Positions 1-64,000 of a stretch of DNA of 64,000 nt are shown here, one piece after another (positions within the stretch are counted from its first letter, which is position 1; every line of letters starts with the position of its first letter). Made by a program: the position numbers and the translations under genes. Under the pieces are notes generated by a model. That model did no database searches. It was not told the origin of the DNA and saw only the letters and a program-made list of their open reading frames with translations. Source of the stretch: Escherichia phage T5. The stretch lies in the sequence record AY587007.1. One strand, given 5' to 3'.

Positions 1-69
1 TGTCCACTGCCTCCGGCGAAAATACTTAGTCTGCTAACCGCCACCCCCGTTACTATTACCATGCTAACT

Positions 70-106
70 GTTTCACCCTGCAACCATTTTAATTGCAGGG
101 TGAAAC
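70..106. repeat. perfect hairpin, 14-bp arms GTTTCACCCTGCAA / TTGCAGGGTGAAAC with 9-nt loop, just 3' of dmp
   Basis: inverted repeat read directly from the sequence; no U-tract on either strand so not called a terminator. Confidence 0.6.
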
Positions 107-123
107 AATTTCAACTTTAATTA

Positions 124-858
124 TTACGCAACTTTTAATTTCTCAATATATTGTTGCGGGCTGCAACTATATTCTGCGCGTTCTTCTTCGGTCATACCTT
201 CCCAACATAATTGCAGGCGGTCGGCTAGGAACTGATAATCATTATCATCCTCAAGAGATTCATCAATAAAGGTTTCACCTATCAATGTCACGCCGATTGA
301 TAGAATATCATTAACGGCTTGTGCGTCCAGCGTTTTAAATCCGTATGACGCTGCCGCTGATAGCACGCCTTTATGATCATCAATCATTGTAAAATCAGCG
401 TTCGGATATAATTGTTTGAATAGCCCAAAATAGTAACTTTTATAAACTGCGTCTTTGCTGTGGTATATCTCGCTAACTTTATCAGCCTCAAAATATTTGT
501 GTAGTGTATCGCGGGAAAATACACGGATATTACTATCACCACGACCGCGCAACCCTTGTTTACGCAAATAATAATAGTCCGACTTGCTCATTAGTCGAGC
601 GGTGCAAATAATGTTTAAAGTATTTGCGTCATTCATGCACTGGCGCATATATGTAACAAGGGGCAATAGTGTATCTTGCATTATTAAATCATGTTTGCAG
701 GCTTCATTTTTATACTTATTTAAATCTAAATTGCCCTCGCTATCAAAGCAAGGCGCTACACGATGAAACGAATTAATGATAGTGCCGTCCAGATCCCAAA
801 TCATGACGCGGGAAATATGCGGGAAATTACGGGTAATATTCGTTTTAACTTGATTCAT
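124..858 (-). CDS. dmp: 5'-deoxyribonucleotidase (HAD-family phosphatase), T5 dmp-like
   Basis: 244-aa ORF with HAD motif I (WDLDGTIINS); length and position match the T5 pre-early dmp as I recall it. Confidence 0.65.
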   Translation of the reverse strand: MNQVKTNITRNFPHISRVMIWDLDGTIINSFHRVAPCFDSEGNLDLNKYKNEACKHDLIMQDTLLPLVTYMRQCMNDANTLNIICTARLMSKSDYYYLRKQGLRGRGDSNIRVFSRDTLHKYFEADKVSEIYHSKDAVYKSYYFGLFKQLYPNADFTMIDDHKGVLSAAASYGFKTLDAQAVNDILSIGVTLIGETFIDESLEDDNDYQFLADRLQLCWEGMTEEERAEYSCSPQQYIEKLKVA

Positions 859-938
859 TTTGTTACGTTCTCCATTTGAGGGATTAGATTAATTCAGCAT
901 TACCCGCTATTAAATAGCGGGTAATAATAAATTAACTA

Positions 939-1334
939 TTAAAGGCCATACGCTAGCGCATCAGCGATAAAACTAACATCCTCGCCCGATACGCTGGAAC
1001 GAATGCCAGCGCATGTATACACCTTTGCGCTCATTAGCTGATCATCAAGGCAAGCGGGGCAAGGTGCGACTACTGCGAAAGCTAAACCGGATTTTACCGC
1101 GTCAATAATGATTGTTTCCTGTTTCATAGTGTCAACATAAACACCTTTTGCTTTAATATGGCTTGTTAGTTTGCCCTGCATATATGCAAACGTTGTAACT
1201 TGCATCGCGTCATTGAAATCTAATAGCTCATCAATAACGTGACCGGCCTCGACGTGATAACGCTGACCATTAGAATAAACCAGAACAATAGAAGACTGAG
1301 CGCGATCGAATGGGATACGGTTAGATTTAGCCAT
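939..1334 (-). CDS. hypothetical pre-early protein
   Basis: 131-aa ORF co-oriented with dmp/A1, ATG start, no recognisable motif. Confidence 0.45.
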   Translation of the reverse strand: MAKSNRIPFDRAQSSIVLVYSNGQRYHVEAGHVIDELLDFNDAMQVTTFAYMQGKLTSHIKAKGVYVDTMKQETIIIDAVKSGLAFAVVAPCPACLDDQLMSAKVYTCAGIRSSVSGEDVSFIADALAYGL

Positions 1335-1370
1335 GTTTATAACTCCAATTAGTTTAATAAGGGATTTAAT

Positions 1371-1649
1371 TTATTTGCTAGCTTCAAGACTTACAACAAA
1401 AGCGAGATTTGTTTCTTTCCATACGTCAGGAATATCATTTTCCTGTAAATGGTCTTTCGCTTCATACTCATTTTCAAAAGAATAAAAATCGCCGGACTCA
1501 ATTATATAAATATGCCCGTTTAGTTCATTTTGATAAATATAACAATTATTATCTTTTAAATTGCGGTATACAGTACCATGCCGTAAAACATCAAGCGACC
1601 ATGTATCAGCGGTGTTTTTCATGCTGGGAAGATTAATTTTAATAGCCAT
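1371..1649 (-). CDS. hypothetical pre-early protein
   Basis: 92-aa ORF in tight minus-strand array. Confidence 0.4.
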   Translation of the reverse strand: MAIKINLPSMKNTADTWSLDVLRHGTVYRNLKDNNCYIYQNELNGHIYIIESGDFYSFENEYEAKDHLQENDIPDVWKETNLAFVVSLEASK

Positions 1650-1705
1650 TTAATTTAGCTCCTGTAATAGCGGCTATATCTCAAGCCGCTAGGGGAATAA
1701 TTTAA

Positions 1706-3289
1706 TTACGCAAAGAATTTACCATTCTTAAAGTCAATCAAAGTGCGTTGACCGTTTGCATAGGTAATAATATGCGTTTGAGTCCAGCTAGACGCGCCAA
1801 CGTTGTAACCCATGTCCAGACTACCAGTCACGCCAGCGGTATAAACGCCGCCGTAAATGCTGGCGGTGTGGGTGTGTCCGGTGTTTAATTTGCCCAATTT
1901 CTTAAACTGTTTCGGGTTGCCACGGCTCCCGTTAATGCCGTTGTGACCGTGTACGCCGCATTCAATGCCTGCAATCTTGAAAGATTGGTCAGTGGTCAGG
2001 AAAATGGCGTTAAATTCACAGCCTGCAACCTTGCGCAGCGCATAATCAAGCACGTTAAAAGTATCGTCTTTTTCTGCAATAGCTCCATAAATCGCAGCAT
2101 TCAGGCGGTGATATAGTTCCGCGTTTGCTGGGTCGTCTTTAATGTTAGCATTACGATCATCTAACCAGCGGGATAGCGCCAGATCATGATTAGATTCAAC
2201 AATGATTGTTTGAGAAAAATCACGCTCCATTGATTCCAGTACGCGCCCCGTATCGATAAGATCATCTAATACCTTATCACGTCCGGCGGCATATTGTTTC
2301 GCTAGGAATACGCCAGATGCGCGGTTGTGATGGTTGCGTGATGTAAAATCATGCACGTCGTGTACAAACTGATATTTTGGTTTAAGAATATCAACAAGCC
2401 CGTAGGTGTCACCATGCCCCCAAGACGCAGCGGCGCACTCCTCATCTAATTTTTCAGCGTGAATGTCGCCATATTGTAAACCTAAAACGTGCCCCGTTGT
2501 TTCATAACATCCGGCAGGAGTGGCGCAAGTATTCAAATCATAAAACACGCCGCTCTCGTCCATCGTTTCAAGCTGGCGCACAAAAAACTCACCGTCCTCG
2601 TCAAACTCAACAATAAGCGCACCGAAGTTATGCAGCGCCTCGGCCTTTTGTCCTGCTTTCTGCTGGATGTAATTTTTTAGCGTTGCCGTTCCGGTTGAAT
2701 ACATACGGCGCACAATTTCACCTTTTAAAGCTGGCACGCTTTCGGCGGTGATTTTAGCCGCTCCAATTGCTAGACCTTCAAGATTCAGCGCGGTTGCAGT
2801 TTCAGCGAATCCAGAAAGCGGATAATCTGCGGTGGGTAAAACGTTAATTTCAGCCATGAAAGCAAATCGGCGATTATTTAAAAACACGTTTTTATTGCAG
2901 ATATATTTGTCAAATGCGGAATCGTATCTGATACCGTCGGCGCCCTCGCCATTTTGAAAACCGTTTTTGTTATAGATAAACTTGCTAACCAGCAAATCAG
3001 CGCCGATAAATTGGGCGTATTGTTCAAGTGAGGCTAAAAAGTTTTTATGCGGGAACGTATTATTCTGAATCGATGTAATAATAAAGCGTTTACCTTGTTT
3101 TACTTCCCATTGCTCAACCGTGCTAGAAACAATCCCCGCCGCTTCTGGGCGCTCATCGTTTTTAATGGCTTTTGCTACTTTCGCCGCTTTCGGTTTCGCT
3201 GGTTTATTTGCTTCCAGCCAGTCACAAATTGCGGTAGAGTGTTTTGTTGTATCGTAAACCATTTTTGAAATATCGTCGCAAACTTCCAT
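1706..3289 (-). CDS. A1: A1-like pre-early protein with metallophosphoesterase-type motifs
   Basis: 527-aa ORF containing GDIH ... GHGD ... SNHD motifs typical of calcineurin-like phosphoesterases; position next to dmp and an A2-like gene. Confidence 0.55.
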   Translation of the reverse strand: MEVCDDISKMVYDTTKHSTAICDWLEANKPAKPKAAKVAKAIKNDERPEAAGIVSSTVEQWEVKQGKRFIITSIQNNTFPHKNFLASLEQYAQFIGADLLVSKFIYNKNGFQNGEGADGIRYDSAFDKYICNKNVFLNNRRFAFMAEINVLPTADYPLSGFAETATALNLEGLAIGAAKITAESVPALKGEIVRRMYSTGTATLKNYIQQKAGQKAEALHNFGALIVEFDEDGEFFVRQLETMDESGVFYDLNTCATPAGCYETTGHVLGLQYGDIHAEKLDEECAAASWGHGDTYGLVDILKPKYQFVHDVHDFTSRNHHNRASGVFLAKQYAAGRDKVLDDLIDTGRVLESMERDFSQTIIVESNHDLALSRWLDDRNANIKDDPANAELYHRLNAAIYGAIAEKDDTFNVLDYALRKVAGCEFNAIFLTTDQSFKIAGIECGVHGHNGINGSRGNPKQFKKLGKLNTGHTHTASIYGGVYTAGVTGSLDMGYNVGASSWTQTHIITYANGQRTLIDFKNGKFFA

Positions 3290-3471
3290 TTAGTAGCGCG
3301 CAGACGTTTACCGTAGAAATTAAAGTCAGCGGCCATTTTCAGGATAACGGTTTGTTTTTCTGCGGAAATAACCATAATAATAAAACTCCATTAAAGGGAT
3401 TAAAAAACGTTTGTTATTGGCAATATTGCCAAATATAACGCCTTGAATAATAGGCGTTATAATTTGCAACA

Positions 3472-3669
3472 TTAATTTAAAGGCATAAGGCTAGAACTAA
3501 CACCACAAGCAACGGCGGCAATAAAACAAATCAGACCTAAACGCTTTGCTAACTTAGATTTACGTTTAAAATAATACGAATCTAAATCATTTTGAAAATA
3601 AGCGAACAATAACGAGGCCGCCATAATAAACAAGCCTAGAATGAGGGATTCAGTAGGGTAAAAGATCAT
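3472..3669 (-). CDS. small membrane protein
   Basis: 65-aa ORF with two hydrophobic segments. Confidence 0.35.
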   Translation of the reverse strand: MIFYPTESLILGLFIMAASLLFAYFQNDLDSYYFKRKSKLAKRLGLICFIAAVACGVSSSLMPLN

Positions 3670-3725
3670 TTTAAAACTCCAGTCAAAGGGAAATTATAGT
3701 GGGGAATATTCCCCACTAATTAAAT

Positions 3726-4133
3726 TTATTCGCCTGCGGCTTGTTTTACTTCATCGGCAACGCCTAACAGTTGCGCCACGGCGTCCAGCGTTTCCAATTT
3801 TGCACTTTCCAGTGATGCCAGATCGTCAGCGTCTTTGATAATACCGGAATCGATGGCATGTTTTGCAATCACACGCACGTAGTGCGCTTTGCGGATAGAA
3901 CTGCCGCCGCCAACCTTGCGAGGTTTATCGCTTTTCTGATACGCTTTCGCGCTGGTCAATTTTGAGCGAACAGACACGGGAGAAGCCGCGCCAACTGCTT
4001 TTGCAATCTCTTTTAAACCGTCGCTATTTGCGAAATCTAAACCGTTTTCATTAATTAACTGCTGGTACATGGAAACAGCTTTCTGAGTGTTTTCTTCATT
4101 CCAAGCGAATTTTGCGGTTTTAGCGTTAGTCAT
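3726..4133 (-). CDS. A2-like small pre-early protein
   Basis: 135-aa ORF immediately upstream of A1 in transcription order; size fits T5 A2 (~15 kDa); identity is positional inference only. Confidence 0.4.
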   Translation of the reverse strand: MTNAKTAKFAWNEENTQKAVSMYQQLINENGLDFANSDGLKEIAKAVGAASPVSVRSKLTSAKAYQKSDKPRKVGGGSSIRKAHYVRVIAKHAIDSGIIKDADDLASLESAKLETLDAVAQLLGVADEVKQAAGE

Positions 4134-4228
4134 GATGTAACTCCTGTTTATTTAATTTAAGGGATAAGATTAACATAATGTTAATCGTTATATCCCCCGA
4201 ACTACTGGGGGATATAAAAGTAACACTA

Positions 4229-4480
4229 TTACGCTACGGCTTCCCATTTTTCGTTACGCTGGGCAACCTTTACAACGTCGCCGGATTTAACCCGAACGTT
4301 GTAAACAGTTTTTCCGTTGTTACTCCGTTCCGTTTCAGCGTATACCGCATCAATTACATCAAACGGCATAAGCGCCGCGCCTTTAATGCGTTCGGTTTTT
4401 CCGGTTACCTCATCCGTTTTAGTAACGAAAGGGATAAAAACGGATTGACCAATTTTTGGCGCAGTAGTAACGTTTTGCAT
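4229..4480 (-). CDS. hypothetical protein
   Basis: 83-aa ORF. Confidence 0.4.
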   Translation of the reverse strand: MQNVTTAPKIGQSVFIPFVTKTDEVTGKTERIKGAALMPFDVIDAVYAETERSNNGKTVYNVRVKSGDVVKVAQRNEKWEAVA

Positions 4481-4713
4481 AATATAAACTCCAGTTTATT
4501 AAGGGGGATTGTTCCGCATTACCTGCTGTAAAAGTAGTGGCAGGTAATAAGCAACAATCCGCTCGCCAATATAATCAATTTAAAGAACTCCACTCAGGCC
4601 GCTATATCCCAGTTAGGGGGCGGGACACATTATGGTAAGTGCCGACCGTCATATTTTATCAAGTTATCGCTCTCATCGAACTGGGTACATCTTAAAGCCT
4701 ATCGGCTAGGGTG

Positions 4714-4917
4714 TCAAACTATTTTTTGCAGTTTTTTATGATTTTCTTTCAAGTCAATCATAATGTTTCGCCAGATCATTTCCAGACCTTGCTGGCGGCC
4801 TTTCTTGTACTGCCTAAATCGATATTTTACCGATTGCTGGGCTATTGTCAACAATTTTTTAGTAGTACCATCTAATTTTTTAGCTGGTTTACCAGTGATC
4901 AATAAAGTTTGTTTCAT
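4714..4917 (-). CDS. hypothetical basic protein
   Basis: 67-aa lysine/arginine-rich ORF. Confidence 0.3.
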   Translation of the reverse strand: MKQTLLITGKPAKKLDGTTKKLLTIAQQSVKYRFRQYKKGRQQGLEMIWRNIMIDLKENHKKLQKIV

Positions 4918-5504
4918 ATCGTCGATTCCTTATAATATATAAGTTTACCGCCGATAGACTTTAAGATGTACCCAATTTTTAAAGAGCGTGGCGGTAAACT
5001 TCCCGCCGTGTAGTTCGTCATTGCCGCCCTACGAGATAAATAATAGGGGATACCCAAAAATGGCGCAACCTTATTTTTGTAAAGAAACGTAAAGAAGGCA
5101 ACACGTCCGGCGCTCACCTAAGTTTAAAGGAAACGGGCGCGCGAATACCATAAAACCTAGCAGGTTGGCAAGTAATTTTTTCCTTTATATTTGCCTTGCC
5201 CTAGTTGACAAATCTTAGAAAGCTCGTGGTGACGATAAACGGGTTATCCCCTTATGATGGGATGCCTGAAAAATTTACCGCGTCAGAAAGCGTTTTAGGC
5301 GGCTTATTTTCGATTTAACAAATATTTAACAAAAGCAAAATTGAAAAATAGTTGGAAAAGATATTGACTTTTAAAAATCAAGACTAAACGAGTTATTTTA
5401 TAAAATTAATTAATTGACAATTCCAAATTCAGCTTTTTTAGTTTCTACCCATAATAATAACTCTTGTAAATCATAACCTGATTTACTAACACTTTTGTTA
5501 CTAG

Positions 5505-5853
5505 TAGGATCTTTAACTATAGCGCGCAAATAGTTTCTTCCGGTTATTATCAACTCTAGAACCATTATAATAGATATGCTTAGGCAACTTATTAGCACGG
5601 TTACGATCATTATGATCGATTGTTAGATTGCTATCAATCTCACCATTAAATAATACCCATATTATTCTATGCACTGCGTATGTTCGCCTGCTAACTTTAC
5701 TCGATAGTAACCTGTGTTACTATAATGCCCTGCAATATCACCCACCTTACTATTACCTTTCTGTACTTTCCATCTTAGAAATGATGGGGATGTTTCATCA
5801 TAATAAAAGTTATCATTAGCAAGCGAATAATCTATATCTTTAAATAGACCCAT
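5505..5853 (-). pseudogene. frameshifted HNH homing-endonuclease gene
   Basis: N-terminal part (5662-5853) ends at a stop; the HNH core (HRIIW ... TIDHNDRNRANKL) continues in a different frame down to ~5505, so one indel near 5660-5690 splits the gene. Confidence 0.5.
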
Positions 5854-6042
5854 TGTTATAGTTTCCTTATGTTATTAATTTAATCTCTATTATATTATAT
5901 CAAAACCATTAGCAAACTACCTAATGAGTTTTTCAGGTTTAATTAGCAGACTCATAATCACTTTAAAATCCTATTAGCCAACTAACTATATTTTGTTATA
6001 TAATAACTGCATAAATTAGTTAGTGAGAAACACTATCATTTA

Positions 6043-6051
6043 AGTTATCCA
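6043..6051 (+). promoter_or_regulatory. DnaA-box consensus TTATCCACA
   Basis: exact 9-mer match; second exact copy at 6116-6124. Confidence 0.5.
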
Positions 6052-6115
6052 CAGCCTTATACATTTTGTAAATTAACTTGACACAATAGGAAGGCTTTAT
6101 AGCACTTTTACACAG

Positions 6116-6124
6116 ACTTATCCA
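6116..6124 (+). promoter_or_regulatory. DnaA-box consensus TTATCCACA
   Basis: exact 9-mer match. Confidence 0.5.
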
Positions 6125-6132
6125 CAGGTTAT

Positions 6133-6152
6133 TCCACTGTATAAATATACAG
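6133..6152. promoter_or_regulatory. LexA (SOS) box-like palindrome CACTGTATAAATATACAGGG
   Basis: core CTGT-N8-ACAG with AT-rich spacer; weaker flanks than the partner at 9330-9349. Confidence 0.4.
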
Positions 6153-6416
6153 GGTAAATGGAAGACATATTATAATGATGCCCAAAATAAGCGGCCTAAA
6201 ACGCTTTCTAACGAGCCAAACGCTATAGGGTAATATTAAAGTAAAGCCTCACGCGTCGCCTGGTGGCTTCGCCGTGTTTTGCTCTTTACTATACCGCTGC
6301 GCGGTTAGCATAAAACTAGGCGCTAGGCAAGGAAAATAAAAAGGTAAAATAATATTTGCCTATGCTAGAAAATTACCTTTATCATTCACTCACCGATTAA
6401 CGAGGGAGGCCAACAA

Positions 6417-7154
6417 ATGCGGCTATATAAACCAGATAACGCAACCGTCTTAAAGGGCGCCTTGCGCAACCTGCTGGATGGTAGCAGGACAACCAGCATT
6501 AAACATTTTATTAACAAGGCTGAAACTATTCACCAAAACTTTTTTAATGATTATGATGCCTATGATATGGATAGTTTTCTACCCCTATATAAGCAGGGGG
6601 CAACGATTATCTTATATAATCGTGATTGCCATATCTTTACGGGCAGGGGAGCGGGGCCGGATACTGATTTTATTGTTGCGCAGGGTAATAATATCGTTGC
6701 GTATCATAGCAATTCAGGCCGTCAATCATTTAATATAAATAATTTTGAGCTTGTTGGGCTTGAATTAATAAACGGACTTTCTAGCCTTGAGGGATTTTTA
6801 GATGTTATCTGGAAGTATTTATCTGCTGGATGGCATAGACCTGATAGTGATGGATCTCAATATACGGCTGTAATGGCTTTTGATGGCGACGGTAATTTTT
6901 TATTACCATCGGAATTATATCCGTATGTATATAATGAGCTAGTACAAGAAGCGGGTTTTATTTTCTGGAAAGATGAGAATCAGATCATTGACAACACGGA
7001 AAAACATGCTGTAAATTCTAACACTCAAAGCGTTAACACTCAAATCACTGAAAACAAAGGAAAAAATGCCATGACCAAGATCGCTAATATCGTTGCCGCT
7101 AATAAATCCGCCGTTGTAAATGCTGCAAAACTGGAAGCGGGCAAATTGCATTAA
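6417..7154 (+). CDS. hypothetical protein
   Basis: 245-aa ORF with strong RBS GAGGGAGG 7 nt upstream of ATG; first gene of the plus-strand block between the inverted repeats. Confidence 0.55.
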   Translation: MRLYKPDNATVLKGALRNLLDGSRTTSIKHFINKAETIHQNFFNDYDAYDMDSFLPLYKQGATIILYNRDCHIFTGRGAGPDTDFIVAQGNNIVAYHSNSGRQSFNINNFELVGLELINGLSSLEGFLDVIWKYLSAGWHRPDSDGSQYTAVMAFDGDGNFLLPSELYPYVYNELVQEAGFIFWKDENQIIDNTEKHAVNSNTQSVNTQITENKGKNAMTKIANIVAANKSAVVNAAKLEAGKLH

Positions 7155-7192
7155 CTCAAATCACGAAAGTAGCGGCTAAAAAAGCACCATTT

Positions 7193-7426
7193 ATGATTAA
7201 AGGTTATATTGATACGCCTATTGGTCGGGTAGTTATTGCTAACCTGCTGAGCGTAGCGGTTGACCAGTACGCCCCTAGCAACCAAAAGGCGAAAGCGGTA
7301 GCGGGTGCAGCTATGGAAGCGGCTATGCTAGAAATGGTGCAAAGTTTTAACATCGCTGAAATGATTGATGAAATGGTGAAAGGTATTGATATTTCTACTT
7401 TTACCGTTAACACCGAAAGCGAGTAA
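7193..7426 (+). CDS. hypothetical protein
   Basis: 77-aa ORF, weak RBS. Confidence 0.3.
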   Translation: MIKGYIDTPIGRVVIANLLSVAVDQYAPSNQKAKAVAGAAMEAAMLEMVQSFNIAEMIDEMVKGIDISTFTVNTESE

Positions 7427-7544
7427 TAATTAACCTAATGTAAAGTTTTGTAAAGGTCGCCATAATCGGCGGCCTTTTTTGTTATAATGCCTTTACACCG
7501 TTTGAGGACGGTTGAAAATTTTCCCAAAATTTTGGAGGCTTAAA

Positions 7545-7775
7545 ATGGTTGCTTATTCTTCTTCTGACGCTCTTTTCACTGGAAAAGGCTGGGTATCAAA
7601 TCGCTGGATCATTCAAGAAATGGTGCAGGAGTTCGGCATTGCTAAAACTTACACTACCATTCAGGCGCTTTATGATAATGATCAAATCGATCAGCAAACG
7701 GCGGGCTTTTTGCTGGATACCCTGAAAGCGGAACACTGTACTAAAAAACAAGCCGCCAAAATTGTTTTAATGTAA
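7545..7775 (+). CDS. hypothetical protein
   Basis: start moved to internal ATG preceded by GGAGG; 76 aa. Confidence 0.45.
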   Translation: MVAYSSSDALFTGKGWVSNRWIIQEMVQEFGIAKTYTTIQALYDNDQIDQQTAGFLLDTLKAEHCTKKQAAKIVLM

Positions 7776-7824
7776 TTAATAACGGGGCGTTACTTTCGCC
7801 CCACTAACTAGGGGAGTATTACAA

Positions 7825-8004
7825 ATGGTTATTTTTCGAGCTATTCTGGCAGGTATCTTGGGCGCTATTCTGACCCTTTTTGCTACCGCTTACGGTATTC
7901 AAGATTCTTATTGTGGTTTAGTAAATACTAAACCTATGGTTATTATTGGCGCGGGTATCGCTGTATTTTCTTATCTGCTGGGCTGCATGAATAAAGGAGA
8001 ATAA
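7825..8004 (+). CDS. small membrane protein (59 aa)
   Basis: ORF below the track size cut-off; RBS GGGGAG; two hydrophobic helices. Confidence 0.4.
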   Translation: MVIFRAILAGILGAILTLFATAYGIQDSYCGLVNTKPMVIIGAGIAVFSYLLGCMNKGE

Positions 8005-8006
8005 AA

Positions 8007-8219
8007 ATGATCCGCAACGTTTCTCTTGCTCGTTCAAAGGGTTTTAAGCTGGTGGATGTTAACACATTCGAGCGGGAAGATTGTAAAATCGAATATGTAG
8101 CACGTAATAAAAACGCCTTTCGTGTTACAGAAAAGAAATTTGATAAGCGCGGCAACGTGATAGCTGAAACGGTTAAACATTTTGCCACCTTTTACGCGGC
8201 TTTTCGTGGAGTGTTATAA
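8007..8219 (+). CDS. hypothetical protein
   Basis: 70-aa ORF with RBS AAGGAG. Confidence 0.45.
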   Translation: MIRNVSLARSKGFKLVDVNTFEREDCKIEYVARNKNAFRVTEKKFDKRGNVIAETVKHFATFYAAFRGVL

Positions 8220-8220
8220 A

Positions 8221-8565
8221 ATGGTAATTTATGAAGGCAATCGCTTTGTTGCTATTTGCCGACCGGGATTATTAGCAAACTACTTAAATCAGGTGTCACC
8301 TGAATATAAAGGCGTCATTAATATTTATGAGGGCAAGGCGCATTATAAGATTAATGCGGTCGTTGCCCGTGAATTAGCATTTCAATTTTTGACTTTCGCA
8401 TCTTGTGATATTCAGGTCATGGGTGAAGCGTTAATTGCAGAAAATGAAGATGATTTTATTAATATCTTCCGCAAGGTATACACCGAGCGCCTGATAATGA
8501 AAGGCGCATATATTCAGTCAACTGCGGAAAGTATTGAAACAGCTTTCAGAAAGGTGGCGCAATGA
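8221..8565 (+). CDS. hypothetical protein
   Basis: start moved to ATG at 8221 preceded by GGAG; 114 aa. Confidence 0.45.
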   Translation: MVIYEGNRFVAICRPGLLANYLNQVSPEYKGVINIYEGKAHYKINAVVARELAFQFLTFASCDIQVMGEALIAENEDDFINIFRKVYTERLIMKGAYIQSTAESIETAFRKVAQ

Positions 8566-8664
8566 AGCTATATATTTTCGTTGGTAATGTTGAGGCTGCG
8601 AATGATTCCGCTGGTGGCGATAACGTTCGCCACTATTGGCAAAAATATATTTACTAGGGTTATT

Positions 8665-8859
8665 ATGATTACACTGATTTGCGTTAAAGCCGAAGGCGAC
8701 ACGATAGCGCGAGAAGGGCAAAAATATAAAGCCCAAAAAGATCAATTACTCAAAACAATTGAGCGTTACAAAATACCCGATCTCAAGTATTCCGTAGTAG
8801 GACGCGATGGGATTCTAAGGGCGACACTTGAGAACGCTATCTTTGAGATAGTCAACTAA
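8665..8859 (+). CDS. hypothetical protein
   Basis: 64-aa ORF from internal ATG; weak RBS. Confidence 0.3.
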   Translation: MITLICVKAEGDTIAREGQKYKAQKDQLLKTIERYKIPDLKYSVVGRDGILRATLENAIFEIVN

Positions 8860-8874
8860 TAACGGGGCGTTATT

Positions 8875-9078
8875 ATGAGCAATAAAATTATTGTGACCAA
8901 AACTACCACAATGGTAGACGTTTTTTATGTGCCCGATACGCCGGAGAATCGGGGAGCGGTCGAGCGGGGCGAGTATGATAGCGTTATTTATGATGCCGAT
9001 GGTTATTATCAGCATTTGGTCGATTCCTACGGGGAAGAGGAGAAGATCACGCATCGATTACCCGAGGGGGATTTATGA
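8875..9078 (+). CDS. hypothetical protein
   Basis: 67-aa ORF. Confidence 0.3.
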   Translation: MSNKIIVTKTTTMVDVFYVPDTPENRGAVERGEYDSVIYDADGYYQHLVDSYGEEEKITHRLPEGDL

Positions 9079-9329
9079 AACGATGGTTTAATCACTGGTA
9101 TAAACGGTTTTTAGTACGGCATCGCAAGTCTAGACAGCAAGATGATTGGCGGGAAATGGCCAAGCGTAACAATTGCCCACTTCTCTGATAACCGACGGGG
9201 ATCAGCTCCCCGTTTTTCACGCCTCCAGTTAAATCCCCCTTTGTTTTAGTATCCCCATCAAAATTAAACGCGTTAGAATGCGATCTAGGACGTTTTAGGC
9301 ATATATTAGAATTATTCACTGCGTAGGAA

Positions 9330-9349
9330 TACTGTATAAATATACAGTA
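9330..9349. promoter_or_regulatory. near-consensus LexA (SOS) box TACTGTATAAATATACAGTA
   Basis: 19 of 20 positions match the E. coli consensus TACTGTATATATATACAGTA. Confidence 0.55.
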
Positions 9350-9430
9350 GGATAACCTGGGGATAAGTCTGTTGATAACGCTTCAAAATGGCTAGGATTT
9401 TGTCAAGGCGAATCGTGCTGTTGATAAGTC

Positions 9431-9439
9431 TGTGGATAA
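9431..9439 (-). promoter_or_regulatory. DnaA box (TGTGGATAA, reverse complement of TTATCCACA)
   Basis: exact 9-mer; two one-mismatch copies (TTATCAACA) nearby at about 9371 and 9421. Confidence 0.5.
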
Positions 9440-9466
9440 CTTAAATAACAGTGTTTCTCACTTCCG

Positions 9467-9620
9467 TTTTTAAATACGAATCATTATCATTCGTATTCCG
9501 CTTTTTAAATGAGAATCATTCCGCTTTTTAAATGAGAATCATTTCACTTCCTGAATAGTTCTCATTCCCTTTCTTAAATGAGAATCATTATCATTTGCAT
9601 TTCACTTTTTAAATGAGATT
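9467..9620. repeat. five tandem-ish direct repeats of TTTTTAAATGAGAATCATT (variants included)
   Basis: copies at about 9467, 9502, 9525, 9571 and 9596; interleaved with the palindromic unit GAATCATTATCATTCG. Confidence 0.65.
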
Positions 9621-9672
9621 GATTCTCATTATCATTCGCATTCAGGCGAGCAGGCAATTGCCCTGCGCTTTT

Positions 9673-10409
9673 GTGCAAATCCGACATTTGCCCCCATGGA
9701 TTACGCGTGGGCGTGTATGTGCAAATCCGACAATTTTTGGTAGTGTGCGAATCCGACCCGAAAAATTTTTATAGTGTGCAAATCCGACAATGAATTTTCC
9801 CAAAAACTCCAGCAATCACGAACTGCGTTCGAATCCTGTGGAATTAGCTAGAGTATGTGCAAATCCGACATGTGTTGAGATGTGCGAATCCGACAAGATT
9901 TTTGTGACTTCGATGGGAGGGTGTGTGATTGTATGGGTTTGAGGGGAAGATGAGAGAGCGAGAGAAATTTGGGAGGCTAGAAGGATATGGGCGCAGGATT
10001 GGTGCGGAGCACCTGATTTGCGGGGATTTTGGGGAAGAGTTGAGATAATTTGGGAAGATTTGAGATAGGTGCAGAAAAAGTAAAATTTTATTAGCTAAAG
10101 GGGGCAAAATAGCTTGACAAGTGAAAATTTCTGTGGATCTAAAAACTCAGGCAATCATGGGCCTTCGGCCCGAAATAATGCTGCTATTTTCAGGAGAGTA
10201 AGAGTTCCTAAAAACTTAGGCGTTTGTGCAAATCCGACCATAAATTTCTAGAAACACAATGTGCAAATCCGACAGTAATTTCTGGAAATGTGTTTTCAAA
10301 AAATGTCTTCTAGAAATAACCGCCCTCCCTATAACCGCCCTGTATTAAACCGCCTATTGCTGGAGTTTCTAGGAACATGAAAACTGCCCTAGAGTATGTG
10401 CAAATCCGA
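9673..10409. repeat. nine dispersed copies of the 15-mer TGTGCAAATCCGACA (variant TGTGCGAATCCGAC)
   Basis: copies start at 9673, 9718, 9744, 9775, 9856, 9881, 10225, 10260 and 10397, all same orientation with irregular spacing; tenth copy inside a CDS at 12073. Confidence 0.7.
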
Positions 10410-10855
10410 TGAATATTTTTGTGTGATCCCTAGAATTTATACTTATCAATTTCCTAGAAACTCAGGAGTCTAGAAGAAAGTGTTGTGCCATCCTAGCAGA
10501 TGAGCGGCAACAGGTGTATCATCTTGAATGTAAATTATATGGTCAAAAGTTTTACTTTTATTTTAAATATAAGATCCCCCAGGGTTCTCATATAGAGCTT
10601 TGCCCCCGCCAGAAGGTCTCGTGATGTTTCTAGTAATTTATATTAAATTACTTATTAACTTGTCCTATCGCTCCGTATCCTCCGCTACAAGTTAGTAATT
10701 TTAAATTACTGAACCACCACACCTTCTGTGTGGCAACTCTAAATGGTTAATTCTATTAACTCATAGAGTTATGATAACATACATTTAGCTATCTGTCAAC
10801 GAAAGTTTGTATTTGAGTCTCGGTACAGGTATTGTGCACCGAGATATGCAGAGTA

Positions 10856-11740
10856 TTATAATAATTCTTGGTATGCTTTTTGATACGCCTCAGTATCTGT
10901 AGGTGTATCTTTTGCTAACGCAATTAGTTCATCTGTTATCTGAACATTCGTACTATAACGTTGGTGGAACTCTTCTGGGATTTCTAGGTATCTATTTATG
11001 AACGCTGCAGCAAGCGGTGTAACTAACCCAATTTCTAGGGATAACTTAACTTGTTTCTCATAAATTAAATACTGAGAATCAGATGGGATTGGTGGGGTTA
11101 CATCAACTTTTTCTGGTTCTTTTTCTGGAAGCAATGGATTGTTATACAATGCTTCATCTGGAAGCACAGATTTACGCTCTTTAAATATATAAGTTTCTAG
11201 ATCCGATGCTTTAGATCCTGAGTAAACAGCGAAGATGCTAGCTTTACCTTGTGATGCCCTAACTGGTAAATAGTTAGTTGGGTAACTCCTTAATGCATCA
11301 TGGAATGGACTTCCTGAGTATTTGTATGTATCCCCATAGAGATCATCAATATTCATTCGTTCATCTTCAAAGATATGGAAAGAGCTAAATGATGGGATGG
11401 TGAAGTATTCCATCTGTAACCCATAAACTAAGAAACGATGTGCATATGCGCTAATCTTTAAGACTGTGAATGCTTTCTCACCTTCTTTATAAGAATTGCC
11501 CTTTGAAGTAACTTGATAACGCTTACAAAACATCTCTACTAAACGTTTCTCATTAATATTGAGTGAGGAATATAAACGTCCATTTAGCCCTAGAAGGGCA
11601 TCAAACATAAATGCTAACTTATCTTTTTCTTCTTGAGACAGTTCTGGAAATGGTAATACTTTGGCATTAGGAACATTATTGTTCTCTTTAGGTTTTGTTT
11701 TACCAGCATTTTGTCTTAGTTTATCTTTAAAGTTATACAT
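10856..11740 (-). CDS. hypothetical early protein
   Basis: 294-aa ORF. Confidence 0.5.
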   Translation of the reverse strand: MYNFKDKLRQNAGKTKPKENNNVPNAKVLPFPELSQEEKDKLAFMFDALLGLNGRLYSSLNINEKRLVEMFCKRYQVTSKGNSYKEGEKAFTVLKISAYAHRFLVYGLQMEYFTIPSFSSFHIFEDERMNIDDLYGDTYKYSGSPFHDALRSYPTNYLPVRASQGKASIFAVYSGSKASDLETYIFKERKSVLPDEALYNNPLLPEKEPEKVDVTPPIPSDSQYLIYEKQVKLSLEIGLVTPLAAAFINRYLEIPEEFHQRYSTNVQITDELIALAKDTPTDTEAYQKAYQELL

Positions 11741-11821
11741 TATTTATCTCTCATTTTTTAAGGTCTGGATGACCTTCTTTTTATTTTAGAGCCTCCGTAG
11801 AGGCTCATGTATTAGGAATTA

Positions 11822-12430
11822 TTAATCCTTTTTATTCTCATTAATAACAGCTCCTAGTGCTTCAAGGATAGTATCATTTATACTCCCAGGCCTAAGATTA
11901 TTAAAGTGAGTAACATAGATGGGACTTTTAAAACCTTCAGTATCCACAGGTGCTACGCTTTTCATGTCAGATTCAAAAGCTTCTTGAGTATGTTTCAATT
12001 GTGCAGAAGGTCCATAATCTTCACCAACTCGATATGAGGAATTATTTTCTATAACGCCACCGCATGGAACATTGTGCAAATCCGACGTTATTTTAGGACT
12101 GTTCCACATTGTAATTGGCCCCGATTGCCACGGATCTCGAATAGTCACAGGAGTACTAGGACGGTTAACCTCAGTCTTCACAAGCTTATAACCAGCATCG
12201 ATTAGTGTATTAATTAGATTATCAGCGGGAATACGAGCCTTGCCAAAAATCTTACGAGCGTTGTTGAGCCTACCTTCAAAATCTTTACATGCTTTAATAT
12301 TAGTGTGTGCAAAGGTTAGCTTCATAGATTTGAACTGTACGGTAGCAGTTAAATCTTTAAAAGCATAATCCCACGTATTCAGTTCATGATCTGGTACTAC
12401 TTGAATAGATTGCTGTGCATATAAAGTCAT
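11822..12430 (-). CDS. hypothetical early protein
   Basis: 202-aa ORF; contains one copy of TGTGCAAATCCGAC at 12073-12086. Confidence 0.5.
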   Translation of the reverse strand: MTLYAQQSIQVVPDHELNTWDYAFKDLTATVQFKSMKLTFAHTNIKACKDFEGRLNNARKIFGKARIPADNLINTLIDAGYKLVKTEVNRPSTPVTIRDPWQSGPITMWNSPKITSDLHNVPCGGVIENNSSYRVGEDYGPSAQLKHTQEAFESDMKSVAPVDTEGFKSPIYVTHFNNLRPGSINDTILEALGAVINENKKD

Positions 12431-12615
12431 TATTTATTCTCCAGTTTGTCTAACATCTTATGAGCTGCTAGGTTATATTGTTTAAGTTCACGATTAAGGA
12501 TTTGGTTCTCACATTTTAGTTCTAGGTTCTCCTTGTTAAGGAGATGGCAGATTAGTAGAAGTGCTAGTATAACTAGCAGAGAACCTACGAGCATTAAAAG
12601 AAAAAGAGTTTCCAT
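12430..12615 (-). CDS. small membrane / coiled-coil protein
   Basis: 61-aa ORF, N-terminal hydrophobic helix. Confidence 0.35.
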   Translation of the reverse strand: METLFLLMLVGSLLVILALLLICHLLNKENLELKCENQILNRELKQYNLAAHKMLDKLENK

Positions 12616-12848
12616 TATTTAATTCCCATGTAACGTTTGAGATACGTGATGAAGTCTTCTGTTGTATGTTCTACGCTACCCTGAACCACAAACAACTTTA
12701 AAGCCTCACGCTGTAATTTAAGAGCAGCTAACTCACCACGTAATTTTATTATATCTTCCGCTAGTTCTCTAGCTCTGCGCATAATAGCAAATGATACAAA
12801 TGTTACAATAAATAACATAACTGCTAAAATAATTACTATGATCTCCAT
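12615..12848 (-). CDS. small membrane protein
   Basis: 77-aa ORF, N-terminal transmembrane segment. Confidence 0.35.
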   Translation of the reverse strand: MEIIVIILAVMLFIVTFVSFAIMRRARELAEDIIKLRGELAALKLQREALKLFVVQGSVEHTTEDFITYLKRYMGIK

Positions 12849-13126
12849 ATTAACATCCAGCTCTTATCGTATATTTGGGCATGTTCTACTAATTCATTTA
12901 TCGATGTAGAATTATCGTAGATACCCTCTAGTAAACGTTTTCTGTCAAATTTATCAACCAAATACTCCGCGCCATTTATCACTACCCTATACAGCTCTGG
13001 AACTAAAGGATGTTTGTTTGGTATTGGGCGACTACCTAAGTCTATTTCGTTTTTACCCCACTCTGTTTTAAACAGTCTGTTGCTAAGTGCTGCTAGTGGG
13101 TTTGACCATACAATATAGCTACTCAC
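12836..13126 (-). CDS. hypothetical protein
   Basis: 96-aa ORF. Confidence 0.4.
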   Translation of the reverse strand: MSSYIVWSNPLAALSNRLFKTEWGKNEIDLGSRPIPNKHPLVPELYRVVINGAEYLVDKFDRKRLLEGIYDNSTSINELVEHAQIYDKSWMLIWRS

Positions 13127-13565
13127 TATTTATCTCCATTCTTAGCTTTGAAAACTTATTATACCAAACTATATGATTATCGTCAATTACAAATTTATGG
13201 TAACATGCTGGTACGGTATAAGTTCCATAATCCGTGACACGCTGCACAACCTTGTGTGCGCACAGTCGACATCCATGACCCTCTAAATGAGATCTAGCAG
13301 TTTGCCAGTAATAACCCTCATGGTCTGGACAATAAATCTCTACTTGTTGCTGCATTGTTTTATAGTTTACACGCTCATACCCAAAGAAAGCCCCGTGAGC
13401 TGCAATAGCTTTCTTGATAAATATAAGGTTTAGCGCTTCTTGTTGAAAGTCGGGGTGTAGTTGCTTAATCTTAGTTCTATTAATAGATCCATCCGATTTG
13501 ATGAACCTATTTATTGGAAAGTTGTTAGCTTCCTCGATTAATAGTTCATTTACTTTCTCTCTCAT
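13119..13565 (-). CDS. hypothetical protein
   Basis: start moved to ATG at 13565, which overlaps the upstream stop as TAATATG; 148 aa. Confidence 0.45.
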   Translation of the reverse strand: MREKVNELLIEEANNFPINRFIKSDGSINRTKIKQLHPDFQQEALNLIFIKKAIAAHGAFFGYERVNYKTMQQQVEIYCPDHEGYYWQTARSHLEGHGCRLCAHKVVQRVTDYGTYTVPACYHKFVIDDNHIVWYNKFSKLRMEINSE

Positions 13566-13566
13566 A

Positions 13567-13770
13567 TTAGATACTCTCACAGTTAAGGTAGAAACATTCG
13601 TAAACATCTCCAGTAAACTCTTTATCTTGTAGTAAACACTTAGCTTGGTCTTCCGGTACTCCAGCATCTAATAATTGTTGTTTACTTGGCTTTTCAGCGA
13701 ATACTTTTACAAAATACTCACCATCCTGATTATACTCATTTATATCTCTGGTAAGGACATATACTTGCAT
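13567..13770 (-). CDS. hypothetical protein
   Basis: 67-aa ORF from internal ATG with RBS AAGGA. Confidence 0.4.
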   Translation of the reverse strand: MQVYVLTRDINEYNQDGEYFVKVFAEKPSKQQLLDAGVPEDQAKCLLQDKEFTGDVYECFYLNCESI

Positions 13771-13827
13771 TTGAAGTTCCTTGAAAACATAAAAAGGCCA
13801 GAACAATTAAGTCCTGGCCTCCTAAAA

Positions 13828-14199
13828 TTAATGAAGTTGTTTACCACTTCGTAACATAGTGGCCGTTTCCATAAGACCTAGCGTAGTATCACGCTTATTG
13901 ATCTGTTTACCAAGTTCATCGGTACGTTTACCAATGTAAGCGTTAATAGCCATATTCATAGCTGTAGCGAGATCTTCTTTGGTTATCTCTTCATCATCTA
14001 AAGCTAATTTAGCCAAAGAATCAAATGTGCTAGAGAGTCCTATAAGATCTGAGGTTTCTCCAGCCAAAATAGGATTAATATTATCTACTGTTACTTCTAG
14101 CATGGAGTTGACAATATCTTCACCATCTATTAGACCAGTTTCAATATTACTCTCCCACTCCTTCATCTGCTCCAATAATGGATTTTTCTTTTCTGTCAT
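13828..14199 (-). CDS. hypothetical acidic protein
   Basis: start moved to ATG at 14199 with RBS AGGAAA; 123 aa. Confidence 0.45.
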   Translation of the reverse strand: MTEKKNPLLEQMKEWESNIETGLIDGEDIVNSMLEVTVDNINPILAGETSDLIGLSSTFDSLAKLALDDEEITKEDLATAMNMAINAYIGKRTDELGKQINKRDTTLGLMETATMLRSGKQLH

Positions 14200-14608
14200 G
14201 GTAGAGGTTTCCTGTGTCAGTCGGTAAGAAGGATGATTGCGTTTTAGGTGGATGTTGCTTAGCAATCCAGTTAAGAATCAGCACGCGACTAGGAACAATA
14301 TCGGTGTTATACCAAAAATCGTGAACCCATTGACGAGCATCTTCAAACTTACCAAATTTATATGCTTTCTTAAACAATTCAAATCCAAAACAATCTGGTG
14401 TAAAGTCTACTTCGCGATATTGAATTACTTTAGAACCAGTTAGGTCTTGGATCGCTGCATTAATTTCTGTATGCGAGAATTTTGTTTCATGAAACTTATT
14501 AAAGAATCGGTAGTTGAAGCGTCCGTTCGTTTCGACAAATAACTGGATGAAGAGATCGTTAAATTGGTTATCAAACCAGTAATTTTGTAGTTGTTGTAGT
14601 GCTGTCAT
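14147..14608 (-). CDS. hypothetical protein
   Basis: 153-aa ORF; 3' end overlaps the next gene in another frame. Confidence 0.45.
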   Translation of the reverse strand: MTALQQLQNYWFDNQFNDLFIQLFVETNGRFNYRFFNKFHETKFSHTEINAAIQDLTGSKVIQYREVDFTPDCFGFELFKKAYKFGKFEDARQWVHDFWYNTDIVPSRVLILNWIAKQHPPKTQSSFLPTDTGNLYHDRKEKSIIGADEGVGE

Positions 14609-14805
14609 TTACGAACCCCGTTAATTGCCATAATGATGCCTTCGTACATAAAAGGAAGTAACCCAGAAGTATAGAATATATTTTCCGTTATTCCTAGATG
14701 CCGAAAAAGTATATTAAACAATGCTGTTAGAAATACAATCTGAGGCAGTAATACAAAATACTCAGTTACAATCTTTGGTGCCTGATAAACAAGACGTTTT
14801 ACCAT
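14605..14805 (-). CDS. small membrane protein
   Basis: 66-aa hydrophobic ORF. Confidence 0.35.
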   Translation of the reverse strand: MVKRLVYQAPKIVTEYFVLLPQIVFLTALFNILFRHLGITENIFYTSGLLPFMYEGIIMAINGVRK

Positions 14806-14904
14806 TGTTTTTAAGTCTCCTTATTACTTTGGCCTGCTCCACAATAATGAAAACTGCGAGTACTAATAGTGCTATTAGTCCCGCAGTAATTGGTACTAGA
14901 TCAA

Positions 14905-15282
14905 TCATGGGAGACGCCATACGTAATTAGCTGTCTGTAGGACTTCGGAAACATCATCATGTTGCATCACTACAGACGTTGGAGAGTAACTATTCGCCAG
15001 TTCTGTACGAACCATCTCACGTTCTTCTCCAGTTTCAATATTTTTAACAACCACCTTCATTTTGAGAGGTGTCAGTTCAGAGAGCGGTTTCCAAGAGTCC
15101 TCAATTGCAATTCCTACCTTTTTCTCGATTACCATGAGAACTTCTAGTGTGTCATCTGGAATACTAATATTATTATTTACAAACTGTAACAGCTCATGCA
15201 AAGTATTTAATTCGTTAAAATTAAGTTTCATCTTTAAGAATATCCTCAACCATATCACAGGACTGTTGTAATTCGTCAGCAA
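14905..15282 (-). CDS. hypothetical protein
   Basis: 125-aa ORF. Confidence 0.45.
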   Translation of the reverse strand: MLTNYNSPVIWLRIFLKMKLNFNELNTLHELLQFVNNNISIPDDTLEVLMVIEKKVGIAIEDSWKPLSELTPLKMKVVVKNIETGEEREMVRTELANSYSPTSVVMQHDDVSEVLQTANYVWRLP

Positions 15283-15466
15283 TGCGCTTAATATCGGTCT
15301 TCGTCACTTTACCGATTAACATCACCAGTAACATAGAAAGTATAATAAGTGGGACTGGAATAACAAATAATGCTACCTTAGCTATATTCTTTGGTGTCCA
15401 TGTGTGATACTTAGTAACTAGAACTCCTACCACGATTAGGTAAAATGCTAGAATAAACATCATCAT
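15221..15466 (-). CDS. small membrane protein
   Basis: 81-aa ORF with two transmembrane segments. Confidence 0.4.
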   Translation of the reverse strand: MMMFILAFYLIVVGVLVTKYHTWTPKNIAKVALFVIPVPLIILSMLLVMLIGKVTKTDIKRIADELQQSCDMVEDILKDET

Positions 15467-15744
15467 TTTTTAATCTCCGTGATTATCTGTGTACGCATTA
15501 CTTTAGCAGGTAATTTACTATTCCCAACTATTGCTTCTATATTATTTAATTTTTCCTTAAGAATATCCGAGCGTCTTTGTGCTAATTCAATATCTTGCTC
15601 TTGCTCTAGTAACCGGTGATGTAGCCCATCATTAGTAATGAGCATACTTTCCATGTTTTTTCGTGCGTTTACCATCCCAATAACTCCACCCATCGCTACT
15701 AGCGTAGTAAGAATTAGTAATCCAATAAGAATTTCAACCAACAT
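15463..15744 (-). CDS. small membrane / coiled-coil protein
   Basis: 93-aa ORF. Confidence 0.4.
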   Translation of the reverse strand: MLVEILIGLLILTTLVAMGGVIGMVNARKNMESMLITNDGLHHRLLEQEQDIELAQRRSDILKEKLNNIEAIVGNSKLPAKVMRTQIITEIKK

Positions 15745-15907
15745 TAAATATCCTTACATTTTTCATTGTTTGGAACTAGTTTACACATCTCCACATTTAA
15801 CTCGTGGATAGAATTGTCTAGTTCTGCTAAACGTGTGTGAAGAGAAACTATACTATATATTAATACCCCTAAAAGGAATGATAGCATAAAAATGGATATT
15901 CTTTCCA

Positions 15908-16177
15908 TTATTTCTTACCTTTCAGTTGCTTAACTTCACGCTCAAAAGATGCTGCACGACGTTCGGCAGTCGCTTGATGCTCTTTAGCAAAACGTGCTTC
16001 TTGTTTCGCTAAGTTAAAGGCCATAGCGTTCTTGTTTAGAGAATCATACATCTTTTTCATTGCCGGAATAGACATCTTCATGAGCTGGCCCTCAAAACCC
16101 TGCATGTCGAGGAGAATTGCCAGAACGTTAGCCATTTCATTTTTAGTCATGTTTTCCATTAGAATTTCCTCTCTCAT
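15908..16177 (-). CDS. hypothetical protein
   Basis: 89-aa ORF directly downstream of promoter 16192-16220. Confidence 0.5.
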   Translation of the reverse strand: MREEILMENMTKNEMANVLAILLDMQGFEGQLMKMSIPAMKKMYDSLNKNAMAFNLAKQEARFAKEHQATAERRAASFEREVKQLKGKK

Positions 16178-16191
16178 TAATTTATGAACTT

Positions 16192-16220
16192 ATTATACAG
16201 AATTTTAAGGCTTAAAGCAA
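16192..16220 (-). promoter_or_regulatory. T5-type early promoter, -35 TTGCTT, 17 bp, -10 TATAAT
   Basis: hexamers read on the minus strand; conserved leader ATTTATAAATTAATGAGAG follows. Confidence 0.6.
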
Positions 16221-16237
16221 CTGAATTTTTTAATTAC

Positions 16238-16669
16238 TTACCAATCGTTAACAACACCAGAGAACTCAGAAGCAAAAACTTTCTCAAATTTTTCTGCAAT
16301 TTCAGGATGATCTTTACAGATTAACTCAATACATGCTTCTGGAGTCATTCCTTCGTCTTCAGGATCACCGTAATATTTGTCCCAAAGATCATCAGGGATG
16401 ATGTGCTCTGCCAAATCTTGGAAAGAAATTAACTGATAACGTTCTGCCTCCTCGGGGATAAGGATTTCACAAAGATCTTTATCTATATCACTACGGTAAT
16501 CAGCAATTAGCAAGGCATTGCAAGCATGGCACTCCCAGACCATCAAGCGTTCAGAAATAGGATTAGACTTATCCTGAACGTAGGACTGAAACAGGGTTCG
16601 GAAAGTAGCTTTAACTTGTTCAAACTTATCTGCTGCTGCGAAAACTAGAGCTTTATCAACTTTGTTCAT
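16238..16669 (-). CDS. hypothetical acidic protein
   Basis: 143-aa ORF. Confidence 0.5.
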   Translation of the reverse strand: MNKVDKALVFAAADKFEQVKATFRTLFQSYVQDKSNPISERLMVWECHACNALLIADYRSDIDKDLCEILIPEEAERYQLISFQDLAEHIIPDDLWDKYYGDPEDEGMTPEACIELICKDHPEIAEKFEKVFASEFSGVVNDW

Positions 16670-16699
16670 TTTGTTTCCTTCTCATCAATTTATAAAGTA

Positions 16700-16728
16700 A
16701 TTATACAGAAACTTAAGCATTTTAGCAA
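16700..16728 (-). promoter_or_regulatory. T5-type early promoter, -35 TTGCTA, 17 bp, -10 TATAAT
   Basis: hexamers on minus strand. Confidence 0.6.
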
Positions 16729-16836
16729 ATAAAACTTTTAATTAAAATACCTAGTCCTGTACCAATAGCAATACAAATGATTATAAGTATTGCTACTGCT
16801 TGTATGACTCGTTTAATAATAGCCTCAGCTATATAC

Positions 16837-17358
16837 TTAGACATTTAACATCCAGCTAGTTTTATCATGAGAAGTATACTTACCACTCATAATGTCTTCC
16901 AGTCGTACTGGTGATTTTGCATACTCTACACAAACGTTAATATAGCGAGAGTCTCCCATTAACTCAAAATGAGTATGCCCGTGTAAGTTCTTCTTGCCCC
17001 TTAACTCTTCTGGATGTACTGGAGCATGGGAAAGCCAAAAGTTTTTATACTTAACTAGGGATTGTACATTATCTACTACTCCTACTAAGTCTTTGAAAGA
17101 TAACCTTTCTCGTTCTAAGTCGTGGTTCCCCAAAACTAACGTAGTTCTAACATTACTAAAGAGTTTTTCGAATTTCTCCAAACCATCCCTAGATACAAAT
17201 GCATCCCCTAAAATATAGAATACTGTACGCTTATCTTTCATGGATATAATAGTATCCATAATAAATTCATCATGCTCTTCCATAGTAGAGAAGATTGGCC
17301 TGAATTTAGTAATATTTGCATGCCCTAAGTGGAGATCGCTCCAAAAGCAGACTTTCAT
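16837..17358 (-). CDS. metallophosphoesterase (calcineurin-like)
   Basis: 173 aa with SDLHLGH, GDAF and GNHD motifs. Confidence 0.55.
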   Translation of the reverse strand: MKVCFWSDLHLGHANITKFRPIFSTMEEHDEFIMDTIISMKDKRTVFYILGDAFVSRDGLEKFEKLFSNVRTTLVLGNHDLERERLSFKDLVGVVDNVQSLVKYKNFWLSHAPVHPEELRGKKNLHGHTHFELMGDSRYINVCVEYAKSPVRLEDIMSGKYTSHDKTSWMLNV

Positions 17359-18233
17359 TAAAGAATCCTCTGTATGCCACAGCTATCTTCTCGAAGCGTG
17401 GTAAATGTTGTGATTTTAACAGTTTCATCATTAACTTGCGCAACCGTCAACTGCCCGTTGAAAACACCGCCAGTATCTAGGTAAACACGATTCTGGTATA
17501 AAATAGGGTAAGGTACTCCGGTTTGTCCATGAAATACAAAGTTTACTCCATTAACTGGAGGTACTTCTACCATGTATTTTTCTTTAAACTCAGAATAACG
17601 CTGGAAATCCGGGTGTTCCTCACCATTTTTAGACAAATGGAGGCCTATTTCTTGGATTACATCTCGATCCCATAAGTATGGTTCCACATGGTACCCAGGA
17701 TGGTCATGTGGGTCTTCCTTAGCTGCTTCTACTTGTGCAATAAGGTTATCCCATACTGGGGTTTCTACTTCGTTACCACATTCTTTGTACGTAAAAGGTA
17801 CACCACCATGAACAACACCATACTTCTTGCCACGATGTTTAACAGTTAGGAATACTGGAAGTTTTTCAGCCATGTCTTCGGCAATATTTTTAATGGTATC
17901 TGCATCTAGTTCATTCATAGCCCATATACCACCGTTATACATCCAGTTAGCCCAATCTCCTACAATCATAAACTGGTCATGATTTCCACGAACGCTACAG
18001 AAACGTGGATTATATAAGAATTTAGCTAGAACTTGTAGATTCTGCGTGCCTCGGTCAATTAAATCCCCTACACATACAACGCAATCTTTCTTACCGTTAT
18101 AGCCAGCTAATTGTAGAGCATCTTCTAGCAAATCGTTGCACCCATGAATATCTCCAACAAAGAATAAGTTAACATCATCAGGTACTACTAGTGTTTTATG
18201 TACATTAAATTCTTTTTTCATAATTATTCCCAA
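17358..18233 (-). CDS. Ser/Thr protein phosphatase (PPP family)
   Basis: 291 aa with GDIHG, GDLIDRG and RGNHD signature motifs. Confidence 0.65.
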   Translation of the reverse strand: MGIIMKKEFNVHKTLVVPDDVNLFFVGDIHGCNDLLEDALQLAGYNGKKDCVVCVGDLIDRGTQNLQVLAKFLYNPRFCSVRGNHDQFMIVGDWANWMYNGGIWAMNELDADTIKNIAEDMAEKLPVFLTVKHRGKKYGVVHGGVPFTYKECGNEVETPVWDNLIAQVEAAKEDPHDHPGYHVEPYLWDRDVIQEIGLHLSKNGEEHPDFQRYSEFKEKYMVEVPPVNGVNFVFHGQTGVPYPILYQNRVYLDTGGVFNGQLTVAQVNDETVKITTFTTLREDSCGIQRIL

Positions 18234-18469
18234 ATAACATTTAAAATAGTTGTACCATAATTATTTGATAGTTTTAGAGTATAACCCTCTTTATTGAGGG
18301 CTTTTATAGCTTCATAACTAATTTCGTCACGATTAAGCTGTACAAAAGAACCTCCAATCTCTACAGAAGATACTATCCTCCGCTTAACCCATCTATACGT
18401 TTTCTTTCTGCTCTTGAGAAGAGCAGCTCTATTAACTCTAGATAAACGTTTTGCTTGCTCTGCTAACAT
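18224..18469 (-). CDS. hypothetical protein
   Basis: 81-aa ORF. Confidence 0.4.
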   Translation of the reverse strand: MLAEQAKRLSRVNRAALLKSRKKTYRWVKRRIVSSVEIGGSFVQLNRDEISYEAIKALNKEGYTLKLSNNYGTTILNVIWE

Positions 18470-18496
18470 TTAATCCTCCTATCAATCTATACAAAT

Positions 18497-18525
18497 ATTA
18501 TACCAAAATTTTTAGCTGAAAGCAA
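18497..18525 (-). promoter_or_regulatory. T5-type early promoter, -35 TTGCTT, 17 bp, -10 TATAAT
   Basis: hexamers on minus strand. Confidence 0.55.
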
Positions 18526-18566
18526 GTAAAATAAAAGCCTGATCCGCTAAGATCAGGCTTGGTTTA

Positions 18567-18857
18567 TTAATCCTCTGGATTATCATCCAGGAAATTTTTA
18601 ATGGCTTCGTGCATAGTTTCTTTACGAAGCTGACGTCCAATCAAAATATGATTAGCTTCTACTCGACCATTAGGTAATCGATCTGCCAGAACTACTACAG
18701 GAACTTGGCGTACACCAAATTTCTGCATTAATTCTGTATTATCAGTCTCTTTATGGATTTCCAAATTATAGTCATTGACTACTTTATCCAATACTGGGTC
18801 CAACCTTTTGCAAGGATTGCAAGTGGAACCTTTTAATAGGTATACTAATTTACTCAT
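18567..18857 (-). CDS. thioredoxin-fold protein (CxxC)
   Basis: 96 aa with CNPC active-site-like motif near the N-terminus. Confidence 0.4.
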   Translation of the reverse strand: MSKLVYLLKGSTCNPCKRLDPVLDKVVNDYNLEIHKETDNTELMQKFGVRQVPVVVLADRLPNGRVEANHILIGRQLRKETMHEAIKNFLDDNPED

Positions 18858-19281
18858 AGTTATTAATGGCCTCTAAAAAGTTTTTCATAGTTTTTACGGT
18901 TGCGGTGCTCAGATCAAGATTTACACCCAAACACTCGGTTAATGCTTCCTGATAAGGAGCCTTTAATCTGCCTTCTGGGACTTCTACCTTCTTATATTCT
19001 TTATTTTTGACCTTTTTAATCATAGTCTCTAGTACAAGAAGCGGTAATTTAGCACCTTCAATATCAGTACCCAAAAGTTCAGTTAAAATTTTATTAAGAT
19101 CAAGACGAGTTAACTTTTTGCCCTTAGACATAGATGCACCTACCTTTGTATCAATAGATTTTTCCGCTTTCTTTTCGAGCTTTTTGTACTCAGGAGAGTC
19201 ATGATCACGGAGTGCAATGTTTAGCTCGTAATGTGGTATACGAAAATGTTCCGCCATTTGAGTGTAGAAACGATCAGACAT
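18850..19281 (-). CDS. hypothetical protein
   Basis: 143-aa ORF. Confidence 0.45.
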   Translation of the reverse strand: MSDRFYTQMAEHFRIPHYELNIALRDHDSPEYKKLEKKAEKSIDTKVGASMSKGKKLTRLDLNKILTELLGTDIEGAKLPLLVLETMIKKVKNKEYKKVEVPEGRLKAPYQEALTECLGVNLDLSTATVKTMKNFLEAINNYE

Positions 19282-19314
19282 AATATATACCTCTCTTAAC
19301 TAATTTATGTATAT

Positions 19315-19343
19315 ATTATATAATAACTAGGGCTAAAAGTCAA
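19315..19343 (-). promoter_or_regulatory. T5-type early promoter, -35 TTGACT, 17 bp, -10 TATAAT
   Basis: hexamers on minus strand. Confidence 0.55.
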
Positions 19344-19356
19344 CTACTTTTTTATC

Positions 19357-19773
19357 TTAATCTACTACATGTATAAATCTTTTCCTAACTAGATACATAG
19401 TTATTGGATAAATTGAGTACATAAGTATCGGGGAGAAAAGGGTGAAATACGCTGTAACTCCCCCAGCTAACATCAAAGGTATTAATGCTAGAGTAAGGGC
19501 CATAAGAACCATACCGAATGAAACAGCCAAAGCTATGGATATAGGATTCTCTAGTTCCATCCATAACCAACAATATTTCGTATCTCTATGGCAATTGCAT
19601 TTACAAACACCGAATGAACCCATAATTATATACTCTAGTACGTGAATAACCTTTATTAATAAGCTATTTCTAGTAGTTAATGCAAGGATAGTAAAGACTA
19701 TCATTAAAACGAATACCACTAGACTTATTTTCCAGATACCTAGCAGCATCATAGTGAATAGTTCTGCAAACAT
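19357..19773 (-). CDS. integral membrane protein
   Basis: 138 aa with multiple hydrophobic helices. Confidence 0.4.
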   Translation of the reverse strand: MFAELFTMMLLGIWKISLVVFVLMIVFTILALTTRNSLLIKVIHVLEYIIMGSFGVCKCNCHRDTKYCWLWMELENPISIALAVSFGMVLMALTLALIPLMLAGGVTAYFTLFSPILMYSIYPITMYLVRKRFIHVVD

Positions 19774-19851
19774 GGCTTTCTCCTATCTTCAAAAAATTAT
19801 TAAAGCCCCCTTTGCCTAAAAAGGCGGGAGTACTCCCGCCTAAGTTATTAA

Positions 19852-20265
19852 TTAAACTAGTTCGACATGACCGCCATCATAGGTACCACGTTTTATTTCA
19901 TCGTGATAGTCTCCCGAAGCATTCCAATCAGCACCAAAACGAAGTTTAATGCCTAGTTCTTTACCAGCTTGTTCAAAAGCCTTTTTAACTGCCCAAAATG
20001 CTTCCAAGTCATTCCAATCAATTTTGCCATTAATATACGGAGCAAAATCAATAGCATCCCCAGTAATATGTTTGCTTTTACTAGGATCTTTTAGAAATGA
20101 AGTGCCATTAGCAATGTTCTGGGCACTTTGTGCTACTGTACGAATACCTTGCACGATTGTGAAATCATACGGAGATAATTCTAAAGCCCTACGAGCTACT
20201 TTTTGTAGTTCGGGCTTAACGGTGGCTAATTGTTTTTCGCTATTTTTACCAAATTTAAAACTCAT
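19852..20265 (-). CDS. endolysin, L-alanyl-D-glutamate peptidase type (T5 Lys-like)
   Basis: 137 aa, same length as T5 endolysin as I recall; His/Asp residues in a metallopeptidase-like arrangement; immediately downstream of a holin-like gene. Confidence 0.55.
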   Translation of the reverse strand: MSFKFGKNSEKQLATVKPELQKVARRALELSPYDFTIVQGIRTVAQSAQNIANGTSFLKDPSKSKHITGDAIDFAPYINGKIDWNDLEAFWAVKKAFEQAGKELGIKLRFGADWNASGDYHDEIKRGTYDGGHVELV

Positions 20266-20918
20266 ATTGACCTACCTAAAGATCTCTGTTGTGGGGAACA
20301 GAGCTTTGTTAAGTATTCCTTAAATTGTTCTGAATCGGCAATATCTACTGGTTTATCTCTCCAAGCAATACCAATATACCCAGCATAGATATTGTTTAGA
20401 TTGAAATACGGACACGTGTAAATATAATTAAATATTACGTTTTTAAACGAAGGGATATTTTTCCCCATATATTTATTAACCTTTACAGTTAAATCCGAAG
20501 CATAGTTAAAGCCTTCTAGGTGACGTCTGTATAATTCAGACGTTTTATTTACTGCTTTATCGGCCAAGTCAGCCCTATCTAATTGCGCATTGCTTTCCCA
20601 TGCAATAATGTTAGAGTAATCATTAATGGCATCGGGTTTATACTTGACGACAAAAACAGCATCCGCACCCGTTTGAGAAAAGAGTACCATGCTCTTTTCT
20701 CTAGCTACATTAGGAAAGTTATCTATCCTTTGAGTTTGAACATCCTGTAGAACCGCAGACGTGGAGAAAGTCTTTAAGAATGACATCACCTCACTAGTAT
20801 TACTAACAAATAAGAAAATAATGACAGCAACTAAGATAGTTAGCAGACGTTTAAGAAGCGATGCTGGGTCTTTCGCTTCTTGGAGCAGTACTGTTAATAA
20901 TTGTAAGAACTTTTCCAA
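20262..20918 (-). CDS. holin-like membrane protein
   Basis: 218 aa when started at TTG 20918, preceded by RBS AGAGGAGG; one transmembrane segment; overlaps endolysin start. Confidence 0.45.
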   Translation of the reverse strand: MEKFLQLLTVLLQEAKDPASLLKRLLTILVAVIIFLFVSNTSEVMSFLKTFSTSAVLQDVQTQRIDNFPNVAREKSMVLFSQTGADAVFVVKYKPDAINDYSNIIAWESNAQLDRADLADKAVNKTSELYRRHLEGFNYASDLTVKVNKYMGKNIPSFKNVIFNYIYTCPYFNLNNIYAGYIGIAWRDKPVDIADSEQFKEYLTKLCSPQQRSLGRSI

Positions 20919-20943
20919 TTTGTAACCTCCTCTAACCAGTACC

Positions 20944-20972
20944 ATTATACTAATTTTGGAGGAAAATTTCAA
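20944..20972 (-). promoter_or_regulatory. promoter, -35 TTGAAA, 17 bp, -10 TATAAT
   Basis: hexamers on minus strand upstream of the lysis genes. Confidence 0.5.
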
Positions 20973-21074
20973 TGGGTTTTTAAATGTTACACTTGGAGCA
21001 TAAAATTATGTCGTTGTCAAGAAGAATTTTAGATAAAAGAAAAGCCAGGGTACTTAACCCTGGCTTAAAATTAC

Positions 21075-21674
21075 TTACTCTTCATTGTGCTCCCCGGAAT
21101 GAGGTAACTGCGCTTTATTGTATTGCTCAGATCGATATTTTGCCAAGATTTCGATACGCTTATGAATTTCCCTGCTATCTAGATAGATATTTTTGGTGTC
21201 TTTTACCATCTCGTCGATTTCATCTATTGAGAAGAACGGATAGTAGACATCTAGCATCATATTTTTTACGAACTTGTTGTAAGATTCATAGGCTTTCTTG
21301 ATTTCTTGACCTTTCTCACAGAACCCGCCAGAGAACGTGTGTCCCATTAACGTAGCATGTGGATGTACTACCCATCCATGACAAGATAGGAAAATTGTGC
21401 AGTAAGCAGAAGCACTAGGACCAATCAGGTGTCCTATAACTGTTCCACGGCAATTAGCAATTAAGTTAGATAACTGTGCAGCAGTATCAACATAACCACC
21501 GGGGCCATTAATCATCAGATTAATTTCGTCGTCCTCATTTGCCTGCATAAGTACCATTGATAAATCACGGTATTCATCCGGCGGACCAAGTTCTTCATCA
21601 AAGAAAAAGGTATACTCATTAGATTGGCGAATGGAGTGGAACAGGTTAGTCTTTTCTTCTTTTTTATTAGTCAT
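21075..21674 (-). CDS. ClpP-like serine protease
   Basis: 199 aa; INGPGG and GPSASA segments resemble ClpP motifs. Confidence 0.4.
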   Translation of the reverse strand: MTNKKEEKTNLFHSIRQSNEYTFFFDEELGPPDEYRDLSMVLMQANEDDEINLMINGPGGYVDTAAQLSNLIANCRGTVIGHLIGPSASAYCTIFLSCHGWVVHPHATLMGHTFSGGFCEKGQEIKKAYESYNKFVKNMMLDVYYPFFSIDEIDEMVKDTKNIYLDSREIHKRIEILAKYRSEQYNKAQLPHSGEHNEE

Positions 21675-21686
21675 AGCGATCCTTGA

Positions 21687-22439
21687 TTATCCAACTAGTG
21701 GTTCTAGCTCTAAGTCACAGAAGTTATACACTTCTAGTTTAAGGTTATTGATACCATCGAATTTATTAACTAATTCGTGAGTGATATATTTTGCAGGAAT
21801 ACCACTTTCAGATGGATGATCTGATTTAATAGTGAACTTCTGCTCAGCGGGCACTACATTTACTAGTAAAGAATCCATATCTAAATGGTTCGTCTCTCTG
21901 AGTAACTCTCCTTCATTGGGGAATCTCACATCTGTTATTACGGCGACATCTGGGTCGTCTTTAGCGATGGATTGCTCCAGAATTATGAGCCAAATGCGTT
22001 CATGTACCAGCTGCCTTCCTAGCTCCGTTCCTACGAGCTGTAACATTTTTCTCGGAGAAATAAATAAACTATAAAGTCCGTCTTCTTTATTCTCTGAGAT
22101 AAGTTGTTGAGGATTAAGATATTTTTCCTCAAAAATCGGCCAAACGTACGAGAAGTCTTCAAACTTATCGATACCGTATTTAAACCATACGTCTCTAGCT
22201 CGCTCCAATTGAGATTGTGTGACCGTAAACCATTGGTCAATCTCTTTCCCCCTGCGCTCTCCTAGAAACTCTGGAGTTACGCCGAGGATTACGGATGCAA
22301 GTTCATAAACGGGCTTAGCAAAACTGTAACGACGGGATAAACACGTTGGATACGTGTCATTACACCAATCGATAATTAATTTTGCAACGGTATCTTTTCC
22401 CGAACCAGCTTCACCATGTAAACCGACTAATACTGACAT
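21687..22439 (-). CDS. deoxynucleoside monophosphate kinase
   Basis: 250 aa with P-loop GEAGSGKDT; size matches T5 dNMP kinase as recalled. Confidence 0.55.
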   Translation of the reverse strand: MSVLVGLHGEAGSGKDTVAKLIIDWCNDTYPTCLSRRYSFAKPVYELASVILGVTPEFLGERRGKEIDQWFTVTQSQLERARDVWFKYGIDKFEDFSYVWPIFEEKYLNPQQLISENKEDGLYSLFISPRKMLQLVGTELGRQLVHERIWLIILEQSIAKDDPDVAVITDVRFPNEGELLRETNHLDMDSLLVNVVPAEQKFTIKSDHPSESGIPAKYITHELVNKFDGINNLKLEVYNFCDLELEPLVG

Positions 22440-22792
22440 TAATCTTTCCTATTGTTAATTGGTGGATAATATACTAAACAACGTTTTTCTTGCAAATCTT
22501 GGCGGTAGAAGCAAACCATACTTGTCAGTCGTGAGATATAAGAATATTCTGCCTCACGGCATTTTGCCAACATATTCCAATCTTTATATGGTACAACAAC
22601 TACTACGCCATCTTCCCCATTTGTAGCTAATTTCTTTTCAAACTTAAAGTCAAAGCTACAAGGTTGAAGCCCTTTAGGCCAATCTACGTGAGCTGTTGGT
22701 AGCTCATGTGTAGGTTCTGGCTTTATTTCTTGTGCACAGCCTGTGATTGTGATTGCGGCTGCGAGCAGTATTCCAAGTTTCCAGTTAAACAT
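22439..22792 (-). CDS. putative lipoprotein (possible o-spanin)
   Basis: 117 aa with signal peptide and lipobox ITGC; overlaps the 3' end of the upstream gene. Confidence 0.3.
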   Translation of the reverse strand: MFNWKLGILLAAAITITGCAQEIKPEPTHELPTAHVDWPKGLQPCSFDFKFEKKLATNGEDGVVVVVPYKDWNMLAKCREAEYSYISRLTSMVCFYRQDLQEKRCLVYYPPINNRKD

Positions 22793-23166
22793 GCTAATCT
22801 TTCCTCGAACTCCTTACTCTGCTTTTTAGCAATTAATGTAACCAATCCAGGCTTTGCAGCTATAATATCTTGACGACTAAGTGCCTTATCAAGCTGATTA
22901 ATTTTCTTGTCTAGATCTGCTTGCGAAACATTATTCATTGTGAAATACTGATTCATTCGAGTCTCACGAAGTTCACTCTCAGCCCTCACATTATTAAGGG
23001 AGGTTTCTAGAGAAGAGATCTTTTTAGTAGCTACTGCAAGATCGCCTGCTAGAGTCTCAACCTTATTAACTAAGTGATAAGCACCGAATCCTATGCCTAT
23101 CGCTAGACCTGCTCCCAGGATATACATCTTGTTATTCCAAACTAAGTCTACAAACCATTTCCGCAT
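22723..23166 (-). CDS. membrane-anchored coiled-coil protein (possible i-spanin)
   Basis: 147 aa, N-terminal transmembrane helix then coiled coil. Confidence 0.3.
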   Translation of the reverse strand: MRKWFVDLVWNNKMYILGAGLAIGIGFGAYHLVNKVETLAGDLAVATKKISSLETSLNNVRAESELRETRMNQYFTMNNVSQADLDKKINQLDKALSRQDIIAAKPGLVTLIAKKQSKEFEERLACLTGNLEYCSQPQSQSQAVHKK

Positions 23167-23615
23167 TAGCCTGTACTCGCAAACTCACCGTGGAGTTCTT
23201 TGAGTTTGGTATCCCGCCATTTTATAGCCTCTTCCAAACTCTTAAGTGTTTTCGAAACTTGCTTACCATGTTTGGTAATTCTTACTTGGTAAGTCCCATT
23301 TGTTTTTCTATGGATATTTTTAACGCCTAAATGGTTATCGCTTCTTACTTTTTGGTTACAAGCGTTATCAGATCTTGTAGCAGGCCTTAGATTCTCAAAT
23401 CTATCATTAGTTGAGTCTTTGTCCTTGTGATCAACTATTTCAGGCCATTCTCCAGTATGCCATGCATAGATTAATCTATGTGCCCCTATAGCTAGGGAAC
23501 CATTATATAGGTCAACTACTCTATGCCTGTACTTGCTAGATCCTGCTACTGTCCCGGCGAATATCTTATGAAAAGGTTCGTCCCCTTCCCGGGGTTTCCA
23601 GATAAGGATTACCAT
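23166..23615 (-). CDS. HNH homing endonuclease
   Basis: 149 aa with HRLIYAW ... VDHKDKDSTNDRFENL motif. Confidence 0.6.
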   Translation of the reverse strand: MVILIWKPREGDEPFHKIFAGTVAGSSKYRHRVVDLYNGSLAIGAHRLIYAWHTGEWPEIVDHKDKDSTNDRFENLRPATRSDNACNQKVRSDNHLGVKNIHRKTNGTYQVRITKHGKQVSKTLKSLEEAIKWRDTKLKELHGEFASTG

Positions 23616-23657
23616 CTTCTGGGTAATCGAACATTCTTCTTAGCTCTTCCTTACGGA

Positions 23658-23942
23658 TCATCTTTTCATATTCCTAAAAGAAGTAACAGTATCAAATCCA
23701 GGTGCAGCTAAGCGATCCTTATCGGAAATCGTAATAGTATTGGGTTCACCGGTTCCTAACACGCCCCAGATATATGGCTCGATCATCGGGTGCAAACGGT
23801 ATAAGTTACTTTCAATTTCTGGCCACGGAATACCTGACTGATGGAAACGAATGTTAGTCTGAATCACGAAGTTACGAACATCATCGTTATCGTCCTTCTT
23901 GATACCTTTCACATACGCAATCGGTACACGCAGTTCGGACAA
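23658..23942 (-). CDS. hypothetical protein
   Basis: 94 aa, TTG start. Confidence 0.35.
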   Translation of the reverse strand: MSELRVPIAYVKGIKKDDNDDVRNFVIQTNIRFHQSGIPWPEIESNLYRLHPMIEPYIWGVLGTGEPNTITISDKDRLAAPGFDTVTSFRNMKR

Positions 23943-23954
23943 GATACGTTCTGC

Positions 23955-24356
23955 TTAAGGTTTGGCTTCAACGAGCAAATCACGCATGGTTTCACGAACA
24001 TCTCCACGACTCTTATCCATTAAGTAGGAGCGAGCATGCAACCCCATCTCTTCCATTTTATCGAACATAGTGTCGAGGTCGAACGTTTTGAAGCTAAATG
24101 CTGGATGCCAGCAGTACAGCTCGTGCAGCCAGTAAACTTCACCTGCAACAAACAGTGGGTTTACAAAGTATTCGAAGTCGCCACGGAAAGATAGTGAACC
24201 CTCACGAAATACTTGGCGAGTATGCACAATGTTCTTTTCTGCATCATCAGTTACCTTAACCAGTAACTCTTCAGTTTTACGCTCCCAAACACGATCGGGG
24301 TCAAACAAACTGTTCTGCAAATCATACACATCTGCAAATTTAGAAATGATTCTCAT
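23955..24356 (-). CDS. hypothetical protein
   Basis: 133-aa ORF downstream of promoter 24388-24416. Confidence 0.5.
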   Translation of the reverse strand: MRIISKFADVYDLQNSLFDPDRVWERKTEELLVKVTDDAEKNIVHTRQVFREGSLSFRGDFEYFVNPLFVAGEVYWLHELYCWHPAFSFKTFDLDTMFDKMEEMGLHARSYLMDKSRGDVRETMRDLLVEAKP

Positions 24357-24387
24357 ATTTAATCCTCTTGCCTCAATCTATGAATAT

Positions 24388-24416
24388 ATTATACAAAAGT
24401 TTGGGCATCTATGCAA
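24388..24416 (-). promoter_or_regulatory. T5-type early promoter, -35 TTGCAT, 17 bp, -10 TATAAT
   Basis: hexamers on minus strand. Confidence 0.55.
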
Positions 24417-24485
24417 CTAAAATTTTATTACAAAAATAGCCCAGTCGCAAAAGTGCAGGCTGGGCTTTGTCATTATTTGCTTTTG

Positions 24486-24890
24486 CTAGTAAGTTGACTT
24501 AGTGTCAATCTTATGTAATATTAGTTTCTCTAGCTTTGCGTAGTACCCCTGCATTTCTCCATAGCTTAATATCGTCCACGTTTCTTTATAAGGAGCTATG
24601 GTAAAACCTAGCGGGCCAGCACTAAATAATCCTAAGAATCCTATTGCACGCATATAGAATAAACATTCTTCACCTGTCATTTCTTCAACTGCTTTTCTTT
24701 GTTTTTCGTTTTCAAACTCGTGCTCCTTGTTGTCTATACGAAGGTGTTTAATGAACCATTCAGCAGAATATTCATCTAAGTGTCTAAGTATAGCTACTGC
24801 ATACCCGGCGCCAATTAAAAACCAAGTGGTAACAAGAATTAGTACTATGGTCATATCATCTCCAGTTAAGGTCAGCGACCAACTCACCAC
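24486..24890 (-). CDS. membrane protein
   Basis: 134 aa with hydrophobic segments. Confidence 0.4.
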   Translation of the reverse strand: MVSWSLTLTGDDMTIVLILVTTWFLIGAGYAVAILRHLDEYSAEWFIKHLRIDNKEHEFENEKQRKAVEEMTGEECLFYMRAIGFLGLFSAGPLGFTIAPYKETWTILSYGEMQGYYAKLEKLILHKIDTKSTY

Positions 24891-24964
24891 TTACCGCACT
24901 AAGGGGCACGACTCCCTTATCCGTAACAGTTGCAGGTGACGCAACTCGGTCCTACGCGAGTTCT

Positions 24965-25249
24965 TTAGTTATTCTGCATTTCTGCTTTAAATTTTTTCAT
25001 ATTACGAGTTTTTCTGTAATAGAAAAATACAGATGCTGGTCCTAGCAGAATATCCATAATAAATATTGCAGCTCTAGCACATCTTAGCAGCGTTTTATCG
25101 TCAAGAGGTGGCAGGTCTGATGGACGTGTTTTATGCGCAACATACAAGAGCACATCTTTATTCTTAGAGATGAATAAATCATCTATTAGGCTGTAGATAG
25201 CAACTACAGACCCGATAACAAACCAAAGAGCAAATGGAGAGATAATCAT
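24965..25249 (-). CDS. membrane protein
   Basis: 94-aa ORF. Confidence 0.4.
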   Translation of the reverse strand: MIISPFALWFVIGSVVAIYSLIDDLFISKNKDVLLYVAHKTRPSDLPPLDDKTLLRCARAAIFIMDILLGPASVFFYYRKTRNMKKFKAEMQNN

Positions 25250-25575
25250 TTCAGATCCTTTTCACTAATTAAAATATTTGTAAATAGTGGAGTATTTCCT
25301 AAACTCATGGCTGGTCCAAATGTATTCATGGCTACCCATAACTGCACGGTTATCATACCGTCTTTAATCGCCGGATCTTTATACTCCTCGATACGTTTCT
25401 TGGCAAAAGCAACTATGTCTGGATTATTTTTATTTTCCTGAATATAGTCATGCCAAAACTGGGTATTCTCACTACGTAGGAATGTTAAAATATCCTTAGT
25501 TGCTGGAATCTGCACTGTGCTGTTGATGTTTAGTCTTTTCACGTTCTTCTCTCTGTTATTCTTTAGGAAACCCAT
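25246..25575 (-). CDS. hypothetical protein
   Basis: 109-aa ORF. Confidence 0.45.
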   Translation of the reverse strand: MGFLKNNREKNVKRLNINSTVQIPATKDILTFLRSENTQFWHDYIQENKNNPDIVAFAKKRIEEYKDPAIKDGMITVQLWVAMNTFGPAMSLGNTPLFTNILISEKDLK

Positions 25576-26068
25576 TAAACTCTTCGATGACTGCTAGAGT
25601 TCCGTGCAATTCTAATCGTAATCCATTAGCTTTGTATACTGCAGATTCTAAGTCTTCATAGTTAAAATAACCACCAAATATATTATTTCCCGTGGAATTT
25701 CGCACCATTACTTGCCATTTCTGTGCCTTTGTACTCCAAGACACACCTAAGTATCCAGAGTTACTAGTGGATTTACGATTTCTACTATTTTCTTGTCTGT
25801 TAGATTCTCTAAGATTAACCCATCTGTTATCCGACCTAATCCTATTAATGTGATCAACTTCCTCTGGAAGTTTACCTGTCATATATAGGAAAGCTAGTTG
25901 TTGTGCATAATATGCTTTTTTATCAAGCCTTATTTGGATATACCCATCAGACCTTAACGTGCCTGCAAATGCACCTACCTTTAGTCTACCTCTTAGGATT
26001 TTATTAGTAAATTGTCCTGTCTCAGGATTATATTCTAGCAGTTCTTTTAACCTTTCTTGAGTAATCAT
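25556..26068 (-). CDS. HNH homing endonuclease
   Basis: 170 aa with AQQLAFLYMTG ... VDHINRIRSDNRWVNL motif. Confidence 0.6.
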   Translation of the reverse strand: MITQERLKELLEYNPETGQFTNKILRGRLKVGAFAGTLRSDGYIQIRLDKKAYYAQQLAFLYMTGKLPEEVDHINRIRSDNRWVNLRESNRQENSRNRKSTSNSGYLGVSWSTKAQKWQVMVRNSTGNNIFGGYFNYEDLESAVYKANGLRLELHGTLAVIEEFNGFPKE

Positions 26069-26472
26069 TCTTCTACTTCCACATCACAATCATAACGACA
26101 AGTAAACGAGTCAGAATTGTTGGAACGTTGGGTAGTAATATTACCGTTACGCTGAATGGTAATAGCTGGAGTAGAGAAGTTTTTATTGGTCATAATTTCT
26201 ATATTACCATTACGCTCCCTTACTAATCTGACTTTACCATATTCAGTAATGATGCCATTTTGTTGGACTTTAACATTACCGTTTTTCATAAAAACTTTGG
26301 TAGATGCTAGAGAACCGAAACTAACTGCCGAAACCATCAGTGCAACAATAAACTTATTCATCATGGTCTTCCTCACTACAGTCACGGCATACATCATAAT
26401 CGTTGAAGGAATGTTCGTGAGCTTCACACCACCAAGAACAAGAATCACAGAGGAATATTTCGGTTTTCTCAA
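26065..26472 (-). CDS. secreted hypothetical protein
   Basis: signal-peptide-like segment MMNKFIVALMVSAVSFGSLAS; true start probably internal. Confidence 0.4.
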   Translation of the reverse strand: MRKPKYSSVILVLGGVKLTNIPSTIMMYAVTVVRKTMMNKFIVALMVSAVSFGSLASTKVFMKNGNVKVQQNGIITEYGKVRLVRERNGNIEIMTNKNFSTPAITIQRNGNITTQRSNNSDSFTCRYDCDVEVEE

Positions 26473-26635
26473 GTGCTTGGCCTAAAAGATCATCAGCTTC
26501 CCCAGCAGTAATCTTCAATCCACATACATCTGCCACACGTTCTTTAATTAAGCGACCTGCCCCATGATAAGACATGCAGGTTCCAACAACACTATGCTCG
26601 ACAACGTGAATGGCACAGTCTAGACGAGTTTTCAT
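26354..26635 (-). CDS. Cys-rich small protein
   Basis: 93 aa with CDSCSWWC and CRDC motifs; downstream of promoter 26666-26694. Confidence 0.4.
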   Translation of the reverse strand: MKTRLDCAIHVVEHSVVGTCMSYHGAGRLIKERVADVCGLKITAGEADDLLGQALEKTEIFLCDSCSWWCEAHEHSFNDYDVCRDCSEEDHDE

Positions 26636-26665
26636 TTCAAACCTCCCTCATCAATTTATATAAAT

Positions 26666-26694
26666 ATTATAACAAGAAAAGAGAGGTTTAGCAA
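26666..26694 (-). promoter_or_regulatory. T5-type early promoter, -35 TTGCTA, 17 bp, -10 TATAAT
   Basis: hexamers on minus strand. Confidence 0.6.
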
Positions 26695-26711
26695 ATGAAT
26701 TATTTCAGAAA

Positions 26712-27059
26712 TTAGTCGTAGCACCACCATAACCCACGCTTACGCATGTCATGATCGCGATTATAGTCGTAATTTTCTGGATCTTTCATCACGCGGTGGA
26801 GTTCTTGACGATTACCTTGACGAACCATTTTATTAGAATGCCACTTAACACTCTTACTAACAGAACTCCAGCTATAACCATCCTTTTTCTCATTACGAAT
26901 GGTTGCTTCTTCCATTTCTTGTTCTACCTTATCCCAGGATTTAGCATAAGTAACACGAATCCAGTAGCCACCCGCTTTGAGGAAAGTATATTCCTGGGTG
27001 TAATTAGCTTTAGACTTCCACCACTGATCACCAGATTGTTTACGATAAGTACGGCTCAT
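26712..27059 (-). CDS. hypothetical protein
   Basis: 115-aa ORF. Confidence 0.45.
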   Translation of the reverse strand: MSRTYRKQSGDQWWKSKANYTQEYTFLKAGGYWIRVTYAKSWDKVEQEMEEATIRNEKKDGYSWSSVSKSVKWHSNKMVRQGNRQELHRVMKDPENYDYNRDHDMRKRGLWWCYD

Positions 27060-27180
27060 ATTACCTCCATTAAGTCTTTTAAATTAACCTAATGTGGATG
27101 AATTTTATTATACATAAATTATTTACCTATATACAGAAAAACCCCAGACTACTTATTCAATAGCTGGGGTTTGTTATTAA

Positions 27181-27495
27181 TCACAGATCGGGGTGCTTAT
27201 CTTCTAAACTGTCCGAGCTAATATATTCTCCGGATCCTACGAAGCCATCAAATTCATCATTTGAAATATCCGTAATCATTGCTTCCATTTTCCTAATCTC
27301 CGAGGTTTTCATCCCTGCTTTACTATTCTTAAAGTGTTTGCGAGGATTCCCGCACATCCAACAAGAACAGATACAAGGAGTAGTAGTGATAATACCTAAC
27401 CGTTTAGGGCTTTCTTCATGTGGGAAGACTGTCCAGTATTTCTTGCGGTTGTTCTTCACACGTTGCCGGTGATGACGTCTTAATGCTCGATCCAC
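27181..27495 (-). CDS. hypothetical Cys-containing protein
   Basis: 104-aa ORF with CICSCWMC segment. Confidence 0.4.
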   Translation of the reverse strand: MDRALRRHHRQRVKNNRKKYWTVFPHEESPKRLGIITTTPCICSCWMCGNPRKHFKNSKAGMKTSEIRKMEAMITDISNDEFDGFVGSGEYISSDSLEDKHPDL

Positions 27496-27576
27496 ACATT
27501 TCTCCTAAAACTTGGGAGATAAATGGAGTTTGCTCGACTACCTTACGTAGTTCGTAGAAACTGTATCCAAGCCCCA

Positions 27577-27945
27577 TTACATCGCCTGAGTAAATGTACG
27601 ACTAATAACGTCGTTCTGCTGTTCACGCGTCAGTGCGTTAAAACGCACAGCGTACCCTGAAACACGGATAGTTAATTGAGGGTATTTTTCAGGATGTTTC
27701 TGTGCATCCAAAAGCTGATCACGACTTAACACATTGACATTTAGGTGTTGACCACCTTCAATTTGAGGGGCGACTTCCACTTTGACTTCACGAAAGGATT
27801 CGGGGTCAAAATGAGGTGTAATACCTTCTAGATCTTCAACTAGAACTTTTTGTTTAAGTTCACCATCTTTAGAATATAATTGAATAATCTGATTATTATG
27901 AACAATATTAATTACGCCAGATTTAAGATTTTGATACGCTTTCAT
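27577..27945 (-). CDS. grcA: autonomous glycyl-radical cofactor, GrcA/YfiD-like
   Basis: C-terminal ~60 aa ([11 protein letters not shown] ... [23 protein letters not shown]) match E. coli GrcA as recalled, including the RVSGY glycine-radical motif; start set at ATG 27945 with RBS AGGAG, giving 122 aa. Confidence 0.7.
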
Positions 27946-28130
27946 TAGATCTCCTGGTTGGTAGTTAGTAGTGGATTTGAACCACTGTAGTCGCTCCGTA
28001 TGAAGGAGGTGCATAACCACTCTGCCAACTAACTATTATGTTTTACTAGGCTAAGTAAGTATTCTTTGTACTCCTTAGACCAACTAGCTTTTTTAAACTT
28101 TCCTGGACGCATAGTCTTAATTCCTAGATT

Positions 28131-28207
28131 TGGTACTCCGGGAGGGATTTAAACCCCCGATCTCTCGGTTATCAGCCGAGTGCTTTAGATCGCTAAGCTA
28201 CCGAAGT
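28131..28207 (-). tRNA. tRNA-Ile (anticodon GAT)
   Basis: hand-folded cloverleaf, 7-bp acceptor, CCA encoded. Confidence 0.65.
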
Positions 28208-28222
28208 ATTAAAATATTTACA

Positions 28223-28513
28223 TCACACACTGTCTAAGTAAGAAGTATAATGGAACTTAGTTTCTCCAGCCTTATCTACTTCTACCTCAGTTCGAGGTAC
28301 TTGACGAACCACACCATAAATCATCTTATATCGGATGCCTCTAGCTGGTTCATGATCTTTTGGAAATACTTGTTTGACCGTTACTACTTTATACCCTTCA
28401 CGCGGTGTTAACACAACTACTTGATCACCCTCTTTGATTTTCCAAGAAGATGGAAATTCATAGGTGTATCTTTGGCCACCAGTTTGGAATACTACAGAAA
28501 GATAACGTTTCAT
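28223..28513 (-). CDS. hypothetical protein
   Basis: 96-aa ORF. Confidence 0.45.
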   Translation of the reverse strand: MKRYLSVVFQTGGQRYTYEFPSSWKIKEGDQVVVLTPREGYKVVTVKQVFPKDHEPARGIRYKMIYGVVRQVPRTEVEVDKAGETKFHYTSYLDSV

Positions 28514-28543
28514 TTGGTTTCCCTCTCATTAACTTATATAAAT

Positions 28544-28572
28544 ATTATAGCAATAAATAAGAGAGAAAGCAA
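28544..28572 (-). promoter_or_regulatory. T5-type early promoter, -35 TTGCTT, 17 bp, -10 TATAAT
   Basis: hexamers on minus strand. Confidence 0.6.
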
Positions 28573-28587
28573 ATGAATTTTTAAGTT

Positions 28588-28662
28588 TGGTGCTCCCACT
28601 AGGAATCGAACCCGGTTCAGATGCTTACAAGGCAACTGCATCACCAACAATGCTTTAGGAGC
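28588..28662 (-). tRNA. tRNA-Thr (anticodon TGT)
   Basis: cloverleaf with perfect D-stem; one mismatch in anticodon stem and one in T-stem. Confidence 0.5.
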
Positions 28663-28672
28663 GATGATCCCG

Positions 28673-28837
28673 TTATTTCAACGGGATTTCTTTTTCAAAT
28701 ACAGGGGATTTATCTGACATTACTGTCATTGCCAACTGCTGAAGAAACTCGAAAGTTAGCTTTAAACGTTCTTCGCCTAATTCAATCTCAACGTATTTCT
28801 TTTGTTTGTCAACCTTTAATTTTAGGTTATCAGCCAT
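28673..28837 (-). CDS. small hypothetical protein (54 aa)
   Basis: ORF below track cut-off, starts directly after the stop of 28830-29081. Confidence 0.25.
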   Translation of the reverse strand: MADNLKLKVDKQKKYVEIELGEERLKLTFEFLQQLAMTVMSDKSPVFEKEIPLK

Positions 28838-29081
28838 TAGAGAGTACAGTACTGGTAGTTGGCAATACTACAGATGAAGCAACAGTGTTTAAATGCTTTC
28901 TCCAGTCTAGGTTAAATTGTTTTCGAAACTCTTCATAAGGTTCTTCTGGATAAAAGCTAAAACCTCCTTTCTCATCATTCAGGATAACAGAGCCGTCAGT
29001 TTGTTCATATGCTCGATATGTTTCTCCAATAATGATAACTCGCTTATCAGTACTTTTATTACGAAACTCAAAAACGTGCAT
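28830..29081 (-). CDS. hypothetical protein
   Basis: 83-aa ORF. Confidence 0.4.
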   Translation of the reverse strand: MHVFEFRNKSTDKRVIIIGETYRAYEQTDGSVILNDEKGGFSFYPEEPYEEFRKQFNLDWRKHLNTVASSVVLPTTSTVLSNG

Positions 29082-29097
29082 AGTGTTTCCTTAAAGT

Positions 29098-29173
29098 TGG
29101 AGCGGCTAGAGGGAATCGAACCCTACTCAGCGAGGCTTGGAAGGCCTGCGACACAACCCGTGTGCTTAACCGC
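29098..29173 (-). tRNA. tRNA-Gly (anticodon TCC), unusual D-arm
   Basis: good acceptor and T-arm; anticodon loop CTTCCAA; D-arm folds only with a 5-nt loop. Confidence 0.4.
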
Positions 29174-29180
29174 GATTATT

Positions 29181-29258
29181 TGGCAGGGGATATTGGATTT
29201 GAACCAATGATCTCGACTTCAAAGGCCGAAGCTTTAGGCCAAGCTAAGCTAATCCCCA
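29181..29258 (-). tRNA. tRNA-Gln (anticodon TTG)
   Basis: full cloverleaf; discriminator G; position 1:72 is U-U. Confidence 0.65.
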
Positions 29259-29264
29259 ATTGTT

Positions 29265-29340
29265 TGGCAGAAGGTAGTGGGTTCGAACCACGATCAGTGG
29301 TTTCAGAGATCCCAGCCTTAACCGACTTGGCTAACCTTCT
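29265..29340 (-). tRNA. tRNA-like, possible degenerate tRNA-Gln (CTG)
   Basis: perfect acceptor stem and T-loop but two mismatches in anticodon stem; 5' 23 nt also encode the C-terminus of the HNH ORF 29318-29899. Confidence 0.3.
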
Positions 29341-29899
29341 TCTTAATACTTTTTGGATCTTTACCTGTTAAGGATTTATAACGTTTACGTAGTCCGTTAT
29401 CAGATAATCCTAACTCTTTTGATGCTTTAACCCATGAATAGTTTATTACCCAATATTCTATTTGCTCTGCTGTAATATCAGGGCTACTCTTAGGTTTACA
29501 ATCAAAACAAGTTTTAGATGAAGAATTTATTTGTTTATTACAGTAAGGGCATTTATTACCACCTATTGTATGTCCTCTTTCAACTGTAGTTTTTATTCTA
29601 TGATCTTGCTTGGTCATGACTACTAGATTATCTAAGGAAAAATTCAATTTATTCCTATCTTTGTGATCCACTTCTAGCTCAGATTCTAGTGAAGGTAAAT
29701 CTTTAAATACTCTAGCTAGTAATCTATGTAATACGATAGAGACATTCTTGCCCTGTTCATAGAATGTTACAAACGGATATCCTGCACTACCTAAATGATG
29801 TGTGAGTAATTTATTACTCTTGGTAGAGTAAACTTCTCCATATGGAGAGATTAAGTATTCGGGATATTCCGGAATTACTTTGAAATTTTCTAATTTCAT
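29318..29899 (-). CDS. HNH homing endonuclease (paralog family A)
   Basis: 193 aa; HRLLARVF ... EVDHKDRNKLNFSLDNL motif; C-terminal domain shared with 30943-31527 and 36304-36984. Confidence 0.6.
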   Translation of the reverse strand: MKLENFKVIPEYPEYLISPYGEVYSTKSNKLLTHHLGSAGYPFVTFYEQGKNVSIVLHRLLARVFKDLPSLESELEVDHKDRNKLNFSLDNLVVMTKQDHRIKTTVERGHTIGGNKCPYCNKQINSSSKTCFDCKPKSSPDITAEQIEYWVINYSWVKASKELGLSDNGLRKRYKSLTGKDPKSIKKKVSQVG

Positions 29900-29900
29900 C

Positions 29901-30101
29901 TTATTCTACAGGAACCGTGGCGATTGGCTCAGGTTCTTCAAGGCGCTTACCTTCATGATCTACTCGAATGACTCCGCATCCTTCGCAAACCACAACTGCA
30001 CCATAACCTTCTTTGACTTCGGCTTCTGTAATCAGACCAGATAAGTCACCAGTATCTCTGCCCCACATATCAATGGAGCATTGTTTGCAGAAATCAGCCA
30101 T
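29901..30101 (-). CDS. small zinc-ribbon-like protein
   Basis: 66 aa with CKQC ... CEGC. Confidence 0.4.
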   Translation of the reverse strand: MADFCKQCSIDMWGRDTGDLSGLITEAEVKEGYGAVVVCEGCGVIRVDHEGKRLEEPEPIATVPVE

Positions 30102-30126
30102 ATTTTATTTCCTATTTAAGTTAATT

Positions 30127-30203
30127 TGGGGTGGCTAGTGGAATTCGAATCCACATAGGCCTGATTCACAATCAGGATCATTAACCAATTATGATATAGC
30201 CAC
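30127..30203 (-). tRNA. tRNA-His (anticodon GTG)
   Basis: clean cloverleaf, discriminator C, CCA encoded. Confidence 0.75.
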
Positions 30204-30432
30204 AATTGAAAACTCGCAGGGTTAGCGAAACCATCCTCAATTAGCATGTTCTAGAATACTAATCAAGTTATCTCCTATTGCACGCAGCTCAAGACGAGTA
30301 CGAATTTTCAATTGTGGCGGCTCTCAGAAACTCTTCTATTCTAGCCCCAGAAGCTTACCCCCGAACGCATGTCGGGAAAGTCTTTCCAAGCGCATCAAAT
30401 AGCACCGTTACACTTTGAGCCATTGATATATC

Positions 30433-30517
30433 AAGGAACAGAAGGAGTTGAACCTTCACGAGATAGACCATTTATCTCAACCGCTTTTAAGGTATATTTC
30501 TAGGAGTGGATGTTCCT
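30433..30517 (-). other. tRNA-like element without encoded CCA, core not foldable as a cloverleaf
   Basis: perfect 7-bp acceptor pairing and perfect T-arm (GAAGG TTCAACT CCTTC) but no canonical anticodon or D arm. Confidence 0.3.
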
Positions 30518-30568
30518 AGTAAACCTATTCGGCAGTCCCGTCTACCAATTCCGGCATATTCCAAGAAT

Positions 30569-30745
30569 TTTTTATAAACCAGCAGAAGCCTCATTTAAAG
30601 CATCAACAATAGCTTCACGCTGGGTCATTCCATACCCAGTGGAGTCTAGGTGAGGCAAATAGGCTGCCCATCCATTATCTGTTTCATGAAGGCATGCTTT
30701 AAATTTTTTACCGTCCTTCATTGTTACAGTAACTGTTTTGCTCAT
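30569..30745 (-). CDS. small protein (58 aa) with HicB/UPF0150-like pattern
   Basis: ORF below track cut-off with RBS AAGGA; sequence GWAAYLPHLDSTGYGMTQREAIVDALNEA resembles the HicB antitoxin-fold family. Confidence 0.3.
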
Positions 30746-30765
30746 AAGGATTCCTTATAGTTAAT

Positions 30766-30855
30766 TGGAGGAAGGTAATGGAGTCGAACCATCACCGTAT
30801 CACTACAGCGGGCTAGTTTTCAAGACTAGTTGCGTACCACTACGCCCTACCTTCC
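30766..30855 (-). tRNA. tRNA-Ser (anticodon TGA), type II
   Basis: 90 nt, long variable arm, anticodon loop CTTGAAA. Confidence 0.6.
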
Positions 30856-30862
30856 ATTTGTT

Positions 30863-30956
30863 TGGCGGAAAAGATGGGAGTTGAACCCATAAGGCAATAT
30901 TGCTATTACTCAACCGATTTCCAATCGGGTTTAGTCGCCAGTCTATTTGCTTTTCC
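30863..30956 (-). tRNA. type-II-like tRNA, possibly Ser (GGA); fold uncertain
   Basis: 94 nt; perfect acceptor and T-arm; candidate anticodon loop TTGGAAA; D-arm ambiguous; 5' 14 nt overlap the HNH ORF 30943-31527. Confidence 0.3.
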
Positions 30957-31527
30957 GTTGTTCTGTTAATACTTTTGGGCTTAATCCAGTTAGTTTAGTA
31001 TACCTCCTGCGCAAAGTGGACTCTGATACTTCTAACTCTTTAGCTGCCTTAACCCACCCCATTAATAAAACCTTTTCAGTTATGTCGTCTAAAGACAATT
31101 CTGGTTTTATCAACCTTCCTGTAGGTTTTGGCTTACAATTTGTACATGTTACAGATCTCTGAAGCATTAGACTCCCACATAGGGGGCAAGGTACTCTACT
31201 GTCAGACCACCCATTATCTTTATTAGTTTTCCTCTGATGTTCTATTTTTGATAGGACTTGAAGATTATCTTTAGATAGATTCAGTCTATCTCTATCCTTA
31301 TGATCTACCTCTAATTCAGGGTCAAATAGATTATATAAGTCCCCAAATACATGAGAAATAATTCGGTGTATAAGTACAGAGGTTTGTTTACCATTTATCT
31401 GTAATTTTACAGCAGGGTATCCATCAACTATATATCTTGATAAAACTTTATTAGTAAATGTAGAGAACACATCCCCCGCCTCATTTACTAAATACCCTGG
31501 TGCATCTTTTATTGGTACAAACTGCAT
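30943..31527 (-). CDS. HNH homing endonuclease (paralog family A)
   Basis: 194 aa; HRIISHVF ... EVDHKDRDRLNLSKDNL motif. Confidence 0.6.
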   Translation of the reverse strand: MQFVPIKDAPGYLVNEAGDVFSTFTNKVLSRYIVDGYPAVKLQINGKQTSVLIHRIISHVFGDLYNLFDPELEVDHKDRDRLNLSKDNLQVLSKIEHQRKTNKDNGWSDSRVPCPLCGSLMLQRSVTCTNCKPKPTGRLIKPELSLDDITEKVLLMGWVKAAKELEVSESTLRRRYTKLTGLSPKVLTEQRKSK

Positions 31528-31544
31528 ACATAAATCCTATGAGT

Positions 31545-31629
31545 TGGTGGGGCTAGGGAGACTCGAACTCCCACGCATTTAAGCTACGGAATCTAAGGCC
31601 GTATTGTCTACCAGTTCCAGCATAGCCCC
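31545..31629 (-). tRNA. tRNA-Leu (anticodon TAG), type II
   Basis: 85 nt, variable arm present, anticodon loop CTTAGAT. Confidence 0.55.
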
Positions 31630-31634
31630 GAATT

Positions 31635-31709
31635 TGGTGGACAAAGAGGGACTCGAACCCTCCCTACCAGATTGCAAGTCTGGTGTGCTCCCGCTGACAC
31701 TATTCGCCC
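31635..31709 (-). tRNA. tRNA-Ala (anticodon TGC)
   Basis: clean cloverleaf, two G-U pairs in acceptor stem. Confidence 0.65.
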
Positions 31710-31947
31710 AAATTATTTAGTTTACTAAGGCTATTAGCTCGGCGTAACTACAGCACCTTCGCTTCAAGCGGAAGGAACCGCGTCATCTCGCAAACCCAAT
31801 ACACTATTCAGTTGCCGCTGAATCTAGTGGACTAATCTAGAACTTCTCCCAAATCGTAGGGATCGTGCTTTTTGGCAGCCAGTCCTAGGTCGAGCTAATA
31901 CCTTAGTGAACTATGATGGGGATTTCTCCTCATCAATTTATATAAAT

Positions 31948-31976
31948 ATTATAACAAGAAATTAAGCATTAAGCAA
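31948..31976 (-). promoter_or_regulatory. T5-type early promoter, -35 TTGCTT, 17 bp, -10 TATAAT
   Basis: hexamers on minus strand; would transcribe the downstream tRNA block. Confidence 0.55.
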
Positions 31977-32001
31977 CTGCGTTTTTGAAATTTCTTGGAC
32001 T

Positions 32002-32075
32002 TGGTACTCGGTGATAGAATCGAACTATCACAACCGCCGTGTAAAGGCGGGGTTCTCCCATTATACTAACCGAGC
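32002..32075 (-). tRNA. tRNA-Val (anticodon TAC)
   Basis: cloverleaf with perfect anticodon stem CCGCC/GGCGG. Confidence 0.6.
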
Positions 32076-32082
32076 AAAAATT

Positions 32083-32160
32083 TGGTGGGTTGCACAGGAC
32101 TCGAACCTGTAACCTATGGTTTAAAAGACCAGTGCTCTAAACCAGTTGAGCTAGCAACCC
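32083..32160 (-). tRNA. tRNA-Lys (anticodon TTT)
   Basis: clean cloverleaf, one mismatch closing the anticodon stem. Confidence 0.65.
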
Positions 32161-32328
32161 TTAGTAACCATTATATACTTCTTTAATAGTATGGACTTTC
32201 AAATAAAGGTGATTAGTACTAAACTCCGCCATTACTTCTTTTTCATTTTTTCCATAATGTGCAAGTAAGGATTTTGATGTATTCTTACCTAAACGTTTGT
32301 CACTTACTACTAATCGAAATACTTTCAT
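32161..32328 (-). CDS. small hypothetical protein (55 aa)
   Basis: ORF below track cut-off with RBS AGAGGA, wedged between two tRNA genes. Confidence 0.3.
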   Translation of the reverse strand: MKVFRLVVSDKRLGKNTSKSLLAHYGKNEKEVMAEFSTNHLYLKVHTIKEVYNGY

Positions 32329-32348
32329 TTCGAAATCCTCTATTAAAA

Positions 32349-32426
32349 TGGAAGCGGGTGCAGGAATCGAACCTACCTCTTTCTAGCTTATGAGACTAGC
32401 GATCTCTACCAGAGATCTAACCCGCA
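32349..32426 (-). tRNA. tRNA with anticodon CAT (Met, or Ile if lysidine-modified)
   Basis: cloverleaf with palindromic D-stem GATC; position 1:72 is U-U. Confidence 0.55.
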
Positions 32427-32432
32427 ATTGTT

Positions 32433-32509
32433 TGGTCTCCAATGAAGGACTCGAACCTTCAACCCCACCGCCCCAAACGGTGTACTCTAGCCAATTGAGC
32501 TAATCGGAG
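32433..32509 (-). tRNA. tRNA-Pro (anticodon TGG)
   Basis: clean cloverleaf. Confidence 0.7.
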
Positions 32510-32704
32510 AAAATTATTTCTTCAGCCACAACATGCTTAATCCTAGCATTGTAAAGCCTGTACTTAATCCTATTACCTTTTCTATCATAGAAAAGTTATC
32601 TATGTTAAATCCTACTATTACTATAGGGATAACCCAAGTACACATGAATACTGATGCAATTTTATACTTCACTTAGCTTTCCTTCTCTTCACTTTATAAG
32701 ATAT

Positions 32705-32733
32705 ATTATACAGAGAATTAAGCATAATAGCAA
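32705..32733 (-). promoter_or_regulatory. T5-type early promoter, -35 TTGCTA, 17 bp, -10 TATAAT
   Basis: hexamers on minus strand. Confidence 0.55.
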
Positions 32734-32863
32734 CTACATTTTTCATAAATTTACTTATTGTGTAGGCCACCTGGAGGCTACCAACCCCACGGCTGACAAA
32801 GAAGTTTGCGAGACTTCTCTTAAAAGCCAGAATAGACCCGCCGATCTATCGGAACCTACATAA

Positions 32864-33125
32864 TAAGTAAACTTTATAGTGTCATCCTAGACAGGATTCG
32901 AACCTGCTATCACTTGTGCGGACTTACGAGAACCATTCTTTCACTCGAATCGAACGAGCTTCTGCCCTCGCCAAGTTGGTTTCCCCATCAACCACGCTAG
33001 AATGTTAGATTGTTTTCAGTGCAAGAGTCCGAGTCTTGGACACGACCGCTTCGCAAGTACATAGGCAGCTTATCATGAGTCAGCACTTCCGAATTGCTAG
33101 CTCCGTGTTCTGCACTGAAATTTTA
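32864..33125 (-). other. non-coding stretch with two tRNA T-arm-like motifs but no foldable tRNA
   Basis: RNA-sense GCAGG TTCGAAT CCTGT and GCTCG TTCGATT CGAGT present; no matching acceptor or anticodon arms found. Confidence 0.3.
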
Positions 33126-33473
33126 TTAGTTTAACCGTAAAGTATTATCTACTTCACCATTAATTGTTCGGCACTCCTCTGGGATTGCCGGAGTGGCCTT
33201 GTATTCCCACCACTCAGCACCATCATATTCCCCACGTTCTAGCCAAGTTCCGTCGGCAAACCATACATTACCATAAAGTAATTGTCCACCGTATCCAGAA
33301 TCATATTCAAAGTCTAGGTTATCAAGAAAATCCTCAATATCTTCTTCTGTATAACCTAAAGGTAATACCCAAACTTTTTTATCCCCATAATACCCGAATT
33401 CTATTTTAATACACTTAACTTCAGAATTAGTATTTTTTAAGGCAAGTAACAGCTCTTCTTTGGCATTACGCAT
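33126..33473 (-). CDS. hypothetical acidic protein
   Basis: start trimmed to ATG 33473 so the CDS does not run through tRNA-Asp; 115 aa. Confidence 0.45.
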   Translation of the reverse strand: MRNAKEELLLALKNTNSEVKCIKIEFGYYGDKKVWVLPLGYTEEDIEDFLDNLDFEYDSGYGGQLLYGNVWFADGTWLERGEYDGAEWWEYKATPAIPEECRTINGEVDNTLRLN

Positions 33474-33498
33474 AGTATATTCCCATACTGAATTAATT

Positions 33499-33575
33499 TG
33501 GCGCGACCGATGGGATTTGAACCCACATTCTCTCCCGTGACAGGGGAGTACCATTACCAAGCCAGCCCCGGTCGC
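33499..33575 (-). tRNA. tRNA-Asp (anticodon GTC)
   Basis: cloverleaf with anticodon stem CTCCC/GGGAG. Confidence 0.65.
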
Positions 33576-33584
33576 ATAATTTAT

Positions 33585-33770
33585 TTACTCAGCTTTGAGT
33601 TTTTCAATAGCTGCATTAAGTTCTTTAAGAAACTCTTTTCGTACATTAAGACGATTGAGACTTACTAGTATATCATGTTTAAGCTCTTCGATGTATTTCT
33701 TCTCAACTTCAATATTGTTGATAGTGCTATCACGATGAACTTCTAGCTGCGCAATCACATTCTTGGACAT
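33585..33770 (-). CDS. small coiled-coil protein
   Basis: 61-aa ORF. Confidence 0.35.
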   Translation of the reverse strand: MSKNVIAQLEVHRDSTINNIEVEKKYIEELKHDILVSLNRLNVRKEFLKELNAAIEKLKAE

Positions 33771-33872
33771 GCTTGTTTCCTCAGTTATTAATGAAAATGG
33801 TATCTGTGGCTGAATTCGATGTCAGCAATGATAGCTGGTTGGCTACCGGTTTACTTAACTCTACACAGAATT

Positions 33873-33950
33873 TGGCGGTTCCTGCTGGATTCGAACCAGC
33901 AACCCTCAACTTAACAAGATGCCGCTCTAACCAATTAGAGCTAAGGAACC
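33873..33950 (-). tRNA. tRNA-Asn (anticodon GTT)
   Basis: perfect acceptor, D- and T-arms; anticodon stem has two non-canonical pairs. Confidence 0.5.
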
Positions 33951-34445
33951 ATATAAGTCAGAACTAGAGTTAATACGTTCTAGATATTTACTAAGATCTC
34001 TAGAATTTATACTAAACCACTCATGTTCTTTTAAATCTTTGAAATACTGGTGAATTAGTTTTTCACCTTTTCGTTTGTCAAACCAAAAAGACCAATGCTC
34101 TAACTTATAATCCCTATAAGGGGAATAAGTCTGATATTGAGCTAATCTCTCCTTTGGATTTTGACTCATACCTATTTTATACTGATTTTTCCATGCAGGA
34201 TTACTAATACAGTATACAAAACCTTCAGAAATAGGAAGTTTATTTTCCTGCTTAAACTTTATAAAGGAAAGTGCAGCAAGTTTTCTCGAATACATAGTAT
34301 TTGTATTCTTTTTGGTATTACCATTGGTTCCTGAAAGATTTATATATTCTTCCATAAATCTTTGGATTAGTTCTGCGGTTATATAGAAGGGCTCATTAGT
34401 AACAACGCCTTTCTTTACCAAACTATCAAAAACTTTTGTATGCAC
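33927..34445 (-). CDS. GIY-YIG-like homing endonuclease
   Basis: 172 aa with GFVYCISNP ... YKIGMS ... R motif; last 8 codons lie inside tRNA-Asn. Confidence 0.45.
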   Translation of the reverse strand: MHTKVFDSLVKKGVVTNEPFYITAELIQRFMEEYINLSGTNGNTKKNTNTMYSRKLAALSFIKFKQENKLPISEGFVYCISNPAWKNQYKIGMSQNPKERLAQYQTYSPYRDYKLEHWSFWFDKRKGEKLIHQYFKDLKEHEWFSINSRDLSKYLERINSSSDLYGSLALIG

Positions 34446-34466
34446 TACTTCTTTCCTTTAGTAATT

Positions 34467-34542
34467 TGGACGACCGCATGAGATTTGAACTCACATAAAA
34501 AGGATTTGCAATCCTTCGCCTAAGCCATTCAGCCAACGGTCG
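34467..34542 (-). tRNA. tRNA-Cys (anticodon GCA)
   Basis: cloverleaf with perfect anticodon stem AAGGA/TCCTT. Confidence 0.6.
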
Positions 34543-34547
34543 ATTTA

Positions 34548-34676
34548 TTATCTTTCATAATATGTAGCTACATGGTCGGAACCACAATTACCACACACTT
34601 TCTTACCTGTTTTAGAGTAGTAATCTTGATCACCACATTCATAACAGATACATAATTCTTTTTCTTGTTCTGTCAT
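34548..34676 (-). CDS. small zinc-ribbon protein (42 aa)
   Basis: ORF below track cut-off with RBS GGAGAA and CICYEC ... CGNC motifs. Confidence 0.35.
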   Translation of the reverse strand: MTEQEKELCICYECGDQDYYSKTGKKVCGNCGSDHVATYYER

Positions 34677-34705
34677 ATTGCTTCTCCAGTTCAATTTATG
34701 TAATT

Positions 34706-34734
34706 ATTATATAGAACTTTTGGAAACTAAGCAA
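34706..34734 (-). promoter_or_regulatory. T5-type early promoter, -35 TTGCTT, 17 bp, -10 TATAAT
   Basis: hexamers on minus strand. Confidence 0.5.
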
Positions 34735-34999
34735 CTACATTTTTTAAGAATTTGATGCCTTTCTTTTTCTTCTTATATTTCCACGTTAATGGATTCTGTC
34801 GATTATAAACGCTTGAGATCTTTGTCTCGTCAAAGTTCTTCAATATCATGTAATCACAGGATAATTGTTCTAGTGGAATGTGGTCACCGCCAAAAGCGTA
34901 TATATAAGGCCGTTGACTAACACGATAATGATAGACTTTGTTAATTCTACGTTTCAGCGATTTATCCGCACAGTAAATAAAGAAGTTTTCAGGATGCAT
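34727..34999 (-). CDS. hypothetical protein
   Basis: start moved to ATG 34999 with RBS AAGGAG; 90 aa. Confidence 0.4.
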   Translation of the reverse strand: MHPENFFIYCADKSLKRRINKVYHYRVSQRPYIYAFGGDHIPLEQLSCDYMILKNFDETKISSVYNRQNPLTWKYKKKKKGIKFLKNVVA

Positions 35000-35016
35000 C
35001 AGCATCTCCTTCAATT

Positions 35017-35091
35017 TGGTGCACCCTGTTCGAATTGAACGAACCTCTCAAGCTCTTCAGGCAAGCGCTAATCCATCTCAGCTAAAGGTGC
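35017..35091 (-). tRNA. tRNA-Phe (anticodon GAA)
   Basis: good acceptor, D- and T-arms; anticodon loop CTGAAGA; two U-U pairs in anticodon stem. Confidence 0.45.
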
Positions 35092-35097
35092 AAATTT

Positions 35098-35168
35098 TGG
35101 CAGAGGTAAAGGTATTCGAAACCTTTTCATGGGTTTTGGAGGCCCATTTGCAACCTATGCGTACCCCA
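35098..35168 (-). tRNA. tRNA-Trp (anticodon CCA), truncated D-arm
   Basis: 71 nt; anticodon loop CTCCAAA; perfect T-arm; D-arm folds as 3-bp stem with 5-nt loop; 1:72 is U-U. Confidence 0.4.
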
Positions 35169-35177
35169 ATTGTTAAT

Positions 35178-35254
35178 TGGCGTCCTGTGTGGGGATCGAA
35201 CCCGCAAACCCTACCTTGAAAGGGTAGTGACTTTACCAGTTTGTCTAACAGGAC
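35178..35254 (-). tRNA. tRNA-Glu (anticodon TTC)
   Basis: perfect acceptor and anticodon stems. Confidence 0.65.
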
Positions 35255-35260
35255 TTAAAT

Positions 35261-35348
35261 TGGTAGGGGAGGATGGAGTCGAACCACCCGAGTCGCAATG
35301 ACAACTAATTTACAGTCAGCTCTGCTACCACTTACAGAATACTCCCCC
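35261..35348 (-). tRNA. tRNA-Tyr (anticodon GTA), type II
   Basis: 88 nt with variable stem-loop; anticodon loop CTGTAAA. Confidence 0.6.
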
Positions 35349-35472
35349 ATATTTGAATGAAAAGTAAGTCGGTTAAACTCAAGGTGGAATATTTCAGGAT
35401 TTCCTGACTTTACCCCTCAAAGTAACTCGCTTAGTTACTTCTCATTCAGATATGTTTCCAAATTAGATAACT

Positions 35473-35501
35473 ATTATACCAAGTTTTAAGGCACTGAGCA
35501 A
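35473..35501 (-). promoter_or_regulatory. T5-type early promoter, -35 TTGCTC, 17 bp, -10 TATAAT
   Basis: hexamers on minus strand; -35 sits inside an 11-bp-stem hairpin (35492-35533). Confidence 0.5.
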
Positions 35502-35537
35502 GTCAAATTTTGAAGAACTTGCTCAGTGCTGTATTAG

Positions 35538-35813
35538 TTAGTCGAACTTAGGAGTGACAGATAAGGAGAACGGAAGTTCAAAAACTTCTTCACCCTCATT
35601 ACTAACAGTAACTACACGACCTTTAAGTTCAGACATTGAAATATCAATATCAGCTTTTGCATCTGGAGCCATGCCAGCTTCAACACATTTAGCTTTAACT
35701 TCCGGCAAGAGTTCTACATCGTAGAAATAAAGCCATTCAATCTCACCTTCCCAGCCTTCCCAGGATTTACAGATTGCACTTTCAATACCAGTTGCTACAA
35801 CACTATTTTGCAT
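35538..35813 (-). CDS. hypothetical acidic protein
   Basis: 91-aa ORF. Confidence 0.45.
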   Translation of the reverse strand: MQNSVVATGIESAICKSWEGWEGEIEWLYFYDVELLPEVKAKCVEAGMAPDAKADIDISMSELKGRVVTVSNEGEEVFELPFSLSVTPKFD

Positions 35814-35843
35814 TCGTTAACTCCTTCATCAATTTATACAACT

Positions 35844-35873
35844 ATTATATCAGAAATTTAAAGCAAAAGGCAA
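35844..35873 (-). promoter_or_regulatory. T5-type early promoter, -35 TTGCCT, 18 bp, -10 TATAAT
   Basis: hexamers on minus strand. Confidence 0.45.
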
Positions 35874-35903
35874 GTACATTTTTAAAAATTCTATTCGGAG
35901 GAG

Positions 35904-36110
35904 CTAAACTCCAGATTCTTCTGCCAAGTCTAGGCTAATAAGAGTTATAGCCATAATTGCTGCACCGTGTTCTTTTTCTCCGGTGTTTTTAGCAGAGTCT
36001 ATAATATCCTTAATCTGTTCGTAATAACTTTTTACTTCTTGTTCAATGCCTGCCTCGGCTATCATGCCTTTAGCCATGAATCGTTGCATGGTAATTTCAG
36101 GATTAGCCAT
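35904..36110 (-). CDS. hypothetical protein
   Basis: 68-aa ORF; start overlaps upstream stop as ATGGCTAA. Confidence 0.45.
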   Translation of the reverse strand: MANPEITMQRFMAKGMIAEAGIEQEVKSYYEQIKDIIDSAKNTGEKEHGAAIMAITLISLDLAEESGV

Positions 36111-36270
36111 GTTGTTTCTCCAGTTTCATTTTTAATAGTTTACAGATGAAATCAACGTCTTCATCCGTGCCTAAGTCTCTATCCTCAAGGGTCGCCTTGA
36201 AGTTTTTCGTCAATTCCATGAGGATGACTTCCCTAGAACGACGTGTTGGGGGCGGAGGAGGTCTATACAT
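36103..36270 (-). CDS. small proline-rich protein (55 aa)
   Basis: ORF below track cut-off with RBS AAGGA; stop overlaps downstream start. Confidence 0.3.
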   Translation of the reverse strand: MYRPPPPPTRRSREVILMELTKNFKATLEDRDLGTDEDVDFICKLLKMKLEKQHG

Positions 36271-36303
36271 CTTAATTCCTTAATTTGGTAGGAACTATAT
36301 CAT

Positions 36304-36984
36304 CTATGTTTTCTTAATACTTTTAGGATCTTTCCCCGTCAGGGACTTATACCTTTTCCTTAATCCAGTATCAGACAATCCTAGTTCTTTAGAGGCACGA
36401 ATCCAGGAATATTTAGATACCCAGTACTCTATTTGCTCCACAGTAATATCTGGATTTATAGTTATCCCTTTAGGAGTACATGATTTACAGTGTGTTGCTC
36501 TTGAGCTAATTTCGCAGTGACAAATAGCACACGTATTTACAGTCCTTTCTGTATACCTGCCAATATTTTTGCCTGCATGAGTAGGCGTTAGTGCATGGCA
36601 ATTTGGACATAGGAGGGCTAAGTTATCCCATTCATTATTATAGTGGTTTCCATCCTTGTGTTCGAGTTCTAAAGGAATTGGTTTGTCTAACCAACTTTCT
36701 AAGCCGCAACTCTCACACTTATGTGGTTTTAGCCCCTCGTTAAGAATTTTATTCTTTAGTTTATAGGAAGAAATAGGGCTGCCGTTATATAAATATTCTG
36801 TTGCAGACTTATATTTATTATCATACTGCCTATTCGTAGGAATAACTACTATTCCTAGTTTTCCTAAATATGCTTCCAAAGTGTTCGAGGAGCAGGATAG
36901 CATTCTTGCTATCTCTGCCTTAGATTTTCCCTGAGCTATCCACTGAGCTATTTCTTCCTTTCTATCTAGTATATCAGTTCTCAT
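36304..36984 (-). CDS. HNH homing endonuclease with N-terminal HTH-like region
   Basis: 226 aa; LELEHKDGNHYNNEWDNLALLCPNCH motif; C-terminus shared with paralogs. Confidence 0.6.
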   Translation of the reverse strand: MRTDILDRKEEIAQWIAQGKSKAEIARMLSCSSNTLEAYLGKLGIVVIPTNRQYDNKYKSATEYLYNGSPISSYKLKNKILNEGLKPHKCESCGLESWLDKPIPLELEHKDGNHYNNEWDNLALLCPNCHALTPTHAGKNIGRYTERTVNTCAICHCEISSRATHCKSCTPKGITINPDITVEQIEYWVSKYSWIRASKELGLSDTGLRKRYKSLTGKDPKSIKKT

Positions 36985-36997
36985 AATTTATGACTTT

Positions 36998-37075
36998 CTA
37001 CTTAAGTTGGTGGCTCCCCGAGGATTCGAACCTACGTACCTTCCAGTTATGAGCTGGGTGCTCATACCATATGAG
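36998..37075 (-). tRNA. tRNA with anticodon CAT (Met/fMet/Ile2 not resolved)
   Basis: good acceptor, D- and anticodon arms; T-stem only 3 bp. Confidence 0.5.
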
Positions 37076-37081
37076 CTTGAG

Positions 37082-37170
37082 AACCAGAATTTGGCGGAAG
37101 AAGTGGGAATCGAACCCACAAGGCTATATTTCAAACCGACAGATTAGCAATCTGCTGCAATACCGTTATG
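37082..37170 (-). tRNA. tRNA-Ser (anticodon GCT), type II
   Basis: 89 nt; anticodon loop TTGCTAA; long variable arm; perfect T-arm. Confidence 0.6.
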
Positions 37171-37184
37171 CTATTCTTCCGAAT

Positions 37185-37213
37185 TTATAAATATATTATA
37201 TTAGAAATTTAGC
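37185..37213 (-). promoter_or_regulatory. T5-type early promoter, -35 TTGCTA, 17 bp, -10 TATAAT
   Basis: hexamers on minus strand, positioned to transcribe the Ser/Met tRNAs. Confidence 0.55.
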
Positions 37214-37719
37214 TTCATAGCAAGAAAATTTTTCAAGTTTTCGGTAGACATCTCATCCACATCTACAGGGGAAACAAACCCATTTAACTGTCTAGCAAAC
37301 TTTTCGCCAGCAGGATCATTATCCCCAACAGCTACCAATTTAAAAGGTAGTAATTTCAATTGCTTTAATAGCGCTTTTCCTGGAGAAGAACCCAACATTG
37401 CCAGGGCTGGATAACCAGCGTTATGTAACGCAACTGCCTTAAATACAGATTCAGCAATCAATACTACTTTTTCATCTCCATTGAGAGTTTCTAGTCCCCA
37501 TACACACTGTGTAGTAGAATAAGTAAAATATCTAGCTTCAAGGGGGCACTTACCATGACCTTTTGGAGCAGAAGGATTATAAGTCTGATAGCCTCTCAAC
37601 ATCCCAGAGAAGTCATACAAGGGGACTGTTAGCCATCCTTCCGGGCTTAACCAGCAATGATATTTATCTGTATCAAACCCTCTAGATAAGAGATGTTCTG
37701 TTAGTTCATCAACAGTCAT
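37201..37719 (-). CDS. Toprim-domain protein
   Basis: 172 aa from ATG 37719 (RBS GAGAGAGGA); conserved Glu in VVLIAESVF and DxD in AVGDNDPAG as in Toprim folds. Confidence 0.4.
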   Translation of the reverse strand: MTVDELTEHLLSRGFDTDKYHCWLSPEGWLTVPLYDFSGMLRGYQTYNPSAPKGHGKCPLEARYFTYSTTQCVWGLETLNGDEKVVLIAESVFKAVALHNAGYPALAMLGSSPGKALLKQLKLLPFKLVAVGDNDPAGEKFARQLNGFVSPVDVDEMSTENLKNFLAMKLNF

Positions 37720-37749
37720 ATTAGATTCCTCTCTCAAATTTATAAATAT

Positions 37750-37778
37750 ATTATACAGAGAATTTAGCATTCAAGCAA
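37750..37778 (-). promoter_or_regulatory. T5-type early promoter, -35 TTGCTT, 17 bp, -10 TATAAT
   Basis: hexamers on minus strand. Confidence 0.55.
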
Positions 37779-37894
37779 TTGAATTTTTTAACTTTTTAGA
37801 GGAAAATCACAGGATGCTTACAGGTAGCAGGTAAGTGGTCAGGACCGAAATTTGTGACCCCACTAAAAATCTGGGGGCAATTTTTAAAGACCCC

Positions 37895-37923
37895 TTGACA
37901 TTTTCTCCTGGGTAGTGTAAAGT
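37895..37923 (+). promoter_or_regulatory. plus-strand sigma70-like promoter, -35 TTGACA, 17 bp, -10 TAAAGT
   Basis: consensus -35; -10 keeps the T, A and final T positions; lies upstream of the plus-strand island. Confidence 0.4.
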
Positions 37924-37985
37924 ATATGTTATGGATGAGTGATCAAAGAGACACACATTTTCTATATACTAGGAGGTGTCAAAAA

Positions 37986-38393
37986 ATGACAGAAGAAGTA
38001 GCTAATAGTCCTGAGACCGTCGCTAGCGTTGCAGCAGAACTGCACCGTCACGAGGAATCAGATAAGAAAAAGTGGGAGAAGGTCAGAGCCTACGAAGAAG
38101 AACATTGTGAACACGATGATAAAGATGATGAACATTGTCATAAATATGGAAAACATAAAATGCAAGAACCAGTAAACGTATTTACTAACGGCTTCCCTGG
38201 CATGGGTGCATTCCCGGCTAACGCAGGTGCTTTCGGTGGTGAAGGTATGGGCCTATTCGGAGCTATCCTAATCGGTGCTCTATTAACAGGCGGATTTGGT
38301 GGTTTTGGTAGTTTTGTCGCGGTGCTGGCGTTGCCGCTGAAGGAACTGCTGTGGACGCGATCCTTTCTAACCAAGATACTGCAAGTATTCTAG
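37986..38393 (+). CDS. His/acidic N-terminus, Gly-rich hydrophobic C-terminus protein
   Basis: start at ATG 37986 with RBS AGGAGGT; segments HCEHDDKDDEHCH and GFPGMGAFPANAGAFGGEGMGLFGAILIGALLTGGFGGFG. Confidence 0.5.
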   Translation: MTEEVANSPETVASVAAELHRHEESDKKKWEKVRAYEEEHCEHDDKDDEHCHKYGKHKMQEPVNVFTNGFPGMGAFPANAGAFGGEGMGLFGAILIGALLTGGFGGFGSFVAVLALPLKELLWTRSFLTKILQVF

Positions 38394-38950
38394 CTGCAAT
38401 CAACACTACTCGTACAGAAGCTAACCAGGACACTGGGGCTGTTCTAAGCGCAGTAAACGGTGTGGGAGCTGCTCAAGCTGCTAGCACTCAGCAAGTTCTG
38501 ACTACTATCTACGGTACAGGTGCTAATCTGTCAAACCAGATCTGTGCTGAAACTCGTAACGTTATTCAGGGTCAGTTCGATCTTTCTCGTCAGATGGATC
38601 AATCTTTCGCTGCTAACCAGATCGCACGTGCTCAAGATAAGTTTGACTCTGCTCAGATTGCTTTCCAGCAGTCTATTCAGACTAACAACCAGTTTGCCGC
38701 TGTTCAGGCTCAGATGTGTGCTAACCAGAATGCTATAGAACGTCAGCTTGCTGAATGTTGCTGTGAGCTTCAGACTGCGATCGCCGGTGTAACTACTGCG
38801 CGTATCCAGGACGAACTGAATGAATGCCGTCTGCGCGAAGCAATCGCTGCAGGTAGCGGTGCAAATGGTCAGGTAATCAACCAAATCGCTGTAAGTCTTG
38901 GTGCTATCACTCAGACTCTGGCTGGTCTGCAGGCTAAACTGCCGGCTTAA
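38351..38950 (+). CDS. Ala/Gln-rich low-complexity protein
   Basis: GTG start with RBS AAGGA; overlaps the previous gene by 43 nt in the -1 frame; contains CCC triplet AECCCE. Confidence 0.4.
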   Translation: MDAILSNQDTASILAAINTTRTEANQDTGAVLSAVNGVGAAQAASTQQVLTTIYGTGANLSNQICAETRNVIQGQFDLSRQMDQSFAANQIARAQDKFDSAQIAFQQSIQTNNQFAAVQAQMCANQNAIERQLAECCCELQTAIAGVTTARIQDELNECRLREAIAAGSGANGQVINQIAVSLGAITQTLAGLQAKLPA

Positions 38951-38971
38951 AATTAAGGGGAGGAGTCCATT

Positions 38972-39388
38972 ATGAGTAAATATGGTTTTGTAAACAACGG
39001 ATTTAATCAACAAATGGGCTCCCAGCAGCCCGTTCCGGGTCTGGATAATCCTTACCTACAACAGTTGCAACAGCGTTTAGCAGAAGCGCAACAGATGCAG
39101 CAACAACTCCAGCAAAACCCTGGAAGTGTGAGTCCTATGCAAATGATGCAGCAAATGAGCGGGCAGTCGCAAATGCCTCAACAAATGCAGCAACAGGTGC
39201 CTCAGCAGCAAGTTCAGCAACAAACCCAACAACCGCAGGTTTCTGCGGAAGGACAGGCAGTACTAGCCCTTTTCGAAGATTTCGCAAAGACAGAGGATGG
39301 GAAACAGCTTGTATCACTTATGGGTAAGTTTAATAGCTTCTGCCAAAGCCAAGTTGCAAAAGCTCAAAATGGTGATAATAGCTCCTAA
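38972..39388 (+). CDS. Gln-rich low-complexity protein
   Basis: 138 aa with strong RBS AAGGGGAGGAG; long Q-rich runs. Confidence 0.5.
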   Translation: MSKYGFVNNGFNQQMGSQQPVPGLDNPYLQQLQQRLAEAQQMQQQLQQNPGSVSPMQMMQQMSGQSQMPQQMQQQVPQQQVQQQTQQPQVSAEGQAVLALFEDFAKTEDGKQLVSLMGKFNSFCQSQVAKAQNGDNSS

Positions 39389-39397
39389 GGAGGAATT

Positions 39398-39592
39398 ATG
39401 TGTTGCAGAAAATCTGTTTCGTGCTGCCCAATGCCTGTAGCACGTTGTTGCTCTCCAGCAATGTTTACACAAATACCGGCGTTCAATCCCTTTGCCTTTA
39501 AGCCTACTCTTATCCTGCCCCCTAGAGTAGATTTTCAGTCAAGATTGGCCTCCCGTATGGGTGGTTGCTGTAATAAGAGTATATGGTTCTAA
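39398..39592 (+). CDS. Cys-rich small protein
   Basis: 64 aa with RBS AAGGAGG; CC doublets (MCC, SCC, RCC, GCC). Confidence 0.5.
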   Translation: MCCRKSVSCCPMPVARCCSPAMFTQIPAFNPFAFKPTLILPPRVDFQSRLASRMGGCCNKSIWF

Positions 39593-39609
39593 AGAACCAA
39601 TAATAAAAA

Positions 39610-39641
39610 CCCCTAGTCGAAAGACTTAGGGGTTTTCTTTT
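39610..39641 (+). terminator. rho-independent terminator
   Basis: hairpin CCCCTAGTC-GAAA-GACTTAGGGG followed by TTTTCTTTT. Confidence 0.6.
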
Positions 39642-39688
39642 ATCTTAAATACAGAAAAGCCCTGCGCTCTCCAGGGAACACAGGGCTT
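39641..39688 (-). terminator. probable rho-independent terminator for the SPFH gene
   Basis: 8-bp stem AAGCCCTG/CAGGGCTT, then U-rich run on the minus-strand RNA. Confidence 0.4.
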
Positions 39689-39711
39689 ACTTCGAATATT
39701 ACATGTGGGTA

Positions 39712-40659
39712 TTACTTGTTACGCATATCCATAATCATCTGGCCATCGTAACCAGTGCCAACTACTGTTTGCGGTACACCACCTTGATATTTCTGAGCAC
39801 GAATCATTTCAACTTCTAGTTGTTTCCAGCGAATCATCTCAGGAGTAATAGTACGTTGCAGAGCGGCGTTAGCTTCGGCTTCTTTCTTAGCTGCGTACAG
39901 TTTAGCATCTGCATCACGTTCGTTTGCAATAGCCTGGTTGTTACGAGCTTCACGATCTGCTTCTGCTTGTTTAACCTTCTGCTGTGCTTCTTGTTCAACA
40001 CGAGCCAATTCAGCTTTCGCAGCATTAACTTGTTCTTCACGAACTTTGGTATTCTGTACCTGTTCCATGATTACAGGCGGCAAAGTAATATCCTGAAGGA
40101 ACACTTGCTTAACTGTGTAACCATAAGGGCGTGCGTACTCTTCAACTTCCTGCTGAATTGCAGTTTGCAATTGTGCTTGAATTTTAGCATCAAACAAATC
40201 TTGTGCTTTAGGTACAGACTTACCAAACTCACGAATAGTAGATAGTAATTTCTCAGTTACATACTTATCTAGAGCCTGATCCTGAGTACCTGCGTTAATA
40301 CGGTTAATCGGTGCCTTAGAACCATCAAACTGCAACATAACAGTCAGGTCAACAGTGGATTTAAACTTATCCTGGCTGGGAACCTGAAGTTTATCTAATT
40401 TTACAGCAATATCTTTTGTACTAAAAGTATCGAAAGATGCAAATGGGTTTACAAGATGGAAACCAGGTAATACTGGGTTAGGATCTACTTTACCCAGAAA
40501 TGTTTGGGTTTTAACCGTACCATCAGAAACAATAGTATATGAATTAAAAGCTAGGATTAAACCTGCTAAACCAACCACAGCACCAATACCCCAACGTTTA
40601 ATAGTGCGAACTACTTTTTGCTCAGAAGTCAGTTCTTTCATATTTTTAGTATTAAACAT
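39712..40659 (-). CDS. SPFH / band-7 (prohibitin-stomatin-like) membrane protein
   Basis: 315 aa; N-terminal transmembrane helix, SPFH-like core, long Ala/Glu/Gln-rich coiled-coil tail; RBS AAGGAA. Confidence 0.6.
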   Translation of the reverse strand: MFNTKNMKELTSEQKVVRTIKRWGIGAVVGLAGLILAFNSYTIVSDGTVKTQTFLGKVDPNPVLPGFHLVNPFASFDTFSTKDIAVKLDKLQVPSQDKFKSTVDLTVMLQFDGSKAPINRINAGTQDQALDKYVTEKLLSTIREFGKSVPKAQDLFDAKIQAQLQTAIQQEVEEYARPYGYTVKQVFLQDITLPPVIMEQVQNTKVREEQVNAAKAELARVEQEAQQKVKQAEADREARNNQAIANERDADAKLYAAKKEAEANAALQRTITPEMIRWKQLEVEMIRAQKYQGGVPQTVVGTGYDGQMIMDMRNK

Positions 40660-40693
40660 ATATTTCCTTTGTTTTAGTTACAGTTAATAAAGT

Positions 40694-40768
40694 TGGCCGA
40701 GGTGACAGGATTCGAACCTGCATAAAGGAATTTAGAAGACTCCTGCCTCTCCCTTAGACTACACCCCG
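40694..40768 (-). tRNA. tRNA-Arg (anticodon TCT)
   Basis: clean cloverleaf; anticodon stem GGAGT/ATTCC; CCA encoded. Confidence 0.65.
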
Positions 40769-40885
40769 TTTAAGTATTTTTAAGAACTCTCGTAAAAACT
40801 CTTAAAAATACAGACGATACCGGGAGAGTCATAAGTCTCACTCATTAAGTATTTCAAGACAAAATACAGTAACGTCTATTATTTT

Positions 40886-40996
40886 CCAGTTTATGTCAAG
40901 GTGACTATACTTACTTATGCATATAAGGTCGCCATCTGGCAGATTACTCATAAGTCTTATAAAGTAAGTATTCCAGTTTAAGTCAAGGTGACTTAG
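40886..40996. repeat. two copies of CCAGTTTA(T/A)GTCAAGGTGACT ~87 bp apart in a non-coding stretch
   Basis: direct repeat read from sequence at about 40886-40908 and 40973-40995. Confidence 0.5.
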
Positions 40997-41352
40997 TGGT
41001 TATACACTGCATATACGAGTGCTCGGTTAGGTTAGGGTCATGACTCCCTACCTTTTGCTGCCCTCAACAGGAGTTATCGCGCGTTTACCTGTATGTTGTG
41101 CACCATTAGTCACGACTTTCACGTGATCCTTTCCCACTTTGTTGGTAGCTTGAAAAACTACTCCGATATGGAGGAAAAACTTCACTACCTAGAATACCTT
41201 CTAAAGTTCTTCTTTAGCCTGGACATAGTTAAATCGTAATAAAACTATTCAGCAGACTGGTTGGTTAGTCTGGAACCAACTACCGCGTGGTTTAGGCAGT
41301 GCGCAACTAACCTCGGAAGCTTTTACGTTAAAAGCACCAGTTATCCAGTTCT

Positions 41353-41424
41353 TACCGACCGTAGGATTCGAACCTACATCTTCCACCAGTTACGGCTTGA
41401 TAATACCGTTTATACTAGGTCGGC
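41353..41424 (-). other. tRNA-like element without CCA, no canonical anticodon arm
   Basis: good acceptor pairing and perfect T-arm (GTAGG TTCGAAT CCTAC); middle does not fold as D plus anticodon arms. Confidence 0.3.
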
Positions 41425-41500
41425 AGTGTTACTACATAAGTGATTTCCACACCCCACTATCAATAAATTAGAGAAGAATTACTCTCTAATTTATGAATAT

Positions 41501-41529
41501 ATTATACAGAATTTATAAGCATTTAGCAA
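41501..41529 (-). promoter_or_regulatory. T5-type early promoter, -35 TTGCTA, 17 bp, -10 TATAAT
   Basis: hexamers on minus strand. Confidence 0.6.
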
Positions 41530-41537
41530 ATGAATTT

Positions 41538-41972
41538 TTAGAAAAACTCGCTAGCAATCAAGGCGGCTGTTTTACCATCATAACGCCCTGAAAACTCTGC
41601 CTTAATAGTTTTCATTAAGAGAGCTTTGGTAATACCTGGGTTTAGCTTAACCAATTCTGCAAAATATTTACGAATTTCAGTTTCAGTTAGCTGTTGTAGT
41701 GCATAATCATGCTCTAAACGCGCTAAAAGATCTAAGTATTCAGCATCAGGAGTATAGTCAACATTCGATTTTTCAGCGGCAATCCGTGTATTCTCAATTG
41801 CTTTGAGTTGTGATTTCAACCAGTTAGTAAACCCCAGCTCAGTTACGCAATCTTTATCAATACGTTGCAGGTCTCCTAGAACCGTACTTAGATGCTTAAC
41901 TGATACAGCGTCACCACTTTTGCGAGCAGCTTCAATCAACTCTCGCAGTACATAAAGCATATTCATGCCCAT
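41538..41972 (-). CDS. hypothetical protein
   Basis: 144-aa ORF. Confidence 0.45.
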   Translation of the reverse strand: MGMNMLYVLRELIEAARKSGDAVSVKHLSTVLGDLQRIDKDCVTELGFTNWLKSQLKAIENTRIAAEKSNVDYTPDAEYLDLLARLEHDYALQQLTETEIRKYFAELVKLNPGITKALLMKTIKAEFSGRYDGKTAALIASEFF

Positions 41973-42142
41973 TATTTCATCCCCAATGCTTGGTTAAAAG
42001 ATTGTTCTGTCATAACTGCTGAAACTTTGGCGAAATCAAACTTTTTAGGGTTCGTAGTGATCTCAGCAACGTTGGAAGTTTTAACAGTTTTCGTAGTACG
42101 AATACCGCGAGTGTTAACACCAATGACGATCAAGTTTTTCAT
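41971..42142 (-). CDS. small hypothetical protein (56 aa)
   Basis: ORF below track cut-off with RBS GAGGAAG; stop overlaps next start as TAATG. Confidence 0.3.
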
Positions 42143-42173
42143 ATTTCGCTTCCTCTCATTAATTTATGAAAGT

Positions 42174-42202
42174 ATTATACAGAAGTTTAAGTATTTAAGC
42201 AA
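42174..42202 (-). promoter_or_regulatory. T5-type early promoter, -35 TTGCTT, 17 bp, -10 TATAAT
   Basis: hexamers on minus strand. Confidence 0.6.
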
Positions 42203-42210
42203 ATAAATTT

Positions 42211-42678
42211 TTAAGTTTTAGTGACAGCAGGCTTATAAAATGTATGTCCCTTAATCTTAGTTGTTTTCTTAAACTTCTTTGTCCAGTATGGTTTATCTTT
42301 ACCACTATGGAAGTATAAAGCTCCATGTGTAGGATCTTGTGGTAAATCAACGTAGTATATCACTCTAGCTAAATTCTTGGCGGTTTGCCAAGCCTCATCG
42401 GTTTTATCGACTTTTGGTCTCTTAGATACCCAAGAGAACTGGTTAGACTGATATACTACTTTACAGTAGGAATCTGGAAATTTGCCGGAGTTTACACGGT
42501 TTTTAGTAACCTGTGCAACCGCCATCATTCCCTTTATGCCCTCACCACGACTCTCGAAATAGATATTTTTAGCAATGCAATCTATTTCTTTTGCATCGTG
42601 CGATGCTTGACTACTAAAGCTGAAGGTAAGGGCAGCTACTAAAAGCCAAGCTGCCTTCATTCTTTTTACTCCTGCCAA
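42211..42678 (-). CDS. secreted cell-wall hydrolase (SleB-like fold)
   Basis: 155 aa with signal peptide; NIYFESRGEG ... MMAVAQVTKNRV resembles the cell-wall hydrolase family. Confidence 0.5.
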   Translation of the reverse strand: MAGVKRMKAAWLLVAALTFSFSSQASHDAKEIDCIAKNIYFESRGEGIKGMMAVAQVTKNRVNSGKFPDSYCKVVYQSNQFSWVSKRPKVDKTDEAWQTAKNLARVIYYVDLPQDPTHGALYFHSGKDKPYWTKKFKKTTKIKGHTFYKPAVTKT

Positions 42679-42983
42679 TCGTATTCAATACGATTGGGGT
42701 TTTCTTTGTATCCCAAGTCAAGCAAATCATTACGCATAGTTTGCTTAGCTACGGGATTCGAGGTTACTAGTACCACTTTCTTTGGTCTCTGCCCAAATTC
42801 TAAAAGTAAACGAAGAATTTGATAACCTTCCATACCATCTACAGCCAAATCGTTATCGAAATAAACAAAATGGCCAGTGGTATCAGTTTTATTCAGAAAC
42901 TCGATAGCGGCTTCTGGGGTTCGAATGATAATGTCCATTCCGTGAAGATTACGCACATCATCAATCAAAATATGAAAAGTCAT
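42666..42983 (-). CDS. hypothetical protein
   Basis: 105-aa ORF. Confidence 0.45.
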   Translation of the reverse strand: MTFHILIDDVRNLHGMDIIIRTPEAAIEFLNKTDTTGHFVYFDNDLAVDGMEGYQILRLLLEFGQRPKKVVLVTSNPVAKQTMRNDLLDLGYKENPNRIEYDWQE

Positions 42984-43013
42984 AATAGCCTCGTTTCATC
43001 AATTTAAAAATAT

Positions 43014-43042
43014 ATTATACAGAAAACTTAATAAATTAGCAA
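43014..43042 (-). promoter_or_regulatory. T5-type early promoter, -35 TTGCTA, 17 bp, -10 TATAAT
   Basis: hexamers on minus strand. Confidence 0.6.
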
Positions 43043-43425
43043 ATACATTTTTAAATTGTGAAACTAGTAAACCGATAAACAGCCTAGAGGCGCCACAGGC
43101 CATATCTTACGAGCCATGTACCTTTGATCTAGGGTTTGAATCATCAACGAATACTTTGCATCTTTTAGCTTTAGAAGTTTAGAAGTTTGAGTTCTTTAAA
43201 CTTTTCAGCTTTCATACTTAAATGTTGATCTTTGAAGTTGTGTCGGTAATATCAACGACTTTTTGTTTTTACGTGTCAGATTAAATGTCTGATGTAATAA
43301 ACATAATCTCCAATAGATTATACTTTATAGTATGGTCAGCGGTCTTATTTAACCTCGTATTTCAACCGCTGCTGCGAGGTAAGATGCTTGGGCTTTCGTC
43401 TACCGATTTACTAGCTTTTAAATTA

Positions 43426-44064
43426 TTACTCTACTTCAATGAAGGTAGAGGCATTAGACTCGGACAGAACAAAGTCAACATTTGTTGCAAAGTCCTGGTA
43501 TTCCTCGTCATGCTGTTTAATCAGCTTCTCCAGTCCCAGCGGATCAATCAAGAATGGAGTATTCTTGAGTTCCAACAGGTTGAGCTGCATTTTAACTTCA
43601 TCTTCGGAAGTTTTCTTATCGCGGGTAGCCATGCTATCCTGCAAACGCTCATATTTAGCATCAAACTGTGCTTTCTGCGTATTAAACTTAACCGTAGCGG
43701 CATGGAACTGCTTACGCATATTAGCCAGCAACTGAGCTTTAAGCTCCATAGAACGCTTAGCTTCAATTGCTTCTGCAACAGTCATTTTACGAGAACCGAT
43801 CTCAACGATCGTTTCTGCGTTGCTCTTAATCAGAGCAGCTTTGATACGATCACGCTGGGACATCATATCCAGCAGAGACTGGAAATCAGTCTTAATACGA
43901 GTAGACAGGGCATCTACTTCGATTGCGGCGCCAACTACAACCTGGTTTTTATCCTTACCTTCACCAACAGCGATCAGAAGCTGTTGTTCAGTAGCTTTAC
44001 GGATTTTAGCTTCCAGAGATTTGATGGTTGCCAGAGCACGAGTTTTAGAAATACGAGTGGTCAT
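43426..44064 (-). CDS. hypothetical coiled-coil protein
   Basis: 212-aa ORF co-oriented with neighbours; the antisense ORF 43285-44082 is low-complexity. Confidence 0.5.
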   Translation of the reverse strand: MTTRISKTRALATIKSLEAKIRKATEQQLLIAVGEGKDKNQVVVGAAIEVDALSTRIKTDFQSLLDMMSQRDRIKAALIKSNAETIVEIGSRKMTVAEAIEAKRSMELKAQLLANMRKQFHAATVKFNTQKAQFDAKYERLQDSMATRDKKTSEDEVKMQLNLLELKNTPFLIDPLGLEKLIKQHDEEYQDFATNVDFVLSESNASTFIEVE

Positions 44065-44116
44065 TGTTTCTTCCTTATATGAAGTTTAAGATTTGAATTT
44101 GTTTAAAGTTGGTCTA

Positions 44117-44299
44117 TTACAGACCAATTGCCAGTAGGGTACGCAGAACAGTATCTTTACTGTTATCAATTTTAGGATTAGCACGATTTAGCAGATCAAA
44201 GATTTTCTGGACACCTGATTGACGTTCAGCCATACGACGGATACCCAGATTACGAGTAGCTTTCTTACCATTTTTACGAACATTTTTAGATACTGGCAT
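44117..44299 (-). CDS. small basic protein
   Basis: 60-aa Arg/Lys-rich ORF. Confidence 0.35.
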   Translation of the reverse strand: MPVSKNVRKNGKKATRNLGIRRMAERQSGVQKIFDLLNRANPKIDNSKDTVLRTLLAIGL

Positions 44300-44323
44300 A
44301 TCTGTTTTCCTTGTGTTGTTTTC

Positions 44324-45070
44324 TCAAATTGATGAATATATTATACAGAATTTTGAAGCTGGAAGCAAATCAAATTTGATTTTTTCGACCATAGCTGCAA
44401 CACAATAGCTCTCAACTAAGGCATCGAATGCTGGGTCATGTTTAACTGGGTAGATTCCATAACGAATGGTGTCCATCTTCTCCATCTTAGCTTTTGCCCA
44501 GCTAATCCCCTCTGCTTCTAGGTCTTTGTAGCTATAACCAGCCTGCATCCAGAGATTGCGGAGAGATCGAACATTGCCCAAGTTCCAGAATTTCCACGGA
44601 ACTATTTCTTCATTGGTTCCAGCATGAAACGTATTTGCAGAATAGATAGTCATATCAAATTCTGGGCCGTTGCCATAATACAAAGCATTCTCACCTAGAG
44701 CCAACTCCATAATATTTTGGGCCATAGAGTAAGCAGCATAGTTAGAGCCGAGTTTATTAGTACAACGATGTTTACCCTTTTGGAATGCCATCAGCTTTGG
44801 ATTACGATCGTTCATAGCTTCCATAATATGGAGAGCTGATGGACTATTTTTAGCTTGATCCATCCAGAATGCTAGAGTAGATGCCGTAACTTTAGCTCCA
44901 GAATTAAGCTGATCTTGTACATCCAAAGTAACAAACACTAGATCGGGGTCTTTATCAATTCCATGCATAGCCACAAAAGCGAAAGAAGGCATTGCGATAT
45001 GAGTAGTACCGCAATCTCCTGGAGTTCCTAGAGATTCAATATCTAGCATACCAAATGGTTTTACTTTCAT
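44324..45070 (-). CDS. putative 3'-5' exonuclease (DEDD-like)
   Basis: 248 aa; LDIESLG resembles Exo I motif and HDPAFDALV resembles Exo III motif; tentative. Confidence 0.4.
   Translation of the reverse strand: MKVKPFGMLDIESLGTPGDCGTTHIAMPSFAFVAMHGIDKDPDLVFVTLDVQDQLNSGAKVTASTLAFWMDQAKNSPSALHIMEAMNDRNPKLMAFQKGKHRCTNKLGSNYAAYSMAQNIMELALGENALYYGNGPEFDMTIYSANTFHAGTNEEIVPWKFWNLGNVRSLRNLWMQAGYSYKDLEAEGISWAKAKMEKMDTIRYGIYPVKHDPAFDALVESYCVAAMVEKIKFDLLPASKFCIIYSSI
44340..44368 (-). promoter_or_regulatory. T5-type early promoter, -35 TTGCTT, 17 bp, -10 TATAAT
   Basis: hexamers on minus strand; lies within the 3' end of the upstream ORF. Confidence 0.5.
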
Positions 45071-45098
45071 AACTTATCCTTTATTGCGTAGAAAACTA

Positions 45099-45335
45099 TT
45101 AAAGAGCTGTCTCTTTAATAGACTCCCACTTCTTGAGGTCTTTAGAACCAGGAAGCATATCCTCACTGACATCCCAGTTCTCTTCCATAGAGAAGTCAGG
45201 CCATTCATTCCAGCTACCTTCCAGCTCTTCATAACAGGTATTCATTACCTCATGACTAGAAAGTCGTGTATAATCTCTAGCGGATTTATGGGTGCTAGCA
45301 CGGTTAAAATCATTCTTTGCTACAAAATTACGCAT
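45099..45335 (-). CDS. hypothetical acidic protein
   Basis: 78-aa ORF with RBS GGAGAA; preferred over the plus-strand ORF 45084-45353. Confidence 0.45.
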   Translation of the reverse strand: MRNFVAKNDFNRASTHKSARDYTRLSSHEVMNTCYEELEGSWNEWPDFSMEENWDVSEDMLPGSKDLKKWESIKETAL

Positions 45336-45377
45336 AGTTTCTCCAAAATATGAGGGGCTTTCGCCCCTATTTATCTA

Positions 45378-45893
45378 TTACTTCGCTTTACGCTTGCGAG
45401 CTGGTTTAGCAGATTTACGAGCAGAATCGCCCGTGAATTTAATCCCTACACCGTAGCACAGAGCACGAACGTTATCTTTGCTATACTCTACACCGAAGAT
45501 ATTTGGCTTAACAGAACCAAACTGTCCACGAGCATCACGCAGTACATCTGCCGTTGGTTTACGCTTCTGGTTAACTGCTTTCTCATAATCTTTCATGGCC
45601 ATGCCATTACGAGAGAACAATTCAGCTCCAGCATTGAAACTCAGTGTTACTGGAACAGATTTGTGACCATAACCCTGTACATAGGTCACAAGGCGGGCTA
45701 CAGAACGAGTAGCATTCTTAGCCTTCGGCTTTTGACGAATCGGAGCCGGACGATTCAGTGCCTGTGCAGCTTGAGCATCAGTAGGATGCTTGCGCAGGTG
45801 GCGTTCCAGACGAGCTTTGCGGTTAGCCTCAGTCTGCGGGAAAGTTTTAACTGTAGTAGCTGCTTGAGTTTTTGCGTTTTTCTGCTTAGCCAT
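45378..45893 (-). CDS. basic protein, possibly DNA-binding
   Basis: 171-aa Lys/Arg/Ala-rich ORF. Confidence 0.5.
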   Translation of the reverse strand: MAKQKNAKTQAATTVKTFPQTEANRKARLERHLRKHPTDAQAAQALNRPAPIRQKPKAKNATRSVARLVTYVQGYGHKSVPVTLSFNAGAELFSRNGMAMKDYEKAVNQKRKPTADVLRDARGQFGSVKPNIFGVEYSKDNVRALCYGVGIKFTGDSARKSAKPARKRKAK

Positions 45894-45931
45894 TATTTGT
45901 TTTCCTTTTTGTTTATCAATTTATGAAGTAT

Positions 45932-45960
45932 ATTATACGAGAATTTGAAGCGTTTAGCAA
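45932..45960 (-). promoter_or_regulatory. T5-type early promoter, -35 TTGCTA, 17 bp, -10 TATAAT
   Basis: hexamers on minus strand. Confidence 0.6.
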
Positions 45961-45976
45961 ATGAATTTTTTAAAAA

Positions 45977-46255
45977 TTATCTGCCGACCATCTTAGCTTG
46001 TTCTTCATCAGAAACGTATTGATATGCACCCTTGTTATACGCCGGAGCAGTGCACATCTTCTTACGCTCAATTTCTTCTTGAGCTTTACGTTCACGTTCT
46101 GCCAATTCCTCATCCAGATAAACTAAACGTTGTTCTGGAGGAGGTGGAAGACGTGTTTCTGGCTCACCAATATTAGCCTTTCTTATTTGACGAGGTGATT
46201 GTGCACGTTTTCTCAACGGTTTAAATCCTAATGAATTTGAGTTATAAATTCGCAT
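45977..46255 (-). CDS. hypothetical protein
   Basis: 92-aa ORF. Confidence 0.45.
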   Translation of the reverse strand: MRIYNSNSLGFKPLRKRAQSPRQIRKANIGEPETRLPPPPEQRLVYLDEELAERERKAQEEIERKKMCTAPAYNKGAYQYVSDEEQAKMVGR

Positions 46256-46282
46256 AAAGCCCTCCTCACTTTCAATACGAAT

Positions 46283-46311
46283 ATTATACTAAATTAGAGG
46301 GCTTTAAGCAA
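46283..46311 (-). promoter_or_regulatory. T5-type early promoter, -35 TTGCTT, 17 bp, -10 TATAAT
   Basis: hexamers on minus strand. Confidence 0.55.
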
Positions 46312-46331
46312 GAAGATTTTTAATTTATTTA

Positions 46332-46820
46332 TCACATCTCGGCCATTTCAGCTTCAGTAATAACTGTGTTACACAATGCATCTACAGCTTCATTACCACT
46401 AATACCAGAATGTCCTTTAACCTTAATAAAGGTAGGATTAGTATTGTGGAAGTTAATGTATTGCTGGGTTAATTTAAATGCTTCTTGCCCAAGTTCTAGA
46501 TTAAGAGGAACTTCACCATCTGCTTTCTTCCAGCCTTTCCTTTGCCAAGAGAACATCCAGCTTTCCATACCATTTTTGCAATAAGCAGAATCAGTATAGA
46601 TAACAATTGGTCTATTATCTTTTTTAACTGACCAACGTAGAGCTTCTACAATAGCTGTGAGTTCCATCTCATTATTTGTAGTTTTAGGACTATAACCAGA
46701 TTTAGAGCCTAAACGATCGTCGTTATCATCATAGACAATAAAACCCCAAGCACCCGGGCCAGGGTTGGACTTACAAGCGCCATCTGTATAAACATGGAAA
46801 ACTGACATTATTTGCTCCAA
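46332..46820 (-). CDS. rnh: ribonuclease H
   Basis: 162 aa with VYTDGACKSNPGPGAWGF and YTDSAYC motifs; true start may be the ATG 4 codons in. Confidence 0.65.
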   Translation of the reverse strand: MEQIMSVFHVYTDGACKSNPGPGAWGFIVYDDNDDRLGSKSGYSPKTTNNEMELTAIVEALRWSVKKDNRPIVIYTDSAYCKNGMESWMFSWQRKGWKKADGEVPLNLELGQEAFKLTQQYINFHNTNPTFIKVKGHSGISGNEAVDALCNTVITEAEMAEM

Positions 46821-46869
46821 TTAATAGTTACCCAATAGCCTTCACGCTAATTATGATCAAGTAAAATAT

Positions 46870-46899
46870 ATTATATTTGAAATTATACCTAATAAGCAA
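46870..46899 (-). promoter_or_regulatory. T5-type early promoter, -35 TTGCTT, 18 bp, -10 TATAAT
   Basis: hexamers on minus strand upstream of RNase H. Confidence 0.5.
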
Positions 46900-46941
46900 G
46901 TACAATTTCAAATATAATAGCCCCCGAAAGGGCTATTTGAG

Positions 46942-47781
46942 TTAAGAAGACATCTTAGCTTTAAGAGCTGGGTGAGGATCGTACCCCTCTAAATGGAATG
47001 ACCAAGCTGCCGTATTATTTTCTAGTAAGTCGTAAAGATCTACAAATTCTGGCATTACTAGAGTCGGTAGAGGGCGTGGCTTGCGTTTTACCTGTTCTTC
47101 TACCTGTTCCATGTGGTCATTATAGATATGAGTATCACCGCCACTAAAGATAAGATAACGAGGTTTTAATCCTGTCAGTTTTGCTAATATATGCGTTAGC
47201 AAAGCATAGCTAGCAATATTGAAAGGTAAACCGAGGAAACAATCCACAGAGCGTTGTGTCCATTTAAGATCTAGGTATCCATCGTTACTTACATAGCACT
47301 GGAAGCCGTAGTGGCAAGGGGGTAATGCCATTTTATCAAGTTCAGCTACGTTCCATGCAGAAACTAGATGTCTGCGGCCATGAGGATTATTCTTGAGTCC
47401 TTCAATAAGTTCTAGAATCTGATCTCGCCCACCAAAGTTACGCCACTGTTTACCATATACTGGTCCTAGATTACCCTTATCATACCCCATACTTATAGCT
47501 TGGTCTTCATAATTTGGAGTCCAGATGGTCCACTGTCCTTCGTCACGACCAAATGTGAATACACGTAGATCATGAAGATTTGTGGAACCAGACAAGAACC
47601 ATAAAAGTTCTCCTACTACTGATTTCCAGGCTAGGCGTTTAGTAGTTACAGCCGGGAACCCTTCACGTAGGTCAAACTTAGCATAGGAATCAAAAATTGA
47701 AACTGTGCCCGTTCCTGTACGGTCATTACGGGGTTCACCTAGTAAAATTACATCTGTCAAAATTTTTAAGTATTGTTGCAT
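46942..47781 (-). CDS. thyA: thymidylate synthase
   Basis: 279 aa with conserved ThyA segments (RTGTGT, LPPCH). Confidence 0.7.
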   Translation of the reverse strand: MQQYLKILTDVILLGEPRNDRTGTGTVSIFDSYAKFDLREGFPAVTTKRLAWKSVVGELLWFLSGSTNLHDLRVFTFGRDEGQWTIWTPNYEDQAISMGYDKGNLGPVYGKQWRNFGGRDQILELIEGLKNNPHGRRHLVSAWNVAELDKMALPPCHYGFQCYVSNDGYLDLKWTQRSVDCFLGLPFNIASYALLTHILAKLTGLKPRYLIFSGGDTHIYNDHMEQVEEQVKRKPRPLPTLVMPEFVDLYDLLENNTAAWSFHLEGYDPHPALKAKMSS

Positions 47782-48314
47782 TAATAAGTAACCAATTCCT
47801 GTACAAATCGCAGGCTGTTATCACTGTTTGCGCCAACTGCATAGACTAATCGAGTGGATTCATAGTTATAATCCAGTATCATACTATCTAGGTGTGTATC
47901 TGCCTCTAGTTTCTGCTCGCTAAAGATTGTAGATACAAAAGCACTTTCAATATGCCCATGTTGGTACATTTCTAGAAGAAGATTAGCTCCACCTAGAACT
48001 ACTGTTTGCTGATCTTTTAGAAAAGTAGGTAATGTATCACCTATCATTGATATGGGAGTGTAAATATCGTGTGTAATATCATCTGGCAGTGGACGATCAG
48101 CACGAATAAATAGGTCAGAAGCCCCAATCATACGTTCCCTAACGGCATATGGAAGAGCTAAATAAGTACCTGCCCCAATAATAATATTATCAGGATTTAG
48201 TACATCTAATTGTGAATAAAAAGCATCTAGTTCTTCTTTAAAAGAACCCCAGGGAAGCTTACCTCGGAGGCCGAACTCCCCATTCGGCCCAACTGCATAC
48301 ATTGCTGTAATCAT
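47781..48314 (-). CDS. frd: dihydrofolate reductase
   Basis: 177 aa; N-terminal MITAMYAVGPNGEFGLRGKLPW is DHFR-like; stop/start overlap with thyA. Confidence 0.65.
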   Translation of the reverse strand: MITAMYAVGPNGEFGLRGKLPWGSFKEELDAFYSQLDVLNPDNIIIGAGTYLALPYAVRERMIGASDLFIRADRPLPDDITHDIYTPISMIGDTLPTFLKDQQTVVLGGANLLLEMYQHGHIESAFVSTIFSEQKLEADTHLDSMILDYNYESTRLVYAVGANSDNSLRFVQELVTY

Positions 48315-49456
48315 AGGAAATCTCCAAATTCATTGCCCAGATCTTTCAGAGTATCAGTAGAGGTCTCAGTTACCTGACCTACACGGTAGGCTGCACCAAT
48401 CTGGATTTCTTGTGGAGCAGGCTGTAGAGAAGTAGTATCCAACCAGTTCATGATCCACGGAATAGGGTTTTTAGTGATTACTGGTAAGTGACTAGGCCAT
48501 TCTACACCAATGTGCATAAATGCATTACGCCCCACAAAGTACAAGTATTCTTCTAGAAGTTCTGCATTCAAACCAATCAGACTACGACCTTTGAAGATGA
48601 AATGACCCCATTCAATTTCAGTTTTCAGAGTTTTCAGGAGCTGTGCTGGTGCTTTAGCCACTGCTTCGTCTACCAGATCTTTGTCAAACTGCTGGAACAT
48701 AATCTGGATGATTGCTTTAGACATCTGGGTGTGCAGAGCCTCATCTTTAGCAATTAATTGCAGATTTTTAGCAATACCTTGCAGAATATCGTTCTCTGCT
48801 AGAGCAAAAGTACATGCAAAGGATGCGTAGAACTGCATTGCTTCCAGACCGTAGATTGCAAAATAAGCGTCTAATAACTTAGCCTGAGTTTCACGTTTAA
48901 CTTCAGGGAACTCAGTTTCTGGATATGTATTGTCACCACGATGATCACGTACTGCGATGAAATACTGACCTAATTGGTACAGTTCATCGAACAGTTCAAC
49001 AGAATCTGCGATACGTGCAAATGCTTCTTGGTTTTTAGTTACAGAATCAATAAATTCTGCTGGATCAGTCAGCACATTACGAATAATATTACTATAAGCA
49101 CGACTATGCAGGTCTTCAAAATAGCTCCACTGCTTGAGCATACCTTCCAATTCTGGACGGCTTACAAGCGGCATAATAGCTGCTTCAGGCGCGCGACTAA
49201 TGAAAGAATCTGTTTGAGTCTGCCATGCTAAGTTCAGGAGTGTGATTTCCTGGATTTCACGTGGGAGATTGGGCCATTGTTTCTTATCTGCTTCCAGACT
49301 GATTTCAGTTTCAGTCCAAAATTGAGAGCGAGCTAATAACGCCAGCCTTTCTAGCTCTGGATGGGCTACTCGTACATAATCTGCAATACCAAGAGAATCA
49401 CCGAGAAATAGATCTTTATTGGTATGATCCCAGTTTAAGTTAAGTAAAGTTGTCAT
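48311..49456 (-). CDS. nrdB: ribonucleotide reductase small subunit (class Ia)
   Basis: 381 aa ferritin-like protein adjacent to nrdA. Confidence 0.7.
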   Translation of the reverse strand: MTTLLNLNWDHTNKDLFLGDSLGIADYVRVAHPELERLALLARSQFWTETEISLEADKKQWPNLPREIQEITLLNLAWQTQTDSFISRAPEAAIMPLVSRPELEGMLKQWSYFEDLHSRAYSNIIRNVLTDPAEFIDSVTKNQEAFARIADSVELFDELYQLGQYFIAVRDHRGDNTYPETEFPEVKRETQAKLLDAYFAIYGLEAMQFYASFACTFALAENDILQGIAKNLQLIAKDEALHTQMSKAIIQIMFQQFDKDLVDEAVAKAPAQLLKTLKTEIEWGHFIFKGRSLIGLNAELLEEYLYFVGRNAFMHIGVEWPSHLPVITKNPIPWIMNWLDTTSLQPAPQEIQIGAAYRVGQVTETSTDTLKDLGNEFGDFL

Positions 49457-49980
49457 TAGTTCTCCTGTTTATCTGTGTTTCTAAGTAGTGTTGGGTCTTT
49501 GGTTATAGAGAGAATTAAAGAATCTCGATACTCTATCGCCTCTTCTAGAGTTGGGAGAGTTTTCACATATTCTTTTCCGTTAATGGATTTTCTAACTTGA
49601 AATCCAGACCCTTTCTTCCGAATATTCTTAGTACCCAATATATTGTTTTTACTGGTTTTTCTATTTTGACTATTTAACTGCCAGTCCGCTTCTCTTAGAT
49701 TAGTCCACTTATAGTTTAGTGAATCTCCATCTATATGGTCAACCATAACTTTAGGTAAGTTTCCTGTCATGTACAGGAAAGCAATATTTTGTGCGGGATA
49801 CTTCTTACCCTTGATTTGTATTACTAAGTCTTTTCGGTTAGGATCTACTGAGTGGGGTTTTAAACAGCCAGCAGGTAGTCCTCTTACTTTATTGTGTACT
49901 TCCTGGTTATTTAACCAAGTAAATGTTCCTTCATCTGGATTATACTCCAGAATCCTTTTTAATTCATCTTGTGTTATCAA
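49456..49980 (-). CDS. HNH homing endonuclease between nrdA and nrdB
   Basis: 174 aa; AQNIAFLYMTG ... VDHIDGDSLNYKWTNL motif. Confidence 0.6.
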   Translation of the reverse strand: MITQDELKRILEYNPDEGTFTWLNNQEVHNKVRGLPAGCLKPHSVDPNRKDLVIQIKGKKYPAQNIAFLYMTGNLPKVMVDHIDGDSLNYKWTNLREADWQLNSQNRKTSKNNILGTKNIRKKGSGFQVRKSINGKEYVKTLPTLEEAIEYRDSLILSITKDPTLLRNTDKQEN

Positions 49981-50006
49981 AACTAATCTCCTTAACTAAT
50001 GGAGAT

Positions 50007-50035
50007 ATTATAGCAAATCAGGTAGCGATTAGCAA
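50007..50035 (-). promoter_or_regulatory. T5-type early promoter, -35 TTGCTA, 17 bp, -10 TATAAT
   Basis: hexamers on minus strand upstream of the HNH gene. Confidence 0.55.
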
Positions 50036-50043
50036 GTAAAATT

Positions 50044-50078
50044 TCAAAGAAAAAGGAGACCCGAAGATCTCCTTGTTT
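50044..50078 (-). terminator. rho-independent terminator after nrdA
   Basis: hairpin AAGGAGA/TCTCCTT followed by U-rich tract on the minus-strand RNA. Confidence 0.5.
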
Positions 50079-50082
50079 TTTA

Positions 50083-52413
50083 TTATAACTGGCAACCACC
50101 AGAAGCACAACCCGCTGCTTCTTCACCAGCTCCTCCACCATTCGCAGTGTTGAAGTTTGCGTAGTACCAAGTCTTCCAACCATATTTAACAGCAGTCATG
50201 AAATCACGAACTACTACCGGGCCAGGAATGATTTCATTCTCAAACTTGGTGTAGTCATAGTACATATTAGTACTGATAGACTGGCTGAAGAATTTCTGCA
50301 TAGTTGCTACCCATTTGATCCATTCAATACGATCTACATCATAAGCCAGTTTATAGCTCATTAACGTTTCCCAGTCGGTTGCACCTGGAGCAATTGCAAT
50401 TACTTTATTCACTGCACTACCCTTGATAGATACAATCTTACGGGGTGGTTCAATAGAGTTAGTAACCCCTAACAGAACGGAAGAACTTTCTCCCGGCATC
50501 TGCGCAGTCAGAACAGAATTACGCATACCGTACTTCAGAATGTCTGCACGCAGAGATTCCCAATCCATTTCTAGACCTACGGATACCAACTCATCAACAG
50601 TTTTCTTATACGTGTCGATTACCAGGATTCCTTTGGATGGTTTAGTACGATTAAACCATTCACATGCACCTTGCTCTTTGGCTAGACGTACAGAGGCTTT
50701 ATGCAGGAAGTAGGACAATTTTTCAGCTTCACGATGAATCCAGTTACGAGCCTCAATACCTTCATAAGCCAGACCTTCTGCTGCCATTGCACCTGCTGCG
50801 TTCATAAGGCCAATACCAACGTTACGACGTTTCTTAGCTGTATATTCCATGGTCGGGAACGGATAGTCCTGAATTTCAATAATTGTATCAACGAATTTCA
50901 GGAGGATGTAGCAAGTTTTTTCCCACTCAGCCAGAGATTCCATGCGTCCAAGTACAACACCACCTAAGTTACACAGAGATACTTCACCAATATCCTCCGG
51001 CTTCATTTGATCAAGTTGTTCTTTTGTTTTATACAGTTCCGTGATATGATGGAACGGGCGTGTAGGTTGAGTAATTTCAACACAAAGGTTTGTCATACGG
51101 ATCGGATCAAGGAAGTTACCGTGACGATTAGATTCCCCGATGTGGTGAGCATACATACGTCCTGTTTCCATTCGGATACGTAGCCAAGTATCTAGGATTT
51201 CTTTTGCAGAGACTTTAGGAGCTGCTGGAACTGTTTTTCCTTCGTGGTCGATCTTTGTAAGAGATGCCACACGTTTCTCCGCTGCCACATAGATTTCTTC
51301 AAATTTAGCCTCGTCATCACTATAAAACGCTTCATGAACTTCTGGAGCATAGAAGTATGACATTAGCGTAATATCTTCATTTTTCAGATAACGTTTTAAC
51401 AAAAGATTGTTGAAGCTCAGGGAATAATCCATCTTATCGATTTTATTCTCATCTGTAGCACGTTGTTGCTTAACCTGCATCAATTGAATGATTTCAGGGT
51501 CAAAGTATGGATAAGATACTGTAGCAGAACCACCACGAGTTTGCTGAGTATTAGCCTTTACTGATCGGTCAATGTGTCGATAATATGGCAGTTTTCCGGA
51601 ATGCGGGAATGCCCCATTTCGCACCGGATCAGCAATTGATCGGCTTTCAAGATGATACCCGATTCCCGCTCTGGCTGCGACCATTTTGAAAACGATGTGC
51701 TCGGCTGTGTCGATTGAATCCAATGTGTCAGTGGAATCCACGAGGCAGCAACTAGCAAATCCACGGTCACTAGAGCGCAAGCCAACCAATGGCGGCGTAG
51801 GAACGTTGATTTTGTGGAGCGACATTGCATTGTAGAGATCGATTGCATCTAGAATTGTCCAGTTGGGTTGAGATAACATCGCCATTGCCATACCCATATA
51901 GGCAAATTGCGGAGTTTCGTAAATTTCGCCAGTTGCGATATTACGACGGGAATACTTATCAAAGAATTGTTTCAATCCTCCGCTAGTGAAAAGACGGTCA
52001 CGATCATGGTCAATAACCTGATTCAAAGCCTCAAACTGCTCATCGGTAATCCATGCACTCATGTCTTCCCATGCACCTACACTAACCATATGATCGTGGA
52101 AGAAGCGTAGAGAAGGTGGTTCGAAGGAATCATAAAGACGTTTACGCATCTGCGCAAGACGTAATTCCTTTGCTGGCACGTCGTATGCTGGATTATCTTT
52201 AATAAGACTTTCAGCAGCCTTAATTAAAGCATCCATCAGAGTATCGGAATCTACAACCCCTTTAGGCAGAGTTTTTTGAGCAGCCATAGTAATGGCAGAC
52301 CAACTTACATCAACTGTTTTACAACCATACTCTGCCCAACCATTGAGTTTTTCAGGAGCAAAGTCTTCTACAGTACCGTCACGTTTAATTACTTTTTCAA
52401 TGCGATGGCTCAT
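50083..52413 (-). CDS. nrdA: ribonucleotide reductase large subunit (class Ia)
   Basis: start trimmed to ATG 52413 (RBS AGGAAA) so the protein begins with an ATP-cone-like segment; 776 aa. Confidence 0.75.
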   Translation of the reverse strand: MSHRIEKVIKRDGTVEDFAPEKLNGWAEYGCKTVDVSWSAITMAAQKTLPKGVVDSDTLMDALIKAAESLIKDNPAYDVPAKELRLAQMRKRLYDSFEPPSLRFFHDHMVSVGAWEDMSAWITDEQFEALNQVIDHDRDRLFTSGGLKQFFDKYSRRNIATGEIYETPQFAYMGMAMAMLSQPNWTILDAIDLYNAMSLHKINVPTPPLVGLRSSDRGFASCCLVDSTDTLDSIDTAEHIVFKMVAARAGIGYHLESRSIADPVRNGAFPHSGKLPYYRHIDRSVKANTQQTRGGSATVSYPYFDPEIIQLMQVKQQRATDENKIDKMDYSLSFNNLLLKRYLKNEDITLMSYFYAPEVHEAFYSDDEAKFEEIYVAAEKRVASLTKIDHEGKTVPAAPKVSAKEILDTWLRIRMETGRMYAHHIGESNRHGNFLDPIRMTNLCVEITQPTRPFHHITELYKTKEQLDQMKPEDIGEVSLCNLGGVVLGRMESLAEWEKTCYILLKFVDTIIEIQDYPFPTMEYTAKKRRNVGIGLMNAAGAMAAEGLAYEGIEARNWIHREAEKLSYFLHKASVRLAKEQGACEWFNRTKPSKGILVIDTYKKTVDELVSVGLEMDWESLRADILKYGMRNSVLTAQMPGESSSVLLGVTNSIEPPRKIVSIKGSAVNKVIAIAPGATDWETLMSYKLAYDVDRIEWIKWVATMQKFFSQSISTNMYYDYTKFENEIIPGPVVVRDFMTAVKYGWKTWYYANFNTANGGGAGEEAAGCASGGCQL

Positions 52414-52451
52414 TTGGTTTTCCTTTTTATAGTTATCAAGATTTAGGAAAT

Positions 52452-52480
52452 AGTTTACTTTATTCTCAGTCATTTGGCAA
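52452..52480 (-). promoter_or_regulatory. promoter, -35 TTGCCA, 17 bp, -10 TAAACT
   Basis: hexamers on minus strand upstream of nrdA. Confidence 0.4.
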
Positions 52481-52557
52481 ATAAAATTTTCTGATAGAAA
52501 AGGCCCGAGTATTTTCATACCCAGGCCTTCTGTGTTGTCAGTCTAGTTTTTGGCCAC

Positions 52558-52755
52558 TTAAGTTCTCAGCAGAATATCTATTGAGGTACTTAGTTCATTA
52601 TAATTGAAGGGCCGATTTGGATTTGAGGTTACAATTTTCCACGCTAGGGTAGTCTTAGGACTTTCTTCCCCTTCCTTACGTGTAATCATATTAGCAGCAC
52701 TCAATGAGGTACGGTGAATTTTAGTTTTTCGGTGTAGATGTACAACGTTTCCCAT
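52558..52755 (-). CDS. small basic protein
   Basis: 65 aa from ATG 52755, 1 nt after the phoH stop. Confidence 0.3.
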   Translation of the reverse strand: MGNVVHLHRKTKIHRTSLSAANMITRKEGEESPKTTLAWKIVTSNPNRPFNYNELSTSIDILLRT

Positions 52756-52756
52756 A

Positions 52757-53518
52757 TTACACCTTCCCCATGTCTTTAAAAATATCGTAGAATGCTTTAG
52801 ACTCAGCAGAACGAACGTTATCAATTAATTCGATCATTGAGAATGGAGCATTTTCATATTTCTCATAAACTTCCATAAGAAGTGCTAGACCTGAGTCACC
52901 TTTAATGTCTTTCTGAGCTATATCTCCGCAGATAATTAAACGGCAGTCTTGTCCTACACGAGTTAGTAGACAAACCATTGCCTCAACGGAAATATTCTGA
53001 GCTTCATCGACAATTACATAGGAGTTGTTGAAAGTTCTGCCACGAGCATGTTCTATAGCCAAAAATTTAATTTTCTGACGTTCGACATATCCCTTATAGG
53101 CATGATCACCGATGGCCCATTTCATACCATCAGCTATTGGCTCCAACCAAGGCTCTAGCTTTTCTGCTAGATCACCAGGAAGCATACCAAGAGACTTACC
53201 TAGAGGTTCATTAGGACGTACGAGAATCACTTGCTCAATATCTGAGTGAATGTCTACGAGTTCCTGAGCTGCAAGAACAGACGGGATAAAGGTTTTACCA
53301 GTACCCGGCTCACCAATACCCACAGTCACTGTATTGTTCTTGATCATATTGATATATGATTTTTGCTCTCGGTTTTTACCTACTAGGGATTTAGCAACTG
53401 GATTAGCGTAATCATTAGAAAAATCAGCCTGAATTACGTTATTCTCATATTTGTTGCCACGCTTTCTTGAACCATTACGGTTCTCTCTTTTTTGACGTGC
53501 TTTTCCCATAAATAACAC
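52757..53518 (-). CDS. phoH: PhoH-like ATPase
   Basis: 253 aa with Walker A GEPGTGKT and PhoH-like downstream segments. Confidence 0.65.
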   Translation of the reverse strand: MLFMGKARQKRENRNGSRKRGNKYENNVIQADFSNDYANPVAKSLVGKNREQKSYINMIKNNTVTVGIGEPGTGKTFIPSVLAAQELVDIHSDIEQVILVRPNEPLGKSLGMLPGDLAEKLEPWLEPIADGMKWAIGDHAYKGYVERQKIKFLAIEHARGRTFNNSYVIVDEAQNISVEAMVCLLTRVGQDCRLIICGDIAQKDIKGDSGLALLMEVYEKYENAPFSMIELIDNVRSAESKAFYDIFKDMGKV

Positions 53519-53582
53519 TCCTATAGTGTACTTCGCTAACAGAGGATCAACAAAAAGATCTTGTTTATCAACTTACAAATAT

Positions 53583-53611
53583 ATTATACCAATATATACA
53601 GTAAAAAGCAA
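53583..53611 (-). promoter_or_regulatory. T5-type early promoter, -35 TTGCTT, 17 bp, -10 TATAAT
   Basis: hexamers on minus strand upstream of phoH. Confidence 0.6.
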
Positions 53612-53723
53612 CTACAATTTTAAATAAGCCTATGATATGGCATTTAAATAAAAAATTTGCTTGCTTTTAATGGGAAATGTGTGGTATTAGATAATCATTT
53701 TATACCGCGTACATAGGCGCAGG

Positions 53724-53752
53724 ATTATACTATTTTAAGTACAAAATAGCAA
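53724..53752 (-). promoter_or_regulatory. second T5-type promoter, -35 TTGCTA, 17 bp, -10 TATAAT
   Basis: hexamers on minus strand, ~140 bp upstream of the previous one. Confidence 0.5.
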
Positions 53753-53821
53753 ATAAATTTTTTAACAATTTGCTAACCTTTTAGCACAGATCAAAATACA
53801 ACATCTAAGAGAAAAATTATA

Positions 53822-53850
53822 TTGACATCTGCCCTTGAATAAGCTATAAT
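53822..53850 (+). promoter_or_regulatory. consensus sigma70 promoter, -35 TTGACA, 17 bp, -10 TATAAT
   Basis: both hexamers perfect; RBS GAAGGAGGG and nrdD ATG follow. Confidence 0.7.
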
Positions 53851-53879
53851 AGTAGTCTTAGTTAGAGAAGGAGGGTATA

Positions 53880-55754
53880 ATGAATCGCAATGATGAACTA
53901 AAATACAAGGAAATCCAGTCCTTGATTAGAAACTGCAAAGAAATTATTGAGGGTTCTGCTGATGAAGAGCTTCTCTTTAATAATGCGAATAAACCCTCTG
54001 AGCGTTTCCCTACACAAAGGGATATGCTTGCAGGGGAATTGAGTAAATATCTGATTCTAGAAGAAATGCCAGTTCAGATTCGAAATGCTCATATGATTGG
54101 AGATATTCATTTCCATGATGCTGACTACGCTGCATTAGGCATGACTAACTGTTGCCTAGTAGCTCTAGAAGATATGTTGAAAAATGGTATGAAAGTTGGT
54201 AATGCTGAAATTAGTACACCAAATTCTATTACTACTGCGGCGGCTATTACAGCTCAAATTATCACACAGGTTAGCTCCCATCAGTATGGTGGTACTTCTG
54301 TAGACCGATTAGATGAAGTATTGGCCCCTTATGTTCGTAAGTCTTATGATAAGAATCATGCGTTTGCAAAACGTTGGACTAAGGATGAAGCCAAAGCATC
54401 AGTAATGGCTACGGAGATGACTGAAAAAGAAGTCTATGATGCTTGTCAGGGTCTAGAGTATGAGATCAATACGATGTTCAACTCTAATGGTCAGAGTCCA
54501 TTTATTACTTTTGGTTTTGGTCTAGGAACTTCTTGGGAAGCACGTCTAATACAGAAAGCAATACTGAAAGTACGTATGGATGGCTTAGGCATCAATAAAC
54601 GTACAGCTATCTTTCCGAAACTGGTGTTTGTTCTGCGTGATGGCGTAAATATGAAGCCTGGAGATGTTAATTATGACATCAAGAAGTTAGCTATGAAATG
54701 TACTGCTGAACGTATGTATCCAGACTATATCAGCTATGATAAGGTTGTGGAAGTTACTGGTGACTATAAAGTTTCTATGGGCTGCCGTTCATTCTTAGCT
54801 GCTACAGAAGATGGTGAAACTGCCGGTCGTAATAACTTGGGTGTTGTTTCTGTAAACTTGCCTAGAATTGCTATCGAAGCTGAAGGGAATATTGATCTAT
54901 TCTTTGATTTGCTTGAGCTACGTGTGGATACAGCGTTAAAAGCATTGGAGTGGAGAGTTGATCGCTTAAAATACATTCAAGCTAAAGCCGCACCCATCCT
55001 CTATATGTCAGGGGCCTTTGGATTACGCTTAGGGCCTGATGAATATGTATTCGATCATTTCTATAACCGTGCTTCTGTATCTCTGGGGTATATTGGTTGC
55101 CATGAAATGCTACAGTTCATGTTTGGCAAAGATGTAGATACAATGTCTGAGACCTGCATCAAGTTTGTTCAGCGTGTATTGCAGTACATGCGGGATAGGG
55201 TCGATCAGAAGAAGGAAGAGACTAAGTTAGGTTATAGCCTGTATGCTACACCATCAGAGTCCCTATGTGATCGCTTCTGTCGTCTAGACCGTGAATATTT
55301 TCCGGAGCATGAAGATATTCTGTCCAAAGGATACTACACTAACTCTCACCACCTTGATGTGGAACGTAAAGTTGCTCCTAACGTGAAATTTGATTACGAA
55401 TCTAACTTTACTCCGATTGCTTCTGGTGGGTGTATCTCTTATGTAGAACTACCAGATATGAAACGATTCCCAGATGCACTGGAATGGGTTATTAATTATG
55501 CTGCTAGTAAGGTTCATTACTTCGGTATTAATACTCCAGTGGATTCCTGTGGTAAATGTGGATTCTTAGGTGAAACAGTAGCATCCGAAGATGGATTTAA
55601 GTGCCCTATCTGTGGTAATCATGACCCTGAAACTCTTGAAGTAACTCGTCGAGTTTGTGGGTATCTTGGAAATCCAGGTGCTCGTCCGTTTAACCCAGGA
55701 AAACAACATGAGGTTATGGGCAGGGTGAAACATCAGGATATTCGAGCTAAATAA
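53880..55754 (+). CDS. nrdD: anaerobic ribonucleoside-triphosphate reductase
   Basis: 624 aa; C-terminal CxxC ... CxxC zinc ribbon followed by glycyl-radical motif RRVCGYLG. Confidence 0.7.
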   Translation: MNRNDELKYKEIQSLIRNCKEIIEGSADEELLFNNANKPSERFPTQRDMLAGELSKYLILEEMPVQIRNAHMIGDIHFHDADYAALGMTNCCLVALEDMLKNGMKVGNAEISTPNSITTAAAITAQIITQVSSHQYGGTSVDRLDEVLAPYVRKSYDKNHAFAKRWTKDEAKASVMATEMTEKEVYDACQGLEYEINTMFNSNGQSPFITFGFGLGTSWEARLIQKAILKVRMDGLGINKRTAIFPKLVFVLRDGVNMKPGDVNYDIKKLAMKCTAERMYPDYISYDKVVEVTGDYKVSMGCRSFLAATEDGETAGRNNLGVVSVNLPRIAIEAEGNIDLFFDLLELRVDTALKALEWRVDRLKYIQAKAAPILYMSGAFGLRLGPDEYVFDHFYNRASVSLGYIGCHEMLQFMFGKDVDTMSETCIKFVQRVLQYMRDRVDQKKEETKLGYSLYATPSESLCDRFCRLDREYFPEHEDILSKGYYTNSHHLDVERKVAPNVKFDYESNFTPIASGGCISYVELPDMKRFPDALEWVINYAASKVHYFGINTPVDSCGKCGFLGETVASEDGFKCPICGNHDPETLEVTRRVCGYLGNPGARPFNPGKQHEVMGRVKHQDIRAK

Positions 55755-55765
55755 GCTAATCAGCC

Positions 55766-55800
55766 CGGTTGCTAGTCGACCTGGCTTTTATTTTATTTGC
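55766..55800 (+). terminator. possible rho-independent terminator after nrdD
   Basis: short GC-containing hairpin then CTTTTATTTTATTTG; stem is weak. Confidence 0.3.
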
Positions 55801-55825
55801 TTTCAGCTAAAAATATATGTATAAT
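55797..55825 (+). promoter_or_regulatory. T5-type promoter, -35 TTGCTT, 17 bp, -10 TATAAT
   Basis: hexamers on plus strand; ~50-bp cassette nearly identical to the one at 63133-63161. Confidence 0.6.
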
Positions 55826-55854
55826 AGATTTATAAATTTGAGGAGGTAGGAATT

Positions 55855-56235
55855 ATGACTTTAAAACCGTATATAGTGGAGTCTACGTGTGGTGGTTTCC
55901 ACCTGGGTGTGGATGATATTGCTGAGGCTGTCTTTGCTGCCCCCGGTGATTACTCTCATATAGAGGGTGCTGGATACCCCCCCGTTATTGGTGATTGGGT
56001 GGAAACCAATCTAGATGTATCCCCTTATAACCCGTATTGCTTGTTTGATGAAGATAGAGATGAGGTAAAGTGTAATCTTGAATTTGTGTATAATAGAGTA
56101 TTAAAAGTATACCAACGTAGTCCCGATGGGTACGAAGATATTACTTGTAGTATTAAACAGTATCTTAAAGATGTATACTCTAGTTTTTCTGACGAAGACC
56201 TAGAAACAGTTGCAGTGGAGTTTAATAATGACTAA
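55855..56235 (+). CDS. hypothetical acidic protein
   Basis: 126 aa with RBS GAGGAGG. Confidence 0.5.
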   Translation: MTLKPYIVESTCGGFHLGVDDIAEAVFAAPGDYSHIEGAGYPPVIGDWVETNLDVSPYNPYCLFDEDRDEVKCNLEFVYNRVLKVYQRSPDGYEDITCSIKQYLKDVYSSFSDEDLETVAVEFNND

Positions 56236-56461
56236 GAATGTGAAACACCTTAAATATCGCTTAATCTATAACGGACGTATGGAAACGGAAGAGCTAGCTC
56301 AATTAGCTATTAATTCTAATGAGGTTATGGTGCGTGCGCTAGCAATTGAAAAGTTGCGGGCTTCTTATGAAAGTCGTATTATGGAATTAGAGGAGAAACT
56401 TTATGGACTTCTTGAATCAGAAGCTAAAAGTAGTCCAGAGGGCGAGACTTCTAATCAGTAG
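56210..56461 (+). CDS. hypothetical protein
   Basis: 83-aa ORF overlapping the previous stop. Confidence 0.4.
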   Translation: MQWSLIMTKNVKHLKYRLIYNGRMETEELAQLAINSNEVMVRALAIEKLRASYESRIMELEEKLYGLLESEAKSSPEGETSNQ

Positions 56462-56515
56462 TGGAGTAATTTTACTCCAAAATATTATCTAGGGGTTCAA
56501 GAGAGGAATCATATA

Positions 56516-57334
56516 ATGCGTAGGCTAATTATTATTAGTGGTGCAGGTTTGAGTGTTGAAAGTGGTGTACGAGCCTTCCGTACGGATACTGCTAGTGGTA
56601 AAGCATTGTGGGATGATTATGATCTAGAAGAGGTATGTAATATTCATGCCTTTCGTGGTAACTTTTATCATAAAACCCATATGTTTTACAACAAGCGACG
56701 TGAAGAGCTAAAAACTGTTGAACCTAATCTTGCGCATCTTCGTATTGGTGAATGGTATAAGAAATATCCGGGTCAAGTAGTAAATTTGACTACTAACGTT
56801 GATGACCTTATTGAGCGTGCTGGTGTTCCGCATAGTGACATTCTGCATATTCATGGGTATTTAAAAGAGGTTGTTGTAGCTGACAGCTACAATAGTAGCC
56901 ATAAACGAGTTATTGATGTAGGGTACCATTCTATTGACCCAGATGATTATAAATGGGTTAAACCTAATGTAATCTTCTTTGGTGAGCATGCTCCAGCGTA
57001 CACAGAAATGTATAATATTTTTGATGGTATTACCAGTCAAGATATGATCGTTGTAGTTGGTTGCTCTAACCAAGTAATTAACTTCTACTGGGAATTATTC
57101 CCTATTCTTAACCGTACTGCTGCGAAACTTATGGTAGTTAACTACTATGATAGTGCCCTAGCATCGAAACCAGGCTATCAAGGTATGACTCGTAGTGATA
57201 TGTACCAACTGGAAGATCGTGGTATTCCTTACTGGAGTAAAGGTGCGGTAGATGCTTTCAGTGATCCTGGTTTTATTGCTCGTGTAGAAGCTCATCTAGA
57301 GGGTAGACCTTATGTGTCAGGAAGTAAGAAATAA
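56516..57334 (+). CDS. Sir2-like (sirtuin-family) protein
   Basis: 272 aa; N-terminal GAGLSVESGVRAFR matches the Sir2 NAD-binding motif; later VVVGCSNQV resembles the second Rossmann strand. Confidence 0.45.
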   Translation: MRRLIIISGAGLSVESGVRAFRTDTASGKALWDDYDLEEVCNIHAFRGNFYHKTHMFYNKRREELKTVEPNLAHLRIGEWYKKYPGQVVNLTTNVDDLIERAGVPHSDILHIHGYLKEVVVADSYNSSHKRVIDVGYHSIDPDDYKWVKPNVIFFGEHAPAYTEMYNIFDGITSQDMIVVVGCSNQVINFYWELFPILNRTAAKLMVVNYYDSALASKPGYQGMTRSDMYQLEDRGIPYWSKGAVDAFSDPGFIARVEAHLEGRPYVSGSKK

Positions 57335-57497
57335 TGAATGGGATATTTTCATAACTGAGTCTGGCACTTGGTGCTATAGATTTGCCTATAGGTTTCCTAG
57401 TGTAAGAAAACGGCTGGGATACACATATAAAATTATCTACACTACAGATAATATATGGTTATCCTCTGGAGATGAGGGGAAACAGATATGTCCATAG
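57312..57497 (+). CDS. small protein, paralog of 57488-57670
   Basis: 61 aa; shares DIF-x-G-[ST]-WCYR with the next ORF. Confidence 0.35.
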   Translation: MCQEVRNNEWDIFITESGTWCYRFAYRFPSVRKRLGYTYKIIYTTDNIWLSSGDEGKQICP

Positions 57498-57670
57498 TTA
57501 AATCTGTGTATACACATCCCGATGATATATTTGTATGGGCGGATGGTAGTTGGTGCTATCGATGTGAGCTATGGGAAATGGACTATAAATCCGATGACTA
57601 TGGTGTCATATATGTTGATACAGTTGAGTATGATACGTTCTTAGAAAGGGACAAAAATGGAAATAAGTAA
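57488..57670 (+). CDS. small protein, paralog of 57312-57497
   Basis: 60 aa; same motif. Confidence 0.35.
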   Translation: MSIVKSVYTHPDDIFVWADGSWCYRCELWEMDYKSDDYGVIYVDTVEYDTFLERDKNGNK

Positions 57671-58163
57671 TACTCCAATTATTTTTCTAGACATTGATGG
57701 GGTGCTCAATTCGAGCATCTCCCACCATCATGCACCTGATGATGAAAAGATTTTCTTTGGAAGTGACTGGGTTTTTAAACCGCTTCTCAAGGCTTTTCAG
57801 GACTTTATTCGTCCTTCTCCAATAATGATTGTTGGGGTATCTTCATGGTTCTCTGTCAGGAATGAGATGGAGAACGTTCAGATTATGACCGGGTTAGGTC
57901 TTATAGACCGTTTTCTTGGTACAACGGATTTTACTGGTGGTGGGCTATCTAGGGGTAATTCTGTTCTTCGCTTCGTTGAAAAGCATAAGCTCAAACATTG
58001 GTGTGTGCTGGATGATGCTGGTGCTATGATGTATCAGTATCCAACGGTTATAGTCAATGGTAGAACTGGAATAAATCTTCAAGATTTAAGAGCTGTTAGC
58101 TATATGTTAGAATTTAGTCCAGATCTTGAAATGTGTAAAGCCCTACAACAATTTAAGGTGTAA
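57657..58163 (+). CDS. HAD-like hydrolase
   Basis: 168 aa; IIFLDIDGVLN matches HAD motif I. Confidence 0.4.
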   Translation: MEISNTPIIFLDIDGVLNSSISHHHAPDDEKIFFGSDWVFKPLLKAFQDFIRPSPIMIVGVSSWFSVRNEMENVQIMTGLGLIDRFLGTTDFTGGGLSRGNSVLRFVEKHKLKHWCVLDDAGAMMYQYPTVIVNGRTGINLQDLRAVSYMLEFSPDLEMCKALQQFKV

Positions 58164-58175
58164 ATATGTTTAATA

Positions 58176-58595
58176 ATGTATTCTCTAAAGAAGCTAATCC
58201 AATATTGGTTAATTTTTGGCGTACTGCTTCCAGCCAACCTGTACAATGAGGCTATTAATGCTCTAAAAATATGGTGTGAGAATAATGAAATCTCCTTTGC
58301 TTTTAAAGGCGAGATTGAAGAAGCTCCCTGTATTGGTTTAATTGTGCAGGTAGAGGATGGTCTTGAAGAGATTGTCGGCTGGAAAGAGTTAGATGAAATG
58401 GGCTTGGTTTTTGCATTAAACTATAAGCTGTTTATGCCTAATAAACACCGTATTGTTGTTAACTATAAAACCAGTGAATCTCCTGGCTTTCAAGTTAATG
58501 AACATTACGGTTGGTCTTACTCACCGGAAGAAGTAAATGATGGTATCCAAAAACTTCGTCGTTTTGGTTATCAAATTCCGGGTTTAACTGCCTAA
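58176..58595 (+). CDS. hypothetical protein, paralog A
   Basis: 139 aa; aligns with 58605-58997. Confidence 0.45.
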   Translation: MYSLKKLIQYWLIFGVLLPANLYNEAINALKIWCENNEISFAFKGEIEEAPCIGLIVQVEDGLEEIVGWKELDEMGLVFALNYKLFMPNKHRIVVNYKTSESPGFQVNEHYGWSYSPEEVNDGIQKLRRFGYQIPGLTA

Positions 58596-58604
58596 GGAGG
58601 CACA

Positions 58605-58997
58605 ATGGAACAAATATATTGGCGTCAGATTGATCCTAGTTTGGTGAAGTGTGCAGAGAAGCTGCTACAACGTTGGTTGGGGGTAAGACAAGCCTCCTTC
58701 ACTTTTCCGGAGCAGCAAATAGACGATCCCTGTATTGGTGTTTTCCTATCAGGCTACGCTGGGGAATGGGAATTGGATTGGAATGAATTGTCTGCTATGG
58801 GTTTAATTGTTGCACTAAATTTCTCTTTGTTCCATCCACGTGGTTTGGCTATATGTCGTGTGCCTGATGATGGTTGTTCGCCCCATCTTTTACGGGTGGA
58901 AGATGATATTTGGGAGTACACTCCAGATACTCTCAAAGAAGCTAAAGAACAGTTAAACCGTGTTGGGATCTATGTTCCAGGCCTGAATGATGAATGA
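58605..58997 (+). CDS. hypothetical protein, paralog B
   Basis: 130 aa with RBS AAGGAGG; tandem duplicate of the previous gene. Confidence 0.45.
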   Translation: MEQIYWRQIDPSLVKCAEKLLQRWLGVRQASFTFPEQQIDDPCIGVFLSGYAGEWELDWNELSAMGLIVALNFSLFHPRGLAICRVPDDGCSPHLLRVEDDIWEYTPDTLKEAKEQLNRVGIYVPGLNDE

Positions 58998-59088
58998 TTT
59001 TTATTAGCTGAACTCTGATTACCGAGTCATTTTGGCTCGGTTTTCTCTGTACTCAAAGACACTGATAGCACCATCCGGAAAATTTTAC

Positions 59089-59117
59089 TTGCAGGATGCC
59101 CCAAATCTTGATATAAT
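59089..59117 (+). promoter_or_regulatory. promoter, -35 TTGCAG, 17 bp, -10 TATAAT
   Basis: hexamers on plus strand ~500 nt upstream of the 928-aa gene. Confidence 0.45.
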
Positions 59118-59614
59118 ATTTATATTGAATTGAGAGACATTAGTAAAAATTGATTTTGCTAATTTTTCTTGTTTACAATCCGCGATACGGAACAGTTAGG
59201 CTGCCCCATTAAGGGTTGTTTTAACTGTTACTAGTGTTTATATTGCATTAGTTAATATTCAATTAAGTGATCTGTGTACCCTGAATTCGGAAAGGTAAAT
59301 CCAAACCGTGCATATTTAGCTCGTTATATAGGCAGAGTTTTATATGGGGGTGCGAACGAAAAGAGCAGCGAATGGCGGCACGTACAGTAGTCACCTACCA
59401 ATAGGATAGTGAGGACAAATAGAATCGGCTTAGCGGCCAATGACCTAGGTTCTATTCTGTATATGAGCGAAGAGAGCACAGCACTGAGATATGATAACTT
59501 ATTCATATTGTTTGATGATAATTGATGTTTACGTAAATAGTAGTAATAGTTGTTCTATTCTTTCTGAATAGTCCTAAAGAAAAGATTTCGATTAACCAAC
59601 ACAGGAGTATTGTT

Positions 59615-62401
59615 GTGTTTTCTATCCTCCAAGGTCACGCCGGATTTTCTCGTGATTTAGCAACAGGTATTTGGCGAGAAATCAAAGCGGAAGATTATAC
59701 CTTTGCCAAGCGATTCTCGAAAGAGCATCCAGAAGGTAAACCAGCTTCTATGCCCTTCAAATTTGATGTAATAGAAGAGCACGACCCACAAAGCCTTGCC
59801 GAAATGTTACCCCTCATGAGACGTTTAACGTCTGACCCTCATATCGTTGCGGTGCGAGGTCGATGTCTCGCACCTAAAAATAATGTGCGACGTAAGAAAG
59901 GTAACTTTAATGTATCTAATCCTAGTAATATTATTGCTATGGACGTGGATGGTATCCTAGATACCGGTGGGTATGACAAATTTAATCTTGTTGGTATGGC
60001 CCGCCACATTATTAAGATGTTGAATAGTATTAGTGAGGATATGTTTCCTCTTGATGCAGGGTTTATTGCTCATGCATCGTCTTCGGCTGGGCTAAAACCA
60101 GGTATCCGAATGCACTTAATGCTAGAATCTAACGTCAAGGTAACTCAGGGTCAGCTAAAGTTCTTATTTACATCTATCAACGATAGTAGTAAGCAAAAAT
60201 TTGGTTTTGATATTGCCGACCTAGCTTATTATTCATCTGTCCAGCTCCACTATTTTGCCGACCCCTTATTTAGCGATGGTATTGTTGATCCGTTTAAAGC
60301 GGAGAGTAAGCCACGTCTGGTGTATGTTAAAGGTTCGAAAGTAAATTTGCCCAATAATCTGGTTGACTATGAAACAACTAGAGGGGAGTTTAAGGAAGAG
60401 TTTTATTCTTTACTTGATCAAATTAAAGGCAAAAAGATTGCTTCTGATAAAGTAGAAGAAACCATCAGCGAGTTAGAAGAGGCTGATGATGGAGTGTATT
60501 TGCGTATTATCCCCAAACTATACCATAGAGCATTAGAGGATGGTGTTGATTTTGCATGGCTAGAACGTGAGATTAAACCAGCTTTATCTGAATATATTGC
60601 AACTAAAGATAACAGTCGTAATATTCAAGATTACTTTAATAACGGTCGTAAGCAGGCTCTCAAAGCGTTTGTTAATAATTCTAAACGTGAGATTCCATTA
60701 AATCTGAAAGGTGTTCCACTTAAGAAATTAGAAGTGGATTCTCCACCAGAAGTTCCATACCTGAAGATTAACATTGTGCCCCCAAAAGGCCATATAACAT
60801 TTGTTAAGGCAAGTCTTGGTACTGGTAAAACTACGGCAGTAACTAAATGGCTGGACGCAGGTGTTCTTCCAGGCAACTTTTTAGCAGTTACAAATACTAG
60901 AGCACTGGTATCTTCAAATGCCAAGAAATTTAGTGCAGGACAATACGATAAGTCTGTAGATATGCTCAACTTTAAACGTGGAGCTATCGATCGTATGTCC
61001 ACAACTATTCACTCTTTGCATAAGTTCAAAAGTTTTATTGGGCAAATAGACACCATTTTTATTGATGAATGTGACGCTGTAATGAATGACCTATTATTCG
61101 CCCCTGTTGTTAAACAACGTCGCGAGTGTATTCAAGTTCTACGTGACATCCTTATGACAGCTAAGACTGTAATCTTATCCGATGGTGATATTAGTGCTGA
61201 GACGATTGAAGCATATGGTTCTCTAATTGATTTTGATAAACCAGTAGCATTTTATAATCATCACCGTAAAATGCTGTCAAAAGCACACGCTTATGAGTTT
61301 CCTGATGAATCCAGTATTTGGGTTGCACTTCAGACTTCTCTAGAGATGGGTGAGAAATCTATTCTAGTATCTGATTGTGGCCCGGATGAGCTGAATGAGA
61401 AGGGTATGGCACTGCGTCGTAATACGGGTGCGTTAGTTAAGGAAATCCATTCAAACTCCACCTCAGATGTGGATATTCGACGTATTCTGGATTATACAAC
61501 TAATGAGCTAATTGATCAACAAATTGATTGCTTATTATGTAGTCCATCCGTAACGAGTGGCGTTGACTTTAACTATTTCGATAATGTGTTTGTTATTACT
61601 AGAACCAGTAATCAAGCGCCAAACATGCGTTTCCAAGCAATCAGGCGCGACCGTGGTGCCCAGAACATCTATTATTTTATTGATAAATCTACGAGTGGAT
61701 TCTCTGCAGGTTCTGAGCAATATAATATTGATGAAGGTTGGCTGGAGTTAGCACAGCAATTATACGCACGTCGTAGAGAGCTGGAATCTAGAAACTATAC
61801 TAGTACCTTACGTTATTATTTGCTTGATCAGGGTGCAACTATTGATATTTTCAGCGAAAGCTGGGGAACTATTGAAGGTGCTGGTAAAGAATATACAGAA
61901 GAGCGAATCAAAGCTATTCTGCATTCAACTCCAGATTATTGTGCCCCACGTCATGCAGATGCATATGAAGCTAAACTACTTCTTGTTCGCTATTATCATC
62001 TTGAGTCTATTAAAGATGTAACAGTTGAGCATGTCGAACAATATATCAAAGATAAACCGAATGATCGAGCTGCATTCTTCCATAAGATGCACGAGATGTT
62101 CTGGGAAGATATTAAGAAGTGTTCAAATGTGACCATTAAACCATTCATAGAGGCTCTGAAAGGTAAGAAGAAAGACTTCTTCCTTAAAACAGGTCAGAGT
62201 GCCAACCCAAAATATGCTAGAATGTATCTTGGTATGATGGGTATTGGTAAGGATATGAACACTGAAAATATTGTAGACTGGTACAGAACCTATTGTAAAA
62301 TCGAGTGTATGCCAATTCCTTTCAAATTCATGACAGAGGAAGAGAGGGCTATGGCAGAAGAAGTAATGTCCGAACTTGGAGCAACTAATGAAGATGCATA
62401 A
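59615..62401 (+). CDS. large Walker A/B NTPase, putative helicase / replication protein
   Basis: 928 aa, GTG start with RBS AGGAG; Walker A SLGTGKTTAV and Walker B IFIDECDAV. Confidence 0.55.
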   Translation: MFSILQGHAGFSRDLATGIWREIKAEDYTFAKRFSKEHPEGKPASMPFKFDVIEEHDPQSLAEMLPLMRRLTSDPHIVAVRGRCLAPKNNVRRKKGNFNVSNPSNIIAMDVDGILDTGGYDKFNLVGMARHIIKMLNSISEDMFPLDAGFIAHASSSAGLKPGIRMHLMLESNVKVTQGQLKFLFTSINDSSKQKFGFDIADLAYYSSVQLHYFADPLFSDGIVDPFKAESKPRLVYVKGSKVNLPNNLVDYETTRGEFKEEFYSLLDQIKGKKIASDKVEETISELEEADDGVYLRIIPKLYHRALEDGVDFAWLEREIKPALSEYIATKDNSRNIQDYFNNGRKQALKAFVNNSKREIPLNLKGVPLKKLEVDSPPEVPYLKINIVPPKGHITFVKASLGTGKTTAVTKWLDAGVLPGNFLAVTNTRALVSSNAKKFSAGQYDKSVDMLNFKRGAIDRMSTTIHSLHKFKSFIGQIDTIFIDECDAVMNDLLFAPVVKQRRECIQVLRDILMTAKTVILSDGDISAETIEAYGSLIDFDKPVAFYNHHRKMLSKAHAYEFPDESSIWVALQTSLEMGEKSILVSDCGPDELNEKGMALRRNTGALVKEIHSNSTSDVDIRRILDYTTNELIDQQIDCLLCSPSVTSGVDFNYFDNVFVITRTSNQAPNMRFQAIRRDRGAQNIYYFIDKSTSGFSAGSEQYNIDEGWLELAQQLYARRRELESRNYTSTLRYYLLDQGATIDIFSESWGTIEGAGKEYTEERIKAILHSTPDYCAPRHADAYEAKLLLVRYYHLESIKDVTVEHVEQYIKDKPNDRAAFFHKMHEMFWEDIKKCSNVTIKPFIEALKGKKKDFFLKTGQSANPKYARMYLGMMGIGKDMNTENIVDWYRTYCKIECMPIPFKFMTEEERAMAEEVMSELGATNEDA

Positions 62402-62906
62402 ACCAATGCCTCCTATGGCATTTATCCTAGAAAAGCTTAGGTATGACGAAAGTACCGGGGACTTAATTTGGTTATCTGGCCCAAGGAAGGGAAAGGTGGC
62501 GGGCTCCAAAATGAAAACTGGAAGACAGTTAGAGTTTACGATAAATGGGGAGCGGACAGCTTACTTAGCCCATAGAATAATCTGGTTTATAAAGACAGGC
62601 GAAGATCCTGGGGATAAAACTATCGACCACAAAGACGGTGATAGTTTAAACAACTTGTGGGATAATTTACGTAAGGCTACCTATTCCGAAAATGGAAAGA
62701 ATAAGAAGTGTTCTACTAATTCTACCGGATTCACTGGAGTTGTAAAACGAGGTAATAGATATATGGCCTACGCTTACTGCGAGGGAAAGCAGCATATTTT
62801 TGGTAGACGAGATACCCCGGAAGAAGCCCATCAGCTATACCTTAGGGGAGTTAAAGAACTGTTTGGTGAATTTAATCCCTCGGAGAGATATGACAGTGAA
62901 GAATAA
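62376..62906 (+). CDS. HNH homing endonuclease
   Basis: 176 aa; AHRIIWFIKTG ... IDHKDGDSLNNLWDNL motif; overlaps the end of the NTPase gene. Confidence 0.6.
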   Translation: MEQLMKMHKPMPPMAFILEKLRYDESTGDLIWLSGPRKGKVAGSKMKTGRQLEFTINGERTAYLAHRIIWFIKTGEDPGDKTIDHKDGDSLNNLWDNLRKATYSENGKNKKCSTNSTGFTGVVKRGNRYMAYAYCEGKQHIFGRRDTPEEAHQLYLRGVKELFGEFNPSERYDSEE

Positions 62907-63123
62907 AAAATGGGAAACAAGGAAGTTTCCAGTAAAAGAACGTAAAGTTCCTGTTTATGATACTTCGGAGAAGCTATGTAGGGTGGTACCGCACAGATTA
63001 GCTGGCATCCCTAACATATCCGAATGGTTACTTAAACAACGGAGGACTAGCGTATCCCTTCGCATAGGGTTTGAGTTAGATAAAGTATATGCTGAACTTT
63101 CTTCTTTGCTCAAAGAATCATAA
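62890..63123 (+). CDS. hypothetical protein
   Basis: 77 aa from internal ATG. Confidence 0.3.
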   Translation: MTVKNKKWETRKFPVKERKVPVYDTSEKLCRVVPHRLAGIPNISEWLLKQRRTSVSLRIGFELDKVYAELSSLLKES

Positions 63124-63132
63124 AAAATTTAT

Positions 63133-63161
63133 TTGCTTTCAGGAAAATTTTTCTGTATAAT
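63133..63161 (+). promoter_or_regulatory. T5-type promoter, -35 TTGCTT, 17 bp, -10 TATAAT
   Basis: hexamers on plus strand; same cassette as 55797-55825. Confidence 0.6.
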
Positions 63162-63192
63162 AGATTCATAAATTTGAGAGAGGAGTTTAAAT

Positions 63193-63897
63193 ATGGCTGG
63201 TTCTCGCAGAAAGAAACATATCCATGAAATCCCGGATGAAGTCTTTAAAAAAGTTATAGAGCATCTGGAAAACGGTGGTACTAAGAAAGCAGCATGTGAA
63301 ATGCTCGGCGTATCATCCAATCCAACTATGGAAAGGATGATTGAAGAGTGGCAAGACCGCCAGATTCAAGTTGCCGAAATGAAGAAAAAGAAACGTGGTA
63401 CACTCATTGAAGGTATTGAGTTGGCCAACGTTATTGAACAGTATCTATCTGGCGATTCTTTCGAAGAGATTGCCGATCGTAATTACCGCTCTGTAGCAAT
63501 GGTTAAATCTGTTCTGGAACGCTATGGTGCTCTGCTTCGTTTGAACGATATTGTAGATCCATTGAATCCACCAATTATTCCTGATGATGCTGTAGCAGAA
63601 GAATTTGAGGTAGGTGAGCTTGTTTGGGTTCCTGGATACCAGTGTATTGGTGAAATCAAAAAAGCAATGGATAACCCTGTTGGTTGTTACCGTGTTTGGC
63701 TTCTATCAGAAGGCAAACAACAGAACGTTCATTATATGAATTATGAGCTGGCCTCTGTTAAACACCTGGAAAAGTTAGGGGTTGATGTAAAATCTCTGGG
63801 GTATAAATGGACTCGGGAAGAAGTCATTACGTTGATTAACGAAGCTGTTAAGGCCGCCTTGAAACTTGATAAAGAAAAAGGAAAACGCCGTGAGTAG
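63193..63897 (+). CDS. hypothetical protein
   Basis: 234 aa with RBS GAGAGGAG. Confidence 0.5.
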   Translation: MAGSRRKKHIHEIPDEVFKKVIEHLENGGTKKAACEMLGVSSNPTMERMIEEWQDRQIQVAEMKKKKRGTLIEGIELANVIEQYLSGDSFEEIADRNYRSVAMVKSVLERYGALLRLNDIVDPLNPPIIPDDAVAEEFEVGELVWVPGYQCIGEIKKAMDNPVGCYRVWLLSEGKQQNVHYMNYELASVKHLEKLGVDVKSLGYKWTREEVITLINEAVKAALKLDKEKGKRRE

Positions 63898-64000
63898 ACT
63901 AACTGATTTACTTAAAGATGGGGAAGTAAAAACACTATATCGTAGAAGCTGGGATAACGATAATAACGGCTTAGTGTTGCTAACTTTAGATGCTGACTCG
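63890..64000 (+). CDS. hypothetical protein, 3' end beyond window
   Basis: GTG start with RBS AAGGA overlapping the previous stop; open to the window edge. Confidence 0.3.
   Translation, partial: MSRLTDLLKDGEVKTLYRRSWDNDNNGLVLLTLDADS

Follow-up and report, generated by a model that had tools for sequence, protein, structure and literature searches.

Today, bacterial Sir2 proteins are best known as anti-phage weapons that deplete NAD+, and a conserved sirtuin encoded by a phage thus mirrors that story. Phage T5, a classic model phage, carries such a gene, T5.102, whose family is found in ~2% of sequenced phage genomes. Which reaction does this protein catalyze, on which substrate, and which of the surrounding genes are its functional partners? 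A specific deacylase would show how phages edit the acylation of host or phage proteins; an analog of the RNA 2′-phosphotransferases would bring nucleic acids within the reach of sirtuin chemistry and account for a so far unrecognized RNA-repair counter-defence.

The window analyzed here is a stretch of 64,000 nucleotides from Escherichia phage T5 (AY587007.1). Our preferred reading, to which we assign a probability of roughly 0.4, is that T5.102 carries out a specific NAD+-dependent deacylase-type reaction inside an accessory module linked to RNA repair and NAD.

Gene identity and earlier work

The open reading frame, delineated from the ORF list and the sequence, extends on the + strand from the ATG at 56516 to the TAA at 57334 (56516..57334, stop included), encodes 272 aa, and is 99.8% identical in DNA to gene T5.102 of Escherichia phage T5. 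A Shine-Dalgarno-like AGAGAGGA (56500..56507, + strand), read from the sequence, lies 8 nt 5′ of this ATG. That a Sir2-like protein is encoded at 56516–57334, as a preliminary description of the window had proposed, is borne out by profile, sequence, and fold comparisons. The Pfam SIR2 profile (PF02146) matches over positions 1–178 of 180 (E 1.6e-24) with 87.3 bits, far above chance level and against a gathering cut-off of 24 bits; phrog_2162 ("Sir2") matches with E 2e-120; and CobB (PDB 1s5p / 6rxj) is the best match in sequence (E 2e-17, 24% identity) as well as in fold. The NCBIfam equivalog cut-offs for CobB are not reached (NF040867, 91.6 vs. 320 bits; NF001753, 101.5 vs. 243). In the profile search, T5.102 is a single-domain, stand-alone protein of 272 aa.

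T5.102 is not new: it has been carried as Sir2-like in annotation since the T5 genome paper, and its clade has already been discussed in two in silico papers (PMC9503650, PMC5107563). Iyer, Burroughs, Anantharaman, and Aravind (2022; PMC9503650, section 3.7.3) predicted a role in RNA repair for a phage sirtuin clade with members in phages SP15, V5, Mydo, and Serratia BF, and described a HAD "Swiss-army-knife" neighbor in the T5-like SP15. T5.102 falls in this clade (SP15, 93% identical in DNA; V5, 56% identical in protein). In the part of their paper devoted to the clade, which is comparative genomics only, T5 is not singled out by name, and the TQN and V-x-P changes, the Marinobacterium relatives, and the DT57C deletion described below do not appear. 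Skliros et al. (2016; PMC5107563), who studied Vibrio phages, listed T5 as a carrier of the same gene and predicted a deacetylase. Our literature search for experiments on T5.102 or any phage sirtuin returned only annotations and these two in silico analyses. Added here are the class III origin, a three-part clade signature, the HAD partner, the incidental nature of the nrdD neighborhood, and the dispensability of the module.

Catalytic core, clade signature, and descent

Judged from its sequence, T5.102 is a genuine sirtuin whose catalytic residues are intact. Residues 9–22 read GAGLSVESGVRAFR (56540..56581, + strand) and align with GAGISAESGIRTFR of CobB, in agreement with the N-terminal NAD-binding signature noted earlier; the Rossmann motif GAGxS...FR is found here as G9-A-G-L-S13 and F21-R22, and G9, A10, G11, S13, S16, G17, F21, and R22 each reach 98% conservation or more among 121 family members. 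The nicotinamide-pocket residues N94 and D96, which align with their CobB equivalents, are invariant across 120 homologs, as is the catalytic His113-Gly114 (56852..56857, + strand), aligned with the catalytic His of the CobB "HMHG". The catalytic residues as a group are invariant in 63–121 homologs, with sequences down to 50% identity, and T5.102 retains the full NAD+-binding and nicotinamide-cleavage set (GAGxS, F21/R22, N94, D96, H113, S184, and N209). The preliminary description had asked for a check of these residues and held that absence of the catalytic His and Asn would speak against its proposal; GAGLSVESGVRAFR, N94/D96, and H113 are all present, and the objection therefore falls away. 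The "FGE" substrate/NAD loop, K149-P-N-V-I-F-F-G-E157 (56960..56986, + strand), aligns with RPHVVWFGE of CobB, and K149, P150, V152, F154, F155, and E157 are invariant in the clade alignment.

Of the features of canonical zinc-containing deacylases, T5.102 has this FGE loop and lacks Cys4, TQN[IV]D, and V-x-P. The clade signature read from the alignments has three parts, namely loss of the zinc cysteines, TTN for TQN, and V-I-N-F for V-x-P, and can guide mutagenesis. The former zinc-ribbon region (residues 115–148; 56858..56959, + strand) is free of cysteines: the whole protein has two (C41 and C183), none of them in residues 115–150; the count for the region is 0 in T5 and the Marinobacterium relatives vs. 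mostly 4–5 (range 3–5) in canonical sirtuins; and a 7-residue deletion falls at the CHCC of CobB. The region still forms three beta strands in the AF2 model. TTNVDD (residues 92–97; 56789..56806, + strand) stands where canonical sirtuins have TQN[IV]D, the Gln of which touches the NAD+ ribose. All intact-frame zinc-containing cellular sirtuins in an 80-locus comparison have TQN, and T93, N94, V95, and D96 are invariant in the alignment of the phage clade. The third element, G182-C-S-N-Q-V-I-N-F190 (57059..57085, + strand), stands in for the canonical G-T-S-x-x-V-x-P; G182, S184, V187, and F190 do not vary, and each of the 121 members has N or D, never P, at position 189. V-x-P is retained by most of the canonical sirtuins in that alignment, with V-Y-S in SIRT4-like class II. 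The TTN and V-I-N-F changes adjoin the substrate cleft and are specific to the clade. With the zinc Cys4, the TQN Gln, and the V-x-P Pro all altered, the peptide-binding cleft may therefore be remodeled. T5.102 further differs from CobB in its cofactor loop, which carries an insertion of 4 residues, and in a C-terminal extension of 60 residues.

The motifs that remain trace the phage clade to class III sirtuins (CobB/SIRT5), whose Tyr-x-x-Arg it retains. This anion-binding pair, Y58-N-K-R61 (56687..56698, + strand), aligns with Y92/R95 of CobB, in a numbering verified against the A76G and I131C variant sequences, and both Y58 and R61 are invariant in the alignment of T5.102 homologs. CobB and T5.102 have in common the GAGxS...FR, xNxD, HG, and FGE motifs besides this pair. 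In SIRT5, Tyr-x-x-Arg binds the acyl carboxylate. The human enzyme, a desuccinylase/demalonylase, is a class III fold neighbor of T5.102 (Foldseek E about 1e-14) that shares the pair and shows the same differences as CobB; its sequence match is restricted to residues 2–118. C41, Y58, R61, V95, V131, and F155 of T5.102 align at the CobB acyl-pocket positions A76, Y92, R95, I131, V162, and F(GE). PDB titles name engineered CobB variants A76G, Y92A, I131C/L, V162A/G, and V187Y, positions that we take to set acyl selectivity. Among phage proteins, the Sir2/CobB of the Vibrio schizoT4-like phages phiSt2 and phiGrn1 is ~41% identical to T5.102 over residues 3–209 and has likewise lost the zinc cysteines; it keeps an I-N-P motif (PMC5107563) vs. 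V-I-N-F in the T5 clade, and its neighbors (MazG, HNH, topoisomerase) are unlike those at the T5 locus.

The AF2 model of T5.102 (pLDDT 90.7) has a sirtuin fold. Its Foldseek comparison with the PDB returns E. coli CobB at E 2.4e-17 and TM 0.71/0.85 (0.85 on the target), and each of the 50 best fold matches listed is a deacylase sirtuin, with CobB first, followed by Sir2-Af1 and SIRT5. Against T5-like orthologs, dN/dS is 0.09–0.13, and T5.102 is under purifying selection. Homologs occur in about 999 of 50,697 phage records (~2%), 848 of them at a coverage of at least 80%, and the family is acidic, with a median pI of 5.2.

Operon, HAD partner, and gene neighborhoods

T5.102 is placed in the T5 early region by its position in the T5 record. 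Upstream, nrdD ends at 55754 and is separated from T5.102 by T5.100 (55855..56235, + strand; 126 aa, acidic, phrog_11748) and T5.101 (56228..56461, + strand; 77 aa). RefSeq places a putative terminator and a promoter in the gap between nrdD and T5.100, the first gene of the T5.102 transcription unit, and our hairpin scan finds a terminator-like hairpin at 55767–55785. Downstream, the start of T5.103 (57312..57497, + strand; 61 aa) overlaps the T5.102 stop by 23 nt. Its paralog T5.104 (57488..57670, + strand; 60 aa), whose profile matches both proteins, overlaps T5.105 (57657..58163, + strand), a capless HAD phosphatase (HAD_SAK_2) that begins 323 nt downstream of the T5.102 stop. Next come the paralogous DUF7415 proteins T5.106 (58176..58595, + strand; Pfam PF24187, E 1e-29) and T5.107 (58605..58997, + strand; PF24187, E 3e-30). 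A terminator-like hairpin with a 9-bp stem and a following T run (59021..59041, + strand; scan) closes the unit at the site of a putative rho-independent terminator in RefSeq. T5.100–T5.107 is thus a tightly packed accessory operon, apart from nrdD. The RefSeq label of the T5.105 HAD gene is "Sir2", wrongly.

The recurring partner of the sirtuin is T5.105, not nrdD. Of 61 loci, 31 have HAD_SAK_2 at 0.8–3.1 kb from the sirtuin, whose identity there ranges from 42% to 99%; phage KEY and locus L059 show a different gene order. In 28 T5-like loci, T5.101 precedes the sirtuin, and in Erwinia phage KEY a T5.100 homolog separates the sirtuin gene from the HAD gene. KEY retains both the sirtuin and its HAD partner, its locus includes an NAD+-dependent DNA ligase, and nrdD is absent from the 8 kb examined on each side of the sirtuin. 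A functional link between sirtuin and nrdD, missing in phage KEY, rV5-like phages, and jumbo phages, was rejected. The original placement of the sirtuin "next to nrdD" holds as to proximity, but two small ORFs and a putative terminator and promoter intervene; the tie to nucleotide metabolism drawn from it is incidental, considering KEY and the rV5/Mydo-like orthologs in an RNA ligase/kinase cassette. As for the HAD partner as a candidate PNKP-type RNA 3′-phosphatase, a PDB sequence search with it found nothing, and Foldseek matches are weak (best E 3e-3), with protein-directed capless HADs nearest to the model and PNKP phosphatases not at the top. The sirtuin/HAD module is dispensable, because both genes are deleted in the viable phage DT57C.

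In other phages the orthologs keep different company. Those of rV5/Mydo-like phages lie within a cassette of RNA ligase, kinase, and phosphoesterase. In Raoultella phage Ro1, the order is Metallophos...Rnl1-cREC-AAA_33-SIR2-ligase, the stop of the sirtuin directly adjoining the start of the ligase, and the Rnl1/cREC/AAA_33/Metallophos arrangement occurs in 12–13 loci. In a megaphage locus (L062), Rnl1 lies 1.2 kb upstream of a sirtuin 36% identical to T5.102. These analyses independently reproduce the contexts described by Iyer et al., both the HAD "Swiss-army-knife" and the Rnl1/cREC/kinase neighbors. Relatives of HAD_SAK_2 adjoin AAA_33-Rnl1-Metallophos and also occur in an operon of HAD, Prs, and NAPRTase. 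Genes of NAD+ salvage (NAPRTase and PRPP synthetase) are found within 7 kb of the sirtuin ortholog of Ro1, and the T5-like phage TrudiRoth, which has a sirtuin ortholog, also has NARP3, an experimentally shown NAD+ rebuilding pathway (PMC13464706). In T5 itself, T5.018/T5.019, examined as a possible NARP3-like PnuC/NadR pair, give no Pfam match, and RNA ligase, kinase, and 2H enzyme are absent both from the operon and from the products annotated in the record's first 63 kb. For a third type of neighborhood, seen in about eight loci on contigs of roughly 23–153 kb, Pfam and PHROGs give only DUFs and one methyltransferase-like family.

Candidate reactions and substrates

We tentatively regard T5.102 as a functional, stand-alone sirtuin of a large phage clade of class III descent, with an activity predicted from its motifs. 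It would spend NAD+ on one specific substrate and not drain the pool, most likely by the ordinary sirtuin reaction, in which the acyl oxygen on a protein lysine would attack C1″ of NAD+ and His113 would then drive the 2″-OH step; the acyl group is probably negatively charged, for example succinyl or malonyl. The pathway served may be the phage RNA-end-repair and NAD–ADP-ribose accessory functions. Two distant phage lineages with an ortholog beside an Rnl1-type RNA ligase, joined in rV5/Mydo-like phages by a P-loop kinase and a metallophosphoesterase, point in this direction, as do the relatives of the HAD partner that adjoin the same RNA enzymes or NAD+ salvage genes. A plausible target would be a catalytic or regulatory lysine of one such enzyme or of a host protein, and a protein substrate suits the acidic family better than RNA does. 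Counting against this deacylase-type reading are scores far below the CobB cut-offs, the three altered features of canonical deacylases, the dispensability of the module, the uninformative neighbors in about eight loci, and the lack of an RNA ligase in the T5 operon and the annotated first 63 kb.

Could T5.102 instead be a decaying or purely structural, non-catalytic remnant? The deletion of sirtuin and HAD genes in viable DT57C would allow it, and the zinc site that canonical sirtuins need for stability is gone; it is nonetheless highly improbable in view of a dN/dS of about 0.1, catalytic residues that are all invariant in sequences down to 50% identity, homologs in about 999 phage records (848 at ≥80% coverage), and a fold predicted with confidence. 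An NAD+ glycohydrolase or protein ADP-ribosyltransferase that reprograms the host, through a fall in NAD+ or through tags on host proteins, is a more serious candidate, yet still an improbable one. The nicotinamide-cleavage residues are intact, the gene is in the early region, and defence-type Sir2 NADases have likewise lost the zinc module. With these enzymes (ThsA, DSR1/2, SIR2-HerA, short pAgo-Sir2), T5.102 shares the superfamily, the missing zinc module, and the catalytic Asn and His; it differs in being phage-encoded and in having no fused sensor domain and no SLOG, HerA, pAgo, or TIR partner. Early ADP-ribosylation of host proteins by other phages has its precedent in T4 Alt/Mod, as reviewed in a passage of PMC9503650. 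Against a host-reprogramming enzyme, a PADLOC search returned no defence Sir2 model at E ≤ 0.01, none of the 50 fold matches listed is of the ThsA/DSR2 type, all being deacylases, and the substrate-binding FGE loop and Y-x-x-R are invariant; assignment to the defence-type NADase family was rejected on the first two counts. A SirTM-type pairing with a macrodomain was likewise rejected, as Pfam finds no macro domain in T5.100–T5.107. Related phages moreover invest in NAD+ supply, through the NAPRTase and PRPP synthetase of Ro1 and the NARP3 of TrudiRoth (PMC13464706). T5-like phages use an NAD+-dependent DNA ligase, so that bulk NAD+ depletion would hurt the phage and is unlikely to be the work of T5.102. 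The preliminary description was correct in its family assignment, and its "deacetylase or NAD-consuming effector" is possible, if unspecific, as a statement of function; the altered NAD pools it envisaged find little support in the PADLOC result, the deacylase fold neighbors, and the NAD+ supply genes of related phages. Four points had escaped it: the lost zinc site, the HAD partner, the identity of the gene as the familiar T5.102, and the RNA-repair hypothesis already in print for the clade (PMC9503650).

A different objection is that nothing obvious would place a lysine deacylase between an RNA kinase and an RNA ligase, a position that, by analogy, a Tpt1-like NAD+-dependent step may explain more naturally. 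Iyer et al. (2022) proposed the sirtuin as an analog of Tpt1/KptA in RNA repair, which we rank next after the deacylase reading and consider possible but doubtful. ADP-ribose would be moved from NAD+ to the RNA 2′-phosphate left by end healing or ligation, and the HAD phosphatase would clean either the terminal phosphates of the RNA or the product, ADP-ribose phosphate. In a broader form, held with similar reserve, the zinc-less phage clade including T5.102 might act on RNA and not protein, either by Tpt1-like 2′-phosphate removal on tRNAs under repair after cleavage by host ribotoxins or on NAD-capped or acylated RNA ends, with the HAD phosphatase finishing the RNA end or recycling ADP-ribose phosphate. 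If true, this would make it the first sirtuin with a nucleic acid as its main substrate, and T5-like and rV5-like phages would possess a new anti-defence route of RNA repair. Fungi and plants have Trl1 plus Tpt1, a set mirrored by the combination of Rnl1-type ligase, P-loop kinase, phosphoesterase, and NAD+-dependent enzyme, and the cassettes resemble that combination in composition: orthologs in Ro1 and 12 other loci are surrounded by Rnl1/cREC/AAA_33/Metallophos, Rnl1 recurs in the megaphage locus, and HAD_SAK_2 relatives lie beside AAA_33-Rnl1-Metallophos. The sirtuin orthologs would thereby accompany an Rnl1-type ligase and a kinase as Tpt1 does Trl1. The clade and the HAD neighbor of SP15 are set out in the same sense in section 3.7.3 of PMC9503650. 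Both enzymes depend on NAD+ and displace nicotinamide at C1″ before the ribose 2″-OH comes into play, a formal parallel between the two-step sirtuin mechanism and the two Tpt1 steps as outlined in PMC11417386 that makes the sirtuin a candidate functional analog. The invariant Y58/R61 could grip a phosphate, and the zinc module, TQN, and V-x-P, all altered in this clade, suggest a substrate cleft that has changed as well.

On the other side, the Tpt1-like proposal takes its case from gene neighborhood, and Tpt1/KptA has an unrelated fold and no sequence similarity to T5.102. The sirtuin family, with its median pI of 5.2, is acidic, and Tpt1 enzymes are basic. The hydrophobic positions of the acyl-lysine tunnel look kept in the alignment, and a polynucleotide-borne phosphate would hardly reach in. 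Neither the T5 operon nor the first 63 kb of the T5 annotation provides the RNA ligase, kinase, or 2H enzyme that such a pathway would use, and the HAD model is nearest to protein-directed capless HADs, PNKP phosphatases not being at the top. The nearest cellular relatives, too, stand among metabolic genes. These are Marinobacterium proteins, 40–46% identical to T5.102 and with the same zinc-less, T[TS]N, and V-x-x-F signature. In the one species whose flanking genes were inspected, no prophage or RNA-repair genes were recognized; the relatives are chromosomal and lie among genes for 2-oxoacid:ferredoxin oxidoreductase, Leu/Glu dehydrogenase, and a Na+ symporter, a setting that, taken without a reference set for such settings, is consistent with a housekeeping CobB-like regulator.

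The sirtuin gene and its surroundings in T5

T5.102 (window 56516-57334, plus strand; 819 bp from the ATG at 56516 to the TAA at 57334) encodes a protein of 272 residues and is preceded, 8 nt upstream of its start codon, by the Shine-Dalgarno-like sequence AGAGAGGA. Each of the three T5 records in the phage collection contains this gene at 99.8% identity, under the label "putative Sir2-like protein" or "NAD-dependent protein deacetylase SIR2 family," so the preliminary description rests on a real observation, yet one already annotated. It is a re-discovery: the annotation goes back to the T5 genome paper, and two comparative papers treat the gene. The accompanying interpretation, a deacetylase or NAD-consuming role, is generic. 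The family call itself is sound. The protein matches nearly the entire Pfam SIR2 profile (E 1.6e-24; 87 bits, cut-off 24) and the phage family phrog_2162 (E 2e-120), and its nearest solved relatives by sequence are Escherichia coli CobB, Archaeoglobus Sir2-Af1/Af2, and SIRT5 (E 2e-17 to 4e-12). The best 50 PDB matches listed for its AlphaFold2 model (63 input homologs, pLDDT 90.7) are deacylase sirtuins only, led by CobB (E 2.4e-17, TM 0.71/0.85). A dN/dS of 0.09-0.13 against T5-like orthologs indicates purifying selection on the protein.

The nrdD gene ends at 55754, and downstream of it RefSeq places a putative terminator and promoter and our own scan a hairpin (55767-55785). There follows a compact unit consisting of T5.100 (55855-56235, acidic product), T5.101, the sirtuin gene, T5.103 (57312-57497, its start overlapping the sirtuin stop by 23 nt), T5.104 (57488-57670, a T5.103 paralog that overlaps it), T5.105, the tandem paralogs T5.106 (58176-58595) and T5.107 (58605-58997), each with two DUF7415 stretches, and a strong terminator-like hairpin (59021-59041). 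T5.103 and T5.104, lying between the sirtuin and HAD genes, encode proteins of about 60 residues with a common W...W-C-Y-R motif; their presence varies among T5-like phages, and no family or function was found for either.

Using iterated profiles, we surveyed the neighborhoods of 61 loci, 59 of them viral loci encoding relatives and two found via specific proteins. T5-like phages share the order nrdD-(T5.100)-T5.101-SIR2-(T5.103/104)-HAD-DUF7415-DUF7415. In Erwinia phage KEY (63% sirtuin identity) the order is phoH, then HAD_SAK_2, a T5.100-like gene and SIR2, then an origin-binding protein, and nrdD is absent from the fetched locus; the adjacency to nrdD, to which meaning had been attached, is incidental. 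Two minor points concern the window. The longest nrdD reading frame runs from an ATG at 53880 to 55754 (624 residues), and the RefSeq NrdD of 574 residues starts 150 nt downstream. The offset from NC_005859 shifts from about -80 near 11 kb (10856-12430) to +69 at the sirtuin (56516) and +70 at T5.107 (58605), so the T5 sequence in the window differs from that record by small indels, including a 1-bp difference near the T5.106 start.

Retained and altered sirtuin features

Across the T5 protein and 120 aligned homologs, the invariant or near-invariant residues are G9-A-G-x-S13, S16-G17, F21-R22, N94, D96, H113-G114, K149-P-x-V-x-F-F-x-E157, G182-x-S184, and N209; the catalytic His and Asn, on which the preliminary description had made its case depend, are therefore present. 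Y58 and R61 align with CobB Y92 and R95, a numbering verified on the A76G and I131C variant sequences, and do not vary within the phage clade. A Tyr-x-x-Arg pair is the hallmark of class III sirtuins; in SIRT5 and CobB it holds the carboxylate group of a succinylated or malonylated lysine. In addition, CobB A76, Y92, I131, and V162, named in the titles of engineered CobB entries and reportedly the positions that set acyl selectivity, align with the similar T5 residues C41, Y58, V95, and V131.

Against this conserved background stand three departures from canonical sirtuins. Residues 115-150, which correspond to the Cys4 zinc ribbon, contain no cysteine, and the whole protein has only two (C41 and C183); where CobB has C-H-C-C, T5.102 has a 7-residue deletion at exactly that place. 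The Gln of the canonical T-Q-N-[IV]-D is invariantly replaced by Thr (T93), and the strand G-T-S-x-x-V-x-P reads G-C-S-N-Q-V-I-[N/D]-F in the phage clade. As an internal control, 185,579 species genomes were scanned with peptide patterns derived from that clade: ordinary sirtuins caught through the shared KPNVxFFGE pattern have TQN, mostly four or five cysteines, and mostly V-x-P. SIRT4-like sirtuins in the same scan read V-Y-S, and the proline is absent from class II sirtuins too. T5.102 also falls short of CobB equivalog status (91.6 bits vs. a cut-off of 320), and the defense-type Sir2 models in PADLOC do not match it. Loss of the zinc cysteines was already observed in a Vibrio phage homolog, with T5 listed as a carrier (Skliros et al., 2016; PMC5107563). 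Judged from sequence, the three changes are compatible with a remodeled substrate cleft, with no indication of its purpose.

The signature marks a subfamily that is not limited to phages, since chromosomal genes share it. Sirtuins of Marinobacterium, Oceanospirillum, and Haliea (loci L066-L088; 40-46% identity to T5.102) combine all three departures (zinc-less, T[TS]N, V-x-x-F) with FYNxRR. The chromosomal gene of Marinobacterium maritimum (L068:5920-6732) neighbors a 2-oxoacid:ferredoxin oxidoreductase, a Leu/Glu dehydrogenase, and a Na+ symporter, and Marinobacterium flanks show partial synteny across species. Between species, these chromosomal sirtuins are 77-93% identical vs. 92-99% for neighboring genes, and hence evolve faster.

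A phosphatase partner and RNA-repair neighborhoods

T5.105 (57657-58163) encodes a capless HAD phosphatase (HAD_SAK_2, PF18143; E 4e-20). At 31 of the 61 loci, with sirtuin identities from 99% down to 42%, a HAD_SAK_2 gene lies 0.8-3.1 kb from the sirtuin. Gene order is altered in KEY and in locus L059, and Klebsiella T5-like phages (L054-L056) retain DUF7415 with HAD missing next to the sirtuin. RefSeq names T5.105 "Sir2 (NAD-dependent deacetylase)" because phrog_18062 is mislabeled: this "Sir2" family of 92 positions matches T5.105 residues 77-168 (E 3.5e-58) and, by that match, is in reality the C-terminal part of the HAD. The label probably arose from sirtuin-HAD fusion remnants named "sir2" in DT57C-like phages. 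DT57C, a viable Tequintavirus, has lost both enzymes through two deletions (window 56510-57008 and 57152-58023): the half of the sirtuin that carries the catalytic residues and the greater part of the HAD are gone, together with T5.103 and T5.104, and a 90-residue fusion ORF is left (L064, NC_027356 46493-46765). The module is thus accessory and dispensable. The DUF7415 genes are spared. T5.100 may also belong to the module, for in KEY its homolog separates HAD_SAK_2 from the sirtuin (L003:7143-8750). In Aeromonas phage Aeh1, according to the T5 record, a few ORFs separate homologs of T5.105 and T5.107.

The sirtuin family extends to about 1,000 phage genomes. Raoultella phage Ro1 has the order Metallophos ... 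RNA_lig_T4_1 - cREC - AAA_33 - SIR2 - ATP-dependent ligase, the ligase start abutting the sirtuin stop, with NAPRTase and PRPP synthetase 6-8 kb upstream and NADAR 6.5 kb downstream; 12-13 loci share this arrangement. On a 608-kb megaphage contig (L062:7582-10705), an Rnl1-type RNA ligase (E 2.7e-28) comes first, then an arginase-fold protein and a small ORF, and last the sirtuin (36% identity), with the ligase 1.2 kb upstream of it. A 279-kb jumbo contig (L060:9721-11195) reads DUF4326 - SIR2 - nucleoside 2-deoxyribosyltransferase-like, and at about eight loci (contigs of roughly 23-153 kb) all sirtuin neighbors are of unknown kind. In the reciprocal survey, HAD relatives from other phages adjoin AAA_33 - Rnl1 - Metallophos at three loci (L168, L175, L176). 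The sirtuin, the HAD, and the RNA heal-and-seal enzymes are therefore linked in all three pairs. NAD+ salvage genes recur near these loci, and Serratia phage vB_SmaM-ChuuTotoro (L146:7001-10217) ties the "RNA repair" HAD family to salvage: an operon of overlapping genes there opens with a HAD_SAK_2 homolog (39% identity to T5.105) and continues with PRPP synthetase and NAPRTase.

Candidate reactions

What retains interest is a family of some 1,000 phages that has a clearly derived signature, a phosphatase as its conserved partner, and a plausible, predicted RNA-directed function; we found no assay of any family member in the literature. Our leading reading, to which we assign a probability of roughly 0.4, is that T5.102 would catalyze a specific deacylase-type reaction serving the accessory module. 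The protein features argue for such ordinary sirtuin chemistry: no residue that binds NAD+, cleaves nicotinamide, or takes part in the His-driven second step has been lost, the FGE loop and the Tyr/Arg pair for anion binding are likewise in place, C41/Y58/V95/V131 resemble CobB A76/Y92/I131/V162, family members are acidic (median pI 5.2), and the closest cellular relatives lie amid metabolic genes. Gene context points instead to RNA repair, and a Tpt1-like RNA 2'-phosphotransferase, somewhat less probable in our estimation, would by analogy account for an NAD+-dependent enzyme flanked by an RNA kinase and a ligase. Section 3.7.3 of Iyer et al. (2022; PMC9503650) proposes a KptA/Tpt1-like role in RNA repair for the phage clade from gene neighborhoods, naming the T5-like phage SP15 and its HAD neighbor; the neighborhoods used there are reproduced independently here.

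An NADase or ADP-ribosyltransferase seems unlikely, and functions of some other kind take up the remainder. Least likely is bulk NAD+ depletion, as T5.102 is unlike any defense NADase and its orthologs occur in phages that invest in the cofactor: Ro1 has NAD+ salvage genes, and phage TrudiRoth, with a 52%-identical ortholog, carries the NARP3 pathway for rebuilding NAD+ (PMC13464706). T5-like phages, moreover, rely on an NAD+-dependent DNA ligase, as seen at the KEY locus.
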